Positions 1 to 64,000 of a stretch of 64,000 bases of DNA are shown here, piece by piece (position 1 is the stretch's first letter; the number at the start of each line of letters is the position of its first letter). The stretch is taken from assembly GCA_963695545.1 (NCBI GenBank), contig OY968796.1, forward strand, positions 4,064,001-4,128,000. Direction: 5' to 3'. The notes under the pieces are model-generated. The model was not told the DNA's origin and did not search any database. It saw only the letters and a program-made list of their open reading frames with translations. A program made the position numbers and the translations under genes. The stretch comes from Terriglobia bacterium. GTDB lineage: Bacteria; Acidobacteriota; Terriglobia; Acidiferrales; UBA7541.

Positions 1-1433
1 TAAAGATGGACATAGAGACCGTCGCTCGCAGTGCTGTAAAAATAGCCGGGAAGCGAAGCGATAGTGCGCTCGAAATTCGGCGGGCAGCAAATTGTGCTGT
101 ACCAGGGATTACGAATGGTGACGCCGGCCGACGGATCGAACGCGAGCGGATTGGTGTAGCAATAGAGCGTGCCGCTCAAGGACATTCCGGAATTGATGCC
201 GTTGTACAAAGCGCGCTCGAGCACGTCGGTGAATTTGGCGTCGCCAGTGGCGGCGAGCATGCGCCAATTCCACATCATGCTGCCGATCGCGGCGCAGGTT
301 TCGGCGTAGGCGCTGGCGTTGGGCAACTCGTAGGAAGAGCCGAAGGATTCTCCCTGAGCGCGGGCGCCCACGCCGCCGGTGACGTACATTTTCGTGTCGG
401 CCATGTTGTCCCACAAAGTGTTCAGCGTCTTCCAATACGTTGGGTCGCCGGTCTCGAGGTAGTAGTCGGCGGCGCCGCAGCAGGCATACAGCGCGCGGAC
501 AGCGTGGCCTTCCATCTGCGTGCGCGCGATGAAGGGCGTGCCGGAGAAAAGATAAATGCTCACCTGGCGAAGGACGTGAATGCGATCGTCGCCACCGAGG
601 ATGTAGCCGGCGAGATCGAGGTGACGCTTGTCACCGGTAAGGCGATAGAGCTCGACGAGCGCCATTTCGACTCCCGGATGGCCGGAAATGATGGGCAACT
701 TCGGCGCAGGGCCGTAGGTCGGCAAGACAAAGTCGTTCACCATGCGGATTCCGGCGTCGAGCCACTTGCGATCGCCGGTGGCGCGGTAATAGGCGATGGC
801 GGCGAGCAGCAAGTGGCCCAGGCAATAGAGCTCGTGGCCGGTCTGCTGCGTTTCGGGCGTCATGCTGAGGGCGGCGCGGTCGCCGACGAAGTAGGTGCCG
901 ATGTAACCGCTTGGTTCTTGCGAAGCGGTGACGATGTCGATCACATATTCGGCTTTTTTGCGCAGCTCGGGGCTGTCTCCAGACTGAAGAGTAAAGCCAA
1001 CCGCCTCAGTCCATTTGTAGAGATGGGAATCGCAGCCGACATTGCCGACCTCGGGAGCGTCGCTCTTGCCCTGGAGGCGAAGAAAATTGTTCATGCGGCC
1101 ATGAGCTTCCATGAGGTCGTAGAGGGTCGGCATGCTTTGCGTGACGGTGGCTTCGCGGCGCGGAGCCCAGAAACCAGTTTCGATGGTGACGGCGCGGATG
1201 GGGACGTTGTGAAGCTTGGCGTAGGGTGAGTGCGCGAGGTTCAGGACGCCTTGATCGCGCCAAGAGGGTTGATCGGTGAGCGGGACGGGGGCGTCCTGGC
1301 TCGCCTGGGATGCGGCTTTGGAAGCGCGTCCGGGGGTCGCGGCAAGCGCTCGCTCGGTCGCGGCCAACGATGAGATCGCTGCACTGGAAAGCGCGGACGC
1401 TACGAATTGGCGACGAGTGATGTCCTTCAACAT
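1..1433 (-). CDS. GH127 beta-L-arabinofuranosidase-like glycoside hydrolase, Tat-exported; 3' end runs off the window
   Basis: Missing from the ORF track; translated by hand from ATG at 1433: MLKDITRRQFV (Tat motif), HELYCLGH, EGHAVRALY, GESFG, YAETCAAIG, ERALYNG, CCPPN, which are the GH127 Zn/Cys-nucleophile motifs. Frame stays open to position 1. Confidence 0.92.
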   Translation of the reverse strand, partial: MLKDITRRQFVASALSSAAISSLAATERALAATPGRASKAASQASQDAPVPLTDQPSWRDQGVLNLAHSPYAKLHNVPIRAVTIETGFWAPRREATVTQSMPTLYDLMEAHGRMNNFLRLQGKSDAPEVGNVGCDSHLYKWTEAVGFTLQSGDSPELRKKAEYVIDIVTASQEPSGYIGTYFVGDRAALSMTPETQQTGHELYCLGHLLLAAIAYYRATGDRKWLDAGIRMVNDFVLPTYGPAPKLPIISGHPGVEMALVELYRLTGDKRHLDLAGYILGGDDRIHVLRQVSIYLFSGTPFIARTQMEGHAVRALYACCGAADYYLETGDPTYWKTLNTLWDNMADTKMYVTGGVGARAQGESFGSSYELPNASAYAETCAAIGSMMWNWRMLAATGDAKFTDVLERALYNGINSGMSLSGTLYCYTNPLAFDPSAGVTIRNPWYSTICCPPNFERTIASLPGYFYSTASDGLYVHL

Positions 1434-1487
1434 GGCCGTGCCCCCTGGCGAAGCAGAGTTGCGCGCGAACCTGGCGCGAACGGTGCG

Positions 1488-1519
1488 ATTCTAACACGAA
1501 GGCGCAAGTAAACGATTGC
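1488..1519 (-). promoter_or_regulatory. Promoter of the GH127 gene (extended -10 TGtTAGAAT) with a LacI-type operator over the -35 region
   Basis: ATTCTA at 1488-1493 (TAGAAT on the minus strand, preceded by TG); GTAAACGATTGC at 1508-1519. Confidence 0.6.
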
Positions 1520-1682
1520 CCGTGGGTTGCGGCAATGCGCCGCGCGCAGACTGGCGCAGCAAAACGTTTCGCGCAGATCGCGAGAAGATGACGCGTTGGC
1601 TGGCGCGAAGCGATGGGCGGGGCTGGCCGAGCAGGCACGCGGCGCCTCGGAGCGAGCATCGAAAAAACTGATGCACGGGAGG

Positions 1683-1949
1683 CATACCCCCCTCCCCCCC
1701 GGGGTGTTTTTTGGAACTGTTGATTCTGCTCGACTTTAAGTCCTTTGCGCCAGAACTGGTGATTCTAAAAGGGTTAAAACGCGATTTTTCAGAACTGGTC
1801 ATTCTAAATGAGTTGCAGGCGAAAAGGCCCTGGATTGGGCAATTTTGAAGGCGTTTCGGCGAGGATGTTGGTTCGCGATACATGCTGAACCATAGCACAT
1901 TTATAGCGTATGTGTCAAGGTAATTATATAGCTATTCGAATAGAAATCC
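1683..1949 (-). repeat. Dispersed intergenic element, copy A: palindrome + sigma70 promoter + three 39-bp repeats + G-rich tail
   Basis: CTATTCGAATAG at 1932-1943; TTGACA at 1918-1913; 18-bp spacer; TGcTATGGT; GAACTG(G/T)T(G/C)ATTCT at 1714, 1753 and 1792; homologous to 41723-42071. Confidence 0.7.
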
Positions 1950-2179
1950 TCAGACCTCGCTCTTTTCAGCGCGCATTCGAATTCGCGAGCCGTTCGAAGG
2001 GCTCTCTCCACGGATGCAAGAGCTTGACACCGCAGCGGAGGCGTGCAAAGTTTGGCCGATGAAAGCCGAAAGTGACCGATCGAGGACTAATCCCTTCTTC
2101 CACTCTCTTCGAAGCGGAAAATCGGGCGCGAGATCCGCGGAAACTCCAAAGAACTGCGCGGGCGCCGCATCGGATTGCC

Positions 2180-3376
2180 ATGGGTTCGGATAACCTGCTC
2201 GTCGTTCAGGCGGGCGGGCCGACGCCGGTGATGAACGCGAGCCTCTATGGAGTACTGAAGGAAGCGAACCAGAGTGGCAACGGGAAGGTGCTTGGAGCGC
2301 GGCGCGGTTTGGAAGGATTGATTCAAGGCCGCGTCGTGGATCTTGGCGGGCTGACATCACTGCAACTTGAACGCCTCAGACTAAGTCCGGGCGCGGCACT
2401 GGGTTCCTCGCGGCTGAAACCCTCGGAATCGGATTTCGAACAGACCATTCAAAATCTTAGGAAGCTGGACGTTCGCCGGATATTGATGATCGGTGGAAAT
2501 GGAACCATGCATGCGGCGGAGAAGTTTGGACGTTTCTGCGCGAGCGTGAAGTATGAGGTGCGCATAATCGGAATTCCCAAGACGATCGACAACGATATAA
2601 ACGGCACCGATCGCTGCCCCGGGTACGCCAGTGCGGCGCGCTACGTGGCGCAATCGACGCGCGATCTGGGGATGGATCTTCGTTCGCTGCCGCAGCCGGT
2701 CTCGATTTTGGAGACGATGGGGCGGAACGTGGGATGGCTGGCCGCGGCATCGGTGGCGGGAAAACGATCTGAAGAGAATGCTCCGCATCTGGTTTACGTG
2801 CCGGAAATTCCGTTTGAGATGGAGAGGTTTCTCTCCGATCTGGAGCGAGTGCTCGGAAGGCAGGACTGGGCGATTGTGGTGGTCGCCGAGGGAATCAGGG
2901 ACAAGGCGGGTCGCCCGATTTATGAAGCGGCAGAGGCGTCGCAGGCCGATGCGCTCAGCCGGCCGCTGATGACCGGAGTTGCTCGCGTACTCGCCGAAAC
3001 GGCCGCGCGTGAACTGAAAGTGCGCTGTCGAGACGAGAGGCCTGGGTTGGTGGGGCGAGCATCGATGCTGCACGTTTCGACGCAGGATCTGCGGGATGCG
3101 GAACTCGTGGGAAGGGCGGCATTTCGCGCGGTATGGGCGAATCATGACGCGGAAATGCTGGCGCTGACACCGCTCGATCGCGAAGAAGGTTCCGGATTTG
3201 AGATGGTTCCGTTTGGTTCGGTGATAGGACCCGAGCGAGGGATTCCGGCGGAATGGCTGTGCGATGGCGACATCCCGCTCGACGATAAGTTCAAGAAATA
3301 TGTTGGGCCGTTGATCGGGGACCTCTTGGAATACGATTCTGCCGTCGCGAGCCTGGAGCCACAAGATCGGCCGTGA
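2180..3376 (+). CDS. Phosphofructokinase, PfkA family (PPi-PFK-like group II)
   Basis: QAGGPTPVMNASL, LGSSR, IGGNGT, IPKTIDND, ETMGRNVGWL, VVAEG motifs; likely start ATG at 2180. Confidence 0.9.
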   Translation: MGSDNLLVVQAGGPTPVMNASLYGVLKEANQSGNGKVLGARRGLEGLIQGRVVDLGGLTSLQLERLRLSPGAALGSSRLKPSESDFEQTIQNLRKLDVRRILMIGGNGTMHAAEKFGRFCASVKYEVRIIGIPKTIDNDINGTDRCPGYASAARYVAQSTRDLGMDLRSLPQPVSILETMGRNVGWLAAASVAGKRSEENAPHLVYVPEIPFEMERFLSDLERVLGRQDWAIVVVAEGIRDKAGRPIYEAAEASQADALSRPLMTGVARVLAETAARELKVRCRDERPGLVGRASMLHVSTQDLRDAELVGRAAFRAVWANHDAEMLALTPLDREEGSGFEMVPFGSVIGPERGIPAEWLCDGDIPLDDKFKKYVGPLIGDLLEYDSAVASLEPQDRP

Positions 3377-3512
3377 ACCGCGCGAGGGGCGCGCCTTGGA
3401 GACCTGCGTCTAATCGCCCGCCGTGGAGTGACGGATGCTTGGCAGACAGTGCGGTCTTTTAGGGACGAGATCTGAGGATGTGAACGCCTAGTAGGAATGT
3501 ACTAGAAAAAGC

Positions 3513-3592
3513 TTGACAGCGGAATTCAAGTGGCATATATCCTTCGGCGATTGAGCAAACGTTTACAGTGAATCCGGCAAGTGAACGTTTAC
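3513..3592 (+). promoter_or_regulatory. sigma70 promoter with two LacI-type operators upstream of the TonB-dependent receptor
   Basis: TTGACA at 3513-3518; GCAAACGTTTAC at 3555-3566; GTGAACGTTTAC at 3581-3592. Confidence 0.7.
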
Positions 3593-3656
3593 GCTCGATA
3601 ACCGGGGAAACGCATGGATGAAATGGGGGAGACGCGTGATTAAAGGGGGCGAAGAG

Positions 3657-6600
3657 ATGCGAGCGAGATTTTTTGTTGGGTGGTCGATTCGACTGCTGGC
3701 CGCGGTTCTGTTGGTATCAGGTTCGGCTTGGGCGCAGTTCACCTCAAACATTCAAGGAACGGTCTCAGATCCTACCGGCGCGGCGGTTGCACAAGCGAAG
3801 GTCACACTTGTGAACACGAGCACGCAGGTGTCGGCGACTGCGCCGACGGATACCACGGGATTATATCGGTTCGAAAGCGTGGCGCCGGGTGCGTACGAAA
3901 TTTCGGTGGATGCGACGGGCTTTGCGACCGCCGAGGAGACAGTAACGCTAACGACGGATCAAAACCTGAGCGTCAACATCACCCTAAAAGTGGGCACAGC
4001 GAGTCAGTCGGTTGTGGTGACCGCGGAATCTACGGTCTTGAACACGACCGAGGAACGAAACCAACAGACCATCCAAACGCAGGAGCTGGCTCAGGTTCCG
4101 CTGGCGGGGCGCAACATGCTTTCGCTGACGACGCTGGCCCCGGGGATGTCTGGACTGGGTGTGAATGGCGGTCCGGGCGTGTCAGGCGGCACTCCGGGAA
4201 CCGGAGTAGACAACTTCAGCACGGAAGAGGCGGTTGACGCGAGCGGCAAGGGCCAAGGCACGGTTTCCAATCTGTGGATCGTGGACGGGCTGAACTTGAG
4301 CAGTGCGATTCGCCAGGGCGTCCTAAATCTCACACCCAATCCAGACACGGTTCAAGAAGTGAGCAACCAGGTCAATACATTTTCCGTTGAATATGGCAAC
4401 GCCAGCGGCGTGCAGTTCGCGATCACCACGAAGTCCGGTGACGATCAATTCCACTTCCTGGCTAGCGACTATTTCAGCAACCAACACATGTTTGCCTTTG
4501 GCCATTTGCCCGGCAACAACCTCCATCCCTACAGTCCATTCCACAGCAACGACCTATCCGGGACGGTCGGCGGCCCGATTATTCCGCACCACCGTTTTTA
4601 CTTTTTCTTCGGCGTCGAGCCGTTGCGTGAATCCGTTTCCACGGGTAACACGGTTCAGACCTATGCGGCTCCGCAGGCAGGCGGTTTCATTCCCTGGGCG
4701 GAGGCCAACTATCCGAGCAACCTTGGAACCAAGATTCTGACGGGGTTCCCGGTTTCCCCCGCGGTGATTTTCACGAGCGTAAACCAGACCGCGGCCCAGG
4801 TTTTTCCAACCACTTGCGGAACGGCGGCCACGAATAATCTGCCGTGTGCGACGATCATGACCGACAACGGAGTATTCAACGCGACTAACTTCCGCAACGG
4901 CACGCAGTATTTCGCCCGCTTTGACAAGTATTTCGACAAGGATCGCATCTATTTCAGTTTCTACCGTACGCTTCTGGCCACCGGTGGACCGGCTACGATC
5001 CCGGCGTTCGGGAGCACGAACAATACTTACGAGCGGGCCATACAGGGTGGTTGGACACACACGTTCAGTCCGACCTTGCTGAATGAAGTGTCGGTTGGAA
5101 ATAGCCGCGTGCAGGGTATCGACGATGAAACCGGCGACTTCGACGTGCCGGCAATCAACGTGACCGGGCAGAACGTCGGCTACGGCATCGGCTTTGCGCA
5201 AGGCAATTTCATCCAACACAACTATCACTGGCGCGACGTCTTGACGAAGGTCCATGGAAATCACGTGATCAAGGTGGGCTACGACGGTTGGTGGGGCGAC
5301 GACAACGCACTGTTCCAGGGGCCGTGGTCACACCCGACGTTCAGTTTCACCAGCCTGCTAACGCTGGCGCAGGACGCACCCCAAAATGAAACTGGCGTGT
5401 TCTACAATCCCCAGACAGGCCAGGAAGCGTTGATGAGTTGGGACGCTCGTGGGTCAACCTACGGCGCATTTGCCGAAGACACGTGGAAAGCTCGGCGCAA
5501 TTTGACCGTGACGTTGGGCTTCCGGTTTGACAACGATGGAAACCCGAATTCGGGTTCGCCTACGACGGTATTTGGCAACTTCTACCTAGGCACCGGAACA
5601 ACCTTCAATCAGGAGGTTGCCAACGGCTCTGCGTCAGCCTCGCACTATTCGCTCAACTCCGCACCGAAAGGCTACGATCCGCGAATCGGGTTCGCGTGGG
5701 ATGTCACAGGATCGGGAAACTGGGTGTTGCACGGCGGATTCGGTATCTATACGGATGCGCTTTCATTTGCCAACATTCAGGAACAATTCCGGGGCAATCC
5801 GCCGGGGTATATTTCAACTAACTTCGTTGCGAATTCCTCGACACCCCCAATTTTCGACTTGGGTACCACTGACACGCCACCGTATGGATTCGTATACCCT
5901 GCGCTGGCGGGTTCAGCGCTTTGTCCCGTAGCGCCGTGTCTCAACTCCCATGGAGGAATTGTGGGGTCGGGAATCGGGATTGGCGGACAAAACCCGAACA
6001 TAAAATCTCCGTCGTCCTACCAGTGGGCGGCTACGCTCGAGCATAAGATGGGCAACGATCTCGTTGCCAGTGTGCTTTACAGCGGCGCGCACGACAGCGA
6101 CCTGGTTTCGGGCGGAGACGTGGGTGGCAACGTCAACTACGGTACGAACATCAATAATTTGCCGGGAGGCCTGATAGGCCTGCCGACCGGCACGCTTGCG
6201 CCGACGATCAATTCGAGTTTCGGTACGATCAACTATAGTCAGAACAATGCCTACAGCAACTACGAGGGCATAACGTTTGACATGCGCGGGAGACTAAAGC
6301 ATGCGTTCTTTGACGCATCGTACACGCGGTCTTCTTCAAAGGACGATGCCGGCTACTATCCGAATACGGCGAACACTGCATTTTACTATGGACCCTCACC
6401 GTGGGATGTTCCCAACCGCTTCTCTCTGTCCTTCAACTATCAGTTTACGGGCCTGCACAGTGGCGAGGGGGCGGTAGGGAAATTCACCGGGGGCTGGGGA
6501 GTCAGTGGGACCAGCATCTACCAGACCGGCTATCCGTTCTCGGTCAGCGCCGGGAATATCTTTAACCAGTCCGCTTACGTCGCAGGTGGAGACGCGCACC

Positions 6601-6995
6601 TAGAGACTACCGGCGACTACAGCGCTGACGGAGAAAATAACGATTTCCCGAACGTGACCAATTACACCCAGACGTCGAATTACTTCAGTTCGTCGTCGAC
6701 CAACTACGGCGTCTTCGCCGCAGGGCAATTCACCGTGCCTACCATGGGTACCTTCGGCAACGAGACGAACCATTCATTCCGCGAACCGTCTTTCGCGGAG
6801 ACCGATATCAGCGTTTACAAAGACAATCACATAACGGAGAGGCTCAACTTCCAATTCCGATTTGACCTCTTCAACGTGTTCAACCGCGGAAACTTCCAAG
6901 GCATCCAGGCCAATGTGAACGCTGGAAACTTCGGTCAGGTGACCAGCGAATTGCTGCCCTTCTTCTGGGATGTCGGAGGGAAGTTCACGTTCTAG
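3657..6995 (+). CDS. TonB-dependent receptor (Oar-type) with N-terminal carboxypeptidase-regulatory-like domain
   Basis: Signal peptide ending AWA-Q, IQGTVSDPTGAAVAQAKVTL, PLAGRN, ITTKSG, EDTWK..LTVTLGFRFD, C-terminal GGKFTF; about 1110 aa. Confidence 0.93.
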   Translation: MRARFFVGWSIRLLAAVLLVSGSAWAQFTSNIQGTVSDPTGAAVAQAKVTLVNTSTQVSATAPTDTTGLYRFESVAPGAYEISVDATGFATAEETVTLTTDQNLSVNITLKVGTASQSVVVTAESTVLNTTEERNQQTIQTQELAQVPLAGRNMLSLTTLAPGMSGLGVNGGPGVSGGTPGTGVDNFSTEEAVDASGKGQGTVSNLWIVDGLNLSSAIRQGVLNLTPNPDTVQEVSNQVNTFSVEYGNASGVQFAITTKSGDDQFHFLASDYFSNQHMFAFGHLPGNNLHPYSPFHSNDLSGTVGGPIIPHHRFYFFFGVEPLRESVSTGNTVQTYAAPQAGGFIPWAEANYPSNLGTKILTGFPVSPAVIFTSVNQTAAQVFPTTCGTAATNNLPCATIMTDNGVFNATNFRNGTQYFARFDKYFDKDRIYFSFYRTLLATGGPATIPAFGSTNNTYERAIQGGWTHTFSPTLLNEVSVGNSRVQGIDDETGDFDVPAINVTGQNVGYGIGFAQGNFIQHNYHWRDVLTKVHGNHVIKVGYDGWWGDDNALFQGPWSHPTFSFTSLLTLAQDAPQNETGVFYNPQTGQEALMSWDARGSTYGAFAEDTWKARRNLTVTLGFRFDNDGNPNSGSPTTVFGNFYLGTGTTFNQEVANGSASASHYSLNSAPKGYDPRIGFAWDVTGSGNWVLHGGFGIYTDALSFANIQEQFRGNPPGYISTNFVANSSTPPIFDLGTTDTPPYGFVYPALAGSALCPVAPCLNSHGGIVGSGIGIGGQNPNIKSPSSYQWAATLEHKMGNDLVASVLYSGAHDSDLVSGGDVGGNVNYGTNINNLPGGLIGLPTGTLAPTINSSFGTINYSQNNAYSNYEGITFDMRGRLKHAFFDASYTRSSSKDDAGYYPNTANTAFYYGPSPWDVPNRFSLSFNYQFTGLHSGEGAVGKFTGGWGVSGTSIYQTGYPFSVSAGNIFNQSAYVAGGDAHLETTGDYSADGENNDFPNVTNYTQTSNYFSSSSTNYGVFAAGQFTVPTMGTFGNETNHSFREPSFAETDISVYKDNHITERLNFQFRFDLFNVFNRGNFQGIQANVNAGNFGQVTSELLPFFWDVGGKFTF

Positions 6996-7059
6996 GCTAA
7001 TTTCGACCACCCCTGAGGAAACCGCGTTCCGACCCCGGAGACGCGGTTCCTCAGCACCA

Positions 7060-7093
7060 GAGGCGGGGCTACCCAGCCCCGCCTCAATTTTTT
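7060..7093 (+). terminator. Rho-independent terminator
   Basis: GAGGCGGGGCT-ACCC-AGCCCCGCCTC followed by a T-run; a second hairpin lies at about 7013-7054. Confidence 0.8.
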
Positions 7094-7157
7094 GCGCGTC
7101 TGTTCTCGTCGAAATCGGGCAGTCGAAGCGGAGCGCGTGGTATCCGTCGAGATTATT

Positions 7158-7997
7158 TCAGGACAGGTCAGGAGCGGAGTTAACGGAGTAGACGACGGGA
7201 TTCAGCGGGCTGTCAATTGTATCGCCGATTTTCACGCCGGGGCACCAGGTGTCCCAATCATTTTGCTGATGTTTATTTCTTGGCTGAATCAGGCGCATGT
7301 CCCGGTCCATGTAAATGATCGTCATCACTTCGCGCGCACGGGGCAGTTTGTTGGGACCGGCGCGATGGAAAGTGAGGCCAAGATGAAAGCTCACTTCGCC
7401 GAGATCGAACGGCGTTTCGTCGACGGGGAGATTCGAGAGTTTTAGCTGCTCGTCGATTTTCTTTTCGCTGGCATCGCTGATTTCAAGTTCACGGCCGATC
7501 TTGATTCGCTGGCTGCCGACGGAGAACATCAGCGGGCCGTTCTCCATGGGCACGGCGTGCAGAGGGATCCGTGCGGTAATCATCTTTTCGCTCGAGACGG
7601 GCCAGTAGTACTGATCGACGTGCCACGGTGTATAGCCGCCTCCCGCTTCCTTGTAGAGCGCCTGGTCATGGTAAATGCGAACGCCTTGGGTGTGAAGCAG
7701 CTCGGTGGCAATTCGCGCCAGGCGTTTCCCGGAGACAAATTCCTTCACGATACCGTTGCGGCGCCAGATGTTCATGATCTGGAGAAACGCCTTGCCGTAG
7801 GTGTTGCGATGTTCGAGCGGCTGGTAATTCGCGCTCTGCTCAAGGACTAAGCGGGCGATCTCTGCCCGGTAGTAAGAGAGTACGTCTGGGGTGAGGACGT
7901 TCTTGAGCTTAATGAAGCCGTCGTTTTGAAAGCGAGCGACTTGTTCGGGAGAGATTTTGTACTCGGAATCGATGTCGAGAGGGTGAGGCGCGGTCAT
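7158..7997 (-). CDS. Phytanoyl-CoA dioxygenase (PhyH) family Fe(II)/2-oxoglutarate oxygenase
   Basis: FQNDGFIKL, TPWHVDQYYW (HxD), FHRAGPN...R. Confidence 0.88.
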   Translation of the reverse strand: MTAPHPLDIDSEYKISPEQVARFQNDGFIKLKNVLTPDVLSYYRAEIARLVLEQSANYQPLEHRNTYGKAFLQIMNIWRRNGIVKEFVSGKRLARIATELLHTQGVRIYHDQALYKEAGGGYTPWHVDQYYWPVSSEKMITARIPLHAVPMENGPLMFSVGSQRIKIGRELEISDASEKKIDEQLKLSNLPVDETPFDLGEVSFHLGLTFHRAGPNKLPRAREVMTIIYMDRDMRLIQPRNKHQQNDWDTWCPGVKIGDTIDSPLNPVVYSVNSAPDLS

Positions 7998-8144
7998 GTT
8001 CGTCAGTCGAAAGCCTTCGGATTTAGCCTGGCGCGGAGCACGTGGTCTTGCGCCCGCAACTGCCACTTATTCAATGGCTTATCTCGTCCCCATGGTGTAG
8101 CGGAAATCCCGACGCGGTGATGTTTTTCGACCGACCTGTCTGAC

Positions 8145-8198
8145 TTGACAGCGCTACCTCCATCACCTAGCCTAGCGGCGGAGTGAGCAAACGTTTGC
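8145..8198 (+). promoter_or_regulatory. sigma70 promoter with LacI-type operator
   Basis: TTGACA (8145-8150), 17 bp, TAGCCT (8168-8173); perfect palindrome GCAAACGTTTGC at 8187-8198. Confidence 0.7.
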
Positions 8199-8289
8199 CG
8201 CAGATGACGTCGAAAGCTTGATGACACTTGACCTTCTATACGATTTCATTCGCGTGGTAAAGGGAAGATTCGGCCTCGCGGGCGTCTGG

Positions 8290-10956
8290 ATGCGCAAAAA
8301 ACGCGCGAAGATTTGCGGTTTGGCGTTGCTGAGCTTGGTCGCTGCGTCGTGGTCGCCGCTTTTCTCGCAAGATTCCCAAACCGATCAAACCGCCAATGCG
8401 GACGCAGTGCCCTTGCAGGTGATCGTCGTGCGTACGGCGGAAGAGGCGCAAGCGGTCCTCGTCCGACTAAAGAAGGGCGAAGATTTTGGCGCGCTGGCCA
8501 AAGAGCTATCCATTGACCCGACCGCGGATGCGGGCGGCTTCATCGGTAACGTTTCGCCCAGTTCGCTGCGAGCCGAACTGAGAGACGCCTTGAGCGGCGT
8601 TGGCCCCGGACAGGTCACCGGCATCGTACAAATTCCTAGTGGCTATGCGATCCTAAAAATCATGGCGAATGGCGGCAGCGGGAAAACTTTTGGAACGTCC
8701 AGCATGGGTGAGGCGCCCGTCGATCCCGCGAGAAGTTTCGACCTGGGTGCCGGCGGTGCGGTGAAATACACGCTCCAAATTGACGGCGATAGCGAAGCCT
8801 TGGCCGTTCTGAACCATTATCCGAAGCCCGCGGGGTGGAATGCCGATCCTCACACCGTGTGCGCGATGCGCACGCAATCGATGGCGGACATGATCGCGAG
8901 ATTTAGCCGCCTGGTCGCGCCGGAGAATCTGGCGGCTCTCGAAAGCCACGGGACCATGGAAGTCATGGAAGCGCATATCGGACTCGGGCAACTTTATTCC
9001 TACCAGGGCGACTTGGCGCCCGCGATTGCGCAGTATCAAGCGGCCTACCAAATCGCGCTCTCCGACATTCCCCCTGCCGTTTCTCAGATGGAAGAATCGC
9101 TCGGAATTCTATATCTGCATAAGTCGGGAGTGGACAACGACGTGCCCCGGGCTCCGGGCGCAAGGTGTCTGTTTCCGATGCGCCCTCAGGACGCGTATAA
9201 GAACACCGCGGATTCCCAGAAGGCGGTGGAGTACTTCCTCAAATATCTCGCAAATAAGCCGGATGAATTGGAAGTCAAATGGCTGCTCAACTTGGCTTAC
9301 ATGACGATGGGAAAATACCCCGGCGGTGTTCCGCCGAAGTACCTGATTCCGCTCTCCACATTTGAATCCAAAGAAAACGTGGGGCGATTTATAGACGTGG
9401 CGCCCGCGGCTGGCCTCGATTCTTTTTCGGAAGCGGGGGGCGTGATCGTAGACGATTTCGAGAACAACGGGCGTTTCGATGTGGTGACCTCGAGCTTCGA
9501 TAGCTGCAACTCGCTGCGCTACTTTCACAACAATGGCGACGGTACATTCACCGACCAGACGGAAAAATCGGAATTGTCCGGAGTGGTCGGCGGTCTCAAC
9601 ATTATGCAGACCGACTACAACAACGACGGATGTCTCGATATCCTCGTGCTTCGCGGGGCGTGGGAGTTTCCGCAGGCCATCTCTTTGCTGCGAGGCAATT
9701 GCGACGGCACTTTCACCGACGTCACGCAAGAGAGCGGCCTGGGCGGCGTGCTGACCACTTCACAGGCGGGCGTCTGGGCCGACATCAATAATGACGGATG
9801 GCTCGATCTGTTCATCGCCAACGAAAATGGGCCTGCCAATCTGTTTCTGAACAAGGGGGACGGCACGTTTCAAGATATCGCTGAGTCCGCGGGAGTCGCC
9901 GGTGATGGCACGGCATACGCGAAAGGCGTCACCGCCGCTGACTACGACAACGACGGATTTGTGGACTTCTACGTCTCCAATATGACTGGGTCAAACTTTC
10001 TCTACCACAACAATCACGACAATACTTTCACCGACGTGGCGGAGAAGGCGGGTGTACAAGGCAACGGTAGGGGCTTCGCTACCTGGTTCTTCGATTACGA
10101 TAACGATGGATTTCCGGATATTTTCGTCAGCAGCTTCATCATTTCGGACGATGAAACCATGCGGACATATCTGGGTCTCCCCCACAACGCAACCACGCTA
10201 AAGCTTTACAAGAATCTTGGAGACGGCACATTTCGCGATGTCACGAAGGAAGTCGGGCTCGACAAGGTGTTCATGCCCATGGGAGCAAATTTCGGCGACG
10301 TCGATAATGACGGATATCCGGACATCTACCTTGGCACGGGGAGTCCCTCTTACGGTTCTCTAGTGCCTAACGTCCTGCTTCGTAACGATGAGGGCAAACA
10401 TTTCACCGACATCACGGCCTCATCCGGCACGGGCGAACTTCACAAAGGTCACGGCATCGCTTTCGCAGATCTTACGAACACCGGGAACGAAGACATCATC
10501 GCGGAGATTGGCGGAGCCACGCCGGGCGATCGCCATGCGCTGCGCCTTTTTGAAAATCCGGGCCACGACAACGATTGGATCGCCTTGAAACTTGTGGGAG
10601 TCAAAACAAATCGCGCGGCCATCGGCGCGCGCATCAAAGTTACCGTGGAGAACAAGGGCCAGGGCGTGCGCTCGATCTACAGCACCGTGGGCAGCGCCGG
10701 ATCGTTTGGCGCGTCCCCGCTTGAGCAGCACATTGGCTTGGGAAAATCGGCCACCATCCGCAGCATCGAGATTTTTTGGCCGGTCAGCGGAACGCATCAG
10801 GTTTTTTCCAACGTGGGCAAGAATCAATTCCTCCAAATTACGGAGCTGGCAGACAGCTACACGAAGCTAGACCGCAAGCCCGTGCGCCTGGGCGGACCGC
10901 GAAACAGCGTGGCCGCCATTTCTAAATCGGTGGCAGAGAGTTCCGCGTCACGGTAG
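8290..10956 (+). CDS. Secreted parvulin (PpiC)-TPR-FG-GAP repeat-ASPIC/UnbV (CRTAC1-like) protein
   Basis: Signal peptide; GEDFGALAKELSIDPTADAGGFIG (rotamase); TPR-like helices; repeated DxNNDGxxD and NxGDGTFxDVT motifs; LVGVKTNRAAIGARIKV...HIGLG (ASPIC/UnbV). Confidence 0.85.
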   Translation: MRKKRAKICGLALLSLVAASWSPLFSQDSQTDQTANADAVPLQVIVVRTAEEAQAVLVRLKKGEDFGALAKELSIDPTADAGGFIGNVSPSSLRAELRDALSGVGPGQVTGIVQIPSGYAILKIMANGGSGKTFGTSSMGEAPVDPARSFDLGAGGAVKYTLQIDGDSEALAVLNHYPKPAGWNADPHTVCAMRTQSMADMIARFSRLVAPENLAALESHGTMEVMEAHIGLGQLYSYQGDLAPAIAQYQAAYQIALSDIPPAVSQMEESLGILYLHKSGVDNDVPRAPGARCLFPMRPQDAYKNTADSQKAVEYFLKYLANKPDELEVKWLLNLAYMTMGKYPGGVPPKYLIPLSTFESKENVGRFIDVAPAAGLDSFSEAGGVIVDDFENNGRFDVVTSSFDSCNSLRYFHNNGDGTFTDQTEKSELSGVVGGLNIMQTDYNNDGCLDILVLRGAWEFPQAISLLRGNCDGTFTDVTQESGLGGVLTTSQAGVWADINNDGWLDLFIANENGPANLFLNKGDGTFQDIAESAGVAGDGTAYAKGVTAADYDNDGFVDFYVSNMTGSNFLYHNNHDNTFTDVAEKAGVQGNGRGFATWFFDYDNDGFPDIFVSSFIISDDETMRTYLGLPHNATTLKLYKNLGDGTFRDVTKEVGLDKVFMPMGANFGDVDNDGYPDIYLGTGSPSYGSLVPNVLLRNDEGKHFTDITASSGTGELHKGHGIAFADLTNTGNEDIIAEIGGATPGDRHALRLFENPGHDNDWIALKLVGVKTNRAAIGARIKVTVENKGQGVRSIYSTVGSAGSFGASPLEQHIGLGKSATIRSIEIFWPVSGTHQVFSNVGKNQFLQITELADSYTKLDRKPVRLGGPRNSVAAISKSVAESSASR

Positions 10957-11003
10957 CAAAGTTTTGACGTGCCGCATTTAATGCAGTCACTAGGAGCTGA
11001 CCT

Positions 11004-13025
11004 ATGTCCAACGCTACCCGACGCGACTTTTTGAAGACCCTTGGCGCTGCTGCAGCGCTTTCCGCATCAAGCCTGAACGCTTCGATCCCAGTGGCGGCTT
11101 CCACGGACGGGCTCCCAGCGACGGAATTTTTCCCCAACCGGCAACCTCTCGGTAAAGCCGCGTTTTATGCGCTTCCCTTGACCTCAGTTCGACCCAAAGG
11201 TTGGCTGTTGAAGCAGCTTGAAATTCAAGGAGGCGGGCTGGGCGGCCACCTGGATGAATTCTGGCCGGATGTGGGCCCCGATAGCGGATGGCTTGGGGGC
11301 AGCGGCGAATCCTGGGAGCGCGGCCCTTATTTCCTGGATGGACTGGTGCCCCTCGCGTACTTGCTGAACGACGATCGATTGATTGCGAAGTCCCAGAAGT
11401 GGCTGGACTGGACACTCGAAAATCAACAAGCCAACGGAATGATCGGTCCCACGAAGAACGACGACTGGTGGCCGCGCATCGTCATGCTGAAAGTCCTGAC
11501 GCAATATCAGGAAGCGACGGCAGACCCGCGCGTGATTCCGGTGATGCAAAAATACTTCGCGTCCCAACTTTCGGAATTGCCGAACCGCCCGCTGCGCGAC
11601 TGGGGCAGATATCGATGGCAGGATGAAGTTGCCAGTGTGGTGTGGCTTTACAACCGGACGGGAGACCAGGATCTGCTGCGCCTCGCGGAGATCCTTCATC
11701 AGCAAGGGTATGATTGGAACGCGCAGTTTGAGCATTTCACCTACACAAGCAAAATGACTCCGCAGGAACTCGGGCTGCACCACGGAAGCCTTCCTCCCGA
11801 TGTTGCCATGCAGGCTCACGGCGTGAATAACGCTATGGCTCTGAAGTCATCAGCACTGTGGTGGCTGGTTTCAGGCGACGAATCCTACCGAGATGGGGTT
11901 AACCGGCAGCTCGCCGCGCTCGATAAGTATCACGGCATTCCCAACGGCATGTTCAGCGCCGACGAGCATTTCGCGGGGAGAAATCCCACGCAAGGAATTG
12001 AGCTCTGCGCCGTCGTCGAGAACATGTTTTCGCACGAGCATGCGATGGCCGTGTTGGGCGATCCGTTGCTGGGCGATCGCCTGGAGAGGATCGCCTTTAA
12101 TGCCCTCCCAGGAACCTTCCGGGATGATATGTGGTCTCATCAGTACGATCAACAACCCAATCAGATTGAATGTAATTTGAGCCAGCGTCCGTGGACGTCA
12201 AACGGACCCGAATCGAATCTGTATGGTTTGGAACCCAACTTCGGCTGCTGCACGGCAAACTTTCATCAAGGGTGGCCAAAGTTTACGTCTCACCTTTGGA
12301 TGGCGGGCGCGAATGGCGGCGTTGCGGCGGTTGCGTACACGCCGTGCGAGTTGAAAACGAAGATTGGCAATGTTCCCGTGACCATCGAAGAGCGGACCGC
12401 ATATCCGTTTGATGGCGATATTCTTTTGACCGTCCGACCTCAAGTTGCTGTGCGATTCCCTCTGGCGCTGCGCGTCCCTGGCTGGGCGGAAAATCCGACT
12501 ATCCGAGTGAATGGCAAAGCCATCGAATCGGTTCGCGCCGGCAAATTCGCCGTGATCGATCGAGAATGGCAATCGAGCGACCGAGTCGAGCTGAATTTCC
12601 CGATGAAGCCAAGCGTCTCTCGTGCTTACAACAACGCCGTGGTGATTGAACGCGGTCCCATCATCTACTCGCTCGACGTTGCGACAGACTGGCGGAAGCT
12701 GAGGCCTCGCGGCATGACCGCAGATTGGGAAGCGTATCCGCAATCCGATTGGAATTACGCTTTGGATGTCAACGAGCGCACCGTCGCGGCGGCGATAGAG
12801 ATAAAAGGATCTGCTTCGGACCAAGGAATCTTCACCGCAGAAGGAGCTCCAGTAAAAATCGAGATTCAAGGCAGGAAGTTGCCGGAATGGATGGCCGCGG
12901 ATGGGTGCGCTGGAGAACTCCCGCAAAGTCCGGTATCGAGCGATCAAGCGCGAGAGACTGTGACGCTAGTCCCGTACGGCTCAGCTAAGCTGAGAATAAC
13001 GGCGTTTCCCGAACTCGCTGGATGA
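11004..13025 (+). CDS. GH127/GH146-like beta-L-arabinofuranosidase, Tat-exported
   Basis: TRRDFLK Tat motif; HGVNNAM, SADEHF, IELCAVVE, ERIAFNALP, CCTANFHQGW, TAYPF, LRVPGW. Confidence 0.88.
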   Translation: MSNATRRDFLKTLGAAAALSASSLNASIPVAASTDGLPATEFFPNRQPLGKAAFYALPLTSVRPKGWLLKQLEIQGGGLGGHLDEFWPDVGPDSGWLGGSGESWERGPYFLDGLVPLAYLLNDDRLIAKSQKWLDWTLENQQANGMIGPTKNDDWWPRIVMLKVLTQYQEATADPRVIPVMQKYFASQLSELPNRPLRDWGRYRWQDEVASVVWLYNRTGDQDLLRLAEILHQQGYDWNAQFEHFTYTSKMTPQELGLHHGSLPPDVAMQAHGVNNAMALKSSALWWLVSGDESYRDGVNRQLAALDKYHGIPNGMFSADEHFAGRNPTQGIELCAVVENMFSHEHAMAVLGDPLLGDRLERIAFNALPGTFRDDMWSHQYDQQPNQIECNLSQRPWTSNGPESNLYGLEPNFGCCTANFHQGWPKFTSHLWMAGANGGVAAVAYTPCELKTKIGNVPVTIEERTAYPFDGDILLTVRPQVAVRFPLALRVPGWAENPTIRVNGKAIESVRAGKFAVIDREWQSSDRVELNFPMKPSVSRAYNNAVVIERGPIIYSLDVATDWRKLRPRGMTADWEAYPQSDWNYALDVNERTVAAAIEIKGSASDQGIFTAEGAPVKIEIQGRKLPEWMAADGCAGELPQSPVSSDQARETVTLVPYGSAKLRITAFPELAG

Positions 13026-13094
13026 TCCGGCTTAGAAACGCCCGTGCTGGGGCAGAAGGTCACCGATAATTTCATCGCCCTGACTTAGCGTCCG

Positions 13095-15230
13095 TCACTG
13101 CAGCGTCGAGACTCGAATATACTCGAACTTGGCGGTGTAACCTGCGAGGTTTCCCGCGAAAAGACAGATCTTCGCCGCAGGACCCAACGCGTGGACCCAT
13201 GTCCCACTCTCAATCCAATTCACGTCATCCGCGCTGCTATACGCCGTGAAGTGCTCCTGGCCGTTTACGTTTCTCTTGACGACGCGCAGCCAGGCACTCA
13301 CACCGGTGGAGATGGCCGGGGGCCCCAAGTCGGTCGCGCCCCAGGTTGGATATCCCGGAGCCGGCGACGTTTCTGCATTGATGAATTCGATTTGGCGGGT
13401 GTCGCTGTTGGAGTATAGGTCCAGACGGACATAGTCGTTGTCGTCGCCATCGATCAACAGGCCGGCCTGGGCATAATTGAAATTGCTGCCCGTAATCGGC
13501 AGGTTGATGGTCAGTTCCGTTTCCACGATGTAATCGCCGCCGGGAGAATTTTCCGCCAGTAAAGGAACGCTTGCCATCGCGTTCGTCGTATCGAATCCAA
13601 CGGTTTGGACCTGATATCCGCTCCCCGCGAGGGTGTACGGCGGCGTGCTGTGGATAAAAGACCATTGAGCACTTAATGTTGAGCCGGTGAATGAATCCGA
13701 CAGCGCCGCGATAGCGGTGCGAGCGGCATCCTGCTTCGCCAGAACTGTAGAGTAGTCGCTGGTCCCATTAGGCTGTGCGGCTGGAAGTGGTTGCGGTGCC
13801 GCTTGATCGGAAGGTCCGAATCCGCCGCGGGCCACAGGCCAGCCGTTCACCCAGTCGATGGCATCGATATACGCAGGCCTCGCGGTGTAACCCACGTCGC
13901 CCGCGTAATACGGGCTGGTGCTTATGATTCCGTGATAAAGGATATACGTCTGGCCGGATTCATCCGTGAAGATCACATTCCCGCCTGGGCCAATGACGCT
14001 ATTGCCATTCATCTTGATCACAGGAGTCCCGCCGACGTTGGTCGCAGTCATGGATATGCCCTGAGCATCCAGGTATGGGCCCGCGGGGATGGTCGAACGG
14101 CCAACGAAGACACCGTAGCCGGAGAGCGGACCGTTGCAGCAGTTGGTCGACGATGCAAAGAGGTAGTAGTAGCCGCCTCGATACCACCAATTCCCGCCCT
14201 CGTAGCGGTTGTCGATTGCAATCTGCTGTTCGGTCGCCGGGTTCGAGGTTAGCCCGTCCGCGGATAGCTGGCGCACGAATATGCCTCCGGTAAAACTGCC
14301 GAAAAGAATCCATCTTTGGCCGGACGCGTCCTGGATTTCATCCGGATCGATCGTGGACCGATAGGCTCCGTCACAGCAGTTGGTGGCCACTGCTGGCTCC
14401 ACGACCGGACTTCCGGAATCGACAAAAGGGCCGGCCGGACTTGCGCCGGTGCCAACGCCAATCGCTGAAGCGCCGCCGGCCAGGCTCGTGGCGGAGGCTG
14501 CATAATAGAGATAGTACTGACCATTGAAGTATTTGATCGCGGGCGCCCACAAGGATGCGCCATTCACATTGGCCCAGGAAGGCAAGCTGGAGAACGCATT
14601 GCCCACGTAGGTCCAATTCACCAAGTCCGAAGACTGGAAAATGTTGATGTAGTGCGGATTCGGATCGCCTGCGTAGAGCGCGTCGCTCGTGCAATAGAGG
14701 TACCACGTGTCCACGCCGCCGCTCTGATACTTGTAAATTGCGGGGTCAGCGCAACTCACCGCCGGGAGAATATTCGTTACCTTGAGCGCGAGCGGATTGG
14801 TGTATGTCGAGGCGGCCGAGGCGCTGATGCGCACATTCGCTGCCATAGATGATGTAGAGGAGGTGTAGTTTGCATCGCCGCTATAGCTCGCTGTAATCGA
14901 GTTGGCACCGATGGGAAGCAATGTCGAAGTAAAATCTCCAACGCCGGTCGGGTCCAGGGACGCTGTGCCCAACGTCGTCAAGCCATTCGCAAAAGTGACT
15001 GTGCCAGTCGGCACGGCAGGGCCCGCGCCGGACTCTGCGGTAACTGTGGCTACAAGTTCAACCGGCAATCCCTGCGTCGAGGTCGGCGCGGATGCAGTGA
15101 GGATCACAGAACTCGCCGCGGCAGTCGGAGTCGGAATGAGACTGCTTCCACCTCCACTGGAGCATCCAGCGATGGAACCGGTAACCGCGAACAGGATCGC
15201 CGTTAGAATGAATGAAAGATGACCGCGCAT
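13095..15230 (-). CDS. Lipoprotein GH43 glycoside hydrolase with N-terminal Ig-like domain and C-terminal beta-sandwich
   Basis: Lipobox IAGC; PTGTVTF..ITASYSGDANY (Ig-like); CADPAI, WAPAI, IDPDEI, YEG, GPGGN GH43 propeller motifs. Confidence 0.9.
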   Translation of the reverse strand: MRGHLSFILTAILFAVTGSIAGCSSGGGSSLIPTPTAAASSVILTASAPTSTQGLPVELVATVTAESGAGPAVPTGTVTFANGLTTLGTASLDPTGVGDFTSTLLPIGANSITASYSGDANYTSSTSSMAANVRISASAASTYTNPLALKVTNILPAVSCADPAIYKYQSGGVDTWYLYCTSDALYAGDPNPHYINIFQSSDLVNWTYVGNAFSSLPSWANVNGASLWAPAIKYFNGQYYLYYAASATSLAGGASAIGVGTGASPAGPFVDSGSPVVEPAVATNCCDGAYRSTIDPDEIQDASGQRWILFGSFTGGIFVRQLSADGLTSNPATEQQIAIDNRYEGGNWWYRGGYYYLFASSTNCCNGPLSGYGVFVGRSTIPAGPYLDAQGISMTATNVGGTPVIKMNGNSVIGPGGNVIFTDESGQTYILYHGIISTSPYYAGDVGYTARPAYIDAIDWVNGWPVARGGFGPSDQAAPQPLPAAQPNGTSDYSTVLAKQDAARTAIAALSDSFTGSTLSAQWSFIHSTPPYTLAGSGYQVQTVGFDTTNAMASVPLLAENSPGGDYIVETELTINLPITGSNFNYAQAGLLIDGDDNDYVRLDLYSNSDTRQIEFINAETSPAPGYPTWGATDLGPPAISTGVSAWLRVVKRNVNGQEHFTAYSSADDVNWIESGTWVHALGPAAKICLFAGNLAGYTAKFEYIRVSTLQ

Positions 15231-15352
15231 TGAAGCTTCCTTGCGTTGGCCGATCCAGGAAGTAGACTTTGTAGGCTGCTGCCCTGTAAGCGCCGAATTG
15301 CAACCAAGACCATCGGTGCTGCTTCGAGCCCCGTATGCTGTCTACGTCGGTT

Positions 15353-16474
15353 TCACATTGGATGTCCGCGGCCGGTCAGCTCTCGGATCAAATCTATTTC
15401 GTGCTGTCGATACGGAGTGCCGTCCTGGCGAAAAATATCGTGAAACCAGACCATCGGCTGCTCCAACACATATGGGCGCTGCCAAGAGTTCCACGGAAGA
15501 TAGGTCTGCGTCTTGCCCGCGACGAAGCCCCAATTGATTGCGCCCACGTTGTAGCGCTTTGCGATCGGCAGTGAGTTGTCAAAAGTGCTGCCCGCGCCGC
15601 GCGCCATGTACTCCGTGCAAATGATCGGCCGCCCCAGCGGGAGTAGCTCCTTAATGCGCGCCTCAAATGCCTCCGGCCAATCGTAGTTGTGGAAGGTAAT
15701 GATGTCGGATTCCGCGAGCTGGATCTTGGTCGTGGCGCTTTCTCGATCCGCGTGCGACCAGTCCCCGCTCCAGACGCCGCTCGTGAGCGGTTGAATCGGA
15801 TGCTCAGCTCTCGCCCAAGCGAAAGCTTTTGGCAACAGGGCATCGACCAACTCCACTTTGTTGGGAGGTTCCTCAGACTTGTAAACGCCGTTGACGTTGT
15901 CGGGTTCGTTCCACACGTCCCACGCGAGAATGCGCTTGTCATTCGCGAATGCGCCCACCACGCCCAGCACGTAGGCTTCGAGTTTTGGCTCGTATACGGG
16001 ATCGGAGAGACCCTTCGCGCCTGGGCTCTGGACCCAGCCGGAGTTATGCACGCCGGGAATCGGCGGATGCTGCGGCCCCAGTTTAGGCAGCGGATCCCAA
16101 CAGGAATCGAAGAGCACAAAGATCGGCCGGATGCCGTGGCGCGATGCGATCGTCAGAAATTCGTCGAGACGTTTCGTGAATCCGGCAGGGTCCTGTTCCC
16201 AGAGTTGATCCTGCAGGAAAACGCGCATCGTGTTCATGCCGATGCTCTCGGCCCAGCCCAACTCCTTGTCATTCAGTTGCGGATTCCATGTGGCGGCCTG
16301 GAACATTTCAAGCTGGTTGATCGCGTCCGACGGCACAAAATTCGACCCGACCAGCCACGGCTGTTGCGCGTACCAGGCGTTAGCTTGTTCGGCCGTCCAA
16401 CGAGCGGGTTCCTGCGCGAATGCGCCCGTTGCCGCAAACAGGGCCGCAAGCAATATGAACGATCTGAGTTTCAT
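15353..16474 (-). CDS. GH5-type (clan A) glycoside hydrolase, probably GH5_13-like furanosidase
   Basis: Signal peptide; GMNTMRVFL, WDVWNEP (acid/base), TFHNY, ICTEYMAR (nucleophile); subfamily assignment is from recollection. Confidence 0.85.
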   Translation of the reverse strand: MKLRSFILLAALFAATGAFAQEPARWTAEQANAWYAQQPWLVGSNFVPSDAINQLEMFQAATWNPQLNDKELGWAESIGMNTMRVFLQDQLWEQDPAGFTKRLDEFLTIASRHGIRPIFVLFDSCWDPLPKLGPQHPPIPGVHNSGWVQSPGAKGLSDPVYEPKLEAYVLGVVGAFANDKRILAWDVWNEPDNVNGVYKSEEPPNKVELVDALLPKAFAWARAEHPIQPLTSGVWSGDWSHADRESATTKIQLAESDIITFHNYDWPEAFEARIKELLPLGRPIICTEYMARGAGSTFDNSLPIAKRYNVGAINWGFVAGKTQTYLPWNSWQRPYVLEQPMVWFHDIFRQDGTPYRQHEIDLIRELTGRGHPM

Positions 16475-16503
16475 GACAGTCTCCTAATTCATCTTGACGC
16501 AAG

Positions 16504-18168
16504 TTAACCCAGCTGAATGTTCACTGCCGCCACGGATGCCGGCGGAAACTCGATCATCAAAGACCCTCCCTTTACGCTGAGAGGTTTCGTCTGGGGAACG
16601 ACCACATCCGGTTGATCGAATGAATTGTGCGCGTGAACGTCGGCGTTGCTCAAAAATCTCATGCTCGCTTCCTCAGCCGTTGCTCCTCGCAGCGCAATTT
16701 CCGCCAAGCGAGGTTCGCTGACACTCGGATTGACGACGGTGATCGTTAGAGTCTTGTCGCGCACAGAGGCAGAGCCGCGCAAGCCCCAGAATGTCGCCGA
16801 ACTTCCGTCACGATCGTAGTTCAACGTGGGCGCGGAGAAAATCGTGCGCAGCGACTGCCCGCCCTGGTGATCGGAATACAAATCGAAAACGTGGCCGACC
16901 GGTGTGACGATGAACTTATCTTCATGCGCGAGGTACAGGCTGTTTAAGCAGTTGATCAGCTGCGCGCAATTCGCCATCGCGATTTTTTCGGGATTCCTGT
17001 TGAAGATGTCCAGCGTCATTCCGCTGAACACCGCGTCTCGCAACGTGGGCGTCTGCTCGAATAGATCGCCGGGAGTGGCCTCGCTACCAGGGCGGTACCA
17101 CGGGCCCCATTCATCCACCACCAGCTTCACGCGATGATCGGGATCGAATTCGCTCATCACTTGCCAGTGGCCCGTGACCAATCCCTCCATCCGGTCTCCT
17201 TGGCGCAGCAGCTCGTACCAATCAACGGAATCAAACTTCAGCGCGTCCCCTTTCGCAGCCACCCAGTCCGTTGTTTTTCCGCGGCTCATGTCCCACGCGT
17301 AGTGATGCAGCGCCATGCCGTAGATGCTGTTCAGCTGGTCGGGACCTTTCAGCAAAACTTCCGTCAGAAATCCCCTGGTCCAATTCCAATCGTCGGTGTT
17401 CGGTCCTGAGGCGATCAGATGCAAAGTGTCTCCGTATGCGGGAAGCCACGTTGCATACCGGCGGAACTGCACGGCGTACTCTTGGGGCGTGAACTCGCCG
17501 CCGCAGCCCCACGATTCGTTCCCGACTCCCCAATACTTCACGCCGAAAGGATCTGGATACCCGGCCGCCGCGCGCGCATCGGCCAACGTGGTAGTCCCCG
17601 CCGGAGAATTGCAGTATTCCACCCATTGCTGGAAGGCCGACGCCGGCAGCGTCCTCACGTTAGCGGCGAGATAAGGTTCCGCGCCGATGAGCTTGCAGAA
17701 GTGCACGAATTCATCCGTCCCAACCTGATTGGGATCGTAACTGTGCTCCGGCGGCGCATCCTTCGATTCGGAGTTTGCCCAGAAGTTCGTACGACGAGGG
17801 CGTTTATCGGCGGGCCCGATGCCGTCACGCCAATCGTAACTGTCCGCAAAGCATCCGCCTGGATAGCGGATAACGGGGGCCTTGATCTTGCGCATGTGTT
17901 CGATCAGGCTCTTGCGAAGTCCATCGATGTTCGGCACGGAGGAATTTTCCCCGACCCAAACGCCGTCATACAGCACGCCGCCGAGATTCTCCGTGAAATG
18001 GCCGTAGATGGTTGGAGAAATCGTGCCAAGCGGCCCATCAAAAAGAACTTCGATACAGGAATCCGCCGCAGCTGAATTGGCGGCAGCAGCCCAGCCGATC
18101 TTTTGTGCGAGTAAGAGTGCGGCAGCTCCTAGCGCTCCCTGCTGCAGGAAATCACGCCGCTTGATCAT
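16504..18168 (-). CDS. abfA: GH51 alpha-L-arabinofuranosidase, Tat-exported
   Basis: KRRDFLQ; IYGHFTENLG, RYPGGCFAD, GTDEF, WGVGNESWGCGG, VVDEWG, MANCAQLIN. Confidence 0.93.
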   Translation of the reverse strand: MIKRRDFLQQGALGAAALLLAQKIGWAAAANSAAADSCIEVLFDGPLGTISPTIYGHFTENLGGVLYDGVWVGENSSVPNIDGLRKSLIEHMRKIKAPVIRYPGGCFADSYDWRDGIGPADKRPRRTNFWANSESKDAPPEHSYDPNQVGTDEFVHFCKLIGAEPYLAANVRTLPASAFQQWVEYCNSPAGTTTLADARAAAGYPDPFGVKYWGVGNESWGCGGEFTPQEYAVQFRRYATWLPAYGDTLHLIASGPNTDDWNWTRGFLTEVLLKGPDQLNSIYGMALHHYAWDMSRGKTTDWVAAKGDALKFDSVDWYELLRQGDRMEGLVTGHWQVMSEFDPDHRVKLVVDEWGPWYRPGSEATPGDLFEQTPTLRDAVFSGMTLDIFNRNPEKIAMANCAQLINCLNSLYLAHEDKFIVTPVGHVFDLYSDHQGGQSLRTIFSAPTLNYDRDGSSATFWGLRGSASVRDKTLTITVVNPSVSEPRLAEIALRGATAEEASMRFLSNADVHAHNSFDQPDVVVPQTKPLSVKGGSLMIEFPPASVAAVNIQLG

Positions 18169-18273
18169 GTCGGTTCCCTCCGGCGCTCACTGTGGATTGC
18201 CGTTTGCAAGTGACGATCCCAAAAGAAGGATGTCGGCGAAGAATGCTTGCGCGAAATAGTTCACCCGCTTTTG

Positions 18274-19353
18274 CTACTGTGAGGTATCGCTGTCCAATGC
18301 TGCGTGCGGCCAGCCGCCAGTCCAAGTAAGAGTTGATATCTGTAGCGACGGAATTCCTGTTTTCGCGTCGTATGCGTGGAACACGATAATGTCGCCGTCC
18401 TTTTGAAGCAAAACCGATTCGCCGCCGGGGCCGAGCCATTTCTGATTCGCACTAAGCAATGGCGTCGCAGCTCCATCCATCATCTTTTTCCCGTCTGAGT
18501 CCAAATAGGGGCCCGTGACTTCCCGGGAACGTCCCACCATGGTCCGGTAGGTACTCTTCGTTCCGCGGCAACATAGGTCCCACGAAACAAACAGGTAGTA
18601 GAACCTGTCGTGATGAACAACGAACGCCGCCTCGACAGCCTCGTAGTTAGGCGGCAATCCGGGGGGTGGTGGATCGAAATGTTCTGGTTTGGCGCGCGCG
18701 GCCAAGGAGTAGAGCGTCGTGTCGTCGGCTGAAAGCTTCCCCGTTTTCCGGTCGAGCTTCCTCATCTTGATTCCGCTCCAGAAGCTGCCGAAAGCCAGCC
18801 ACGCCTGCCCCTCTTCATCGAGCACCAGATTCGGATCGATCGCGTTGAAGTCGTCCGCAGCGGTTGACTGCAGAACCAGGCCGTCGTCCTCCCAACGATA
18901 GTCGGGGCTTTGCGGATTTAGCGTCTTGTTCGTCAAAAGCGCGATCCCAGATATGTTCGATCCGAATGAGGAGAATGCGTAGTACAGATGAAACTTGCCG
19001 TCAAAAAAAGAAATATCGGGGGCCCAGAGCTCCTTCGTTTTTGGACTTTCCTGTTTGATCCATGCGGGGATGTCGGAAAAGACGTGGCCGCACAATTTCC
19101 AGTGCACTAGGTCAGTCGAGCAACGAACAGGAAATTGTTCCGGCGTGGTTGAATTCGGCGGCGTGGTCGTAAACAGGTACCAGGTGTCGCCCTCTTTGAT
19201 GATCGACGGATCGTGCGCGCCCACCACGTCGCCCACGACTGGGATAGCGTGGGGCTTGTCGGACGCCCGTGCTCTTGGCACAAATACCTGCGCGAAAGTA
19301 GCTGCCAGAAGGCACGCGAACAGGTACGAGCATCGCGACCGAACGCGAATCAT
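18274..19353 (-). CDS. GH43 endo-1,5-alpha-L-arabinanase
   Basis: AHDPSII, WAPDI, NAIDPN, FGSFWSGIK, VEAAF, DLCCRG, GPGGES; GGAGGA RBS before ATG at 19353. Confidence 0.92.
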   Translation of the reverse strand: MIRVRSRCSYLFACLLAATFAQVFVPRARASDKPHAIPVVGDVVGAHDPSIIKEGDTWYLFTTTPPNSTTPEQFPVRCSTDLVHWKLCGHVFSDIPAWIKQESPKTKELWAPDISFFDGKFHLYYAFSSFGSNISGIALLTNKTLNPQSPDYRWEDDGLVLQSTAADDFNAIDPNLVLDEEGQAWLAFGSFWSGIKMRKLDRKTGKLSADDTTLYSLAARAKPEHFDPPPPGLPPNYEAVEAAFVVHHDRFYYLFVSWDLCCRGTKSTYRTMVGRSREVTGPYLDSDGKKMMDGAATPLLSANQKWLGPGGESVLLQKDGDIIVFHAYDAKTGIPSLQISTLTWTGGWPHAALDSDTSQ

Positions 19354-19389
19354 AGAATGTCCTCCACGAGCGCCATAGATATACACCGA

Positions 19390-19401
19390 GCAAACGTTTA
19401 C
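19390..19401. promoter_or_regulatory. LacI-type operator
   Basis: GCAAACGTTTAC about 37 bp upstream of the arabinanase start. Confidence 0.7.
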
Positions 19402-19435
19402 TTCAACCGCCAGCCTGGATATCGTCGAGCGAATC

Positions 19436-21670
19436 TCAGAACGTAACCTCAAGCGGGCTTCCGTCGAACTCCACAGCGCGCGTCTCTTGATCCAGCTTCA
19501 CCTCCAAGCTTCTGCGCGATGGTGGCAGCATGCGCGAGCGAGGCGCGAGACGCAGATTCAGCGTGCGCTTCGCGTCATGCCAGTCCATTTGAATTCCCGT
19601 CCATTCCCCGCGCCGATAGTTAAAGGAAACGCCGTCGTCTTCGTACAGCAAAAAGGACGCGTCACTGCCGGGATAAATACAGACTGAGAGAGGTAGGTCC
19701 ACTTTCTCGCCGGCGTATTGCTTTACGGGACCCATCGGGATTATCGATCCGGCGCGAATATAAAGAGGGATCGTCTCGAGGTCCACGTTGCGACTCACTT
19801 CGCGGCCCCCTTCAATGCGTTCTTGAGTCCAGAAATCGTACCAGTCGCCCGCGGGAAGATAAACTTGACGCGCCGCCACTCCTTTTTCAACCACGGGCGC
19901 CACAAGCACACTCCCGCCCCACAGGTATTCATCGCCGCATGCGACTGCTTTCGGATCGTCGGGATACTTCAACCACAGCGCGCGCACGATCGGCATGCCG
20001 GTCGCCGCACATTCATGCACCGTGCTGTAGAGGTAGGGGAGCATCCGGTAGCGCAGTTCCAGATACTTGCGGCAGATGGGTTCGACTTGCTCGTTATGCA
20101 GTTGGCTGGGATCAGGAACCGCGGCGCCGCCGTACGTGCTGATTTCGGTTGGGCCGGTGTCGCCCGTGTTCCAGCCCCAAGGTAGCCGAAGCTTCCACGC
20201 GCGCCCGTGACATCGAAACAGCGGGCAAAAAGCTCCGAACTGAAACCAGCGCAAATAAAGTTCGGCCGTGAATTCTTTTGTGGGCACGAACCCGCCAATG
20301 TCCGTTCCCCAGTAAGGAATTCCTGTGAGAGCCGTGTTGATGGCGATCGGGACATGGTTCTTGAGCGTCTCCCAGGTGGAAAAAACGTCTCCCGACCATA
20401 GAAATGAGGCGTATCGTTGCATGCCCGCATAACCGTTGCGATGCAACGCGTAAGGACGTTCATTTGGCCTGTCGAGTTGCGGGCCTTCCCAATACATCCG
20501 GTTGCGGGCCAAGCGGGAGGTAATGTCCAGCGGGTCGCCTTCATCGGGCCACCAGCCATCGATTCCGAGCGCAAAATCCTTGCGATGGGCGTCCCAGTAA
20601 CAGCTCGCTTGCGCTTCGTCGAATCGCGTGAGCTCGCATGGATCACGAACGGTCCCCTCGAGCTTGTCGGAGAGAATCACCACGTGAAACGCGGCTTTGA
20701 AATTATCCTTGTGAAGTTCCGCGAGCATTTCCTTTGGATCGGGGAAGACGCGTGAATTCCATTCAAAAGAACCATTTCCTGTATTCCAGCCGGACGGCGT
20801 GAATCCGGTGCCCAGGTAGATCAGAGCGTCGCACGGAAGTTTTTTCTCGCGGAATGTTTTCGCTTCGCCGAGCACTTCGTCGCGGCTGGCTAAAGTGCGA
20901 TGCGACTGCTGAAAACCGAGACTCCAGAGCGGCGGCATCTCGGCGTGTCCGGTAAGCCGCGCGTATTCTTCCATGATCGTTGCAGGATCGCGCGAAGCGA
21001 CGAAGAATATATCGAGCGGCAGCGCGGATTGCGGATCCGCCGGCTGGAACTTGCTCTGCACTCCCGTGAAATCGAATGTGCCGAACGGCTGATGGAAGAA
21101 AATCGCCCAGCCCCCCGTGCCAATCAGCCAGGGTATCGGCACACGCGCGCCGTGCGTATGCAGCTCGTAGCCGCCCTGTCCGTTCTTCATCAGATCGGTT
21201 GAGCCGCGCCGGTCAAATTGAGGTCCGCCTTCTCCGAGTCCTAGAAGCGGTGCGTCTCCGGTCAGGAAAGAGACCACGCCGGTCTCTTCGTCGATGGAGA
21301 GTTGCTGAATCGTTCGTCCTTCATGCGTTGCGACCGTAAAGGCCAGAGGCGCGGGAGAAAACGACACCTTCATTTTTCCGCATGCGACGCTTTGTGCCTG
21401 CACTTGCCCGCGCAGCTTCGCGACAGGCGCGCCCCAGGCGGTCTGCACGAGCGAGCCATCGGATGGAATCTTGCTCGCTACACCGCGCGCGATTGGGAGG
21501 ACGCTCAGGCGAAGCGAGTTTGCACTCACGGATGTGATCTGGACCTCGCAAATTTGTCCAGCGACCTGCAGATCCGCTCCCGCTGAAGTCGGCGCCTGCG
21601 GAAGGAACATTCCGGCGGATACTCCGCCCAGCTGTGCTAACACTTCCCGGCGATTCCACTTCCTAGTCAT
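19436..21670 (-). CDS. GH31 alpha-glycosidase (alpha-xylosidase/glucosidase-like)
   Basis: PPLWSLGFQQS, FPDPKEM, WWPDEGD, WSGDVFSTW, GTDIGGF, RWFQFGAFCPLFRCHG, LYEDDG; Tat-like NRREVL. Confidence 0.92.
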   Translation of the reverse strand: MTRKWNRREVLAQLGGVSAGMFLPQAPTSAGADLQVAGQICEVQITSVSANSLRLSVLPIARGVASKIPSDGSLVQTAWGAPVAKLRGQVQAQSVACGKMKVSFSPAPLAFTVATHEGRTIQQLSIDEETGVVSFLTGDAPLLGLGEGGPQFDRRGSTDLMKNGQGGYELHTHGARVPIPWLIGTGGWAIFFHQPFGTFDFTGVQSKFQPADPQSALPLDIFFVASRDPATIMEEYARLTGHAEMPPLWSLGFQQSHRTLASRDEVLGEAKTFREKKLPCDALIYLGTGFTPSGWNTGNGSFEWNSRVFPDPKEMLAELHKDNFKAAFHVVILSDKLEGTVRDPCELTRFDEAQASCYWDAHRKDFALGIDGWWPDEGDPLDITSRLARNRMYWEGPQLDRPNERPYALHRNGYAGMQRYASFLWSGDVFSTWETLKNHVPIAINTALTGIPYWGTDIGGFVPTKEFTAELYLRWFQFGAFCPLFRCHGRAWKLRLPWGWNTGDTGPTEISTYGGAAVPDPSQLHNEQVEPICRKYLELRYRMLPYLYSTVHECAATGMPIVRALWLKYPDDPKAVACGDEYLWGGSVLVAPVVEKGVAARQVYLPAGDWYDFWTQERIEGGREVSRNVDLETIPLYIRAGSIIPMGPVKQYAGEKVDLPLSVCIYPGSDASFLLYEDDGVSFNYRRGEWTGIQMDWHDAKRTLNLRLAPRSRMLPPSRRSLEVKLDQETRAVEFDGSPLEVTF

Positions 21671-21750
21671 CCTCGTTCACGCTTCCTCGACCCACGGACC
21701 ACGAGCTGTCTCAGAGGGTCTGGCTCAGCTTGGAGCCGTAGCGAACACTA

Positions 21751-21762
21751 GCAAACGTTTAC
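21751..21762. promoter_or_regulatory. LacI-type operator
   Basis: GCAAACGTTTAC about 80 bp upstream of the GH31 start. Confidence 0.7.
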
Positions 21763-22530
21763 AAGCCGAAGGCACACCATACGGCTTTCTGCTCCCCGAC
21801 TGCAATGGGTTCGGAAGGTCCTACCGAGATTTCGAGGTGCGCAGATCGATTGAAGACCTGCCAAACGCTGCCTGGTTATTTGGACGCTATCGCAGTTCGG
21901 TCCGCACGCCGCGATCAAAAAGTGGCATGGATTTGTATTCTGAGACTCGATGTGCATGTCGGATCGCTCTGAAACGCATGACACGCAAGAGCTACGCCGG
22001 AAAATCGCCCCTCCGCCTAGCGATTGAAAACAAAGGCGCTAAAATGATGGATGTGGGAAGTCGCAAACTCATTGGGTTTTGGATTGAGTTTGTGCCTAGC
22101 GAAGTCGAGGGGAATCCCCCATAAGCGCGGCCTTCTTTGCGCGGCTCCAGCGCTGGATTTGGGTTTCGTGGCTTCGAGCGCCTCAAAGTTGCAAGTGATT
22201 GTGCGCGTGGATTGGTTGCTATAGAATCCGCGCGCTCCAGGGCTTCAAGAACTCCTGGAGAGTGCCTGAAGTTGTGCATAACCGCGCGACTCGCGAGCGG
22301 GTGCAGGATCGGTGCGACAAAGGGGGCTCTGGGCCGAACAAAAATTCAAACATAGAAGGAGAAACCCATGAGCGCGACATCAGCAGATACGTTCGTCAAG
22401 AAGTCGGTTGGGCTGTCAATTGGGCTCGGCGCCTCTTTGAAGACCCCAAGAGGCTCGCCCTCTAGGCCGCTCCCGGTTGTGGCGATCGGAATCCATTTGT
22501 CGTTGAGCCGGTTTTCACGCCCGCTGGGTT

Positions 22531-23076
22531 TCACGCCGCGGCCACGACCTTCGTAAACGTCGATTCCAGATCGGACGTCCACGTGACCCCGCCATCTGTG
22601 GACGATTCGTATTTTTGCGTGTATTGCGTCTTGGAGACTTCCTTCCAGGTCAGGCGCGTCTCCATCGGCTTACCTTGCATCAGCGTCTCGGTTGTCCAAG
22701 TCCAAGTGTCGCCGCTGACATTTCCTTTGGCCGTGATCCGTTCGCCCCAACTGTCAAATGAGTCGTAGGTGTACATTTTTGTTTCCGGGTCATAGCCCAA
22801 TACGGCCATGATCGTAAAGTTGCCCGCGGGCGATTTGTTGACCGAATGACCGACAATAAAAAATCCTCCGGACACCCATTCCCACTTTTGAGTTGAGGAC
22901 ACCGGTCCGGCCATACCGTGCGCAGTAGATTTGCCCTCTTCTTTCCAGTTGCCCACAAAATACGCGAGGCGCATCAATTCTGGCCCTGGTTTCGGCGGCC
23001 CTTGCGGAGGCTGCGCCCGCATCGAAACTCCCAGCAACAAAACACTAGCCGCAACCAAACCGATGATTCGTTTCAC
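22531..23076 (-). CDS. Secreted DUF1579-like protein
   Basis: AAGGAGA RBS + GTG; signal peptide; PGPELMRLAYFVGNW, GYDPETKMY, FDSWG, STDGGVTW. Confidence 0.75.
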   Translation of the reverse strand: MKRIIGLVAASVLLLGVSMRAQPPQGPPKPGPELMRLAYFVGNWKEEGKSTAHGMAGPVSSTQKWEWVSGGFFIVGHSVNKSPAGNFTIMAVLGYDPETKMYTYDSFDSWGERITAKGNVSGDTWTWTTETLMQGKPMETRLTWKEVSKTQYTQKYESSTDGGVTWTSDLESTFTKVVAAA

Positions 23077-23184
23077 GGGAGTTCTCCTTAGCGTCTGAAC
23101 CCGCGGCCGCAGCTTTCCAACAGAAATGCGCTCCAACAAAACCGTGCTGGGCAGTTGGCCAAAATCATACGTCCGCCAAAACCT

Positions 23185-23312
23185 TTACGCCAAATCGATT
23201 CCCCGGGACGCGCCCGGGCGTTTGCCGTGCTCCTGCAGACGGCCATGCGGATCGTAGCTCACGCCAACATATAGAGAGCCAGCTGAGCAACGGGGATGTG
23301 GCAATAGAACAT
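23185..23312 (-). pseudogene. GIY-YIG nuclease (YhbQ-like) N-terminal fragment, frameshifted and truncated
   Basis: ATG TTC TAT TGC CAC ATC CC^ CGT TGC reads MFYCHI(L)RCSAGSLYVGVSYDPHGRLQEH, matching YxYILRCxDGSLYxGxTxDxxxRLxxH once one missing base is restored. Confidence 0.75.
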
Positions 23313-23381
23313 GACGAGGAGTGCCCATCGACGCGCCCCGAAAAGCCGGGCTTGCTCGGGACACCATATCCTGGTCGGATG

Positions 23382-23736
23382 TGGTGGAGGCGGGGGGAGT
23401 CGAACCCCCGTCCGAAAAGCGCTACGGCCCGAAGACTACATGCTTAGCGCGTTCGATTGGTTTCGCCGGCGGCGGTTGGAGCGCGCAAGAAACGCCACCG
23501 GCTAGTCCGATTGGTCTCGCCGTTACGTCACGGACCGAGGCGCAACGGCCAGCCTGCTAAATGACGCCTCGTTCAAGCCCGCAGACACTGCTTGAGGAGA
23601 CGGGCTACGCTAGGTTTGTCTAGGCAGCCAAAGCCAACTCAGTGTTGGCAGTTCTAGTTTTCCACCCGATAACGGACAGGTGGCGCCCGGCATGCCTTCG
23701 GGTCGCGACAGCTTCCGTCGAAACCGTGTCGCCCCC
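23382..23736 (-). ncRNA. ssrA: tmRNA; tag peptide (A)ANTELALAA
   Basis: 5' GGGGGCGACACGGTTTCGACG; 3' GACGGGGGTTCGACTCCCCCCGCCTCCACCA; tag ORF at 23649-23620; 355 nt; extended -10 TGtTAGAAT just upstream. Confidence 0.97.
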
Positions 23737-23841
23737 ATATCCACAATTCTAACACCATATCCGGCCGGGACACGGCGCTAGGAGCAGGTCTGCACCTTGG
23801 ATAGGTCGGTAGGTACGCTCGCAACGACGCGCGCCATTGCT

Positions 23842-24724
23842 CTATTGAATCGGAGTGACATCCACGCCCACATCCAACGTGTGCTTCGCGCCGCCGAGCA
23901 ACACGCCATGGATCGGACTGACGTCGCTATAATCGCGGCCCCAGGCCACAGTGATGTGACCCTCCGTCGGGAATGCAATTGTTCGTAGGGTCGAAATCGA
24001 CCCAACCAATCGCCCGGGCACCACGCCGAACACCACGCATGTGAAGCATCCGCGCCGACCAAGCGTGGCCGGCCAGGCGGCTGGAAACGTTCGCAGATAG
24101 CCGCTGACGTAACGGGCCGGCAGGCCCAGCGACCGCAGGCACGCGATCTGCAGATGCGCGAAATCCTGGCACACGCCGCGGCGCTTCTGAAAGAACGCTT
24201 CGACGGGAGTCGTGACTTCGGTGGCCTTCTTATCGAAGCGAAAATCACGATTTATTTGCCGCATGAGATCGTAAACCGCCTCGAGCAGCGGACGTCCCAG
24301 CGGGAAACGTCTGACGCGCGTAGTCGGCGAATTCGCGGCTCGCCCCCACGCGCTGCGAACCGAAAACAAACTGGTACGCGTCCAGACCCTCCTCGCTATG
24401 GTCGCCAGGCCACTGATTCCACAACCGTTTCCCACGGCGGAGACGCAGAGAAATCCGGGCGCGCAAGCGCATGCAACTTCGAGTTCGCTGCTCGCTTCGA
24501 CGATCAGGCAATCGTGCGGTTCTTGCAGCGTGAAGAACGTCTGGATATTGCCGAAATAGTCCGTCGTGCGTTGTCGTCACATCGGGCGAAGGCGATATTG
24601 AAATCCCCGTCTCACGGCAAACTTGCCCGGGAATATTGCGCGGAGTAAGGCGCACCAAATGATGCGACACCGAAACCGGATCCTCGTAGTCGTATGTCGT
24701 CTTGTGCCGCACGCGATAGATCAT
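23842..24724 (-). pseudogene. Transglutaminase family protein (Bact_transglu_N + core), several frameshifts
   Basis: MIYRVRHKTTYDY; GVCQDFAHL; ARYVSGYL; ADASHAW; DFDPTN; WGRDYSDVSP, spread over three frames. Confidence 0.85.
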
Positions 24725-27345
24725 GCCGTCCGCTCCTGCTCCGCATGACTGAAATAAGCATGGGTGATGGCATTCGACAAGGCGGGCAAAGCCGCGTCCA
24801 CTTGCGCGAGCAGTTCATCAAGCCGCTCGCGGATCCGCCCCGGCGCCCGGCTCGCAAAGTGCGCGGACATCCGCGGCAAACAGATTCGCGGCGGCTATCT
24901 TCAAGTCGCTTTTGCTTCAGAATCGGCCATCCGGCGCCCGATGGCATGCCGGACAAACTTCGGCAATGCTCGAAGAGGTCCTTCGATCTGAAACGCCAGC
25001 GACCGCGGATTCACCTCTTCGTTCATCAGTAGATCGAGCACGGGCGCGGGCTGCAGCGATGGTGAAGTATCGCGAGCGGTAGGCCATCGAACTGTCGGCG
25101 ACTTCGAGCAGCATCTCGAGCGCAGGCCAAGTCTGCGGACTCAGCGGCACGATGATGGTGCGGAACAGTTTCACCAGTTGGACCGAGCGCTCGATGCGCC
25201 TCCCGATGCTCAGGAAATGCCAGCCTGGTCCGCGCGTCAATATTTTCCATTTCGATTCCGCGGAGGGCGGCGAGGGTCCCGATACAGCCATTCAACACCG
25301 CCAGCGCATCTCCGACCGAAACGTATCCCCAGGCGCTGATCATCGGCGCCACGCGCGAGGGTGCTGAACTGATTCACAACGCGCAGCAGATCGCTCGAAA
25401 GGCGATCGCGCACTTGTGCCGCGGAACGCCCGGCGCGATTCAGAATCGCGGTCAGACTGTCGCTGCGCTGCTCTTCGAAAATGCGCGAAAGAATTTCGCC
25501 GTTCCAAATCGCGCAATTGGTCGGGATGCCCTTCGGGATCGTCCTTCGAGAGCCGCGAGTGGGGAGACTCCAGACACTCGTACATCTTCATCAGCGATTC
25601 CCAGTCCGGGCCCTCGTCTCGGCCGCACCCGACTTGCCCGTCAGCCGAATCAGAATGCATCGAAGCATGCGTGCCAGATGCTCGCTGCGCTCGGCGTAGC
25701 GGCCCAGCCAGAAAATGTGGTCGGCCGCGCGGCTCGGCAAATCGCTAACAGCGCCGCGATTTAGTTCCACCGGCACGTCGCGCGGTCGCTGCAAACTAAA
25801 TGTGCCGACCGGCTTTTCTGAAAGAACCCAAGTGTCCTTACTTCCGCCGCCGCGCTGCATCGAGACGACCGGCGTATCGATCGACGGAGAAACGCGCGCG
25901 AGTCCGCCCGGGATCACAACCCATGAGTCGCCCGATCCGCCGCCAGATAAACGCGCAGCACTACGCGCCGCGGAGTCAGACCATGTTCTTCCGACCACAC
26001 CGGCGCCGCGGACAGATTCAACAACTCCTGCCCCGCGAATTCGTGCGGACTCTCTTTGATGCGCGCAATCAGCCGCGACGCGCTGCTCGGGCCCGAGCTT
26101 TCCTCCGAACACAGGCTCCATGCCCTTCGAGGGAAACGCCGGCTTGATCACCAGAAAATCCAGATTATCGAGCACGTAGCGCAGCGCGTCAGGCTGCCCG
26201 CACCACCACGTCGCGGCCGATGGGAGCTTCAGATCTTCTCCCAGCATGCGCCGGCTAAGTCCGGGGAAAAATGGCATGAACGCCGATGTTTCGATCAGCC
26301 CGCTGCCGAGCGCATTCGCCACGGCGACGTTGCCCGCACGCACCGCTTCCACCAAGCCCGGCCACGCCGAGGTACGAATCGGAACGCAACTCGATCGGGT
26401 CGCAGAAGCTATCGTCCACGCGCCGCAGAATTACGTCCACTTGCTTCAGTCCTTCGAGCGTCTTCAGGTAAACGCGGCTGTCGCGCACCGTCAGATCGCC
26501 GCCCTGAACCAACGTGAAGCCGAGATAGCGCGCGAGATAGGAATGCTCGAAGTAGGTTTCGTTGAATGGTCCGGGCGTGAGCAGAACAACGCGCGGATTC
26601 TCGCGCTTCGTCGGCGAAAGTTGCAGCAGCGTTTCGCGAAACGACACGGAAGAACGAAGCCAGCCGCTTCACCCGGAACTCGCGGAACAGATCCGGAAAG
26701 GTTTCCGCCATCACGATGCGATTCTCGAGCGAATAACCCGCGCCCGAAGGCGCCTGCGTGCGGTCGGAAATCACCCACCACTCGCCATCCGGCCCGCGCG
26801 CGAGATCCACTGCCAGCAAGTGCAGGTACGTGTTGCCCGAAACCTTTATTCCGTGGCATGGCCGCCAGAATCCCGGGTTCGCAAAAACCAGCGCCGGCGG
26901 AATCTGTCCGCCGCGAAGCAACTGTTGCGGGCCATAAAGATCGGCCAGAATCAGATTCAACAGCCGCGCGCGCTGGATCAATCCAGCTTCCAGTTGGCTC
27001 CATTCCGCCGGCGGGATCATCAGCGGAATCGCATCGAGATTCCACGGCCGGTCCATCCCCAACGGATCGCCATAGACGTTGTAGGTGACGCCGTTTTCGC
27101 GAATTCGCTGCCGGGCAGTTTGCCAGCGGCGCGCCAGTTCATCGGTCGCCGCAGCGCGGAAAGTGAGTTGATGAATGTGTCCCAATGCGGTCGAAGCACG
27201 CCGGGCGCGGCGAACATCTCGTCGTAAAGCCCGGCGGTCTGAGGATAGCCGCTCGCTTAGGAGTGGACCCTTCGCCGTGTCTGCGTGAAATTTTCATTCG
27301 CGCATCCGCAGGAACAATTCGCCGCACTCCGCGAGCGGGCTTCAC
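24721..27345 (-). pseudogene. Circularly permuted type-2 ATP-grasp + alpha-E domain fusion, many frameshifts
   Basis: ENGVTYNVY, AGLIQRARLL, DRTQAPSGAGY, VLLTPGPFNETYFEH, LRRVDDSFCDP, VANALGSG, SMQRGGGSKDTWV, FWLGRYAER, IGRRIER in successive frames. Confidence 0.85.
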
Positions 27346-30300
27346 GGCGTCCGCCGCAAATCGAGCGTCAGCGGGAACGCGGGATTGCGCTCTTCGCTTG
27401 GGATCGCAATCACTCCGGGCGTGTGCCCGATATCGCTGAATCGCGCCAGGCGCCGGCTCTCCGCCTCGAATGCGTTAACGGGAAAATGCTCGTGCGCGAG
27501 CCCGCCTGGATGCGTAACGTGATACGTGCAACCCCCGATCGAACGCCCGGACCATGTGTCCACGATATCAAACACCAATGGCGAGTGCACCGGGATGTTC
27601 GGATGCAGGCACGATGCCGGCTGCCAAGCGCGATAGCGCACGCCCGCCACGAATTCACCCTCTTCGCCCGTCGAGTGCAGCGGCACCGCGCGGCCATTGC
27701 ACAAGACCGATGAAACGCGAATCGATCATGCCCGACACTTTCACCTGCAATCGCTCGACCGACGAATCCACGTTGCGCACGGTCTGGCCGCCGGAAGCTT
27801 CTTCCCCCAGCACGTGCCACGGCTCCAGCGCGTGCCGCAACTCCAGGCGTATGCCGCGCTTGGTGACCGAACCGATCAATGGGAAATCGAAACTCGAAGT
27901 GCGGCGCGAACCATTCCTTCTGAAATGCGAATCCCGCTTCGCGCAGATCCGCGATCACATCTTCCCAATCGAGCTGGACGAAATAAGGCAGCATGAAGCG
28001 GTCGTGCAGCGTAGTTCCCCACCACACGAGTTTGCGGCGGTATGGAGTCTGCCAGAAATGCGCGATCAGCGCGCGCACCAGCAGTTGCTGCGTCAGACTC
28101 ATGCGCGCGTGCGGCGGCATCTCGAATGCCCGCAATTCCACCAGACCCAGCCGCGATTCGGCGGCGTCGGGCGGATAGAGCTTATCGATGCAGAATTCGG
28201 CGCGATGCGTGTTGCCGGATACGTCGGTAAGAAGATGCCGGAACACCCGATCGCCCTGCCATGGCAAGACACCTTGCGGAACCTGTGTCCGAAATCTGAT
28301 CGAACGCAATTTCCAGTTCGTAAATCGCATCCGTGCGCGCTTCATCCACGCGCGGATGCTGGCTGGTAGGCCCGATAAACAAGCCCGAAAACAGATACGA
28401 CAGCGACGGATGGTTGTGCCAATAACCGATCAAGCTTCGCAGCACATCGGGACGCCGCAAGAAAGTGCTGTCCGCCGGAGTCGCGCCGCCGATCACGATG
28501 TGATTGCCGCCGCCCGTGCCGGAGTGCTGGCCATCCAGCATGAATTTTTCCGTGCCCAGGCGAGTTTCGCGCGCAAGCGCGTAGATCGTCTCGGTCGTTC
28601 CGACCAGCTCGTCCCAAGATTCCGCCGGATGAATGTTCACTTCGATCACGCCTGGGTCCGGCGTAACCTTCAGCACTCGAATTCGCGGATCGTAAGGCAA
28701 GGCGTAGCCTTCGAGCATCACCGGCATATTCAGATACGCGGCCGTGTCTTCGATCGCGGCCACCAGATCGAGATAATCAGCCACATACTCCACCGGCGGC
28801 ATGAAGACGAATAGCTTTCCTTCGCGCGGCTCGAGGCACAGTGCGGGCCGCGCCACCCACGCTGCGGACTCGCCCTTCTCCGGCGGCTTCGCGCGCTCTG
28901 CTTCCGGCTGTCGATCGTCGGTCACGGCCGTCGCGGTGAAAAGTTCCGGCCTGCGCGCCGGCCGCGCGGGAAGCACGTCGCGTTTCGCAAATGGATCATG
29001 CTCGAAGGAATACAGAACATCTTCGGGCTTGGTCCAAGGAAGAGAATCGAGCGGCAAGCGGTACCCGATCGGCGAATCACCGGGAATCAGAAATATATGT
29101 TCAGACGCGAGAAACCACGGTTGGCTCGTCCAGCGCGGCCCACGTTGCTTCGTCGCGATCCGCCGCAGCGGAAGCACGTAGCCGGTCAATTTGCCCAAAC
29201 CTTTTTCGAAAATCCGCGCCACGCGTTTGCGCTCGATCGGATCTGCGAGTTTCGAATCGAGCGGATCCACATTTACGGGAAGCCGCCGCTCTTTCCACAG
29301 ATAGTAGAAACTATCTTCATACGCTTCCATCGCGGTCGCGGCATTCACTTCCAGGCGCCGCGCGAGCGCTTCGAGAAATTTCCGCGCGTCGTCGCTGGTG
29401 TAGCCGTAATCTTTGTCGTCCTCGGCGACGAGTTGCGGATTTTCCCAGATCGCCACTCCGTCCTTGCGCCAAAAACAGGAGAGCGCCCACCGCGGCAGCA
29501 GCTCGCCCGGATACCACTTGCCCTGCCCGTAATGCAGAAGCGCCCCATGGCGCGAAATGATCGCGCAATTTATTCAGTAGCTCGACCGCGAGCTGCCGTT
29601 TTCGCGGCCCCATCGCCGCTCGCGTCCACTCTTCTCCATCGGCGTCGTCGAGAGAAACGAACGTCGGCTCCCCGCCCATGGTCAGCCGAACATCTTCAGC
29701 GCGCAGCTTGCGATCCACTTCATGCCCGAGCGCCTCGATTTCTTTCCACTGCTCCTCGCTGTACGGCTTGGTCACGCGAGGCGATTCGTAAATTCGCTGA
29801 ACCGTCATCTCATGTTCAAATTCCGTGTTGCACGGATCGAGCATGCCGGTGATCGGCGCGGCGCTGCGTTGCGTCCGGCGTGCAGGCCAGCGGAATGTGC
29901 CCCTCGCCGGCAAGCAGCCCCGAAGTTGGATCGAATCCGATCCAGCCCGCGCCGGGCAAATACACTTCCGCCCATGCGTGCAAATCTGTGAAGTCGGCAG
30001 CGGGCCCGGCTGGCCCCTCGATCGGCTTCACGTCTGCCTGCAGTTGAATCAAGTAGCCGGAGACAAAACGCGCCGCGAGCCCCATGTGGCGCATGGTCTC
30101 CACCAGCAGCCACGCGGAATCGCGGCACGAGCCGGTTCGCAGCCCCAATGTTTCTTCGCACGTCTGCACGCCCGGCTCCATGCGGATCACGTAGCCGACT
30201 CCATCTTTCACGCGCTGATTGAGGCCGACGAGAAAATCGATGGTCCGAATTTTTGCGCGCGGCACTCGAGCAAGAAATTCCGTTAACTTCGGTCCCGCGG

Positions 30301-30665
30301 GCTCGGTCTCAAGATACGGCCGCAGTTCGCGCGCCAACGTCGCTTCGTAGCAAAACGGAGACTCCTCCGCGTACGGTTCCAGGAAAAAATCGAACGGGTT
30401 GAACACGCCCATTTCCGCGACCAGATCGACCTGCACGAACAATTCCGTGGTCGGCTCCGGAAACACCAGCCGCGCCAGATAATTGCTTTCCGGATCCTGC
30501 TGCCAATTGATGAAGTGTTTCGCGGGACGAACCTTCGAGCGAATACGCAAGAATCGGTGTGCGGCAGTGCGGCGCAGGACGCAGCCGTATCACCTGCGGT
30601 CCGAGCGAAACTCGGCGATCGTAGCGATAGTGCGTCTTATGCGTGAGCGCGACGTTGATGGCCAT
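27342..30665 (-). pseudogene. Transglutaminase + DUF2126 amidoligase fusion protein, about 6 frameshifts
   Basis: [105 protein letters not shown]. Confidence 0.88.
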
Positions 30666-30710
30666 AAATGATCGAGCGGACTTCGAGCCGAGTTTCGCGA
30701 AATAAAAAGT

Positions 30711-31538
30711 CTATTGCGCCGCTGCCGATTCCCCGCCGACGACTTCATCGGTTACCACCGTAAACTTTTTGAGCCAGCTCGTCCCGAACGACGTCGTGAT
30801 CGCGACGTCCGCCGCATCGCGCCCCGTGGCCATCAGCACGCGTCCGATTCTCGGCATGTTGTTGCGCGCATCGAATGTCCACCAGCGGCCGTCGAGGTAA
30901 GCTTCAAACCACGCGCTGAAATCCATCGGCCCCGCGGGCGGGATCCCGATGTCGCCCAGGTATCCGGTGGCGTAACGCGCGGGAATATTTAAGCAACGGC
31001 AAAACGTGATAGCCAGATGCTGAAAATCGCGGCACACGCCGCGGCGATCCGCGTAAAGATCCAACGCCGTCTTCGTCGGGCTGGCGAATTCATAGCCGAA
31101 CGTAATATTCGCCTGCACCCAATCGCACACCGCTTGCACGCGCGGCCAGCCGAATGGCGTGCTCCCGAATAAGAATCCGGCGGTGTCCAGCAGGCGATCC
31201 ACTTCGCAATATCGAGAGGCCAGCAGAAACCGCAGCACGTCCGACGGCAAATCCTCCACCAACGCCTGGGATGCTTCTGGGTTCACAGCATCGGGCTCAC
31301 CCGAATCTTCGATCAAGGTTGAGTGGTCGATCCGAAAGCTTCCGGCAGGCGCCACGAAACGCGTGCACACATTCCCAAAAGAATCTTCATATTCGGTGAT
31401 CGGCACGTTCGGCGTGAGCCGCACCGCGTCGGATTCCCGCAAATCCGCGCGCCGCGAAGGATGCACGTGGTACAGAGCGATCATCGCAACCGGCGCAGGA
31501 ATCTCAAACTGAATATCGAAGCCCAAACGGATCAGCAA
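30711..31538 (-). CDS. Transglutaminase family protein, intact
   Basis: FLLASRYCE, GVCRDFQHL, ARYATGYLGD, DFSAWFEAY, FDARNN, GRDAADV. Confidence 0.9.
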   Translation of the reverse strand: MLIRLGFDIQFEIPAPVAMIALYHVHPSRRADLRESDAVRLTPNVPITEYEDSFGNVCTRFVAPAGSFRIDHSTLIEDSGEPDAVNPEASQALVEDLPSDVLRFLLASRYCEVDRLLDTAGFLFGSTPFGWPRVQAVCDWVQANITFGYEFASPTKTALDLYADRRGVCRDFQHLAITFCRCLNIPARYATGYLGDIGIPPAGPMDFSAWFEAYLDGRWWTFDARNNMPRIGRVLMATGRDAADVAITTSFGTSWLKKFTVVTDEVVGGESAAAQ

Positions 31539-31754
31539 AGCGCGTCCTCACAATCCATTATGCGCGTATTTATCCTGAACTATTGATTTTGAGGCAGGAA
31601 TGCCTCGCGCCGCACTCAGAAAAGCTATCGAAGAGATTGACAATTTCGATGATAGGGACGACCAGCGTGGGTCAGGACTGCAGCGTGCCTGCGAGAGCGA
31701 GAGAATTTGGCTCTCCAGGCCACATTCCAAAAAATTTTGCCCTTTGTCCGCGGT

Positions 31755-32726
31755 TCAACCGGCGATCATCAGCGTTTCCGCAAACGGCCATTCCTTGTCC
31801 ACCCACTGCGTCTCGGCGCGAAAACCGGAACTCTCGCCCAATTGAACGATTTCTTCGACCGTGTATTTGTGAGAACTCTCTGTCCAGATCGTCTCGCCGC
31901 TGCTGAAGGCCACGGTGCAGCCCGCGCCTGGAATGGAAACTTCCTGCCCGCGCCGCGAAACCAGATGCATCTCAACGCGCCGTTCGATCTCGTCGAAGCG
32001 CGCCTCATGCCCGAATGCCCGCAAGTCAAAATCCGCTCCCAATTCGCGGTTGATTCGCGCCAGCAAATTCAAATTGAACGAAGCCGTAACGCCCAGCGAA
32101 TCGTCATAGGCGCTCAGAAGTTGCTCGACCGGTTTCACCAGATCGGCACCCAATAACAGCGCATCCCCCGGCTGCAACCTTCGCCGCACCTCGTCCAGGA
32201 ATTGCCGCGCCACGTCGCGATCGAAATTCCCGATGGTGCTGCCGAGAAACAGAATCAAGAGGCGTTCGTCTCCGCGGCGATCCGCCGCCACCGAGGCCAG
32301 TCCATCCAAATACGCCCGCTCCGCTCCAACAACGCTAACGCCGTCGAGTTGACCCAACTCTTTCACGCATTGCGAGAGGGCCGCCGGCGAAATCTCGATT
32401 GGGTGGTACGCGGTGGGCTGCTTCCGCGCCAGCGCTTTCAGAATCCAGCGCGTCTTTTTACCGCTGCCGCTGCCAAGCTCGGCGACTACCACGGGATTCG
32501 GCAGGAGCGGCCGCACCATGGCCTCGGCGTGCGTGCGCAGCAATCGCTCGTCCGCGCGCGACAATCCATATTCCGGCAGCAGTGTGATCACCTCGAACAA
32601 CGACGATCCCACCTCGTCGTAGAAATATTTCGACGGCAACTCTTTCTGCCCCGTTTTCGTGAAGCCGGCGCGCACTTCGCCCGCGAATTCCGCAATCGAG
32701 TATTGCGCAATCGTTTCCGTAAACAT
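31755..32726 (-). CDS. egtD: L-histidine N-alpha-trimethyltransferase
   Basis: KELPSKYFYD..GS.LFE.IT.LPEY, ELGSGSGKK, FLGSTIGN, AYDDSLGVTASFN, TIWTESSHKY. Confidence 0.93.
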   Translation of the reverse strand: MFTETIAQYSIAEFAGEVRAGFTKTGQKELPSKYFYDEVGSSLFEVITLLPEYGLSRADERLLRTHAEAMVRPLLPNPVVVAELGSGSGKKTRWILKALARKQPTAYHPIEISPAALSQCVKELGQLDGVSVVGAERAYLDGLASVAADRRGDERLLILFLGSTIGNFDRDVARQFLDEVRRRLQPGDALLLGADLVKPVEQLLSAYDDSLGVTASFNLNLLARINRELGADFDLRAFGHEARFDEIERRVEMHLVSRRGQEVSIPGAGCTVAFSSGETIWTESSHKYTVEEIVQLGESSGFRAETQWVDKEWPFAETLMIAG

Positions 32727-32731
32727 GGCCG

Positions 32732-34111
32732 TCACCTTGAGTTGGGATTCGCGCGCGATTCGTGTGCGACGCACCGAAAACCGGCATAAACGAACGGATA
32801 GTGCGGTTGGAACCAATTGCGAAAAGATCGCCGTAGCAAACACGCCGCTGTCCGAGCCGACGCGCCCTTCATCACGTAATGCTGCCCATCGAAGAAATTC
32901 GCGGAATATCCGGGATAGAACGTGAACGGCTCAAATCCGGGGAACGGCGCGAAAATCGTGCGCGTCCACTCCCATCCGTTGCCGAGCATGTCTTCCACGC
33001 CGAATGCGCTCGCGCCCGCCGGAAACGACCCAACCGGTGTCGGGTCCCATCGCGCAAAATCGAAGTTGCCGCGATCGGCCGCAGGCGTTTCGTCGCCCCA
33101 CGGAAACGCGCGCTCGGTTCCGTTTGGAGTCCCATACGCCGCGCGATGCCACTCCGCCTCGCTCGGCAATTCTTTCCCTGCCCAGCGCGCGTACGCCCGC
33201 GCTTCCGCGTGGCTCGCGTACACCGGCCAATCGAGCGGCAGCGGAATCTCATCGAACATCGTGCGCAGAAAAATTCGTCCGTCGCGAAGTTCCCAAAACG
33301 CGGGCCGCGATGTGCCGGTCGATTGCATCCACTCCCAATCCGCATCTTCCCAAAACGATCGCTCCTGGTAACCACCGCTCGAAACGAATTTCAGGAACTC
33401 CCCGTTCGTCACCTTCCGCGCGTCGATCCGAAATTCCGGCACGTCCACACGATGCTCCTCAAATTCGTTATCCCAGCCGAACGCTTCTCGATCGTCTCGC
33501 CGCAATCCCAACGTCGCGGCGCCCGCGGGAATTCGCACCATGCGCGGCGTTAGTTGCGCCGCCGCCGGCGTGGGCGCATCGACGCGCGAGAATTTCCGCT
33601 CGGGCGCCAATCGGTGCAGCATATAAGCCAGCGTTTCGGCGTGCATCAACCGATGCTCGATAGCCACGTTGACCAATCGCGCCGTCTCGCCCGCGCGCGC
33701 CGCGCCGGGATCGAGTGCCGTAGCCAATCGCTCATCGAGAGCACTTCGCAGCCGCTGGTTGTACGCGTCGACCTGCTCGCGCTCCGGCCAGTCCTCCGGA
33801 GCGTCCGTCGGCAGCCCTCCGCCCACCGGATCGATGCCGAACGCGAACAGCTGATCGAACCCAGCGTCGAAAGCCGGCAGCTCGAAGTGCCCGCGCCCCA
33901 GCAGGTTCCAGTCGAATGCCTCCACGTGGCCTACGTAAAATATGATGCGGTGCCGCTCGGCAATCGGGCGGTCGTAAAGCGCCTCGGGCCGCACGATCCC
34001 GAATAGCTCGTCGGTCCGAGCACGCGCCTCCGCCAGCCTCTGCAATAGGAGCGCCTCGCGAGGAGGCCGTTGCTGAGACGGGTTGCGTGCTGTGGCTACC
34101 GAGCTTCCCAT
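32732..34111 (-). CDS. egtB: Ergothioneine sulfoxide synthase (DinB_2 + FGE-sulfatase, non-heme Fe)
   Basis: RHRIIFYVGH...EHRLMHAETL (three-His site), FGWDNE, LPSEAEW, GNGWEWT, FRNWFQP..GFRC; adjacent to egtD. Confidence 0.85.
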   Translation of the reverse strand: MGSSVATARNPSQQRPPREALLLQRLAEARARTDELFGIVRPEALYDRPIAERHRIIFYVGHVEAFDWNLLGRGHFELPAFDAGFDQLFAFGIDPVGGGLPTDAPEDWPEREQVDAYNQRLRSALDERLATALDPGAARAGETARLVNVAIEHRLMHAETLAYMLHRLAPERKFSRVDAPTPAAAQLTPRMVRIPAGAATLGLRRDDREAFGWDNEFEEHRVDVPEFRIDARKVTNGEFLKFVSSGGYQERSFWEDADWEWMQSTGTSRPAFWELRDGRIFLRTMFDEIPLPLDWPVYASHAEARAYARWAGKELPSEAEWHRAAYGTPNGTERAFPWGDETPAADRGNFDFARWDPTPVGSFPAGASAFGVEDMLGNGWEWTRTIFAPFPGFEPFTFYPGYSANFFDGQHYVMKGASARTAACLLRRSFRNWFQPHYPFVYAGFRCVAHESRANPNSR

Positions 34112-34374
34112 GTCACTCTCCCGTCGATTGGATGCCGCCGATCAGGTTTCGGCTCAGGGTGGGGTGCTACCGATATTTGATATCGGGCCTTTCTATTTAG
34201 TCGCTTTCCTTCGCGGAGTCAACCTGGCGCCCCTCGATCGGCGTCCCGCGCCCGCGAGCCCTAAGCGCCCCCGAAAGCCGTCCGCCCAGCCCGCAGCGAG
34301 CTGCCCAGTTGTATCCAAACCCCGACAGCCATACTCTAATAGTGTCCAGCTGTAGCACCCGTTTGGGAGGCCCC

Positions 34375-36099
34375 ATGTCAGCTATGCCAGTTCCCGTGCC
34401 CAGCGCGCTTGACGCCCGCACGCAAGCCTTCCCCATCCTCACGCCCGCGCAGATCGCGCGCATCCGCCCCAGCGGCAAGGTCCGGCCCGTCGCGAAGGGC
34501 GAGATTCTGTTCGAGCCCGGCGACCAGAACCTCCCGTTTTTTGTCTTGCTCTCCGGCGCCATGGAAATTGTGCAGCCGGATTTCGCTGGTGAACGCCCCG
34601 TCGCCACGCACGTCCCCGGCGAATTCACCGGTGAGATGAGCATGATCTCCGGTCACCGTTGCCTGGTGCGCGGCCGCGTCACCGAGCCCGGCGAATTTCT
34701 CGAAGTTGACGGCGATGGCCTGCGCGCCATCATCGCCAAGGACGCCGATCTCAGCGAAATTTTCATGCGCGCGTTCATCCTCCGTCGTTTGCTGCTCATC
34801 AGCTCCGGCCTGGGCAACGTCATCCTCATGGGTTCGCGCCATTCGGCCAGCACGCTGTACCTCCGTGAGTTTCTTACGCGCAACGGATATCCGTTCAACT
34901 ACGTTGATCTCGACACAGACAAGACTTCGCAGGAACTCCTCGACCGCTTTCACGTCACGATCGACGAAATTCCCGTGGTCGTTTGCACCCACACGCAGAC
35001 CGTCATGCGCAATCCCACCATCGAAAAATTGGCCGATGGTCTTGGATTCAACCCCGAGGTCGACGAAACGCAAGTCCGCGATCTAATCATCGTCGGCGCG
35101 GGACCCGCGGGTCTGGCCGCCGCCGTGTACGCCGCCTCCGAAGGTCTCGATGTGCTGGTGATCGAATCCGCCTCGCCGGGAGGCCAAGCCGCTTCAAGCT
35201 CCAAGATTGAAAATTATTTGGGCTTCCCGATGGGCCTCTCCGGCCAGGAATTAGCCGCCCGCGCCATCGCGCAAACCGAAAAGTTCGGCGCCAAGATGAT
35301 GGTCGCCAACGGCGTCGCGAAACTCGATTGCTCGCGCCATCCTTACAAAGTTGTGCTCGACAACGGCACGCGTCTCGGCGCGCGCGCCGTGGTCATCGCC
35401 ACCGGCGCGCAATATAACAAGCCCCACATCCCCAATCTCTTGCAGTTCGAGGGCCAGGGCGTCTACTACGGCGCCACGCACATGGAATCGCAGCTTTGCG
35501 AAGACGAAGACCTCATCGTCGTGGGCGGTGCGAACTCCGCCGGCCAAGCCGCCGTGTTCCTCGCGCAAAACGCCGGCAAAGTGCACATGCTCGTGCGCTC
35601 CGGCGCTCTTTCCGACACCATGTCGCGCTACTTGATTCAGCGCATCGAGCAGAATCCAAACATCGAGGTGCATTACCACACGGAAATTGTCGCTCTCGAA
35701 GGCGATAAGCATCTCGAGCGCGTCACCTGGAAGGACAAAATCACCGGCGAGACTTCTGTGCACGACATTCGACACGTCTTCATCATGGCCGGCGCATCGC
35801 CGCGCACCGAATGGCTCCGAGGCTGCGTCGCGCTTGACGACAAAGGTTTCATCCTCACCGGCCGCGAGACGAATTTGGCGGACGGAAACCCGGCGCCCTC
35901 CGCGCCGGGCGCGACCCCTGACGAGAACGCCCAGCCCAAGTGGCCGCTCCCGCGTTTCCCGCTCATGCTCGAAACCAGCCTGCCCGGCGTCTTCGCCGTC
36001 GGCGACGTCCGCGCCGGCAACGTCAAGCGCGTCGCCTCGGCCGTCGGCGAGGGCGCCATCGCCGTGCACCTGGTTCACCGCGTCTTGGCTGAAGTGTAA
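34375..36099 (+). CDS. cNMP-binding domain / thioredoxin-reductase-like FAD oxidoreductase fusion
   Basis: GEILFEPGD..GEFTGE (cNMP-like); IVGAGPAGL, SSKIENYLGFP, VVGGANSAGQAA, FAVGDVR..KRVASAVGEG. Confidence 0.9.
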   Translation: MSAMPVPVPSALDARTQAFPILTPAQIARIRPSGKVRPVAKGEILFEPGDQNLPFFVLLSGAMEIVQPDFAGERPVATHVPGEFTGEMSMISGHRCLVRGRVTEPGEFLEVDGDGLRAIIAKDADLSEIFMRAFILRRLLLISSGLGNVILMGSRHSASTLYLREFLTRNGYPFNYVDLDTDKTSQELLDRFHVTIDEIPVVVCTHTQTVMRNPTIEKLADGLGFNPEVDETQVRDLIIVGAGPAGLAAAVYAASEGLDVLVIESASPGGQAASSSKIENYLGFPMGLSGQELAARAIAQTEKFGAKMMVANGVAKLDCSRHPYKVVLDNGTRLGARAVVIATGAQYNKPHIPNLLQFEGQGVYYGATHMESQLCEDEDLIVVGGANSAGQAAVFLAQNAGKVHMLVRSGALSDTMSRYLIQRIEQNPNIEVHYHTEIVALEGDKHLERVTWKDKITGETSVHDIRHVFIMAGASPRTEWLRGCVALDDKGFILTGRETNLADGNPAPSAPGATPDENAQPKWPLPRFPLMLETSLPGVFAVGDVRAGNVKRVASAVGEGAIAVHLVHRVLAEV

Positions 36100-36131
36100 T
36101 CCGCGCGCACAAAAATTCAGGAGGCCACAAA

Positions 36132-36401
36132 ATGCCGGCATGTACGCACTTGAACGAAATCAAGAAGGGCCTTAAACCCAAAACCCACGTCTGCGAAGCG
36201 TGCGTCAAAATGGGCGACACCTGGGTTCATCTGCGCATGTGCGAAATCTGCGGCAACGTCGCTTGCTGCGATTCCTCCAAAAATAAACACGCCACCAAAC
36301 ATTTCCACGCCTCCAAGCACCCTATCATGCGATCCATCGAGCCCGGCGAAGATTGGGGCTGGTGCTTCATCGACGAAGTCGAACTCGACGTCGCATGGTA
36401 G
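36132..36401 (+). CDS. UBP-type zinc finger protein
   Basis: CTH..CEAC..WVHLRMCEICG.VACCDSS.NKHATKH..HP..RSIEPGEDW. Confidence 0.92.
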   Translation: MPACTHLNEIKKGLKPKTHVCEACVKMGDTWVHLRMCEICGNVACCDSSKNKHATKHFHASKHPIMRSIEPGEDWGWCFIDEVELDVAW

Positions 36402-36508
36402 GTTTGAATAGCTTACGGTCGGTCAACGCTGAGCCGCGCCATCATCGCTGATCCGCGCGGCGGTTTTTGCGTGCGGAGTCTTTGCCTTACTTCCCGCGAT
36501 TCGTCACC

Positions 36509-37564
36509 TCACCCGCTCAATTCGAGATCGTCAAATCCTCTCCACCTATAAACTGCAATCGACACAATCCAGCTCAACGCGAATAGCCCCACGATAAAAT
36601 ACCCCAGCGTGCCAAAGTTATCGTTCAGCCGGCCGACCTCGTACCAGAATCTCCCTCGGAAATGAAAGTGCCCTGCGATCAATCCGAGAGCCTCGACCCC
36701 GCCGACCACCAAGGCCACGATCACGGAAATGCACGTGATGGTCATGTTGTAGTAAAGCTTCCGTATCGGCTTCACGAACGCCCACCCGTATGCGCCCAAC
36801 ATCAGTATGTTGTCCGTCGAATCGATCAGCGACATTCCCGCCGCAAACAGTATCGGAAACACTAGAATCGATCGCAGTGACAGTCCCTTCGCCGCTTCCG
36901 CCGCGGAAATTCCCAGCACGCCGATCTCCGTAGCCGTATCGAATCCCAGGCCGAATAAAACTCCGAGCGGATACATATGCCAGCTGCTGTTGATCATCCC
37001 AAATAGCGGCCTGAAGATTCGCGCCAGCAGTCCTCGATTCCCCAAAAGCAAATCGAAATCTTCCTCCACGTAAGGCTCGCCTCGCCGCACCCTGATGAAC
37101 GCCCCAACGATCGCGCGCAGAATCACCAGATTCACAATCGCGATCGCAAACAGGAAAAGCGCCGAGACCACCGTCCCGACGATCCCTCCGATATTCCGCA
37201 CCGCATCCATGCGGTGTTGCAACCAAAGAGCCGCCCCCGCAATCGCCGCCGCGCCGAGCACCACGATGGTCGAGTGCCCCAGCGAGAACATGAATCCCAC
37301 CGCCACCGGCCGCTTGCCGTCTTGCATCAGCTTGCGCGTCACGTTATCGATCGCGGCGATATGATCCGCGTCGACCGCGTGCCGCAGCCCAAAGCTGTAC
37401 GCCAGAAGGGCCGTTCCCAGCAGCACAGGGTAGTGGTGCAGCGCGACTCCCGCCCAAACCCACGCCCCCACATTGAACGCCAACAAGATCCCGTATATGC
37501 CTATCACCTTGCCGCGCAAATTGTCGGGCGCGTCGTTGAAAAGAGTTTTTAGTTTAAATCGCAT
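36509..37564 (-). CDS. HoxN/HupN/NixA high-affinity Ni/Co permease
   Basis: GLRHAVDADHIAAIDN signature, FSLGHSTIV, LGFDTATE; multiple TM helices. Confidence 0.95.
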   Translation of the reverse strand: MRFKLKTLFNDAPDNLRGKVIGIYGILLAFNVGAWVWAGVALHHYPVLLGTALLAYSFGLRHAVDADHIAAIDNVTRKLMQDGKRPVAVGFMFSLGHSTIVVLGAAAIAGAALWLQHRMDAVRNIGGIVGTVVSALFLFAIAIVNLVILRAIVGAFIRVRRGEPYVEEDFDLLLGNRGLLARIFRPLFGMINSSWHMYPLGVLFGLGFDTATEIGVLGISAAEAAKGLSLRSILVFPILFAAGMSLIDSTDNILMLGAYGWAFVKPIRKLYYNMTITCISVIVALVVGGVEALGLIAGHFHFRGRFWYEVGRLNDNFGTLGYFIVGLFALSWIVSIAVYRWRGFDDLELSG

Positions 37565-37665
37565 CGCGCGCTCACTCCGCCCAGCTCCGGGTGTTGCAAC
37601 AATTTATCGCATGGCGCAGGTCGTGGATAGTCGTAACAATTCGTGCCTGCCCACGGCGGCCTGCG

Positions 37666-37694
37666 TTGACTTGCCCCGGCCCGCCACCTAGAAT
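37666..37694 (+). promoter_or_regulatory. sigma70 promoter of the SDR-lyase operon
   Basis: TTGACT, 17 bp, TAGAAT. Confidence 0.7.
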
Positions 37695-37768
37695 CGCCCT
37701 TCCGCGCCGAGCGCCTGGCTTTGCCGATTTCCTCGGAGCGCGGTGTTTAATCGACCGGACAAATCCCC

Positions 37769-38533
37769 ATGCCGCATCCCGAACTCAAAAACAAAATCGC
37801 CGTAATCACCGGAGCCTCTTCCGGAATCGGCGCCGCTGCCGCAATTCGTCTCGCTGCGTCCGGCGCCAAAGTCGCCGTAAACTATTTCCAAAATGAAAAG
37901 GGCGCGCAGGATACCGTCGCCACAATCGCCTCCGCTGGCGGCGCCGCCATCGCCCTTCGCGCCGACGTCCGCAAATCCTCCGAGTGCCATTCCCTTCTCG
38001 ACGCCGCCGTCCGCCACTTCGGCCCGCTCGACATTCTGATCAACAACGCCGGCTCGCTCGTTGAGCGCCTTCGCCTCGTCGACCTCACCGAAGAACGCTG
38101 GGACGAAGTCCTCGATCTAAATTTAAAAAGCGCCTACATCTGCTCGCGCATCGCCGCGCCCGGCATGGTCGAGCGTAAATCCGGCATCATCGTCAACGTC
38201 AGCTCGATCGCCGGCCACAATGGCGGTGGTCCCGGCGCGATTCACTACGCCACGGCGAAAGCCGGCCTCTTCGGTTTCTCGAAAGCCATCGCCAAAGAAC
38301 TCGCGCCCCATGGCATCCGCGTAAACTGCGTCTCGCCCGGCGTGATCGCCACGCCCTTCCACGAACAGTTTTCGACGCCCGACGCGATGCGCAATTTCGT
38401 CGCCGCAATTCCCATGGGCCGCGCCGGCACGTCCGATGAAGTCGCGAAAGTGATCGTATTTCTATGCTCCGACGAAGCGAGTTATCTGTGCGGCGAAACA
38501 ATCGAAGTCAATGGCGGCATGTTGATGCGCTAG
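37769..38533 (+). CDS. SDR oxidoreductase, resembling DEH (4-deoxy-L-erythro-5-hexoseulose uronate) reductases
   Basis: TGASSGIG, INNAG, SSIAGHNGGGPGAIHYATAK, VSPGVIATPFH. Confidence 0.9.
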   Translation: MPHPELKNKIAVITGASSGIGAAAAIRLAASGAKVAVNYFQNEKGAQDTVATIASAGGAAIALRADVRKSSECHSLLDAAVRHFGPLDILINNAGSLVERLRLVDLTEERWDEVLDLNLKSAYICSRIAAPGMVERKSGIIVNVSSIAGHNGGGPGAIHYATAKAGLFGFSKAIAKELAPHGIRVNCVSPGVIATPFHEQFSTPDAMRNFVAAIPMGRAGTSDEVAKVIVFLCSDEASYLCGETIEVNGGMLMR

Positions 38534-40494
38534 CGCGCGCCGCCGGCCTGCTGCTCATCTTCGCAGCGTGGCCTATCGCGCGCCCCGCGCTCGCGCAAGA
38601 CGCCCGGGAATCCACGGGCGCGAGCGGCGAACAGCCCGGTGTCTCCGCGCCGTCGCCGCTTCTCGCCATCGAAGCCAAACATCCCGCCGCGCTCAAGCCC
38701 GAACTCGCCGGCGTTCATCCGCGCGTCTTCGTCACTTCCGCCGAACTCGACGAGCTCCGCGTCCGCGCGCGCACCACGCACAAAGCGCTCTGGAATCGCG
38801 CTCTCGCCAACATGCTCTCGATGCAAATCGAGCCGCCTCCTCCGCCCGCCGGCGCGCGCCGCGCCCAGAATGACGTCGCCATGGCCATGGCCGAAGCCGC
38901 ATTCGTCTACAAAATCGAAGGCGATCCGAAATATCTCGCCATCGCAAAAAAATTCATGGACGCCGCCGTCACCTACGACACCTGGGGCTATGCGTCCGAC
39001 AAGCCCAACGTCGATCTCGCCGCCGGCCATCTCCTCTACGGCCTCGGCTCGTCCTACGATCTGCTTTACAACGATCTCACCGACGCTGAGCGCGCCCGCT
39101 ATCGCGATAAACTCTCGAAGCAAGCGCGCCTCGTCTACGATTATCTTTCTCCCAAGCCCGGCAAAAGTTATTCCTACAGCCAAAATCACTTGTTCATTCC
39201 CGCCGCCGGGCTCGGCATCGCCGCTTACGCCCTTTATGGCGAAGTTCCCGAGGCCGCCGACTGGGCGCGCCTGGCCCGCGCAATTTTCGATCGCGTTCTC
39301 GCCACCTACTCCGCCGACGGTTATTACTACGAAGGTTTCGAGTACTGGGTTTTCGCCACGCCCTTCATCGTTCATTATCTCGACGCGCTCGCGCATTCCA
39401 CCGGCGAAGATCTCTACGATCAGCCTGGCCTGCGCAACGCCTATAAATACGTCGCGCAAGAAATGTTGCCCGACGGCAAAAATATTTTCGATTTCGGCGA
39501 CGCCTTCGAAGGCTCCCGCACCCGCGCCGGCACCACCGACGATTACGCGCGCACGCATCCCGGCGGACATCTCCATTCCAATTACATTCTTCTCTACCGT
39601 TTCGCGCAGCGCTTTCGCAGCGGCGCCGCGCAAGGCGTAGCCAATTGGCTCGCGAAACTCGGCCAAACTAATTTCGAAGATTACTGGGCGCTCGTTTGGT
39701 ATGACCCAACCGTCGCGCCGATCCCCATCACCGCGCAGCCGCGCTTCACGTATTTTCGCGATCACGAAGTCGTCTATTGGCGCAGCAGTTGGAGCGCTAA
39801 CGCCACAGCTTTCGCCTTCAAGTGCGGCCCGCCCGAAGGCCATCGCACCGCCGCGCTCATCAAGATCATGCCCGATTGGCACCTCGAGGACGGACACGCG
39901 CATCCTGACGCCGCTAGTTTCATCCTCTACGCCAATGGCCGCTACCTCACAGGCGATTCCGGCTATGCTGGCGTCCCGATGACCGCGCAGCACAACACCC
40001 TGCTCATCGATGGGCACGGCCAAGCCAACGAAGGCGTCGGCCACAACGCATTCGACGGTTTTCCCTACGCGCGCCTTAACGCCATCCGCATCCTGCGCGT
40101 CGAGCCGCTCCCCGACGGCGTCCAAATCTCCGCCGACGCCACCGCCGCTTACGCTCCGAAACTTGGCCTCGAAAAATTTGTCCGCACCGTCACTCTGCGC
40201 GGAGCGAAGCTCACCGTCTCCGATTCAATTGCATCCGCATCGCCTCACGTATTCTCAGTCCTGCTGCATTCCGATTCCGACAGCACCGACGAAGCTTTCA
40301 CCTCTTCGCGTCTAAAAATTGATGTGCTTTCTCCCCGCAACGCCCTCATCCGCACCGAACCCAACTGGATCACCGCCGCCGGCCCTCCCGGCGCCGTAGA
40401 CCAAGGCCCCAAAGAACAGCGCGGCACCCGCGAAGCAATCTCCACCCCCGCCCCCGTTCGCGCCGCGAATTTCAACGTCCTCTTACATTGGTGA
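38464..40494 (+). CDS. Secreted heparinase II/III-like (DUF4962) polysaccharide lyase; start codon uncertain (GTG at 38488 possible)
   Basis: Signal-like segment ending ALA-Q; HPRVF, QNH, DGYYYEGFEYW, FDFGD, WRSSW, GHAHPDAASF, HNTLLIDG. Confidence 0.82.
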   Translation: MLRRSELSVRRNNRSQWRHVDALARAAGLLLIFAAWPIARPALAQDARESTGASGEQPGVSAPSPLLAIEAKHPAALKPELAGVHPRVFVTSAELDELRVRARTTHKALWNRALANMLSMQIEPPPPPAGARRAQNDVAMAMAEAAFVYKIEGDPKYLAIAKKFMDAAVTYDTWGYASDKPNVDLAAGHLLYGLGSSYDLLYNDLTDAERARYRDKLSKQARLVYDYLSPKPGKSYSYSQNHLFIPAAGLGIAAYALYGEVPEAADWARLARAIFDRVLATYSADGYYYEGFEYWVFATPFIVHYLDALAHSTGEDLYDQPGLRNAYKYVAQEMLPDGKNIFDFGDAFEGSRTRAGTTDDYARTHPGGHLHSNYILLYRFAQRFRSGAAQGVANWLAKLGQTNFEDYWALVWYDPTVAPIPITAQPRFTYFRDHEVVYWRSSWSANATAFAFKCGPPEGHRTAALIKIMPDWHLEDGHAHPDAASFILYANGRYLTGDSGYAGVPMTAQHNTLLIDGHGQANEGVGHNAFDGFPYARLNAIRILRVEPLPDGVQISADATAAYAPKLGLEKFVRTVTLRGAKLTVSDSIASASPHVFSVLLHSDSDSTDEAFTSSRLKIDVLSPRNALIRTEPNWITAAGPPGAVDQGPKEQRGTREAISTPAPVRAANFNVLLHW

Positions 40495-40582
40495 AGCGCC
40501 CGGCGTGCCTAGACTCGCCGTCTTCACGCGTGGCCCTTTTTCTTGCCATCGGCCAACGCCTGCTGTAAATACTCGCGTGTCC

Positions 40583-41542
40583 ATGATTCGCGTCCTTAAA
40601 TGCTCAGCCGTTCTCATGGCGCTGGCGTTATTTCCGACCGCCCCCGCGCGCTCGCAGCAGCCGGCCCCGCCATTCCAATCTCCATCCCCTCAAGCCGCAG
40701 CCGCTCCCGAGTATCCAGACACAACCGAAGGGCTCGAGGACCTTCTCTCAGAGATTGGCGAAGCGGAAAAACGCAAAGACGTCTACGGCCTGGCCCAGAT
40801 GGCGGACTACCTGCAGATCCCCAACTACGAAAATTGGTTCACCGAAACTTTCGGCGCGGATAAAGGCAAGGCCTGGGCGGATGCCTACGCGATCAGCCGC
40901 GAAAAAAATGGGAATGACCCCCAGCAAAACCTCCCGAGTATCCCCGTGACGGGCGGCGAATTTGTCATCCGCAAGACTAACGGCGCCCCTAGGCCGGGCC
41001 CAGGTCTCGAACCCGACATGCTCGCTGCCATGAAGGTACCCGTCGATATCTATTTCGTTGCCTGGAAACTCGCGGACCTTCCAGACAACTCGCAACCCGC
41101 CCCTCTCGGCTACTTCGTGTTCATCGACGGAAAATTCCGGTGGGACTCCGGTGTCACACTGGCGGACATACTCGGCCCGGTAGCAAAGGCGAGCGAAGGC
41201 GGTCCGTTTCTCCCGGGCGTTCTGGGTGTGGGATACCCAAAATGCCTCGCCTGTCCTCGGCCCGCGTTTTCGCCTGAGGCACGCGCCGTAAGTCTCCAAG
41301 GCACGGTCCTCCTCACCGTCGTCGTTCAAGCGAATGGCCAGGCCGGATTCATCAAGGTCGTAAAGAGCGTGGGGATGGGTCTGGACGAATCTGCCGTTCA
41401 GGCCATTCGGAATTGGCGCTTCCAAGCCGCCCTCGATTCGAACGGCACGCCGGTATCCGTCATTACTCAGATCGAGGTCACGTATCGCCTTACTCCCAGG
41501 AAATCGCCCGCCGTCTCGCCCCCCAATCCTCCAAACAATTAG
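40583..41542 (+). CDS. Secreted protein with C-terminal TonB_C (energy transducer) domain
   Basis: CPRPAFSPEAR..LQGTVLL.VVV..G....IKVVKSVGMGLDESAVQAIRNWRF. Confidence 0.85.
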   Translation: MIRVLKCSAVLMALALFPTAPARSQQPAPPFQSPSPQAAAAPEYPDTTEGLEDLLSEIGEAEKRKDVYGLAQMADYLQIPNYENWFTETFGADKGKAWADAYAISREKNGNDPQQNLPSIPVTGGEFVIRKTNGAPRPGPGLEPDMLAAMKVPVDIYFVAWKLADLPDNSQPAPLGYFVFIDGKFRWDSGVTLADILGPVAKASEGGPFLPGVLGVGYPKCLACPRPAFSPEARAVSLQGTVLLTVVVQANGQAGFIKVVKSVGMGLDESAVQAIRNWRFQAALDSNGTPVSVITQIEVTYRLTPRKSPAVSPPNPPNN

Positions 41543-41722
41543 CCGGCCGCTCCCTTTCGCTTGTAAGCACTCGATTTTCGACTCCTCGCCCCCTCACTGC
41601 CCACAGAACGGAGAAGCGTCCGAGAGCAATTCCACGAAACCCAGCAGGCGCCACAAGCCGTAACGCGCGACTCGAACCCCTGCCGCACATCGCCCTCGCG
41701 CAATCTCGTTTCGAAATCCTGT

Positions 41723-42071
41723 GGATATCTATTCAAATAACTTATAAATAATATTGACAATACTGTATAATTCGTGATATGTTTGCATGTGATCCGCAGA
41801 CTTACACCTTCGCCGCTCGAAGCGCCCCGTACCTCCCCGATCCACCGGCGTTCAAACCACACCTATCCGTAGAAAATCGTCTCTCCAAACCTTTTCTTTT
41901 CAACCTCATCCACATCTCTCCAGAGGCGTGCACAACACATTGAAAAAACCAGACATAGCCATTTTCGTAACCGACTTGTTTTCAATCAATTGCGCACTCC
42001 TACCCCACTCTTCTCCCGGAAATCCCCTATTTTCATCTTCTTACGCAAAACGTACCCGGGGTGTGGGGGGT
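41723..42071 (+). repeat. Dispersed intergenic element, copy B
   Basis: GGATATCTATTCAAATAACT; TTGACA at 41754; 18 bp; TGaTATGTT; TTTTCA motifs; tail CAAAACGTACCCGGGGTGTGGGGGGT; homologous to 1683-1949 (minus strand). Confidence 0.7.
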
Positions 42072-42255
42072 GCGACGCATCCAAGTACAAAATCGCCCCG
42101 CTCCGCTCGAGCCTCGCCACCGAAATAATATGACCGCGACCTCGGACATCTCGCTTTTCTGCCTCGACGCCGGCGAAGCCCCCCTCCCGCGCCTCGCGTG
42201 CGCCGCGCTTCTCTGCGAATCGCCGGCGCCCGCACGATTCTGCTATCCTGAAATC

Positions 42256-43137
42256 GTGCGCATCCAGAAATTCCTGGTCTTCCTCCCGATGATCGCGGCC
42301 GGAGCCTTGCTCGCCCGCGCCGGCGCCGCTTCCCAAACGATTCCCCCGCCGCCCGCCGCGAATGCCGCTCCGAGCGCGCCGCAAACTGCTCCGCCCGCCG
42401 CGCCCACCACCGCCGCCGTCGCCGCGCCATTCGTCGTGGTCCTCGATCCCGCGCACGGCGGGGCCGATCCCGGCGCACACGGCTCGACGGGCATCAACGA
42501 AAGTGACGTCGTGCTTTCCTTCGCCCGCCAAGTGCGCTCCGCTCTCCAGGAACAAGGCATCGTTGTCTTGATGACGCGCGACGCGGACATCGATCCTTCC
42601 TTTGACGACCGTTCCGCCGTCGCGAACGCCCAGCCCCACGCCATTTTCATCAGCCTGCACGTCGCTTCCACCGGCATACCCGGCACCGTGCGCGTCTATT
42701 CCCTGCCGATGGTTTCATCGCAGTCCACTGCACCGGCGCCGGCCCAATCCGCCGCGGGATTCTTGCCCCCTCCAATCGCCTCGCCAAATCCGCACCCCGG
42801 CCTGCGCACCTGGGACAACGCGCAAGACTCTTTTCTCGATCTCAGCCACAGCCTCGCCGAAATTTTGCAAGCGCAACTCGCGCTGCGCTTCCGCGGATCG
42901 CCGACAGCGCCTGCCGCCGTCGCCGTGCGTCAACTGCGCACCATCGCCGCTCCCGCCGTGGCCATCGAACTTTCCAGTGTCTCCGTCGCCGATCGCAGAC
43001 AACTCGACGTGATGACCGGTCCCTTGGCCGACGCCATCGTTCGTGCGGTATTGGAGTTTGAGCCGCTGGACTCCATCACCGGCAGCTCCGGCGCAATCCT
43101 CGCCGCCGCGGCCGCGCCTCCCGCAGGAGCGCACTGA
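42256..43137 (+). CDS. N-acetylmuramoyl-L-alanine amidase (Amidase_3)
   Basis: VVVLDPAHGGADPGA..NES, MTRDAD..DRSAVAN, ISLH, AVAIEL; extended -10 TGcTATCCT 6 nt before GTG at 42256, so probably leaderless. Confidence 0.88.
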   Translation: MRIQKFLVFLPMIAAGALLARAGAASQTIPPPPAANAAPSAPQTAPPAAPTTAAVAAPFVVVLDPAHGGADPGAHGSTGINESDVVLSFARQVRSALQEQGIVVLMTRDADIDPSFDDRSAVANAQPHAIFISLHVASTGIPGTVRVYSLPMVSSQSTAPAPAQSAAGFLPPPIASPNPHPGLRTWDNAQDSFLDLSHSLAEILQAQLALRFRGSPTAPAAVAVRQLRTIAAPAVAIELSSVSVADRRQLDVMTGPLADAIVRAVLEFEPLDSITGSSGAILAAAAAPPAGAH

Positions 43138-43802
43138 TGTCGCGCCGCGGAATCATCGCCACGCTGATTCTCGCCGCGCTCGTGGTCGTCGGCGTGTTCG
43201 AGTTTTCGGGACTGCGCCGCCGCGTCTCGGGCCTCAGCAGCGAACAAGCCACTGAAGCCGAAGCGCGCCGCGATGTCGTCGCGCCCCAAATTTCCACGCC
43301 CACTGACGTGCAGTCGCCCGCGCAAATGTTCTGGCTCGCGATCGGCTCCTCGGACACGCTCGCACCTTCGACCATCCAGCTTCCGCTCTCGAACGATCCT
43401 GTCCAGCGCGCGAAGCAAGTCCTCGCCGCACTCATCACCCAAGCGCCCACCGCGGCCCAGCGCACTTTGCCCGCCGATGCCACGTTGCTTCAGTTCTACA
43501 TCTTGCCGGACGGTACCGCGATCGCCGATTTCTCCGACGAACTCGCCAGCGAAACGCCCTCCGGCATCCTAAGCGAACAATTGGCCGTCGATTCGATCAC
43601 GCGCACTCTCGCCGCGAACGTCAGCTCCATCGCGCGCCTGAAAATTCTGATTCACGGCCAGGAAGCCGATACCCTCGCTGGCCACGTCGATCTCACCGGA
43701 TTTTTCGCGGTCGGCAAGCAGCCCGCCCCGTCGGCGGCATCGACCGCGCAAGTTGCGCCGCTGGCGCCGGCCGCACCGCCTGCGCCGGCGGCGAATCCGT
43801 AA
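43137..43802 (+). CDS. GerMN domain protein
   Basis: N-terminal TM helix; LPADATLL..DGTAIADFS..SGILSEQLAVDSI..LKILIHGQEADTLAGH. Confidence 0.85.
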   Translation: MSRRGIIATLILAALVVVGVFEFSGLRRRVSGLSSEQATEAEARRDVVAPQISTPTDVQSPAQMFWLAIGSSDTLAPSTIQLPLSNDPVQRAKQVLAALITQAPTAAQRTLPADATLLQFYILPDGTAIADFSDELASETPSGILSEQLAVDSITRTLAANVSSIARLKILIHGQEADTLAGHVDLTGFFAVGKQPAPSAASTAQVAPLAPAAPPAPAANP

Positions 43803-43881
43803 CCGCAAGTTGACACCGCGTCGAGTGCCCGGCACACTCGCGCGGTAATCGGTGACGCAGCAAGAAGTAAAAGGAGACGTT

Positions 43882-44622
43882 GTGCGCAGCGACGGACGAG
43901 CAGCGGATCAAATGCGCGCGGTAAAAATCACGCCGGATTTCGTCCCCACGGCCGAAGGCAGCGTGCTCATCGAAATCGGCCGCACGCGCGTGATTTGCAC
44001 CGCGACCGTCGCCGACGGCGTGCCGCAATTCATGAAGGGCTCCGGCAAAGGCTGGGTCACCGGCGAATACGGCATGCTGCCGCGCGCAACCGAGCAACGC
44101 ACTCCGCGAGAGTCCTCGCGCGGCAAACAATCCGGCCGCACGCTTGAAATCCAGCGCCTCATCGGCCGCTCTCTCCGCGCCGTCACCGACGCCGAAAAAC
44201 TCGGCGAGCGCACCATCTGGCTCGATTGCGACGTCATCGAAGCCGATGGCGGCACGCGTACCGCCTCCATCACCGGCGCGTTCATCGCGCTCGCGCTCTC
44301 GCTCGAACGATTGGTCGCCGCCGGCATTATCAAAACCGTTCCGCTCACCGACTCCGTCGCCGCCACCAGCGTGGGCATCGTCGATGGCGCCGCGCTCCTC
44401 GATTTGGCTTACGAGGAAGATTCGCGCGCCGAAGTCGATATGAACGTGGTCATGACTGGCTCCGGCAAATTCGCCGAAATCCAGGCCACGGCCGAAGGAC
44501 GCCCTTTCGGCGGCGATCAGTTGCACGATCTTCTCGCGCTCGCCGCCGCGGGTATCCGCCGACTCACCGAACAGCAGCAATCGCTGGTGCAAATGAATTT
44601 CCGTGCCCGCCCGAATCGCTAA
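43882..44622 (+). CDS. rph: Ribonuclease PH
   Basis: [60 protein letters not shown] before GTG at 43882. Confidence 0.97.
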
Positions 44623-45292
44623 CGCCACGCTGTATCTCGCGACGTCGAATCGCGGCAAACTCGATGAAGTCCGCGCGTTAGCCGAAGCATCGCCGTTTCA
44701 AATCGCGGCACTGCCCGAAATCTCATCGCTCGCGGCGTTCGATGAAATCTATCCGACGTTCGCCGAAAACGCCGCCGGCAAAGCACTCCATTACAGCCGC
44801 TCGACCGACGAAATGGTTTTGGCCGACGATTCCGGCCTCGTCGTTCCCGCTCTCGGCGGCGCTCCCGGCGTGCATTCCGCGCGCTACGCCGGCCCCAGCG
44901 CCACCGACGCCGATCGCGTCGCAAAGTTGCTGGATGCCATGCGCGGTCGCTCTGGTGACGAGCGGCAAGCCTACTTCGTGTGCGTAATCGCAGTCGCACA
45001 GCACGGTATCGCTCGCGCTATCGTTTCCGCACAAGCCGACGGCGTGCTCCTCGATCACGCCGAAGGTTCCGGCGGCTTCGGCTACGATCCAATCTTCTTT
45101 TTCCCGCCGCTGGGCAAGACATTCGCGGAGATCTCGCGCGAAGAAAAGAATTTGTGCAGTCATCGCGGCGTCGCGTTTCGTAAGGCTGTCGAGTTTCTCG
45201 CCAATGAACTTCGTGTAGCCGCGCCCGAGGCACAGCGCGAGGAGGCAAATCAGGACGATGATGGCGTGTGGTACAGTCCTCGCCCAAAATGA
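44603..45292 (+). CDS. rdgB: dITP/XTP pyrophosphatase (Ham1 family)
   Basis: [44 protein letters not shown]. Confidence 0.96.
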
Positions 45293-46065
45293 AAACCATG
45301 AAAACAAAAAAGTCCAAGACGAAAAAAGCTCCGCCGACGAAGGCAAAGAAAAATCAGCCGCGCAAGCCCGCCGCCACGCAGCGCCGCGCTAAAGCCTCAG
45401 CCATCCAGACGGCGACCAGAGCTGCGGGCGCGACGCCGGCGCGCGTGCGGGCCATCCTCGAAAAACTCGATGAAGCATATCCGCAAGTGACCTGCGCGCT
45501 CGATCACGAAGACGCGTTCCAGTTGTTGATCTCAACCATATTGTCCGCGCAATGCACAGACGTGCGCGTCAATCAGGTGACCGCGACGCTGTACCCCAAA
45601 TATCCGACGCCGAAGCATTTCGCCTACGCCAATCCGCGCGAACTTGAACAGGACATCCGTCCCACCGGATTTTTCCGCAACAAAACGAAATCGATCATGG
45701 GCGCGAGCCGCAAAATCGTCGAAGAATTCGCCGGCGAAGTGCCGCGCACGATGGAGATCTTGCTGACCCTGCCCGGCGTGGCGCGCAAAACGGCGAATGT
45801 CGTCCTCGGCACAGCGTTTGGAATTGCGGACGGCGTCGTCGTTGACACCCATGTGCAGCGGCTTGCCGGCCGGCTCGACCTTACGCGCAACACCGATCCA
45901 AAAAAAATCGAGCAGGATTTGATGCAGGTGATTCCGCGCGAAAAATGGATTCTATTCGCGCACCAACTGATCTGGCATGGCCGCAAGGTTTGCGTGGCGC
46001 GCAAGCCGCGCTGCGCCGAATGCAATCTCCAGCGCATCTGCTATTCAAAGGATAAAACGATTTGA
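45289..46065 (+). CDS. nth: Endonuclease III
   Basis: LSAQCTDVRVN, LPGVARKTANVV, VVDTHV, C-X6-C-X2-C-X5-C Fe-S motif; ATGA overlap with rdgB. Confidence 0.96.
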   Translation: MKTMKTKKSKTKKAPPTKAKKNQPRKPAATQRRAKASAIQTATRAAGATPARVRAILEKLDEAYPQVTCALDHEDAFQLLISTILSAQCTDVRVNQVTATLYPKYPTPKHFAYANPRELEQDIRPTGFFRNKTKSIMGASRKIVEEFAGEVPRTMEILLTLPGVARKTANVVLGTAFGIADGVVVDTHVQRLAGRLDLTRNTDPKKIEQDLMQVIPREKWILFAHQLIWHGRKVCVARKPRCAECNLQRICYSKDKTI

Positions 46066-46096
46066 CGCCGCGATGCCACGATCGTCGCGCGATAAA

Positions 46097-47485
46097 TCAG
46101 CGGCTGAGCGCCCCTTCCGCTTCCAGGCGCATCCGATCCGCGTCGGAATAAACCACGGTTTTTCGCGGATCGACGAAAACGAAACACACCCCGGCGATAA
46201 AAAACATCGCCGCATAGTAGTACAGCGAAACTTTCCAATTCGGATGACTCGCCGTGCCGAAGAACATCGCAAGCTGCACCACGATCGGCACCGAAAGCAC
46301 TTGGCTCAAGTTGCCGAACGAATTCATCAGCCCGGAAACGGTCCCTGCGTAACGATGGCCGATGTCGATCGTGATCGCCCAGGTCGAAGCCATCCCGATA
46401 TCTTTCGAGAAGGAGGAAAGGCAAATCGCAGCCAGCGCCCACACCGCGTGATGCGTGGTCACCTTGAACGCGATGAGCATCAGCGTCCCGGCAAAACCGT
46501 AGCCGATCGCTCCGATAAGCGTGCGCCCCCACCGCCGCCCCCAGCGGCGCACCAGCCGGTCGGTGAGGAATCCGCCGAGGAAACACGCAATTCCGCCAAC
46601 GAATAGTGGCGATCCCGAGGCCAGCGCAAGTTTCATTCCTCGCAGATGTAAATCGCCTTCGAGGTACGGCGTGATCCAGCTCACAAAAAATGACCAGCCC
46701 GCGTTGCTGCAGAAATACATCATCAGCAGAAACCAAATCGTCGGACTAAGCAGTAAGTTGCGCCAGGAAATCGGCGCGGGTTTTCTGGTATCGCGCTTGC
46801 CCTCTTCAATCAGCGCGCGCTCGGCTTCGTTCACTTTCGGATCCTGCTCGGGCGTATCGCGGAATCGCGCCCAGAAGAAAATTACCCAGACCACGCCGAT
46901 CGCGCCGGTGGCCACGAAGGTCCAGCGCCAGCCGAATAGTTCCGTGAGCACCAGCAGGAACGGAAACGCGATCGCGCCACCGAATCGCGCCAGCATCCAC
47001 ACGTATCCTTGCGCGAGTCCGCGCTCACGATAAGGAAACCATTCGCGCGTGGCGCGTGCTATGTTCGGAAACGCACCGGCTTCTCCCGCGCCGATCATGA
47101 AGCGGAAAAATACCAAGCTCACGAGACTCCACGACGCTCCGGTAAGCGCCGTGAAAAACATCCAGCACAGTACGACGCGCGTCAGGACTTTGCGCGGACC
47201 GAAGCGATCGCCGAGCCAGCCGGTCGGCACCTCGAATAGAGCATAGGAAAGCGTGAACGCGGCGATTGCATACGCCGTGCGCGCGGGAGTGAGATGCAGA
47301 TCGAATTCTATGTTCTCGCGGAGCTGGCCGCTGATTCCGACGCGCCCGATGTAGGTGAAAACCGAAAGGCAGCACAGCCACGCGAGCACTTTCCAGCGCT
47401 CCCACGTCGGGCCCGCGCCGGAGGAAACCAAAGCGCGGGTGTCGGCGACGCCATCCTCGAACTCGAAGGAGGAGCCGGAACTCAT
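46097..47485 (-). CDS. MFS transporter, anion:cation symporter (sugar-acid) type
   Basis: EVPTGWLGDRFGPR, GAGEAGAFP..WFP..ERGLA, SGLMNSFGN; 12-TM pattern. Confidence 0.9.
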   Translation of the reverse strand: MSSGSSFEFEDGVADTRALVSSGAGPTWERWKVLAWLCCLSVFTYIGRVGISGQLRENIEFDLHLTPARTAYAIAAFTLSYALFEVPTGWLGDRFGPRKVLTRVVLCWMFFTALTGASWSLVSLVFFRFMIGAGEAGAFPNIARATREWFPYRERGLAQGYVWMLARFGGAIAFPFLLVLTELFGWRWTFVATGAIGVVWVIFFWARFRDTPEQDPKVNEAERALIEEGKRDTRKPAPISWRNLLLSPTIWFLLMMYFCSNAGWSFFVSWITPYLEGDLHLRGMKLALASGSPLFVGGIACFLGGFLTDRLVRRWGRRWGRTLIGAIGYGFAGTLMLIAFKVTTHHAVWALAAICLSSFSKDIGMASTWAITIDIGHRYAGTVSGLMNSFGNLSQVLSVPIVVQLAMFFGTASHPNWKVSLYYYAAMFFIAGVCFVFVDPRKTVVYSDADRMRLEAEGALSR

Positions 47486-47504
47486 GCTTTCTTGACCCGC
47501 GCAT

Positions 47505-48416
47505 TCACGGTGCGAGCACCGGCTTCCAGCGCTCGACCATCGCGCGGACTTCTTCGATTTCGGCTGGACGCAATTTCGGCAGCGGCGGCCGGACCGGTCC
47601 GCCGACGAGCCCCGCGAAATCCATCATCTGTTTCATTACTGTGACTTCGTACCCCTTGCGCCGCGCGCGCATCGCGTAGAGAGGCAGAACGTACTCGCGC
47701 ATCAAGCGATCCAATTCTTCTTGGTCGCCGGCGGACGCCGCGGCGTCGAGCAGCAATGGAATCCTCGGCGTCACCGTCGCGATGCTCGAAGTGAAGACGC
47801 GGATGCCGATGCTGTAGTAGCCCGGTACGCTATCGTCACCGATTCCGCCGATCCAATGCAGGCGATCGCCGAGGCGCGCGATGATCTGATGATATCGTCG
47901 GATATCGCCTTGTCCGTCCTTCCAAGCGGCGAGCGTGGGCACGCGCGCGGCGAGACGCTCGACCCACTCGGCGCCGGGGTTCACCCAATCGCGGCTGTAA
48001 ATAATCAGCGGCAACGGCGTGGCTTCGCCGATCGCGGCGTAATAATCTGCCAGACCTTCGTCGTCGGCGTTCGGATAATACGGCGGCAGCGCGAGAATCG
48101 CATCCGCGCCGGCGGCCTGCGCTTGCCGCGCAAGATCGATTGCGAGCGCGCGATTGAATCCCGTGCCGGCGATCACCGGAACGCGCCCCGCCACTTCTTC
48201 CACGATGGCGCGCACCACTTCGCCGTGTTCCGCCGGCGAGAGCGAATAAAATTCGCCCGTGCCGCCAGCGGCAACCAGAGCCGCGAGGCGATACCGCATC
48301 AAGTGCTGGATATTTTTGCGCAGCCCGGCGATGTTGAGCGAAAGATCGGCGTTGAATGGCGTGATAGGAAAAGCGATCACGCCGCGAAGCTTGGTGCGAA
48401 ATGCTTCAGCGCTCAC
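47505..48416 (-). CDS. kdgD: 5-dehydro-4-deoxyglucarate dehydratase (DHDPS family)
   Basis: AFPITPF, AAGGTGEFYSL, LPPYY, IIYSRD, WKDGQGD, RRKGYEV. Confidence 0.88.
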   Translation of the reverse strand: MSAEAFRTKLRGVIAFPITPFNADLSLNIAGLRKNIQHLMRYRLAALVAAGGTGEFYSLSPAEHGEVVRAIVEEVAGRVPVIAGTGFNRALAIDLARQAQAAGADAILALPPYYPNADDEGLADYYAAIGEATPLPLIIYSRDWVNPGAEWVERLAARVPTLAAWKDGQGDIRRYHQIIARLGDRLHWIGGIGDDSVPGYYSIGIRVFTSSIATVTPRIPLLLDAAASAGDQEELDRLMREYVLPLYAMRARRKGYEVTVMKQMMDFAGLVGGPVRPPLPKLRPAEIEEVRAMVERWKPVLAP

Positions 48417-48419
48417 GGT

Positions 48420-49787
48420 TCACCACCGAGGAAGAATTCGTTGCCAATTCGGATCCACATATTTGCGCATTTCCGCCGCGTCGTCACGATTGCGATACGC
48501 GCACTTCGCATAGCGCTCGCGGCCGCGAGCGACTTGGTCGTAATCGAGTTCGACGCCAAGGCCCGGCCGATCCGGAATGCGCACGCACCCATTCTCGAAT
48601 CGAATCCGGCCGCCGGCCACCACCTCGTCTTGCTCCGATTGCCAAGGATAATGCGTGTCGCAGGCGTAGGAAAGATGCGGAGTAGCCGCCGCGGCGTGGG
48701 TCATGGCCATCAGCGAAATCCCGAGATGCGAATTTGAATGCATCGAAAGGCCGAGGCCGAATGTGCGGCAAACTTTTCCCAAATGCTGCACTTGCTGCAC
48801 GCCGCCCCAATAATGCGGATCGCACAGAACAATTTGGACCGCATCGCTGCGAACGCTCGCGGGAATGTCGGCGAACGACGTTACGGCTACGTTGCTCGCC
48901 AGCGGCGTCGCGTTTGACTCGGCGAGCAGGCGGCGCCGCACTTCAGCCATTCCGTCGAGACCCGCCGTGGGATCTTCGAGATAACCGCCGCCGGAAAGTT
49001 CCGCGACGAGCGATCGTCCAACGCAAACCGAAGTCTCGACCGACCACGCGCAATTCGGATCCAGTCGCAAGGGCACCTCGGGGCCGAACGCCGTACGGAG
49101 TTGCCGGATGGTTTCGATTTCTATATCGGGATCGAGCACGCCGGCCTTGAGTTTTACGTCGCGGAAACCGTATTCGGCCATCATCTGGCGAACCTGGCGC
49201 ACCAGCGCTTCGGGCGTGAGCGCTTCGCCGTAAATATCTTCACGCGCGTCGGCGCCTTCCCCGCCGCCGCCGGCGTGTTTGTAAAATGCGTACGCGGAAA
49301 ATGGCACGGCGTCGCGCGCGCGGCCGCCCAAAAGATCGCACGCGGGTCGGCTTACAGATTTTCCGATGAGATCGAGACACGCGATTTCGATCGCGGAATA
49401 AAGTCGCGCGGCTTCGTCGAGCGGATTTTCGCCGGGAACGTGAAAGGTCTGTGAGCGATCCTGGCCGGCACGGTTCGGATCTTCTTCAATCATCGGCAGC
49501 AGGGTGCCGGCGACGCGATAAGGATCGGCGCCGCGGAGCTGCGGCCCGAGCGCGCGGAACGCCTGAGCGATCGCATCGCCGCCGTGCGTTTCGGCGAGGC
49601 CGATGGTTCCGTCGTCGCTTTTGAGCTCGAGAATCGTGCGCAGCGCGTATGGTGCGTGCCGCCCGTAGGAGCTGCGCAACGGCGGATCGGCGATGGCGAT
49701 GGAATGGACCGTCAGATCAACAATTTTCACCGGCGCTCCTGCGAATGTCCCGCGGCGCGGAGCGTATGTCGTGTGCGAGCGAGGCAC
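48420..49787 (-). CDS. Glucarate-dehydratase-like enolase superfamily enzyme
   Basis: HAPYALRTI, VPFSAYAFYK, KLKAGV, LRLDPN.AWS, YLEDP, LASN, DPHYWGG, SMHSNSHLG, ACDTHYPW. Confidence 0.88.
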   Translation of the reverse strand: MPRSHTTYAPRRGTFAGAPVKIVDLTVHSIAIADPPLRSSYGRHAPYALRTILELKSDDGTIGLAETHGGDAIAQAFRALGPQLRGADPYRVAGTLLPMIEEDPNRAGQDRSQTFHVPGENPLDEAARLYSAIEIACLDLIGKSVSRPACDLLGGRARDAVPFSAYAFYKHAGGGGEGADAREDIYGEALTPEALVRQVRQMMAEYGFRDVKLKAGVLDPDIEIETIRQLRTAFGPEVPLRLDPNCAWSVETSVCVGRSLVAELSGGGYLEDPTAGLDGMAEVRRRLLAESNATPLASNVAVTSFADIPASVRSDAVQIVLCDPHYWGGVQQVQHLGKVCRTFGLGLSMHSNSHLGISLMAMTHAAAATPHLSYACDTHYPWQSEQDEVVAGGRIRFENGCVRIPDRPGLGVELDYDQVARGRERYAKCAYRNRDDAAEMRKYVDPNWQRILPRW

Positions 49788-49833
49788 GCCGTGAGACCCG
49801 GGAGATGATACAGGAAACTTTCTCGCGCGGCAC

Positions 49834-51531
49834 TCAGGCTTCGATGCGCGGATCTGGAACGGCGCGGCCGACAGCGAAGTGATAGATCACTTGGCGAGGC
49901 AGCGTACGAGCGTCAGCGCTCGTCGCTTCCTCGCCGAGAAAACCAAGATAGCGGTGCACATCGTCATCGTAAAAGGCGCCGATTCCTGTCGCGTTCCAGC
50001 CCAGCGCTTCCGCGCCGACGTAAAGTCGTTGTCCGATTGCGCCCGCTTCAAAATGCGCGTAGCGATACCCGCGATTGCCGAACACACGCGCGGCACGAGC
50101 GAGATCCGCGATCATTGAAACGGCGAAGCATGCGTTGCCGGCGAGCGGCTGCTCCAGACTGAGAAATGCCGCGATGCGCTCGACGTTGCCGCTGTGAAGT
50201 TGCTCGAGCTCGCGGCGCGCGGCATGCCAGCGGTAAACGCCAGGCTCGCAATTGCGCACGCGATGAACATAAAGGTAGAGCGATACAAAATCGGCGCCTC
50301 GGGATGCGGGCCTCGCCTCTTCCGCTGCGCCGAAATTTCCGCGCCAATCGGCGCGCCAATCGCGGGTCGCGAAATCGAGCAACTGCTCGAAATCGGCGCG
50401 CTCCATCGAATCCGTGCGCGGATCGAAATCGAGCGCGGAGCGGCGACGCCGAACAGTCGCGCCGAGGGAGGCGTCGCGCGGCGGCTGCGAGGCCGCATCG
50501 GCGGGCAGCGCGGCTTCGGCGAGCGCGGTCGTGGCATCGCTCTCCGGAATGCGCGGAAGCGGGCCCGGCGGATCGAGTAACATCGTCGAGCGATGCATGC
50601 CGAGAAGCAACTCGTAGGAGACTTCTTCGGCGGACAATTCGTTTGGGATCCCTGCGGCGTCATGCAGCGGATTGGACGCAACGCGTTTTACTTGCGTGTT
50701 TCGCGGAGGAGGAAAAATCAAAAACGCCATGGGAGCTTCGTCGCTGTCTTGTCGCAAACCGAGCGTGCGCGCCAAGCGCAGATCACTGAAGTGGGCGGCA
50801 ACGCTGCCGGAAACACCGAGAGCGCGCGCCGCGACGAGCAAGCCGATCATCGCGTGGCCCAAATCGTGGCAGGAATAGCGATAGGCGCGATCGCGATATT
50901 TCCACGCTTCACGCCAAAAAATCGACGTGAGCGCGACGATCAGCCGCGATTCCGCCGCCCACGGCGCGTCGAGTGCGCGCGCGATTTCGCCGACGCAATT
51001 GCCGCCGCGGCGAAGTTCGAGCGCGTGGCGATCCGCGCGGTAGTGATAGAGGCCGTCGTCGAGCCCCGAGAAATCGCGGATGGCAAGATACGTTTCCGTC
51101 GGATGCAAATTTCCCGAGGACGGATTCACGCGCAGACTGTAGCGATCTTCCGTGCGCGGCACTTTCTTCCAAGCGCTGACGGCCATCGAATGCCACAGGA
51201 GACGGCTGAGCCACGCCGCGTCGAATCGGATTTCCTCGCGGGAATCGGGCGTACCGCCGTTGTTCTCGGTCAATTCACCTCCCAGCGCCGCCATTGCAGC
51301 GAATGCACCGATTTCGGGAAGGCTGGGGGCAGCCGGAAGCGCGATGAGTGGTGCGCCTTCGTACGTGCGAAAGGGATTGGGCTGATTGCGCCAATCTAGA
51401 AAATGCGCGTTCGCGCGCACGGAATCGTAGGTGTGCTTGGTCGCTTGATGGTACGCGAACAGGCGCTCGGTATCTTTGTTCACTCCAACGGTTGCCGGAT
51501 CGCCTTGCGCCTGGTAGAGGAATCTTGTCAT
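49834..51531 (-). CDS. SagB/ThcOx-family two-domain nitroreductase-like dehydrogenase
   Basis: YHQATKH, LDWRNQP.PFR.Y, LRVNPSSGNLHPTE, WREAWKY, RRRSA, GIGAFYDD. Confidence 0.88.
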   Translation of the reverse strand: MTRFLYQAQGDPATVGVNKDTERLFAYHQATKHTYDSVRANAHFLDWRNQPNPFRTYEGAPLIALPAAPSLPEIGAFAAMAALGGELTENNGGTPDSREEIRFDAAWLSRLLWHSMAVSAWKKVPRTEDRYSLRVNPSSGNLHPTETYLAIRDFSGLDDGLYHYRADRHALELRRGGNCVGEIARALDAPWAAESRLIVALTSIFWREAWKYRDRAYRYSCHDLGHAMIGLLVAARALGVSGSVAAHFSDLRLARTLGLRQDSDEAPMAFLIFPPPRNTQVKRVASNPLHDAAGIPNELSAEEVSYELLLGMHRSTMLLDPPGPLPRIPESDATTALAEAALPADAASQPPRDASLGATVRRRRSALDFDPRTDSMERADFEQLLDFATRDWRADWRGNFGAAEEARPASRGADFVSLYLYVHRVRNCEPGVYRWHAARRELEQLHSGNVERIAAFLSLEQPLAGNACFAVSMIADLARAARVFGNRGYRYAHFEAGAIGQRLYVGAEALGWNATGIGAFYDDDVHRYLGFLGEEATSADARTLPRQVIYHFAVGRAVPDPRIEA

Positions 51532-51603
51532 CTAATTTCAGTATAATCGGATCGCGGCCACTTCGCGCGGAGCGGGGCGCTCAGAAGGAGTTCACTCAAC
51601 CAA

Positions 51604-53220
51604 ATGGAACTTCACGGATACAGCATCATCGGCGGAGAAGCGAGTCGCGAGGGCAAAACTACTTTCCGCGGCGTGAATCCCGCGACTGGCGCGGCGCTCG
51701 ACCCGGTTTTTTACGAAGCCACTGAAGGTGAGATTAACCGCGCGCTCGCCCTGGCGGATCAGGCTTTCGCCACGTACCGCAAAATGCCGCCCGAGGCGAT
51801 CGCGCGATTTCTGGACACTATCGCGACCGGCTTGGAAAACCTTGGCCCGGAACTGATCGCTCGGGCGCACGCGGAAACCGCGCTGCCCGAGCCGCGCTTG
51901 CTGGGCGAGCGAGCGCGCACCACAGTGCAACTTCGGATGTTCGCCGCGCTCATCCGCGAAGGATCGTGGCTTGACGCGCGCATCGACCGCGCCAATCCCG
52001 CGCGAACGCCCGTGCCCAAGCCCGACATGCGCCGGATGCTCCTACCGATGGGACCAATCGTGATTTTCGGCGCGAGCAATTTCCCGCTGGCATTTTCGGT
52101 GTGCGGCGGCGACACCGCATCCGCGCTGGCTGCCGGCAACACGGTGGTTGTGAAAGGACACCCGGCGCATCCGGGCACGTCAGAGATGGCGGCGCGCGTG
52201 GTGCAGGACGCGATTCGCGCGTGCGGCATGCCGCTGGGCACGCTTTCGGTGGTCAATGGACCGTCACCAGCGGTCGGACTCGCCCTCGTGAGGCATCCTC
52301 TGGCGCGCGCCATTGGATTCACGGGATCGCTCGGAGGCGGCCGCGCGCTTTTTGACGCTGCGGCGGCGCGGCCGGTGCCGATTCCGCTGTTTGCCGAAAT
52401 GGGGAGCATCAACCCGGTGTTCGTGTTGCCGGGCGCGCTGAAATCGCGCGGTGCGGGCGTGGCGCAGAGCATGGCGAAATCAGTGACGCTGGGCGTGGGC
52501 CAATTCTGCACCAAACCGGGGCTCGCGCTCGGCGTGCGCGGGCCGGAGCTTGACGCGTTCACGGAAACTTTGAGCGACGAGATCGCGAACTCTCCCGCGG
52601 CCACCATGCTGCATGCGGGAATCGCGGAGCATTATCGGAGAGGGCTCAGCAAGCGGCGCGGAATCGCGGGGATTCGCGTCGCGGGCAGCGCCGCTCCCGA
52701 TTCGGCGAGCACGTCCTCTGCGCCATCGAGCGAAAGGTCCGCCAGCGCATTTGCCGCCGTGCTCACGGCGGACGCGGATTTATTCGCGAAGGAACCGAGC
52801 TTGAGCGACGAATTGTTCGGGCCCGCGACGCTTGTTGTACCCGCCGAATCGAAAGCGCGCCTGGAAGAAATTGCGCGGAACCTCGCGGGGCAACTCACCG
52901 TGACGATTCACGCTACAGAAGAAGACCTGAAAGAATTCGCCTCACTCGTCGACATTCTGCGCGAAAAAGCCGGGCGCCTGGTTTTTGGCACGATGCCCAC
53001 GGGCCTTGAAGTCGGTCCGGCTACACAGCACGGCGGTCCCTATCCCGCGACGACGGACCCGCGCTTTACGTCGGTGGGCACGGCGGCGATTCTGCGCTTC
53101 GTTCGACCCGTGTGCTTCCAGGATTTTCCGCAAGCGTGGCTGCCAGAGGAACTGAAGGATGAAAACCCGCGCAAGATTGCGCGCATGCTTGACGGCGTGT
53201 GGACGCGCGATCCGATCTGA
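51604..53220 (+). CDS. NADP-dependent aldehyde dehydrogenase, 2-ketoglutarate semialdehyde dehydrogenase type
   Basis: FGASNFPLAFS..GGDTASALAAG, FTGS, AEMGSINP, GVGQFCTKPG, HGGPYPATT. Confidence 0.92.
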   Translation: MELHGYSIIGGEASREGKTTFRGVNPATGAALDPVFYEATEGEINRALALADQAFATYRKMPPEAIARFLDTIATGLENLGPELIARAHAETALPEPRLLGERARTTVQLRMFAALIREGSWLDARIDRANPARTPVPKPDMRRMLLPMGPIVIFGASNFPLAFSVCGGDTASALAAGNTVVVKGHPAHPGTSEMAARVVQDAIRACGMPLGTLSVVNGPSPAVGLALVRHPLARAIGFTGSLGGGRALFDAAAARPVPIPLFAEMGSINPVFVLPGALKSRGAGVAQSMAKSVTLGVGQFCTKPGLALGVRGPELDAFTETLSDEIANSPAATMLHAGIAEHYRRGLSKRRGIAGIRVAGSAAPDSASTSSAPSSERSASAFAAVLTADADLFAKEPSLSDELFGPATLVVPAESKARLEEIARNLAGQLTVTIHATEEDLKEFASLVDILREKAGRLVFGTMPTGLEVGPATQHGGPYPATTDPRFTSVGTAAILRFVRPVCFQDFPQAWLPEELKDENPRKIARMLDGVWTRDPI

Positions 53221-53236
53221 CCAGCCATCTCCACCG

Positions 53237-53536
53237 TTAGACGGGCTCGACCGTGAGTTTTAAGCCCACCGCTTTCGTGACGGCGACGAGTGTGGACAGG
53301 CGAGGGTTGCCGCTGGCGGAGAGCGCGCGATAAAGGCTTTCGCGCTCGACTCCCGCGGCCTTGGCCACTTTGGCAATGCCGCGCGCTTGGGCCAAATGAC
53401 GCAAAGCGATCAAGAGAACGCGGGGCTCGTCGTGATCGTCCAGCGCGGCTTTTAGATACTCGGCGGCGAAGCTCGGGTCTTTCCGAAGCCGGCGAACCAC
53501 GGCGTCGTCATGGGAAATGCTGGCTTTACGCTTCAT
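53237..53536 (-). CDS. Addiction-module antidote protein (HI1420/HigA-like HTH antitoxin)
   Basis: AEYLKAAL..LLIALR.LAQARG..VA..AGVERESLYRALS..GNP.LST. Confidence 0.92.
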   Translation of the reverse strand: MKRKASISHDDAVVRRLRKDPSFAAEYLKAALDDHDEPRVLLIALRHLAQARGIAKVAKAAGVERESLYRALSASGNPRLSTLVAVTKAVGLKLTVEPV

Positions 53537-53870
53537 CGATTTCCGACCTTCTTTTGTAATCCCGCCAATGCGCTAGCGCCCGATCAATATCGGACGATTG
53601 CTTTCTCTTGTCGCCGCCGCACAGCAGCAATACACAGTGCTTTCCCGCCATCGCGTAATAAATTCGGTAGCCCGGGCCCCAATCGATTCGCAACTCATAC
53701 ACGCCGTCACGCACGTACTTGCAATCTGCAAAATTGCCGAGGGCCAGCCGGTTGATTCGGACGGCGATCTTGGCCTGCGCTCGCGAGTCCGCCAATCGCG
53801 TCAGCCAGTCGTCGAATACATGTTTTCCGGACGGGCTGACGTACTGCCGAATCTCGATCGCGCCTTCCAT
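53526..53870 (-). CDS. Addiction-module killer protein (HI1419-type RelE/ParE toxin)
   Basis: F.DWL..L.D.RA.AKI..RI.RL..GNF.D.K....GV.ELRID.GPGYRIYY, LLCGGDK..Q..DI. Confidence 0.92.
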   Translation of the reverse strand: MEGAIEIRQYVSPSGKHVFDDWLTRLADSRAQAKIAVRINRLALGNFADCKYVRDGVYELRIDWGPGYRIYYAMAGKHCVLLLCGGDKRKQSSDIDRALAHWRDYKRRSEIDEA

Positions 53871-53888
53871 TGTAACTTATAGATTACA
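53871..53888 (-). promoter_or_regulatory. Likely autoregulatory operator and promoter of the TA pair
   Basis: Imperfect palindrome TGTAATCTATAAGTTACA overlapping the -10 element TACAAT. Confidence 0.65.
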
Positions 53889-53914
53889 AATCGGCAAGCC
53901 CATGGCCGCGCCGC

Positions 53915-55195
53915 TTAATTTGCCATCGGCTCCGGGCCGCGCGTAGTGTCCAGGCCTTCAACGCGCGGCAGCTTCACGGTTTGGCCCGATGCGGCGGAGG
54001 CGTAGACAGCCTCGATCAGCTTCATATCCTGAAGTCCTTCTTCGCCGGGCGTGCGCGGCTTCACGTCGTTGCGGATGCACAGCGACAGATGATCGAGTTC
54101 CGCGGCGAAGTGATCGGTGTCGCCGATCCTCAACTCGGCGAGAATTCCTTTTCCGCTGATCGAGTGATCCTCATACAGGCGCAGGCCGCTGTAAGAATAG
54201 GCTTGATCGAGATGCAAAACGGCCATGTCGCTTTGCACGCTGAAAATTTTCGTGTTGTGCATCGCGTAGCTCGTGGAGCAAGTGGCCATCACGCCCGACG
54301 GAAATAGCATCGTCCAGTAGACCGACTCCTCAACGTCCTTGAAGCGCGGATCGCCGGGCGTGGTGTAAATGCGCGCGTTCAACTCGATGGGTTCTTCACC
54401 CAGCGTGAATCGCGAGGCGTTCAGGCAATAAACTCCGATGTCGTACATCGCGCCGCCGCCCGCGAGCACCCGGCGCAGGCGCCATTGCGCGGGATCGCCC
54501 ATGTTCTGGCCGTTGAATGCGGTGATGGCTTTTATTTTGCCGATTTCCCCGCTGCGGACCATGCGCACGATTTCACGACAGTGCGGCTCGTATTGCATGC
54601 GGTAGCCAATCATCAGTTTGCGATTGGCCGCGGCGCAAGCGCGCACCATGTCTTCGGCTTCGGCGGCGGTTGCGGACATGGGCTTCTCGCAGAGTACGTG
54701 TTTGCCGGCGGCCGCGGCTTTCAGCACGTGTTCGTGATGCAGCGCGTTCGGCGTGACCACGTAAATGGCTTGGATGGATTGATCGTCGCGAATGCGATCG
54801 AAATCGCCGTAGCCGTAGATTTTATTTTCCTGCAGGCCGTACTGCGAGGCCAGCACGCGCGCCTTCTCCGGCGAGCCGCTGATCAGCGCGACGAGCTTCG
54901 CGTGTTTGGCTCGGCCGAACGCGGGCATGATCTGCTCGGTGGCCAAGCGGCCGAGTCCGAGAATCGCGAAGCCGATGCGTGCGTCCGGCGGATCTTGATT
55001 CGGCGGCGCCCCGAACGGCGCGCCGCCCTCGATGGTTGAGCCCTCGGAGGGAAATTCGATTTTGCCGTCCTGCACCATTCCGGTGTCAAACGGCGATTCC
55101 GGAATATTCTCCTGCGCCGCTTCGCCGGGCGCCGCCAATGCTCCCGAGAGCGCCACGAGCGCGCCACCGCGTTTGATGAATGTTCGACGATCCAT
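53915..55195 (-). CDS. Gfo/Idh/MocA oxidoreductase (glucose-fructose oxidoreductase-like), Tat-exported
   Basis: MDRRTFIK; GFAILGLG, VVTPNALH, HVLCEKPM, GYRMQYEP, GGGAMYDIGVY. Confidence 0.92.
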   Translation of the reverse strand: MDRRTFIKRGGALVALSGALAAPGEAAQENIPESPFDTGMVQDGKIEFPSEGSTIEGGAPFGAPPNQDPPDARIGFAILGLGRLATEQIMPAFGRAKHAKLVALISGSPEKARVLASQYGLQENKIYGYGDFDRIRDDQSIQAIYVVTPNALHHEHVLKAAAAGKHVLCEKPMSATAAEAEDMVRACAAANRKLMIGYRMQYEPHCREIVRMVRSGEIGKIKAITAFNGQNMGDPAQWRLRRVLAGGGAMYDIGVYCLNASRFTLGEEPIELNARIYTTPGDPRFKDVEESVYWTMLFPSGVMATCSTSYAMHNTKIFSVQSDMAVLHLDQAYSYSGLRLYEDHSISGKGILAELRIGDTDHFAAELDHLSLCIRNDVKPRTPGEEGLQDMKLIEAVYASAASGQTVKLPRVEGLDTTRGPEPMAN

Positions 55196-55310
55196 GTGTA
55201 AGCCTCCGATTTCGCGGCATCGCGGCCGCGACAACGGCGGGATGATACCAACAATCGGGGCGCGGAGATATCGGGGAGCGGAAATATGGCGGAGCGTGTG
55301 CCGGAGGGCG

Positions 55311-57422
55311 TTACGTCAGTGCCGCGTTGCGTACACCGGTTTCGAGCAACTTCGCGAACTCCGCGGGATGCACGGGCCGTCCGAAATAATAGCCTTGCGC
55401 CTCGTCGCATTGGTGCGTCTGAAGAAAGGCCAACTCTTCTTGCGTCTCGACGCCCTCGGCGACCACGCGCAGATTCAAGCTGCGGCCCATGCTGATGATC
55501 GCGGTCACGATCGTGGTTTCGTCGGGTGCGGTCGAGATTTGGCGCACGAAGGATTGGTCGATTTTCAGGGCGTCGATGGGAAATCTTCTCAGGTAGCTCA
55601 GGCTTGAGAATCCGGTTCCGAAATCGTCGATCGCCAGTTGCACGCCTTTTGCTCGGAGGGTTTGCAGAACGGATGCGGCGGATTCGGCGCGCTTCATTAG
55701 CACACTTTCGGTTAGTTCGAGTTCGAGAAATTTCGGGTCCAGGCCAGTGTCCTCGAGCGCCGCGAATATTCCCTCCAGAAAATCCTCGTGGCGGAACTCC
55801 ATCGCGGAGATGTTCACCGCGATCGAATGAAGGGGCAGTCCCGCGTCTAGCCATTCCCGAGCTTGCTTGGACGCTTCCCGCAACACCCAGTTGCCGATCG
55901 GCAGAATCAACCCGCAATCTTCGGCCACGGGAATGAATTGGCCGGGAGAAACCGGTCCTCGCGTGGGATGTGTCCAGCGAATCAGCGCTTCGGCGCCGGT
56001 GATGGCTCCCGTGCGCAGGTTGATCTTCGGCTGATAGTGCAGCGAGAGCTCCTGCCGTTCGAGCGCGGTCCGCAAAGCTTCCTCGATGGATTGGCGCTCG
56101 ACGGCGCGGACGTTCATCGCCGGCTTGAAGAATTGATAGCTCTGGCGGCCGTTTTCCTTGGCCTGATACATCGCGGTGTCCGCATTCTTGATCAGCGTCT
56201 CGGCGTCGAGTCCGTCGTCGGGATAGACGCTCACACCGATGCTCGTGGTGATGTGCAGCTCATGCTGGCCGACGGGATGCACTTCGGCCACAGCTTGCAG
56301 CATTCTCCGCGCGGTGATGGCCGCATCTTCGGAATGCTCCACTTCGGAAAGCAGCACGACGAATTCATCGCCGTCCTGCCGGCTGACGGTGTCCGATCCA
56401 CGCACACAATCGACCAAGCTCTCCGCGATGGATTGAAGAAGCTTGTCGCCAATAGCATGCCCCAGGGAATCGTTGATGTGCTTGAAGCCATCCAAATCCA
56501 AAAACAGTATCGCGACTTTTTTGGCGTGGCGCTGGGCCAAACTGATCACTTGATTCACGCGGTCACTCAAGAGCATGCGATTCGGCAAACCGGTCAGGAA
56601 ATCGTGATGCGCCGAATGAATCATCTGCAGGGCCATGGCGCGTGCGGCACTCACGTCGCGAAAAACCACCACCGCTCCGTCAGCCTGTCCTGCGCGATCG
56701 TGGATCGGGGCAACGGAGTCTTCAATCGGCGTTTCAAATCCGTCACGCCGCATCAGGATGCAGTTCGCGGGCAGATGCACAGTTCGATCCTGTTCGACGG
56801 CCATGGCCATTGGGTTCGGAACGGTCTCGCGGCTCTCGGTGTCTAGGATTTGCAACACGTCGCCCATGGCCCGGCCTCCGGCTTCCTCGCGCGACCATCC
56901 CGTCATTTTTTCCGCGACCAGATTGAGAAAGGTGATGTTGCCGGCGACGTCCGTGCAAATCACGGCGTCGCCGATGCAATTGAGTGTGACCTGCGCGCGT
57001 TCTTTTTCGACGAACAGCGCCTCCTCCATCGCCTTGCGCTCGACGGCGTAGCGCAGCGCGCGCAAGAGTCCGCGCGGATCGATCTGGCCTTTGATCAAGT
57101 AGTCTTGCGCGCCTTCTTGCAAAGCCTCCGCCGCCAGAGTCTCGTCATCGTAGCCTGTGAGCACCACCAGAGGCACGCGCGGCGCGATTGCTCGTGCGCG
57201 GCGCAGCGCACCCAATCCTTGCGCATCGGGCAACCCTAAATCGAGCAGCACAATGTCGAACGCGCGCTCCGCAAGATGTCGTTCGGCGTCACACATGGTT
57301 TCAGCGTGAGTCAACTCGGTCTTGTGCGCTCCCTCTTGCTCGCCGAGCATTTCGCGCAGCAGGCGGGCGTCTCCCGGGTTGTCTTCCACCAGGAGCAGCA
57401 CTTTGAATGGCTTCCTGTTCAT
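55311..57422 (-). CDS. REC-PAS-GGDEF-EAL c-di-GMP enzyme (A-site reads DGDEF)
   Basis: [23 protein letters not shown] (PAS); [50 protein letters not shown]. Confidence 0.95.
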
Positions 57423-57880
57423 GCGGCCGTTTTCGAGCGCGGAAGCTTGACCTTGGTCAGCCAGAAATCGTTAATGCTTCTCACTAAGGCCTCGAATGCG
57501 TCGAGCTGCACGGGCTTTGTCAGATAGCAATTCGCCTGCAGCTGGTAGCTTTTCGCGATATCCGCTTCGGAGTCGGAAGTCGTCAGGATCACCGTTGGAA
57601 TCATCTTCAGATCGGCATCCGCTTTGATATGAGCCAGGACCTCGCGGCCATCCATTTTGGGGAGATTAAGATCGAGCAAGATCAGATCGGGGCGAGGGGC
57701 GCGGATGTGCATTCCCTCACGTCTTAGAAACGCCATGGCTTCGACGCCGTCCGCGGTCAGGTGCAAATGGATTTCAGGGTTGGCGTCTCGAAATGCTTCT
57801 TGCGTGAGCCTGGCATCGCCAGGGCTGTCTTCGACCAACAGAACTTCTATGGGCATACCGTCTCCTCCAATGATCTTCAC
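57419..57880 (-). CDS. Single-domain response regulator (Rcp1-like) 3
   Basis: [43 protein letters not shown]. Confidence 0.93.
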
Positions 57881-57918
57881 GAAATCCTCTCAATCTCCAA
57901 ATGGCGTTCTCGCGCCCC

Positions 57919-58380
57919 TCAAAGAAGCGGCGTCTGCGGCGGCAGCCTTGCGCTCGTCAGCCAAAAATCGCTGACGCTTTTCATCAGGCTTTCAAACGCC
58001 TCCAACTGTCCAGGCTTGTTGAGATAGCAACTGGCGTTGAGTTCGTAGCTCTTGTCGATATCGGACTCGGCGTCGGAAATGGTCAAGATAATTGTGGGAA
58101 TCGTCTTAAGTACGGCATCCGCCTTGATGTAAGCCAGAACCTCGCGGCCGTCCATTCTGGGCATATTCAGATCGAGCAAAATCAGATCCGGGCGCACGCA
58201 GGTGCCGCGGTTGCCTTCTTTTTTCAGAAAGGCGACGGCTTCGACGCCATCCGCAGCCACGTGAAGATGGACGGGAATCTTCGCGTCGCGAAATGCTTCC
58301 CGCGTAAGCCGGACGTCGCCGGGACTATCTTCGACCAACAGAACTTCCTTGGGTTTGCCGTTTCCCTGGGTGTTTTGCAC
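57919..58380 (-). CDS. Single-domain response regulator (Rcp1-like) 2
   Basis: Same motifs; GTG at 58380 with GAGG RBS; ILTISD in place of ILTTS. Confidence 0.9.
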   Translation of the reverse strand: MQNTQGNGKPKEVLLVEDSPGDVRLTREAFRDAKIPVHLHVAADGVEAVAFLKKEGNRGTCVRPDLILLDLNMPRMDGREVLAYIKADAVLKTIPTIILTISDAESDIDKSYELNASCYLNKPGQLEAFESLMKSVSDFWLTSARLPPQTPLL

Positions 58381-58432
58381 AATTTCCTCTCTCGCCCCAC
58401 CGGGCCGAATCGAGAAATATTCGATCTCCCAC

Positions 58433-58891
58433 TCACAAACTATGTGTTTGTTGCGGCAACTTGACCCGAGTAAGCCAAAATTCATCGATGCTCTTCACCA
58501 GACTCTCGAACGAATCGAGCTCGACGGGTTTTGTCAGGTAGCAATTGGCCTGAAGCTGGTAGCTCCTGGCGATGTCGGTCTCAGCCTCGGAAGTAGTCAG
58601 TATGATTGTGGGAATGGTTTTCAGAGTGGCGTTCCCTTTGATTTGGGCCAGCACTTCGCGGCCGTCCATCTTGGGAAGATTCAGATCGAGCAGAATGAGA
58701 TCCGGGCGCGGTGCGTTGGCGCGGTTCCCTTCCTGCTTGAGAAACGTCATGGCCTCGACGCCGTCCGTTGCAATGTGCAGATGCAGTCCGGCGTTGGCTT
58801 CGCGAAAAGCTTCCTGCGTGAGCCGGACGTCGCCGGGGCTGTCTTCGACCAAAAGTACTTCGGTGGGCATGCCGTCTTTTCCGATCATCAT
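58433..58891 (-). CDS. Single-domain response regulator (Rcp1-like) 1
   Basis: Same motifs; ATGA overlap with the kinase. Confidence 0.93.
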   Translation of the reverse strand: MMIGKDGMPTEVLLVEDSPGDVRLTQEAFREANAGLHLHIATDGVEAMTFLKQEGNRANAPRPDLILLDLNLPKMDGREVLAQIKGNATLKTIPTIILTTSEAETDIARSYQLQANCYLTKPVELDSFESLVKSIDEFWLTRVKLPQQTHSL

Positions 58892-61800
58892 GATTTCTCC
58901 TGGATTTCCGCCAAGGCGAAGCTGAATGTCGAACCGTGCCCTGGCTCCGATTCGACTGAAATGTTGCCGCCGTGCCGCTCCACAATTTTCTTGCAGATGG
59001 CCAAGCCTATTCCGGTGCCCGCGAACTCTTCGCGTTTGTGCAGGCGTTGGAACATTCCGAAAATTCTTTCAAAGTATTGAGGATCAATCCCCAACCCGTT
59101 GTCCTTCACGGAAAAAGTCCACTTCGGTCCGCCGTTCTTCGTGGCGGAGACGTGCACGGTTGGGATTCCGCCTTTCTGATACTTGATGGCGTTGCCCACG
59201 AGGTTCTGAAACAACTGGGTGAGCTGCATTTCGTCGGCCATCACCGAGGGCAAGGGATCGTGCGTCACCAGCGCGCCGCTGGCTTCGATCGAGCCGCGCA
59301 AATTGATCAGCGCCTGCCCCAGCGCTTCTTCGCTCGAGGTCGCGATCAAATCCTGTCCCTTGGTGCCTACGCGCGAATACGTCAGCAGATCCTGAATCAA
59401 GCGCTGCATGCGCGCGGCGCCATCCACCGCGAATGAAATGAACTCGTCGGCATCGGCGTCGAGTTTTCCTTTGTAGCGCCTGGAGAGAAGCTGCGTGTAA
59501 CTGGCGACCATGCGCAGCGGTTCCTGCAAGTCGTGAGAGGCGATGTAGGCAAATTGTCCCAACTCGACGTTCGACCGGTTCAATTCTTCGACCTTTTCCA
59601 AAAGATGCGCTTCGGCCTGCCTGCGTGTGGTGATGTCACGAATCGCCGCGGTCACCAGAATTCCTTCCGCGCTTTCAAGCGGACTGAGCATCAACTCGAT
59701 TGGAAACTCTGTGCCGTCCTTGCGCAGCGCGGTGAGCTCGATCCCCGTGCCGATCTGCTGCGCCAGCGCGTCTTCGGCGGAGCGCAGCGCGTCCGCAACC
59801 AGACGCTCGGCGAAGCCTTCGGGAATGATGTTTTTCACCTTCTGCCCGATCAGTTCATCGCGGCTGTAACCGAACTGAGTCTCCGCCTGAGCGTTCAGCA
59901 GCACGATCTCTCCCGTCGGATTCACCACCACCATCGCGTCCGGCGCCGCTTCGAGCAGCCCGCGGTAGCGGCCCTCCATCCGCGCCAGATGGTTCTCCGC
60001 TGCTTTGCGCACGCTGATATCGCGAATCGCCGCGGTGATCAGGATTCCTTCCGAGCTCTCGAGCGGGCTGAGCATGATCTCGATCGGAAACTGGGTGCCA
60101 TTTTTGCGCCGCGCGGTGAGCTCGAGTCCCATGCCGATCTGTTGCGCGAGGGCATCTGCCGCGGAGCGCGTGCCGTCAGCGATGATGCGTTCGGCGAATC
60201 CTTCCGGAATGATGTTTTTCACTTTCTGCCCGACCAGTTCATCGCGGCTGTAGCCGAACTGCTTTTCGGCCTGAACGTTTAACAGCACGATCTCGCCGCC
60301 GGGGTTCACCACCACCATCGCGTCCGGCGCCGCTTCGAGCAGCCCGCGATACCTGCCCTCCATCCGCGCCAGATGCTTTTCGGCTTCCTTGCGCACGCTG
60401 ATGTCGCGGATCGCCGCGGTCACCAGAATTCCTTCGGCGCTTTCGAGCGGGCTCAGCATGATCTCGATCGGGAATTCGCTGCCATTTTTGCGCCGCGCAA
60501 CCAGCTCGATGCCCGTGCCGATCTGCTGCGCCAGAGCATCCTCCGCGGTCCGGAGATCGTCCGCGACCAGGCGTTCCGCGAAACCTTCTGGAATGATGTT
60601 CTTCACTTTCTGGCCGATCAGTTCATCGCGGCTGTAGCCGAACTGCTTTTCGGCCTGAACGTTCAACAACACGATCTCGCCGCCGGGGTCCACCACCACC
60701 ATCGCGTCCGGCGCGGCTTCCAGCAGTCCGCGGTAGCGGCCTTCCATGCGTGCAAGATGCTTTTCGGCTTCTTTGCGCACGCTGATATCGCGGATCGCCG
60801 CCGTCACCAGAACTCCCTCGGCGCTCTCGAGCGGGCTCAGCATGATTTCGATCGGAAATTCGGTTCCGTTCTTGCGTCGCGCGATCAGCTCGATGCCCGT
60901 GCCGATCTGCTGTGCCAGAGCATCTTCAGCAGTCCTCAGATCGTCCGCGACCAGGCGTTCCGCGAATCCTTCCGGGATGATGTTCTTCACTTTCTGGCCG
61001 ATCAGTTCATCGCGGCTGTAGCCGAATTGTTTCTCGGCCTGAACGTTCAACAGCACGATTTCTCCCGCCTGATTCACGACCACCATCGCATCCGGGGCCG
61101 CTTCGAGTAAGCCGCGATACCTGCCTTCCATTCGCGCTAAATGCTTCTCAGCTTCTTTGCGCACGCTGATGTCTCGAATCGCCGCAGTGACCAGGATTTC
61201 CCCGGCGCTTTCGAGCGGGCTCAGCATGATTTCAATCGGAAATTCGGTTCCGTTCTTGCGCCGCGCGATCAGCTCGATGCCCGTGCCGATCTGCTGGGCC
61301 AGCGCGTCAGCCGCAGACCTTAGATCGTCCGCGATCAAGCGTTCGGCGAAGCCCACCGGAATGATGTTCGTGACCTTTTGCCCCAGCAGTTCATCGCGGT
61401 GATATCCAAACTGTTTTTCCGCCTGCACGTTCACCAGCACGATTTCGCCGCGTTGATTCACCACGACCATCGCATCGGGCGCGGCTTCGAGAAGGCCGCG
61501 ATACTTTGCGCCGGTTTCCTCGGTTGCGCTGATGTCCGTGTTCGTGCCGAACCAGCGCAATATCTTTCCTGTCGCGTCGCGAACCGGAACGGCTCGCGAA
61601 AGGGACAAATGGTAGGTGCCATCGCGGCCGCGGATTGGAAAGGTGTCTTCCCAAATTTCGCCGGTCTTAAAGCAATTCGTGATCTTGTCCACCACGGCCT
61701 GCACGTGGTCCGGATGATGGACCTTTTTCCAGCCCCAGCCCTGCATATCGTTGAGCGTCGTGCCGGTGTAATCGAACCACCGGTCGTTGTACCAAAAGAT

Positions 61801-62538
61801 GTTGCCCTTATCGTCGGCCATCCAAGCCATTTGAGGAATGTTGTTCGCGAGCGTGCGGAAGCGGCCCTCTCCCTCAACCAGCGCGTCCTGCGCGAGCAGC
61901 AACGCTGAGTTATCGCGATTCACGCTCCAGGCCGAGCCGATTGTGATCAACAGAGCCAACATCGTTCCGATTGCCACGATCATTTTCGTCTGGTGCAGGT
62001 GCCGCGCCGCGTCCGCATTGCGCAGCAATAACAATCTTTCCTCTTCCATCCTCATCTCGTGGAATGTCTCTCGAAACTGACCTATGATTTGCTCGCCCTG
62101 CGCATCTCCAAGGGCATTCGCGGCCGCTTGAGTTCCCTGGGAACGCCGCAAGCCCATGATTTTGTCGGCGTATTGGGCGTTCTGAGCGGCAACGCTTGCG
62201 AGGATCGGGATTTGGCGCTGCTGCACGGGGTTATCCGCGGTTAGGTCGCGAATGATCCCAATGTCCAGCTGGACGTTTGCGATGCTGGTGTGGCAGGCGT
62301 CGGCGTAGATTTCGTTGCCCGTCAAGGCAAACGCGCGGTAGTTCGATTCGACACTACGCACTGTAGAGATCAATCTCTGGAGATTCTCGAGGACCTCGTG
62401 CGTGTGGCTCACCCAGCGGTCGCTGTCTCCGGCAACGACCGTGCCGTGATAGCAAATCACGGCGGCTATGAGCACGCTCAGAAAGGCGCACACGAAGGCG
62501 AGTTGCACCCGGCGATTCAAAAGAGACTTCGTCGTCAT
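58888..62538 (-). CDS. Sensor histidine kinase: TM-CHASE3-TM, six PAS domains, HisKA, HATPase
   Basis: WVSHTHEVL (CHASE3); ASHDLQEPLR (H-box); NLVGNAIKY, DNGLGI, GTGIGLAI. Confidence 0.95.
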   Translation of the reverse strand: MTTKSLLNRRVQLAFVCAFLSVLIAAVICYHGTVVAGDSDRWVSHTHEVLENLQRLISTVRSVESNYRAFALTGNEIYADACHTSIANVQLDIGIIRDLTADNPVQQRQIPILASVAAQNAQYADKIMGLRRSQGTQAAANALGDAQGEQIIGQFRETFHEMRMEEERLLLLRNADAARHLHQTKMIVAIGTMLALLITIGSAWSVNRDNSALLLAQDALVEGEGRFRTLANNIPQMAWMADDKGNIFWYNDRWFDYTGTTLNDMQGWGWKKVHHPDHVQAVVDKITNCFKTGEIWEDTFPIRGRDGTYHLSLSRAVPVRDATGKILRWFGTNTDISATEETGAKYRGLLEAAPDAMVVVNQRGEIVLVNVQAEKQFGYHRDELLGQKVTNIIPVGFAERLIADDLRSAADALAQQIGTGIELIARRKNGTEFPIEIMLSPLESAGEILVTAAIRDISVRKEAEKHLARMEGRYRGLLEAAPDAMVVVNQAGEIVLLNVQAEKQFGYSRDELIGQKVKNIIPEGFAERLVADDLRTAEDALAQQIGTGIELIARRKNGTEFPIEIMLSPLESAEGVLVTAAIRDISVRKEAEKHLARMEGRYRGLLEAAPDAMVVVDPGGEIVLLNVQAEKQFGYSRDELIGQKVKNIIPEGFAERLVADDLRTAEDALAQQIGTGIELVARRKNGSEFPIEIMLSPLESAEGILVTAAIRDISVRKEAEKHLARMEGRYRGLLEAAPDAMVVVNPGGEIVLLNVQAEKQFGYSRDELVGQKVKNIIPEGFAERIIADGTRSAADALAQQIGMGLELTARRKNGTQFPIEIMLSPLESSEGILITAAIRDISVRKAAENHLARMEGRYRGLLEAAPDAMVVVNPTGEIVLLNAQAETQFGYSRDELIGQKVKNIIPEGFAERLVADALRSAEDALAQQIGTGIELTALRKDGTEFPIELMLSPLESAEGILVTAAIRDITTRRQAEAHLLEKVEELNRSNVELGQFAYIASHDLQEPLRMVASYTQLLSRRYKGKLDADADEFISFAVDGAARMQRLIQDLLTYSRVGTKGQDLIATSSEEALGQALINLRGSIEASGALVTHDPLPSVMADEMQLTQLFQNLVGNAIKYQKGGIPTVHVSATKNGGPKWTFSVKDNGLGIDPQYFERIFGMFQRLHKREEFAGTGIGLAICKKIVERHGGNISVESEPGHGSTFSFALAEIQEKS
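59620..61510 (-). repeat. Five tandem 384-bp PAS-coding repeats
   Basis: CCATCGC anchor at 59931, 60315, 60699, 61083 and 61467 (period exactly 384); protein repeat YRGLLEAAPDAMVVV...AAIRDI. Confidence 0.95.
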
Positions 62539-62833
62539 CGCACACCAGCTTGGAAGTGGAAGTGCTAATCCGGAAGCGGCACTGAAGGCTGAAAGAGGGC
62601 AGCCGGTAGCCGCAAACCGTTTTGGGTGCAGGCTCGAACGAGAGCCCGCTCGAATACTGAAGGGGAACTTAAGCTTATACCAGTCTCCTCCGGCGTGGCT
62701 CGCGATTCTCGCGCGCGTGTCGAATTGACCACCCGCGCGCAGCCTCAGGTGACGCGCGCGTTTGCGGCAGGATCGAAATCCGCCGCTGTAGAAGCTGCCT
62801 CGCGAAGTACGCTAGAATCGAAACTCGATCCGT

Positions 62834-62888
62834 CGGGGTGTAGCGCAGCTTGGTAGCACGCCTGCGTTGGGCGCACCGAACCCGACCC
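62834..62888 (+). pseudogene. Truncated tRNA-Pro(UGG): 5' half only, T-arm absent
   Basis: CGGGGTGTAGCGCAGCTTGGTAGCACGCCTGCGTTGGGCGCA, then no GTTCRA; ACCCGACC follows; TAGAAT -10 at 62813-62818. Confidence 0.8.
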
Positions 62889-62971
62889 CAACAGCTCCTT
62901 TTCTTACTTCGTTTGTAATGAGCACCGTATCGAAAGGAGCCATCAATGAACGGCGCAAAAAGGAGCCATCA

Positions 62972-63418
62972 ATGAGCGCGGTACAAATCGAACAGAAGAG
63001 CTATGAGATGCCCCCGCACGAGGGGTTCAGCGTCGCGCACTTTCTCACCGTCGCCGACGTCGAACGATCGGCTCGCTACTACGAAAAAGTGTTCGGCGCC
63101 CGGATTCTGACCATGGGTGACGGCAATGCGCCCCCGTACCTTCAACTTGCGAATATCTGGATGATTCTGAACGTTGGAGGCGGTCCGACCCCGGACAAGC
63201 CGACGGTAACGCTCAGCGTTCCCGACCCGAATCACATCAACAGCTTTATGAATTTCCGCGTTGCGGATATCCAAGCGTGCTACGAATTGTGGAAAAGTCG
63301 AGGAGCGGAGTTCATCACGCCGCCGATCCCCAAGTACGGCGAGATTCGCTGCTACATCCGCGATCCTGACGGTTATATTATCGAGGTCGGGCAGAGTACC
63401 GCGCTCAAGTACGGTTAG
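62972..63418 (+). CDS. VOC/glyoxalase family protein
   Basis: HFLTVADVERSARYYEKVFG, NFRVADI, YIRDPDGYIIEV; AAGGAG RBS. Confidence 0.9.
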   Translation: MSAVQIEQKSYEMPPHEGFSVAHFLTVADVERSARYYEKVFGARILTMGDGNAPPYLQLANIWMILNVGGGPTPDKPTVTLSVPDPNHINSFMNFRVADIQACYELWKSRGAEFITPPIPKYGEIRCYIRDPDGYIIEVGQSTALKYG

Positions 63419-63517
63419 CGCTTGGTGCGCGGATAGCATGCCGACTCTGCCCCCCTCGCGCTCGTGCCAACGTTTGCCTCGAACAGTCACTCGCTCTGAC
63501 ATCGAAAGGACTACCAG

Positions 63518-64000
63518 ATGGATGGCACAAATGGACTGAAAGAGACCACGCTTGGTGTGAACGTTTTTACCGCCCCGGGAAAGACTATGGTCGGCGAGCG
63601 GCCAAAGCCCTTCGGCGAACCGCTCGGCTTTGACCCGATCACGTCGACTTTAATCTTCGGCGAGTACGACGCGGTGCTGGTGGACGCAATGGGGACAGTG
63701 GCTGAGGCCGAGGCTCTCGCGGATTGGATTGCTCTGCACAACCGCAACCTGGAGACGATCTATATAACGCACGCGCATTTCGACCACTTCTACGGTCTGA
63801 GCATTCTACTCGACCGTTTCCCGGGCGCTCGGGCGATAGCAACGCCGAACGCGGTGAAAGCCATGCAGATGTCTTTCTCTCCTACGGTGGAGCGGTTGGC
63901 GCGCCGGCTTTTTCCTGGGCAAGTGGCCACAAAGTTGGTTCCGCCTGAGCCCTATGAGCACGACACGTTCACTCTCGAGGGCCACGAATTGCGCATCATC
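63518..64000 (+). CDS. MBL-fold metallo-hydrolase; runs off the window
   Basis: Translated by hand: MDGTNG..STLIFGEYDAVLVD..IYITHAHFDHFYG (HxHxDH); AAGGA RBS. Confidence 0.88.
   Translation, partial: MDGTNGLKETTLGVNVFTAPGKTMVGERPKPFGEPLGFDPITSTLIFGEYDAVLVDAMGTVAEAEALADWIALHNRNLETIYITHAHFDHFYGLSILLDRFPGARAIATPNAVKAMQMSFSPTVERLARRLFPGQVATKLVPPEPYEHDTFTLEGHELRII

Follow-up and report, generated by a model that had tools for sequence, protein, structure and literature searches.

A dispersed family of intergenic cassettes that joins a predicted promoter to a start codon and an open frame in a Terriglobia genome

Two intergenic elements of a Terriglobia soil bacterium, here called copy A and copy B, are confirmed to belong to a family of intergenic cassettes with about 116 copies in the genome of this bacterium. 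The nucleotide sequence of the cassettes and the openness of one reading frame are conserved; the encoded peptide is not. A promoter, a start codon at the predicted beginning of the transcript and a frame almost free of stop codons make it likely that the cassette is a portable promoter with a translated leader. We lean, with some reserve, towards the view that it is a leaderless translated leader feeding RNA polymerase and ribosomes into the DNA downstream. We infer from the sequence that the cassettes would thereby affect the expression of downstream genes.

Methods

The window is the whole 64,000-nt stretch of DNA that was analysed (genome positions 4064001-4128000), and the genome searched was one contig of 4.16 Mb with 60.6% G+C. 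Cassettes were collected from this genome by BLAST and iterated nhmmer. Genes were predicted with our own crude gene finder, which gave 3467 genes and 87% coding sequence. The term A-type denotes a 3' module as in copy A, and B-type denotes a 3' module as in copy B. Relatives were searched using R1, a sequence-only Infernal model of the 5' module. The replication set consisted of 30 loci in five genomes of four other genera; three of these loci failed the promoter pattern, and 27 were analysed.

Results

The two copies in the window

Copy A consists, in order, of a box, a promoter, a leaderless start, a spacer, an A-type 3' module and a conserved tail. The parts of both copies are given below in window positions.

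~1656..1955, minus strand: copy A, whole A-type cassette (nhmmer: 5' module at genome 4065871-4065943, A3 module at 4065687-4065821)
1932..1943, minus strand: box of copy A, CTATTCGAATAG, a perfect 12-nt palindrome read in the sequence
1889..1918, minus strand: predicted promoter of copy A, TTGACA-18 nt-TGcTATGGT (promoter scan, 10/12 plus TG)
1491..1883, minus strand: predicted leaderless ORF of copy A, ATG 1883-1881, 130 codons, stop TAG 1493-1491
1687..1821, minus strand: A-type 3' module of copy A, two or three units of ~39-45 nt (TTTAGAATCACCAGTTCTG...AAGGACTTAAAGTC), ending AAAAAACACCCCGGGGGGGAGGGGGG
1433..1530, minus strand: the GH127 gene's own promoter and 5' region, outside the cassette
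~41710..42071, plus strand: copy B, whole B-type cassette (nhmmer: 5' module at genome 4105729-4105801, B3 module at 4105983-4106062)
41710..41728, plus strand: upstream of the copy B box, TTCGAA (41710-41715), then CTGTGGATAT (41719-41728)
41729..41740, plus strand: degenerate box of copy B, CTATTCAAATAA
41754..41783, plus strand: predicted promoter of copy B, TTGACA-18 nt-TGaTATGTT (promoter scan, 10/12 plus TG)
41789..41872, plus strand: predicted leaderless ORF of copy B, GTG 41789-41791, 27 codons, stop TAG 41870-41872
41921..42071, plus strand: B-type 3' module of copy B, an imperfect long hairpin (5' arm around GAGGCGTGCACA...TTGAAAAAAC, 3' arm GTTTTCAA...TTGCGCACTCC), a CT-rich stretch, then ...TTACGCAAAACGTACCCGGGGTGTGGGGGGT

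The preliminary description of this DNA placed the copies at 1683-1949 and 41723-42071 and listed several shared details, all of which are borne out. The first 20 nt agree at 17 of 20 positions (GGATTTCTATTCGAATAGCT at 1949-1930, minus, and GGATATCTATTCAAATAACT at 41723-41742), TTGACA begins 31 nt in from the left edge of each copy (1918-1913, minus; 41754-41759, plus), and an 18-nt spacer with an extended -10 follows (TGcTATGGT at 1897-1889, TGaTATGTT at 41775-41783). The start codon, ATG in copy A and GTG in copy B, lies 5 nt past the -10, and both copies end in ACCC(C)GGGG..GGGGGGT. The units reach beyond those limits: the conservation of copy A extends to GCATCAGTTTTTTCGATGC at 1674-1656, the alignment of 3' ends remaining conserved through GGTTTTTTCGAT, and copy B begins upstream, at the extra TTCGAA and CTGTGGATAT. 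Model R1 matches copy B at genome 4105716-4105819 (E 1.9e-13). Overall, copies A and B are identical in 68% of columns, with true likeness at the ends only. The promoter scan gave one promoter-like site per 1-kb stretch for both copies, compared with a mean of 0.2-0.3 in shuffled sequences. With its frame stopped after 27 codons and its box degenerate, copy B may be decaying.

The copy A frame ends within the GH127 promoter, at a stop codon in its -10 (TAGAAT) that lies 57 nt ahead of the GH127 ATG at 1433. Homology of the GH127 region with two relatives that have no cassette at this place (G003 and G004) reaches about window position 1521-1522 and spans the -35/-10 region. The GH127 promoter is thus conserved where the cassette is absent, which identifies the cassette as an added upstream unit and upholds the earlier claim that GH127 has a separate promoter.

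Size and diversity of the family

BLAST with copy A or copy B as query gave dozens of matches in the genome, and iterated nhmmer recovered 81 5' modules, 25 A-type and 91 B-type 3' modules, with single-module E-values reaching 1e-41. Together the two methods define 116 loci, copies A and B included. Both modules are present in shared order and orientation at 78 loci, the 3' module stands alone at 35 and the 5' module at 3. The multi-copy dispersed element with its own promoter that the preliminary description had proposed is therefore real, and its alignment is not a product of chance. A chance likeness of two AT-rich promoter regions, for which nothing speaks except the low complexity of AT-rich DNA, is virtually untenable, since it is refuted by the 116 loci, by the E-values and by matches in other genera.

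Length ranges from 225 to 534 nt (median 327) in the 76 copies analysed in full. The 3' module of copy A resembles at least 10 other loci at 80-90% over 120-170 nt (BLAST), and in short-read contigs from the source habitat its depth is 130-270 compared with 5-10 in the flanks, as expected of a repeat. The most similar pair of copies, upstream of two GH127 paralogues, agrees at 80% over 266 nt; no pair is near-identical over the full length. Among the 12 members of one subfamily, promoter and 3' module agree at about 90% and the spacer between them is much more diverged, a pattern that points to selection on each copy. One long copy (genome 3770907-3771591) contains three tandem repeats of ~150 nt. 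It is the only long copy, and no gene flanked by 5' and 3' modules was found, so that a transposase carried inside a long copy was rejected. Literature searches on Acidobacteria that covered leaderless transcription, transcription start sites, intergenic repeats and MITE/REP elements found no description of this cassette family.

Anatomy of the cassette

In alignments of the 5' ends, one to three TTCGAA motifs lie upstream of the box, often accompanied by ATTTCCACAG in either orientation. The order is then the (C)TATTCGAATA box, ~18 AT-rich bases, TTGACA, 17-18 nt, TGnTAnnnT, 5 bases and RTG. The elements from TTGACA to TGnTAnnnT make up a near-consensus sigma-70 promoter with an extended -10. 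In the alignment of 40 copies, the columns with little or no variation are TCGAAT (at least 90% conserved), the promoter columns TTGAC, TG (extended -10) and TA (-10), and the start-codon TG. The start codon lies exactly 5 nt past the -10 hexamer in 76 of 76 copies (ATG 50, GTG 25, TTG 1), that is, at or beside the transcript start expected from the predicted promoter. The sequence TATTCGAATA occurs 49 times in the genome against ~0.9 expected; 45 of these occurrences fall in cassette loci, and the box was accordingly rejected as the marker of a regulon outside the cassettes.

Past the start codon there are ~30 moderately conserved bases, a spacer of variable length and then the 3' module. The spacer contains 39% C and 23% G, compared with 29% of each in all intergenic DNA. 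The A-type module is made of two or three ~40-nt units and ends in AAAAAACACCC and a G-run, followed by the conserved GGTTTTTTCGAT. The B-type module is a long imperfect hairpin, AAAAGAGUGCG...UGAAAA...UUUUCA...CGCACUCUUUU, ending in TTACGCAAAACATACCGGGGGT.

An open frame without a conserved peptide

Between the start codon and the cassette end (first 6 nt left out), the 76 copies together contain 4 stop codons in frame 0, compared with 130 and 200 in frames 1 and 2. Frame 0 is fully open in 72 of the 76, copy B being among the four that are interrupted. The frame is open despite widely differing copy lengths, and its phase must therefore be maintained. Beyond the cassette, the longest open run belongs to frame 0 in 44 of 76 copies (p 1e-5). 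From the cassette end to the start of a co-directional gene at least 30 nt downstream (48 cases), frame 0 is stop-free in 30 and each of the other frames in 15 (p 6e-4).

The 3' end of the cassette lies 18-408 nt from the predicted downstream start; such distances are only approximate, since the starts come from the crude gene finder. The stop of the ORF falls between -16 and +13 nt from the predicted downstream start in 21 of 57 cases. About 12-13 of the 57 leaders share the frame of the gene that follows, whose product, for example phosphoglycerate mutase, would become 100-240 residues longer; extensions of this size look costly for enzymes and count against the leader reading. Stops 4 nt into the next gene (8/57) were considered as a sign of translational coupling, which was rejected because this number is near that expected by chance from ATGA starts when a frame stays open that far.

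Three reading frames are used across the B module (41, 8 and 5 copies), and the upstream arm of its hairpin is translated as CKRVRNSLK in some copies and as LQKSAHLIE in others. The A-type module is read in a single frame in 16 of 16 copies, and its other two frames hold stops. Entropy by codon position is 1.12/1.03/1.04 in the B module and 0.38/0.53/0.55 in the A module, with no excess at the third position. The three frames of the B module and the absence of codon periodicity indicate that the peptide is not conserved. The ORF of copy A matched no Pfam family and had one homologue (74 aa, hypothetical) among 5.8 billion proteins; a peptide related to the A-type repeated peptide occurs in another genus (G008). 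The preliminary description took the unequal ORFs (130 and 27 aa) as evidence against a conserved protein. This is correct for the protein, but the open frame itself is strongly conserved.

Genomic context and downstream genes

All but about a dozen of the 116 loci are wholly intergenic, and the overlaps are mostly short or involve small, probably spurious gene calls. The loci lie between tandem genes in the same orientation as these (46) or in the opposite orientation (18), between divergent genes (38) and between convergent genes (14). These classes are proportional to the intergenic bases available in each (277, 164 and 60 kb), which is what random insertion would give. The sole bias is co-orientation in tandem regions, 46 of 64 (p 6e-4). 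At 32 of the 116 loci the cassette points at the 3' end of a convergent gene and has no co-directional gene downstream. These loci and the 14 between convergent genes indicate that not every copy can serve to drive a downstream gene.

The 57 co-directional downstream genes are mutually unrelated. They include those for RelA/SpoT, LigA, AroA, TypA, isocitrate dehydrogenase, FabH, ThiI, MoaA, MoaC, LpxD, S21, DegP, MsrB, PIMT, a Usp protein, an encapsulin shell protein and HpnJ, as well as both GH127 paralogues and the amidase behind copy B. By simple listing, without an enrichment statistic, many downstream genes belong to stress and repair functions.

Antisense frames in convergent settings

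Antisense reading frames were analysed in 18 convergent settings, after four rows with short spurious calls overlapping the cassette had been dropped and one case of zero penetration added. In 9 of the 18, the leader frame stays open for at least 900 nt antisense into the facing genes. In a control comprising every gene of at least 900 nt entered from its 3' end, the same occurred in 5.4% for a random frame (p 1.2e-7) and in 16% for the best of three frames (p 8.7e-4). The facing genes are real, with a Pfam family in 10 of 11, including EPSP synthase, SIS domain, aminotransferase, ABC ATPase, fumarase and EF-G. One antisense frame extends for 1287 codons across three genes and merges with a DUF5715 gene; another crosses a ZIP transporter gene and reaches its stop codon 4 nt inside the co-directional gene that follows. 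In another genus, a lactate permease gene is traversed antisense by a frame exceeding 500 codons. This signal is striking and unexplained.

Occurrence in relatives

Model R1 matched 15 of 61 sampled genomes of the bacterial family. In the genus of the studied bacterium there were at least 57 matches in G000, at least 57 in G003, 40 in G004 and 18 in G001; in four other genera there were 15 (G008), 23 (G018), 17 (G053), 10 (G034) and 7 (G042), and elsewhere single weak matches. The open frame reappeared among the 27 replication loci of other genera. An RTG was in place in all 27, frame 0 was open for at least 200 nt in 25 compared with 4 and 5 for the other frames, and the median open length was 480 nt in frame 0 compared with 43 and 95 nt in the others.

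The 5' modules of G018, G042 and G008 show that copies within a genome are more alike than copies across genera. A cassette is found at the same place in two species at four loci (L002, L007, L013 and L018). In G003, the site orthologous to copy B is likewise occupied by a cassette of unchanged orientation, whose 3' module is A-type. Presence differs between species of one genus at the GH127 locus and at L015, where G003 has a cassette and G000 has none; the intergenic DNA at L015 is too diverged to define the cassette ends from this comparison, which yielded no clean pair of filled and empty sites. No joints or indels were found at window 1000-2600 in four DNA contig sets from one study, and these sets are uninformative on copy gain or loss because contigs break at the repeat.

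Structure and known families

Rfam at gathering score identified only tmRNA in the whole window. Searches of copies A and B at E up to 10 gave five chance-level matches, all far under the gathering scores, and 20 further copies gave none at E up to 0.01. The earlier remark that the element belongs to no named family is consistent with these Rfam results and with the lack of a Pfam or published match. The predicted folding of copies A and B was not superior to that of shuffled sequence (z -0.13 and -0.57), which does not support a structured form of the non-coding RNA considered in the preliminary description. RNAalifold detected no structure in 91 B-type 3' regions and only two 5-bp helices in 24 copies. 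The B hairpin is real as an inverted repeat: in 24 copies, 86% of cells are paired, compared with 33-63% with slid partners. No covariation was detected in these 24 copies, and the hairpin may thus work at the level of RNA or of single-stranded DNA, or as a site for a protein. A canonical intrinsic terminator was found in neither window copy.

No terminal inverted repeats were found, the left end (TTCGAA boxes, CTGTGGAAAT) being unrelated to the right end (ACCGGGGGT...), and no target duplication was visible in the flanks of the 12-member subfamily. The genome contains six RAYT-type Y1 transposase genes, two of which exceed the NCBIfam cut-off. At four places, RAYT genes lie 0.5-1.9 kb from a cassette, with genes intervening at two of the four; a random position falls within 1.7 kb of a cassette in 9.5% of cases. 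The inverted repeats on either side of the RAYT genes differ in sequence from the cassettes, and copies of them occur just upstream of two cassettes. The REP GCCCCGTAGGGGC (43 copies) is a repeat distinct from the cassettes, which have no paired inverted REP hairpins.

Discussion

Proposed mechanism and alternative explanations

The preliminary description left a non-coding RNA, a leader and a mobile element as possibilities. The leader fits best, a structured RNA is unlikely and mobility of the cassette is plausible. In the mechanism that we propose, transcription would begin at the purine of the RTG and 70S ribosomes would initiate there without a leader. Ongoing translation may then shield the C-rich RNA from Rho-type termination, and the translating ribosomes could melt the hairpin conserved in the 3' module, which would make read-through into the neighbour dependent on translation. 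The result would be a translation-gated second promoter ahead of genes that keep their own promoter, and the TTCGAA boxes may be bound by a common regulator. The attenuator step is purely conjectural, given that neither window copy has a canonical terminator and the hairpin shows no covariation.

A bolder version of the proposal is rather doubtful. It takes the cassettes as self-spreading translated launch pads forming a genome-wide, ribosome-gated regulon, in which the regulator of the boxes would fire ~100 promoters together and leaderless ribosomes would give immunity to Rho. Co-directional genes, many of them for stress and repair, would be switched on, long translated antisense RNAs would be sent through convergent genes, and the antisense stop codons of the latter would have been cleared through selection at synonymous sites.

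The cassettes could also be genes for small regulatory RNAs of 200-450 nt, with a variable 5' part for target pairing, a 3' scaffold or protein site and an open frame that is a by-product. Such genes would agree with 3' modules conserved as nucleotides regardless of reading frame, with the long conserved hairpin of the B module, with the G+C hairpin region and conserved T-run at the end of A-type copies, and with the 32 loci that have no co-directional downstream gene. We consider them quite unlikely, because the stop counts and the invariant RTG go beyond what composition alone would give and the open frame extends beyond the conserved 3' end. The window copies moreover fold like shuffles, the RNAalifold consensus is nearly nil without covariation, B-type copies have no terminator-like site, and no Rfam match was obtained for the copies searched. 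The start codon in every copy and the long open frame would also suit genes for real small or disordered proteins of ~60-290 residues, as would the repeated peptide of A-type copies (...FRITSSGAKDLKSFRINTSKKHPGG...) with its relative in G008. This is very improbable, since the B module is read in three frames and has no conservation pattern by codon position, the stop position is set by flanking DNA and not by the element, and many frames run antisense through real genes; the database searches with the copy A ORF also speak against it.

A selfish non-autonomous mobile element (MITE-, REPIN- or IS200/IS605-PATE-like) with an outward promoter, which would bring the host no gain and whose open frame would serve to lower the harm of insertion, is an unlikely explanation. 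High copy number, the greater likeness of copies within a genome, differing presence within a genus (the GH127 locus and L015), the proportionality of loci to intergenic length, RAYT genes near cassettes at four places (about 1 in 10 at random) and RAYT-flanking inverted repeats just upstream of two cassettes all favour it. However, the ends are unlike and have no terminal inverted repeats, no target duplication is visible, no full-length pair is near-identical, and genes lie between RAYT and cassette at two of the four places. The promoter, start codon and 3' module are conserved despite spacer drift, and cassettes occupy the same place in two species at four loci.

Comparison with known systems

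We rate the cassettes as a variant of mobile promoters and of leaderless leader ORFs; for their dispersal, the putative mobile promoter is the nearest concept. Putative mobile promoters (PMPs) are similar stretches of non-coding upstream DNA at unrelated genes, also across genera, and have been proposed to rewire expression (Matus-Garcia, Nijveen, van Passel 2012; PMC3575422). By definition they agree at 80% over 50 nt within -150 to -50, and they occur mostly as pairs (PMC3575422). The cassettes are likewise highly similar non-coding DNA upstream of unrelated genes in several genera, and a likeness of at least 80% over at least 50 nt upstream of non-paralogues is found for the 3' module of copy A, with RelA/SpoT, LigA and AroA among the unrelated genes downstream. 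They differ from PMPs in having more than 100 copies with a box, promoter, start codon, open frame and two alternative 3' modules, and a quarter of them do not face a gene start.

Correia elements, ERIC sequences and REPINs are dispersed intergenic repeats that may carry promoters and be co-transcribed with their neighbours; they have terminal inverted repeats or paired REP hairpins, and Correia elements have a TA duplication. The cassettes share with them the dispersed intergenic position and the promoter, but have unlike ends, no visible duplication and a predicted translated frame. Rickettsia palindromic elements are repeats selected for an open frame and translation, located inside genes and devoid of a promoter or start codon. 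Selection for an open frame is common to both groups, and the cassettes differ by their promoter and start codon. In the trp, his and pyrBI leaders, the ribosome on the leader decides whether a hairpin forms, and in Rho polarity translation decides whether Rho can load. The C-rich, G-poor spacer of the cassettes resembles a Rho loading site. However, the cassettes lack a leader Shine-Dalgarno sequence and, in the window copies, a canonical terminator, and one leader design is copied ahead of more than 50 unrelated genes. Correia elements, ERIC and REPINs are named as promoter-bearing intergenic repeats in a commentary on PMPs (PMC3575422).

Leaderless initiation in mycobacteria requires an ATG or GTG at +1, and such a codon there also suffices (PMC4633059). 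Leaderless short ORFs of mycobacteria have been described as attenuators that link loci into a "Cys ribulon" (10.1101/834739). The cassettes are similar in having an RTG at the (predicted) first base, an unannotated ORF as first cistron and a shared leader design over many loci, and control of downstream genes by ribosomes on the leader, as in the mycobacterial attenuators, is what we propose for them. The mycobacterial ORFs are short, with runs of one codon, a defined RNA duplex and locus-specific sequences that are not repeats. In contrast, the cassette leaders have 27-291 codons or more, come from a single dispersed family and frequently extend into the following gene or antisense through it, and no obvious regulatory codon run was seen when the translations were looked over unsystematically.

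Implications and minor observations

If the proposed mechanism is true, a whole bacterial family would rewire housekeeping and stress expression by means of a single copied module, in which a promoter is coupled to a leaderless leader free in sequence but constrained in frame. The genes behind the cassettes include relA/spoT, ligA, aroA, typA, icd, fabH, lpxD, rpsU, degP and msrB. The cassettes would then offer a natural system for the way in which translation protects transcripts from termination, for the spread of promoters without a classical transposon and for selection that clears antisense stop codons. Further ideas are CsrA-type GGA hairpins in the A module, sensing through His or rare codons, and a loading site for a NusG paralogue in the B module.

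For genome annotation, gene callers overlook the leader frames or join them to the following gene, whose product then gains 100-240 spurious residues. Some leader translations contain His-rich stretches (HTHPHS) and AT-rich stretches of rare codons.

Transposase genes and REP-like repeats around the cassettes

Six RAYT-like Y1 transposase genes were identified on the single contig of the window's own genome (G000:C1), and all six lay closer to cassettes than random positions did.

RAYT-like Y1 transposase genes on G000:C1
1198842–1199456
~1387492–1387803
1424782–1425324
1474387–1474944
1475749–1476336
1478770–1479357

Three of these genes formed a unit of ~930 nt, with 85–86% mutual similarity, which was bordered by inverted repeats of 120–170 nt containing the hairpin CCCATCCTTTGTCCGC/GCGGACAAAGGGTGGG. 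A REP-like repeat distinct from the cassette, GCCCCGTAGGGGC(GACACA), which bears a GTAG tag, was present in 43 copies genome-wide; all 43 copies were intergenic, and 13 were located at most 200 nt from a cassette, mostly on its upstream side (for example, G000:C1 103375, 1299532 and 2548694). Another example was found at 790–890 of locus L025 in G003, a genome of the same genus. An IS1595-family transposase gene (G000:C1 246628–247554, minus strand) was also observed downstream of an A-type cassette (247701–248048).

Cassette variants and a probable duplication

An A-type cassette was detected upstream of each of two GH127-like paralogues, both of which matched the aceric acid hydrolase model with scores below its cut-off.

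GH127-like paralogues
Window 1–1433, minus strand
G000:C1 137265–139397

The two cassettes were 80% identical over 266 nt, suggesting that cassette and gene were probably duplicated as one. In the B-type 3' module, the 3' arm of the long hairpin was present as a tandem pair, either CACACTCAT / CGCACTCTTT or GCGCACTCTTT / CTCACTCTTTT (alignment A3, columns 152–173), so that each of the two copies is a potential pairing partner of the 5' arm and alternative structures may form. The longest cassette, of ~685 nt (G000:C1 3770907–3771591), contained three tandem repeats of ~150 nt within its spacer. A lone 5' module, lacking a recognised 3' module, was located on the minus strand at G000:C1 1205256–1205330, with a small gene ~240 nt downstream that, judged by eye from its translation, appears to encode ribosomal protein L28.

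Antisense frames at convergent loci

At nine loci where the cassette faces the 3' end of a neighbouring gene, including G000:C1 2899828–2903691, cassette-initiated stop-free frames of 440–1287 codons ran antisense to real genes, and the frequency of such long frames was far above that of the control.

tmRNA gene in the window

One tmRNA gene was annotated.

Window 23382–23736, minus strand; encoded tag, ANTELALAA; Rfam score, 174.8 bits

A second tmRNA call by ARAGORN (window 22954–23478) overlapped this gene and is probably spurious.
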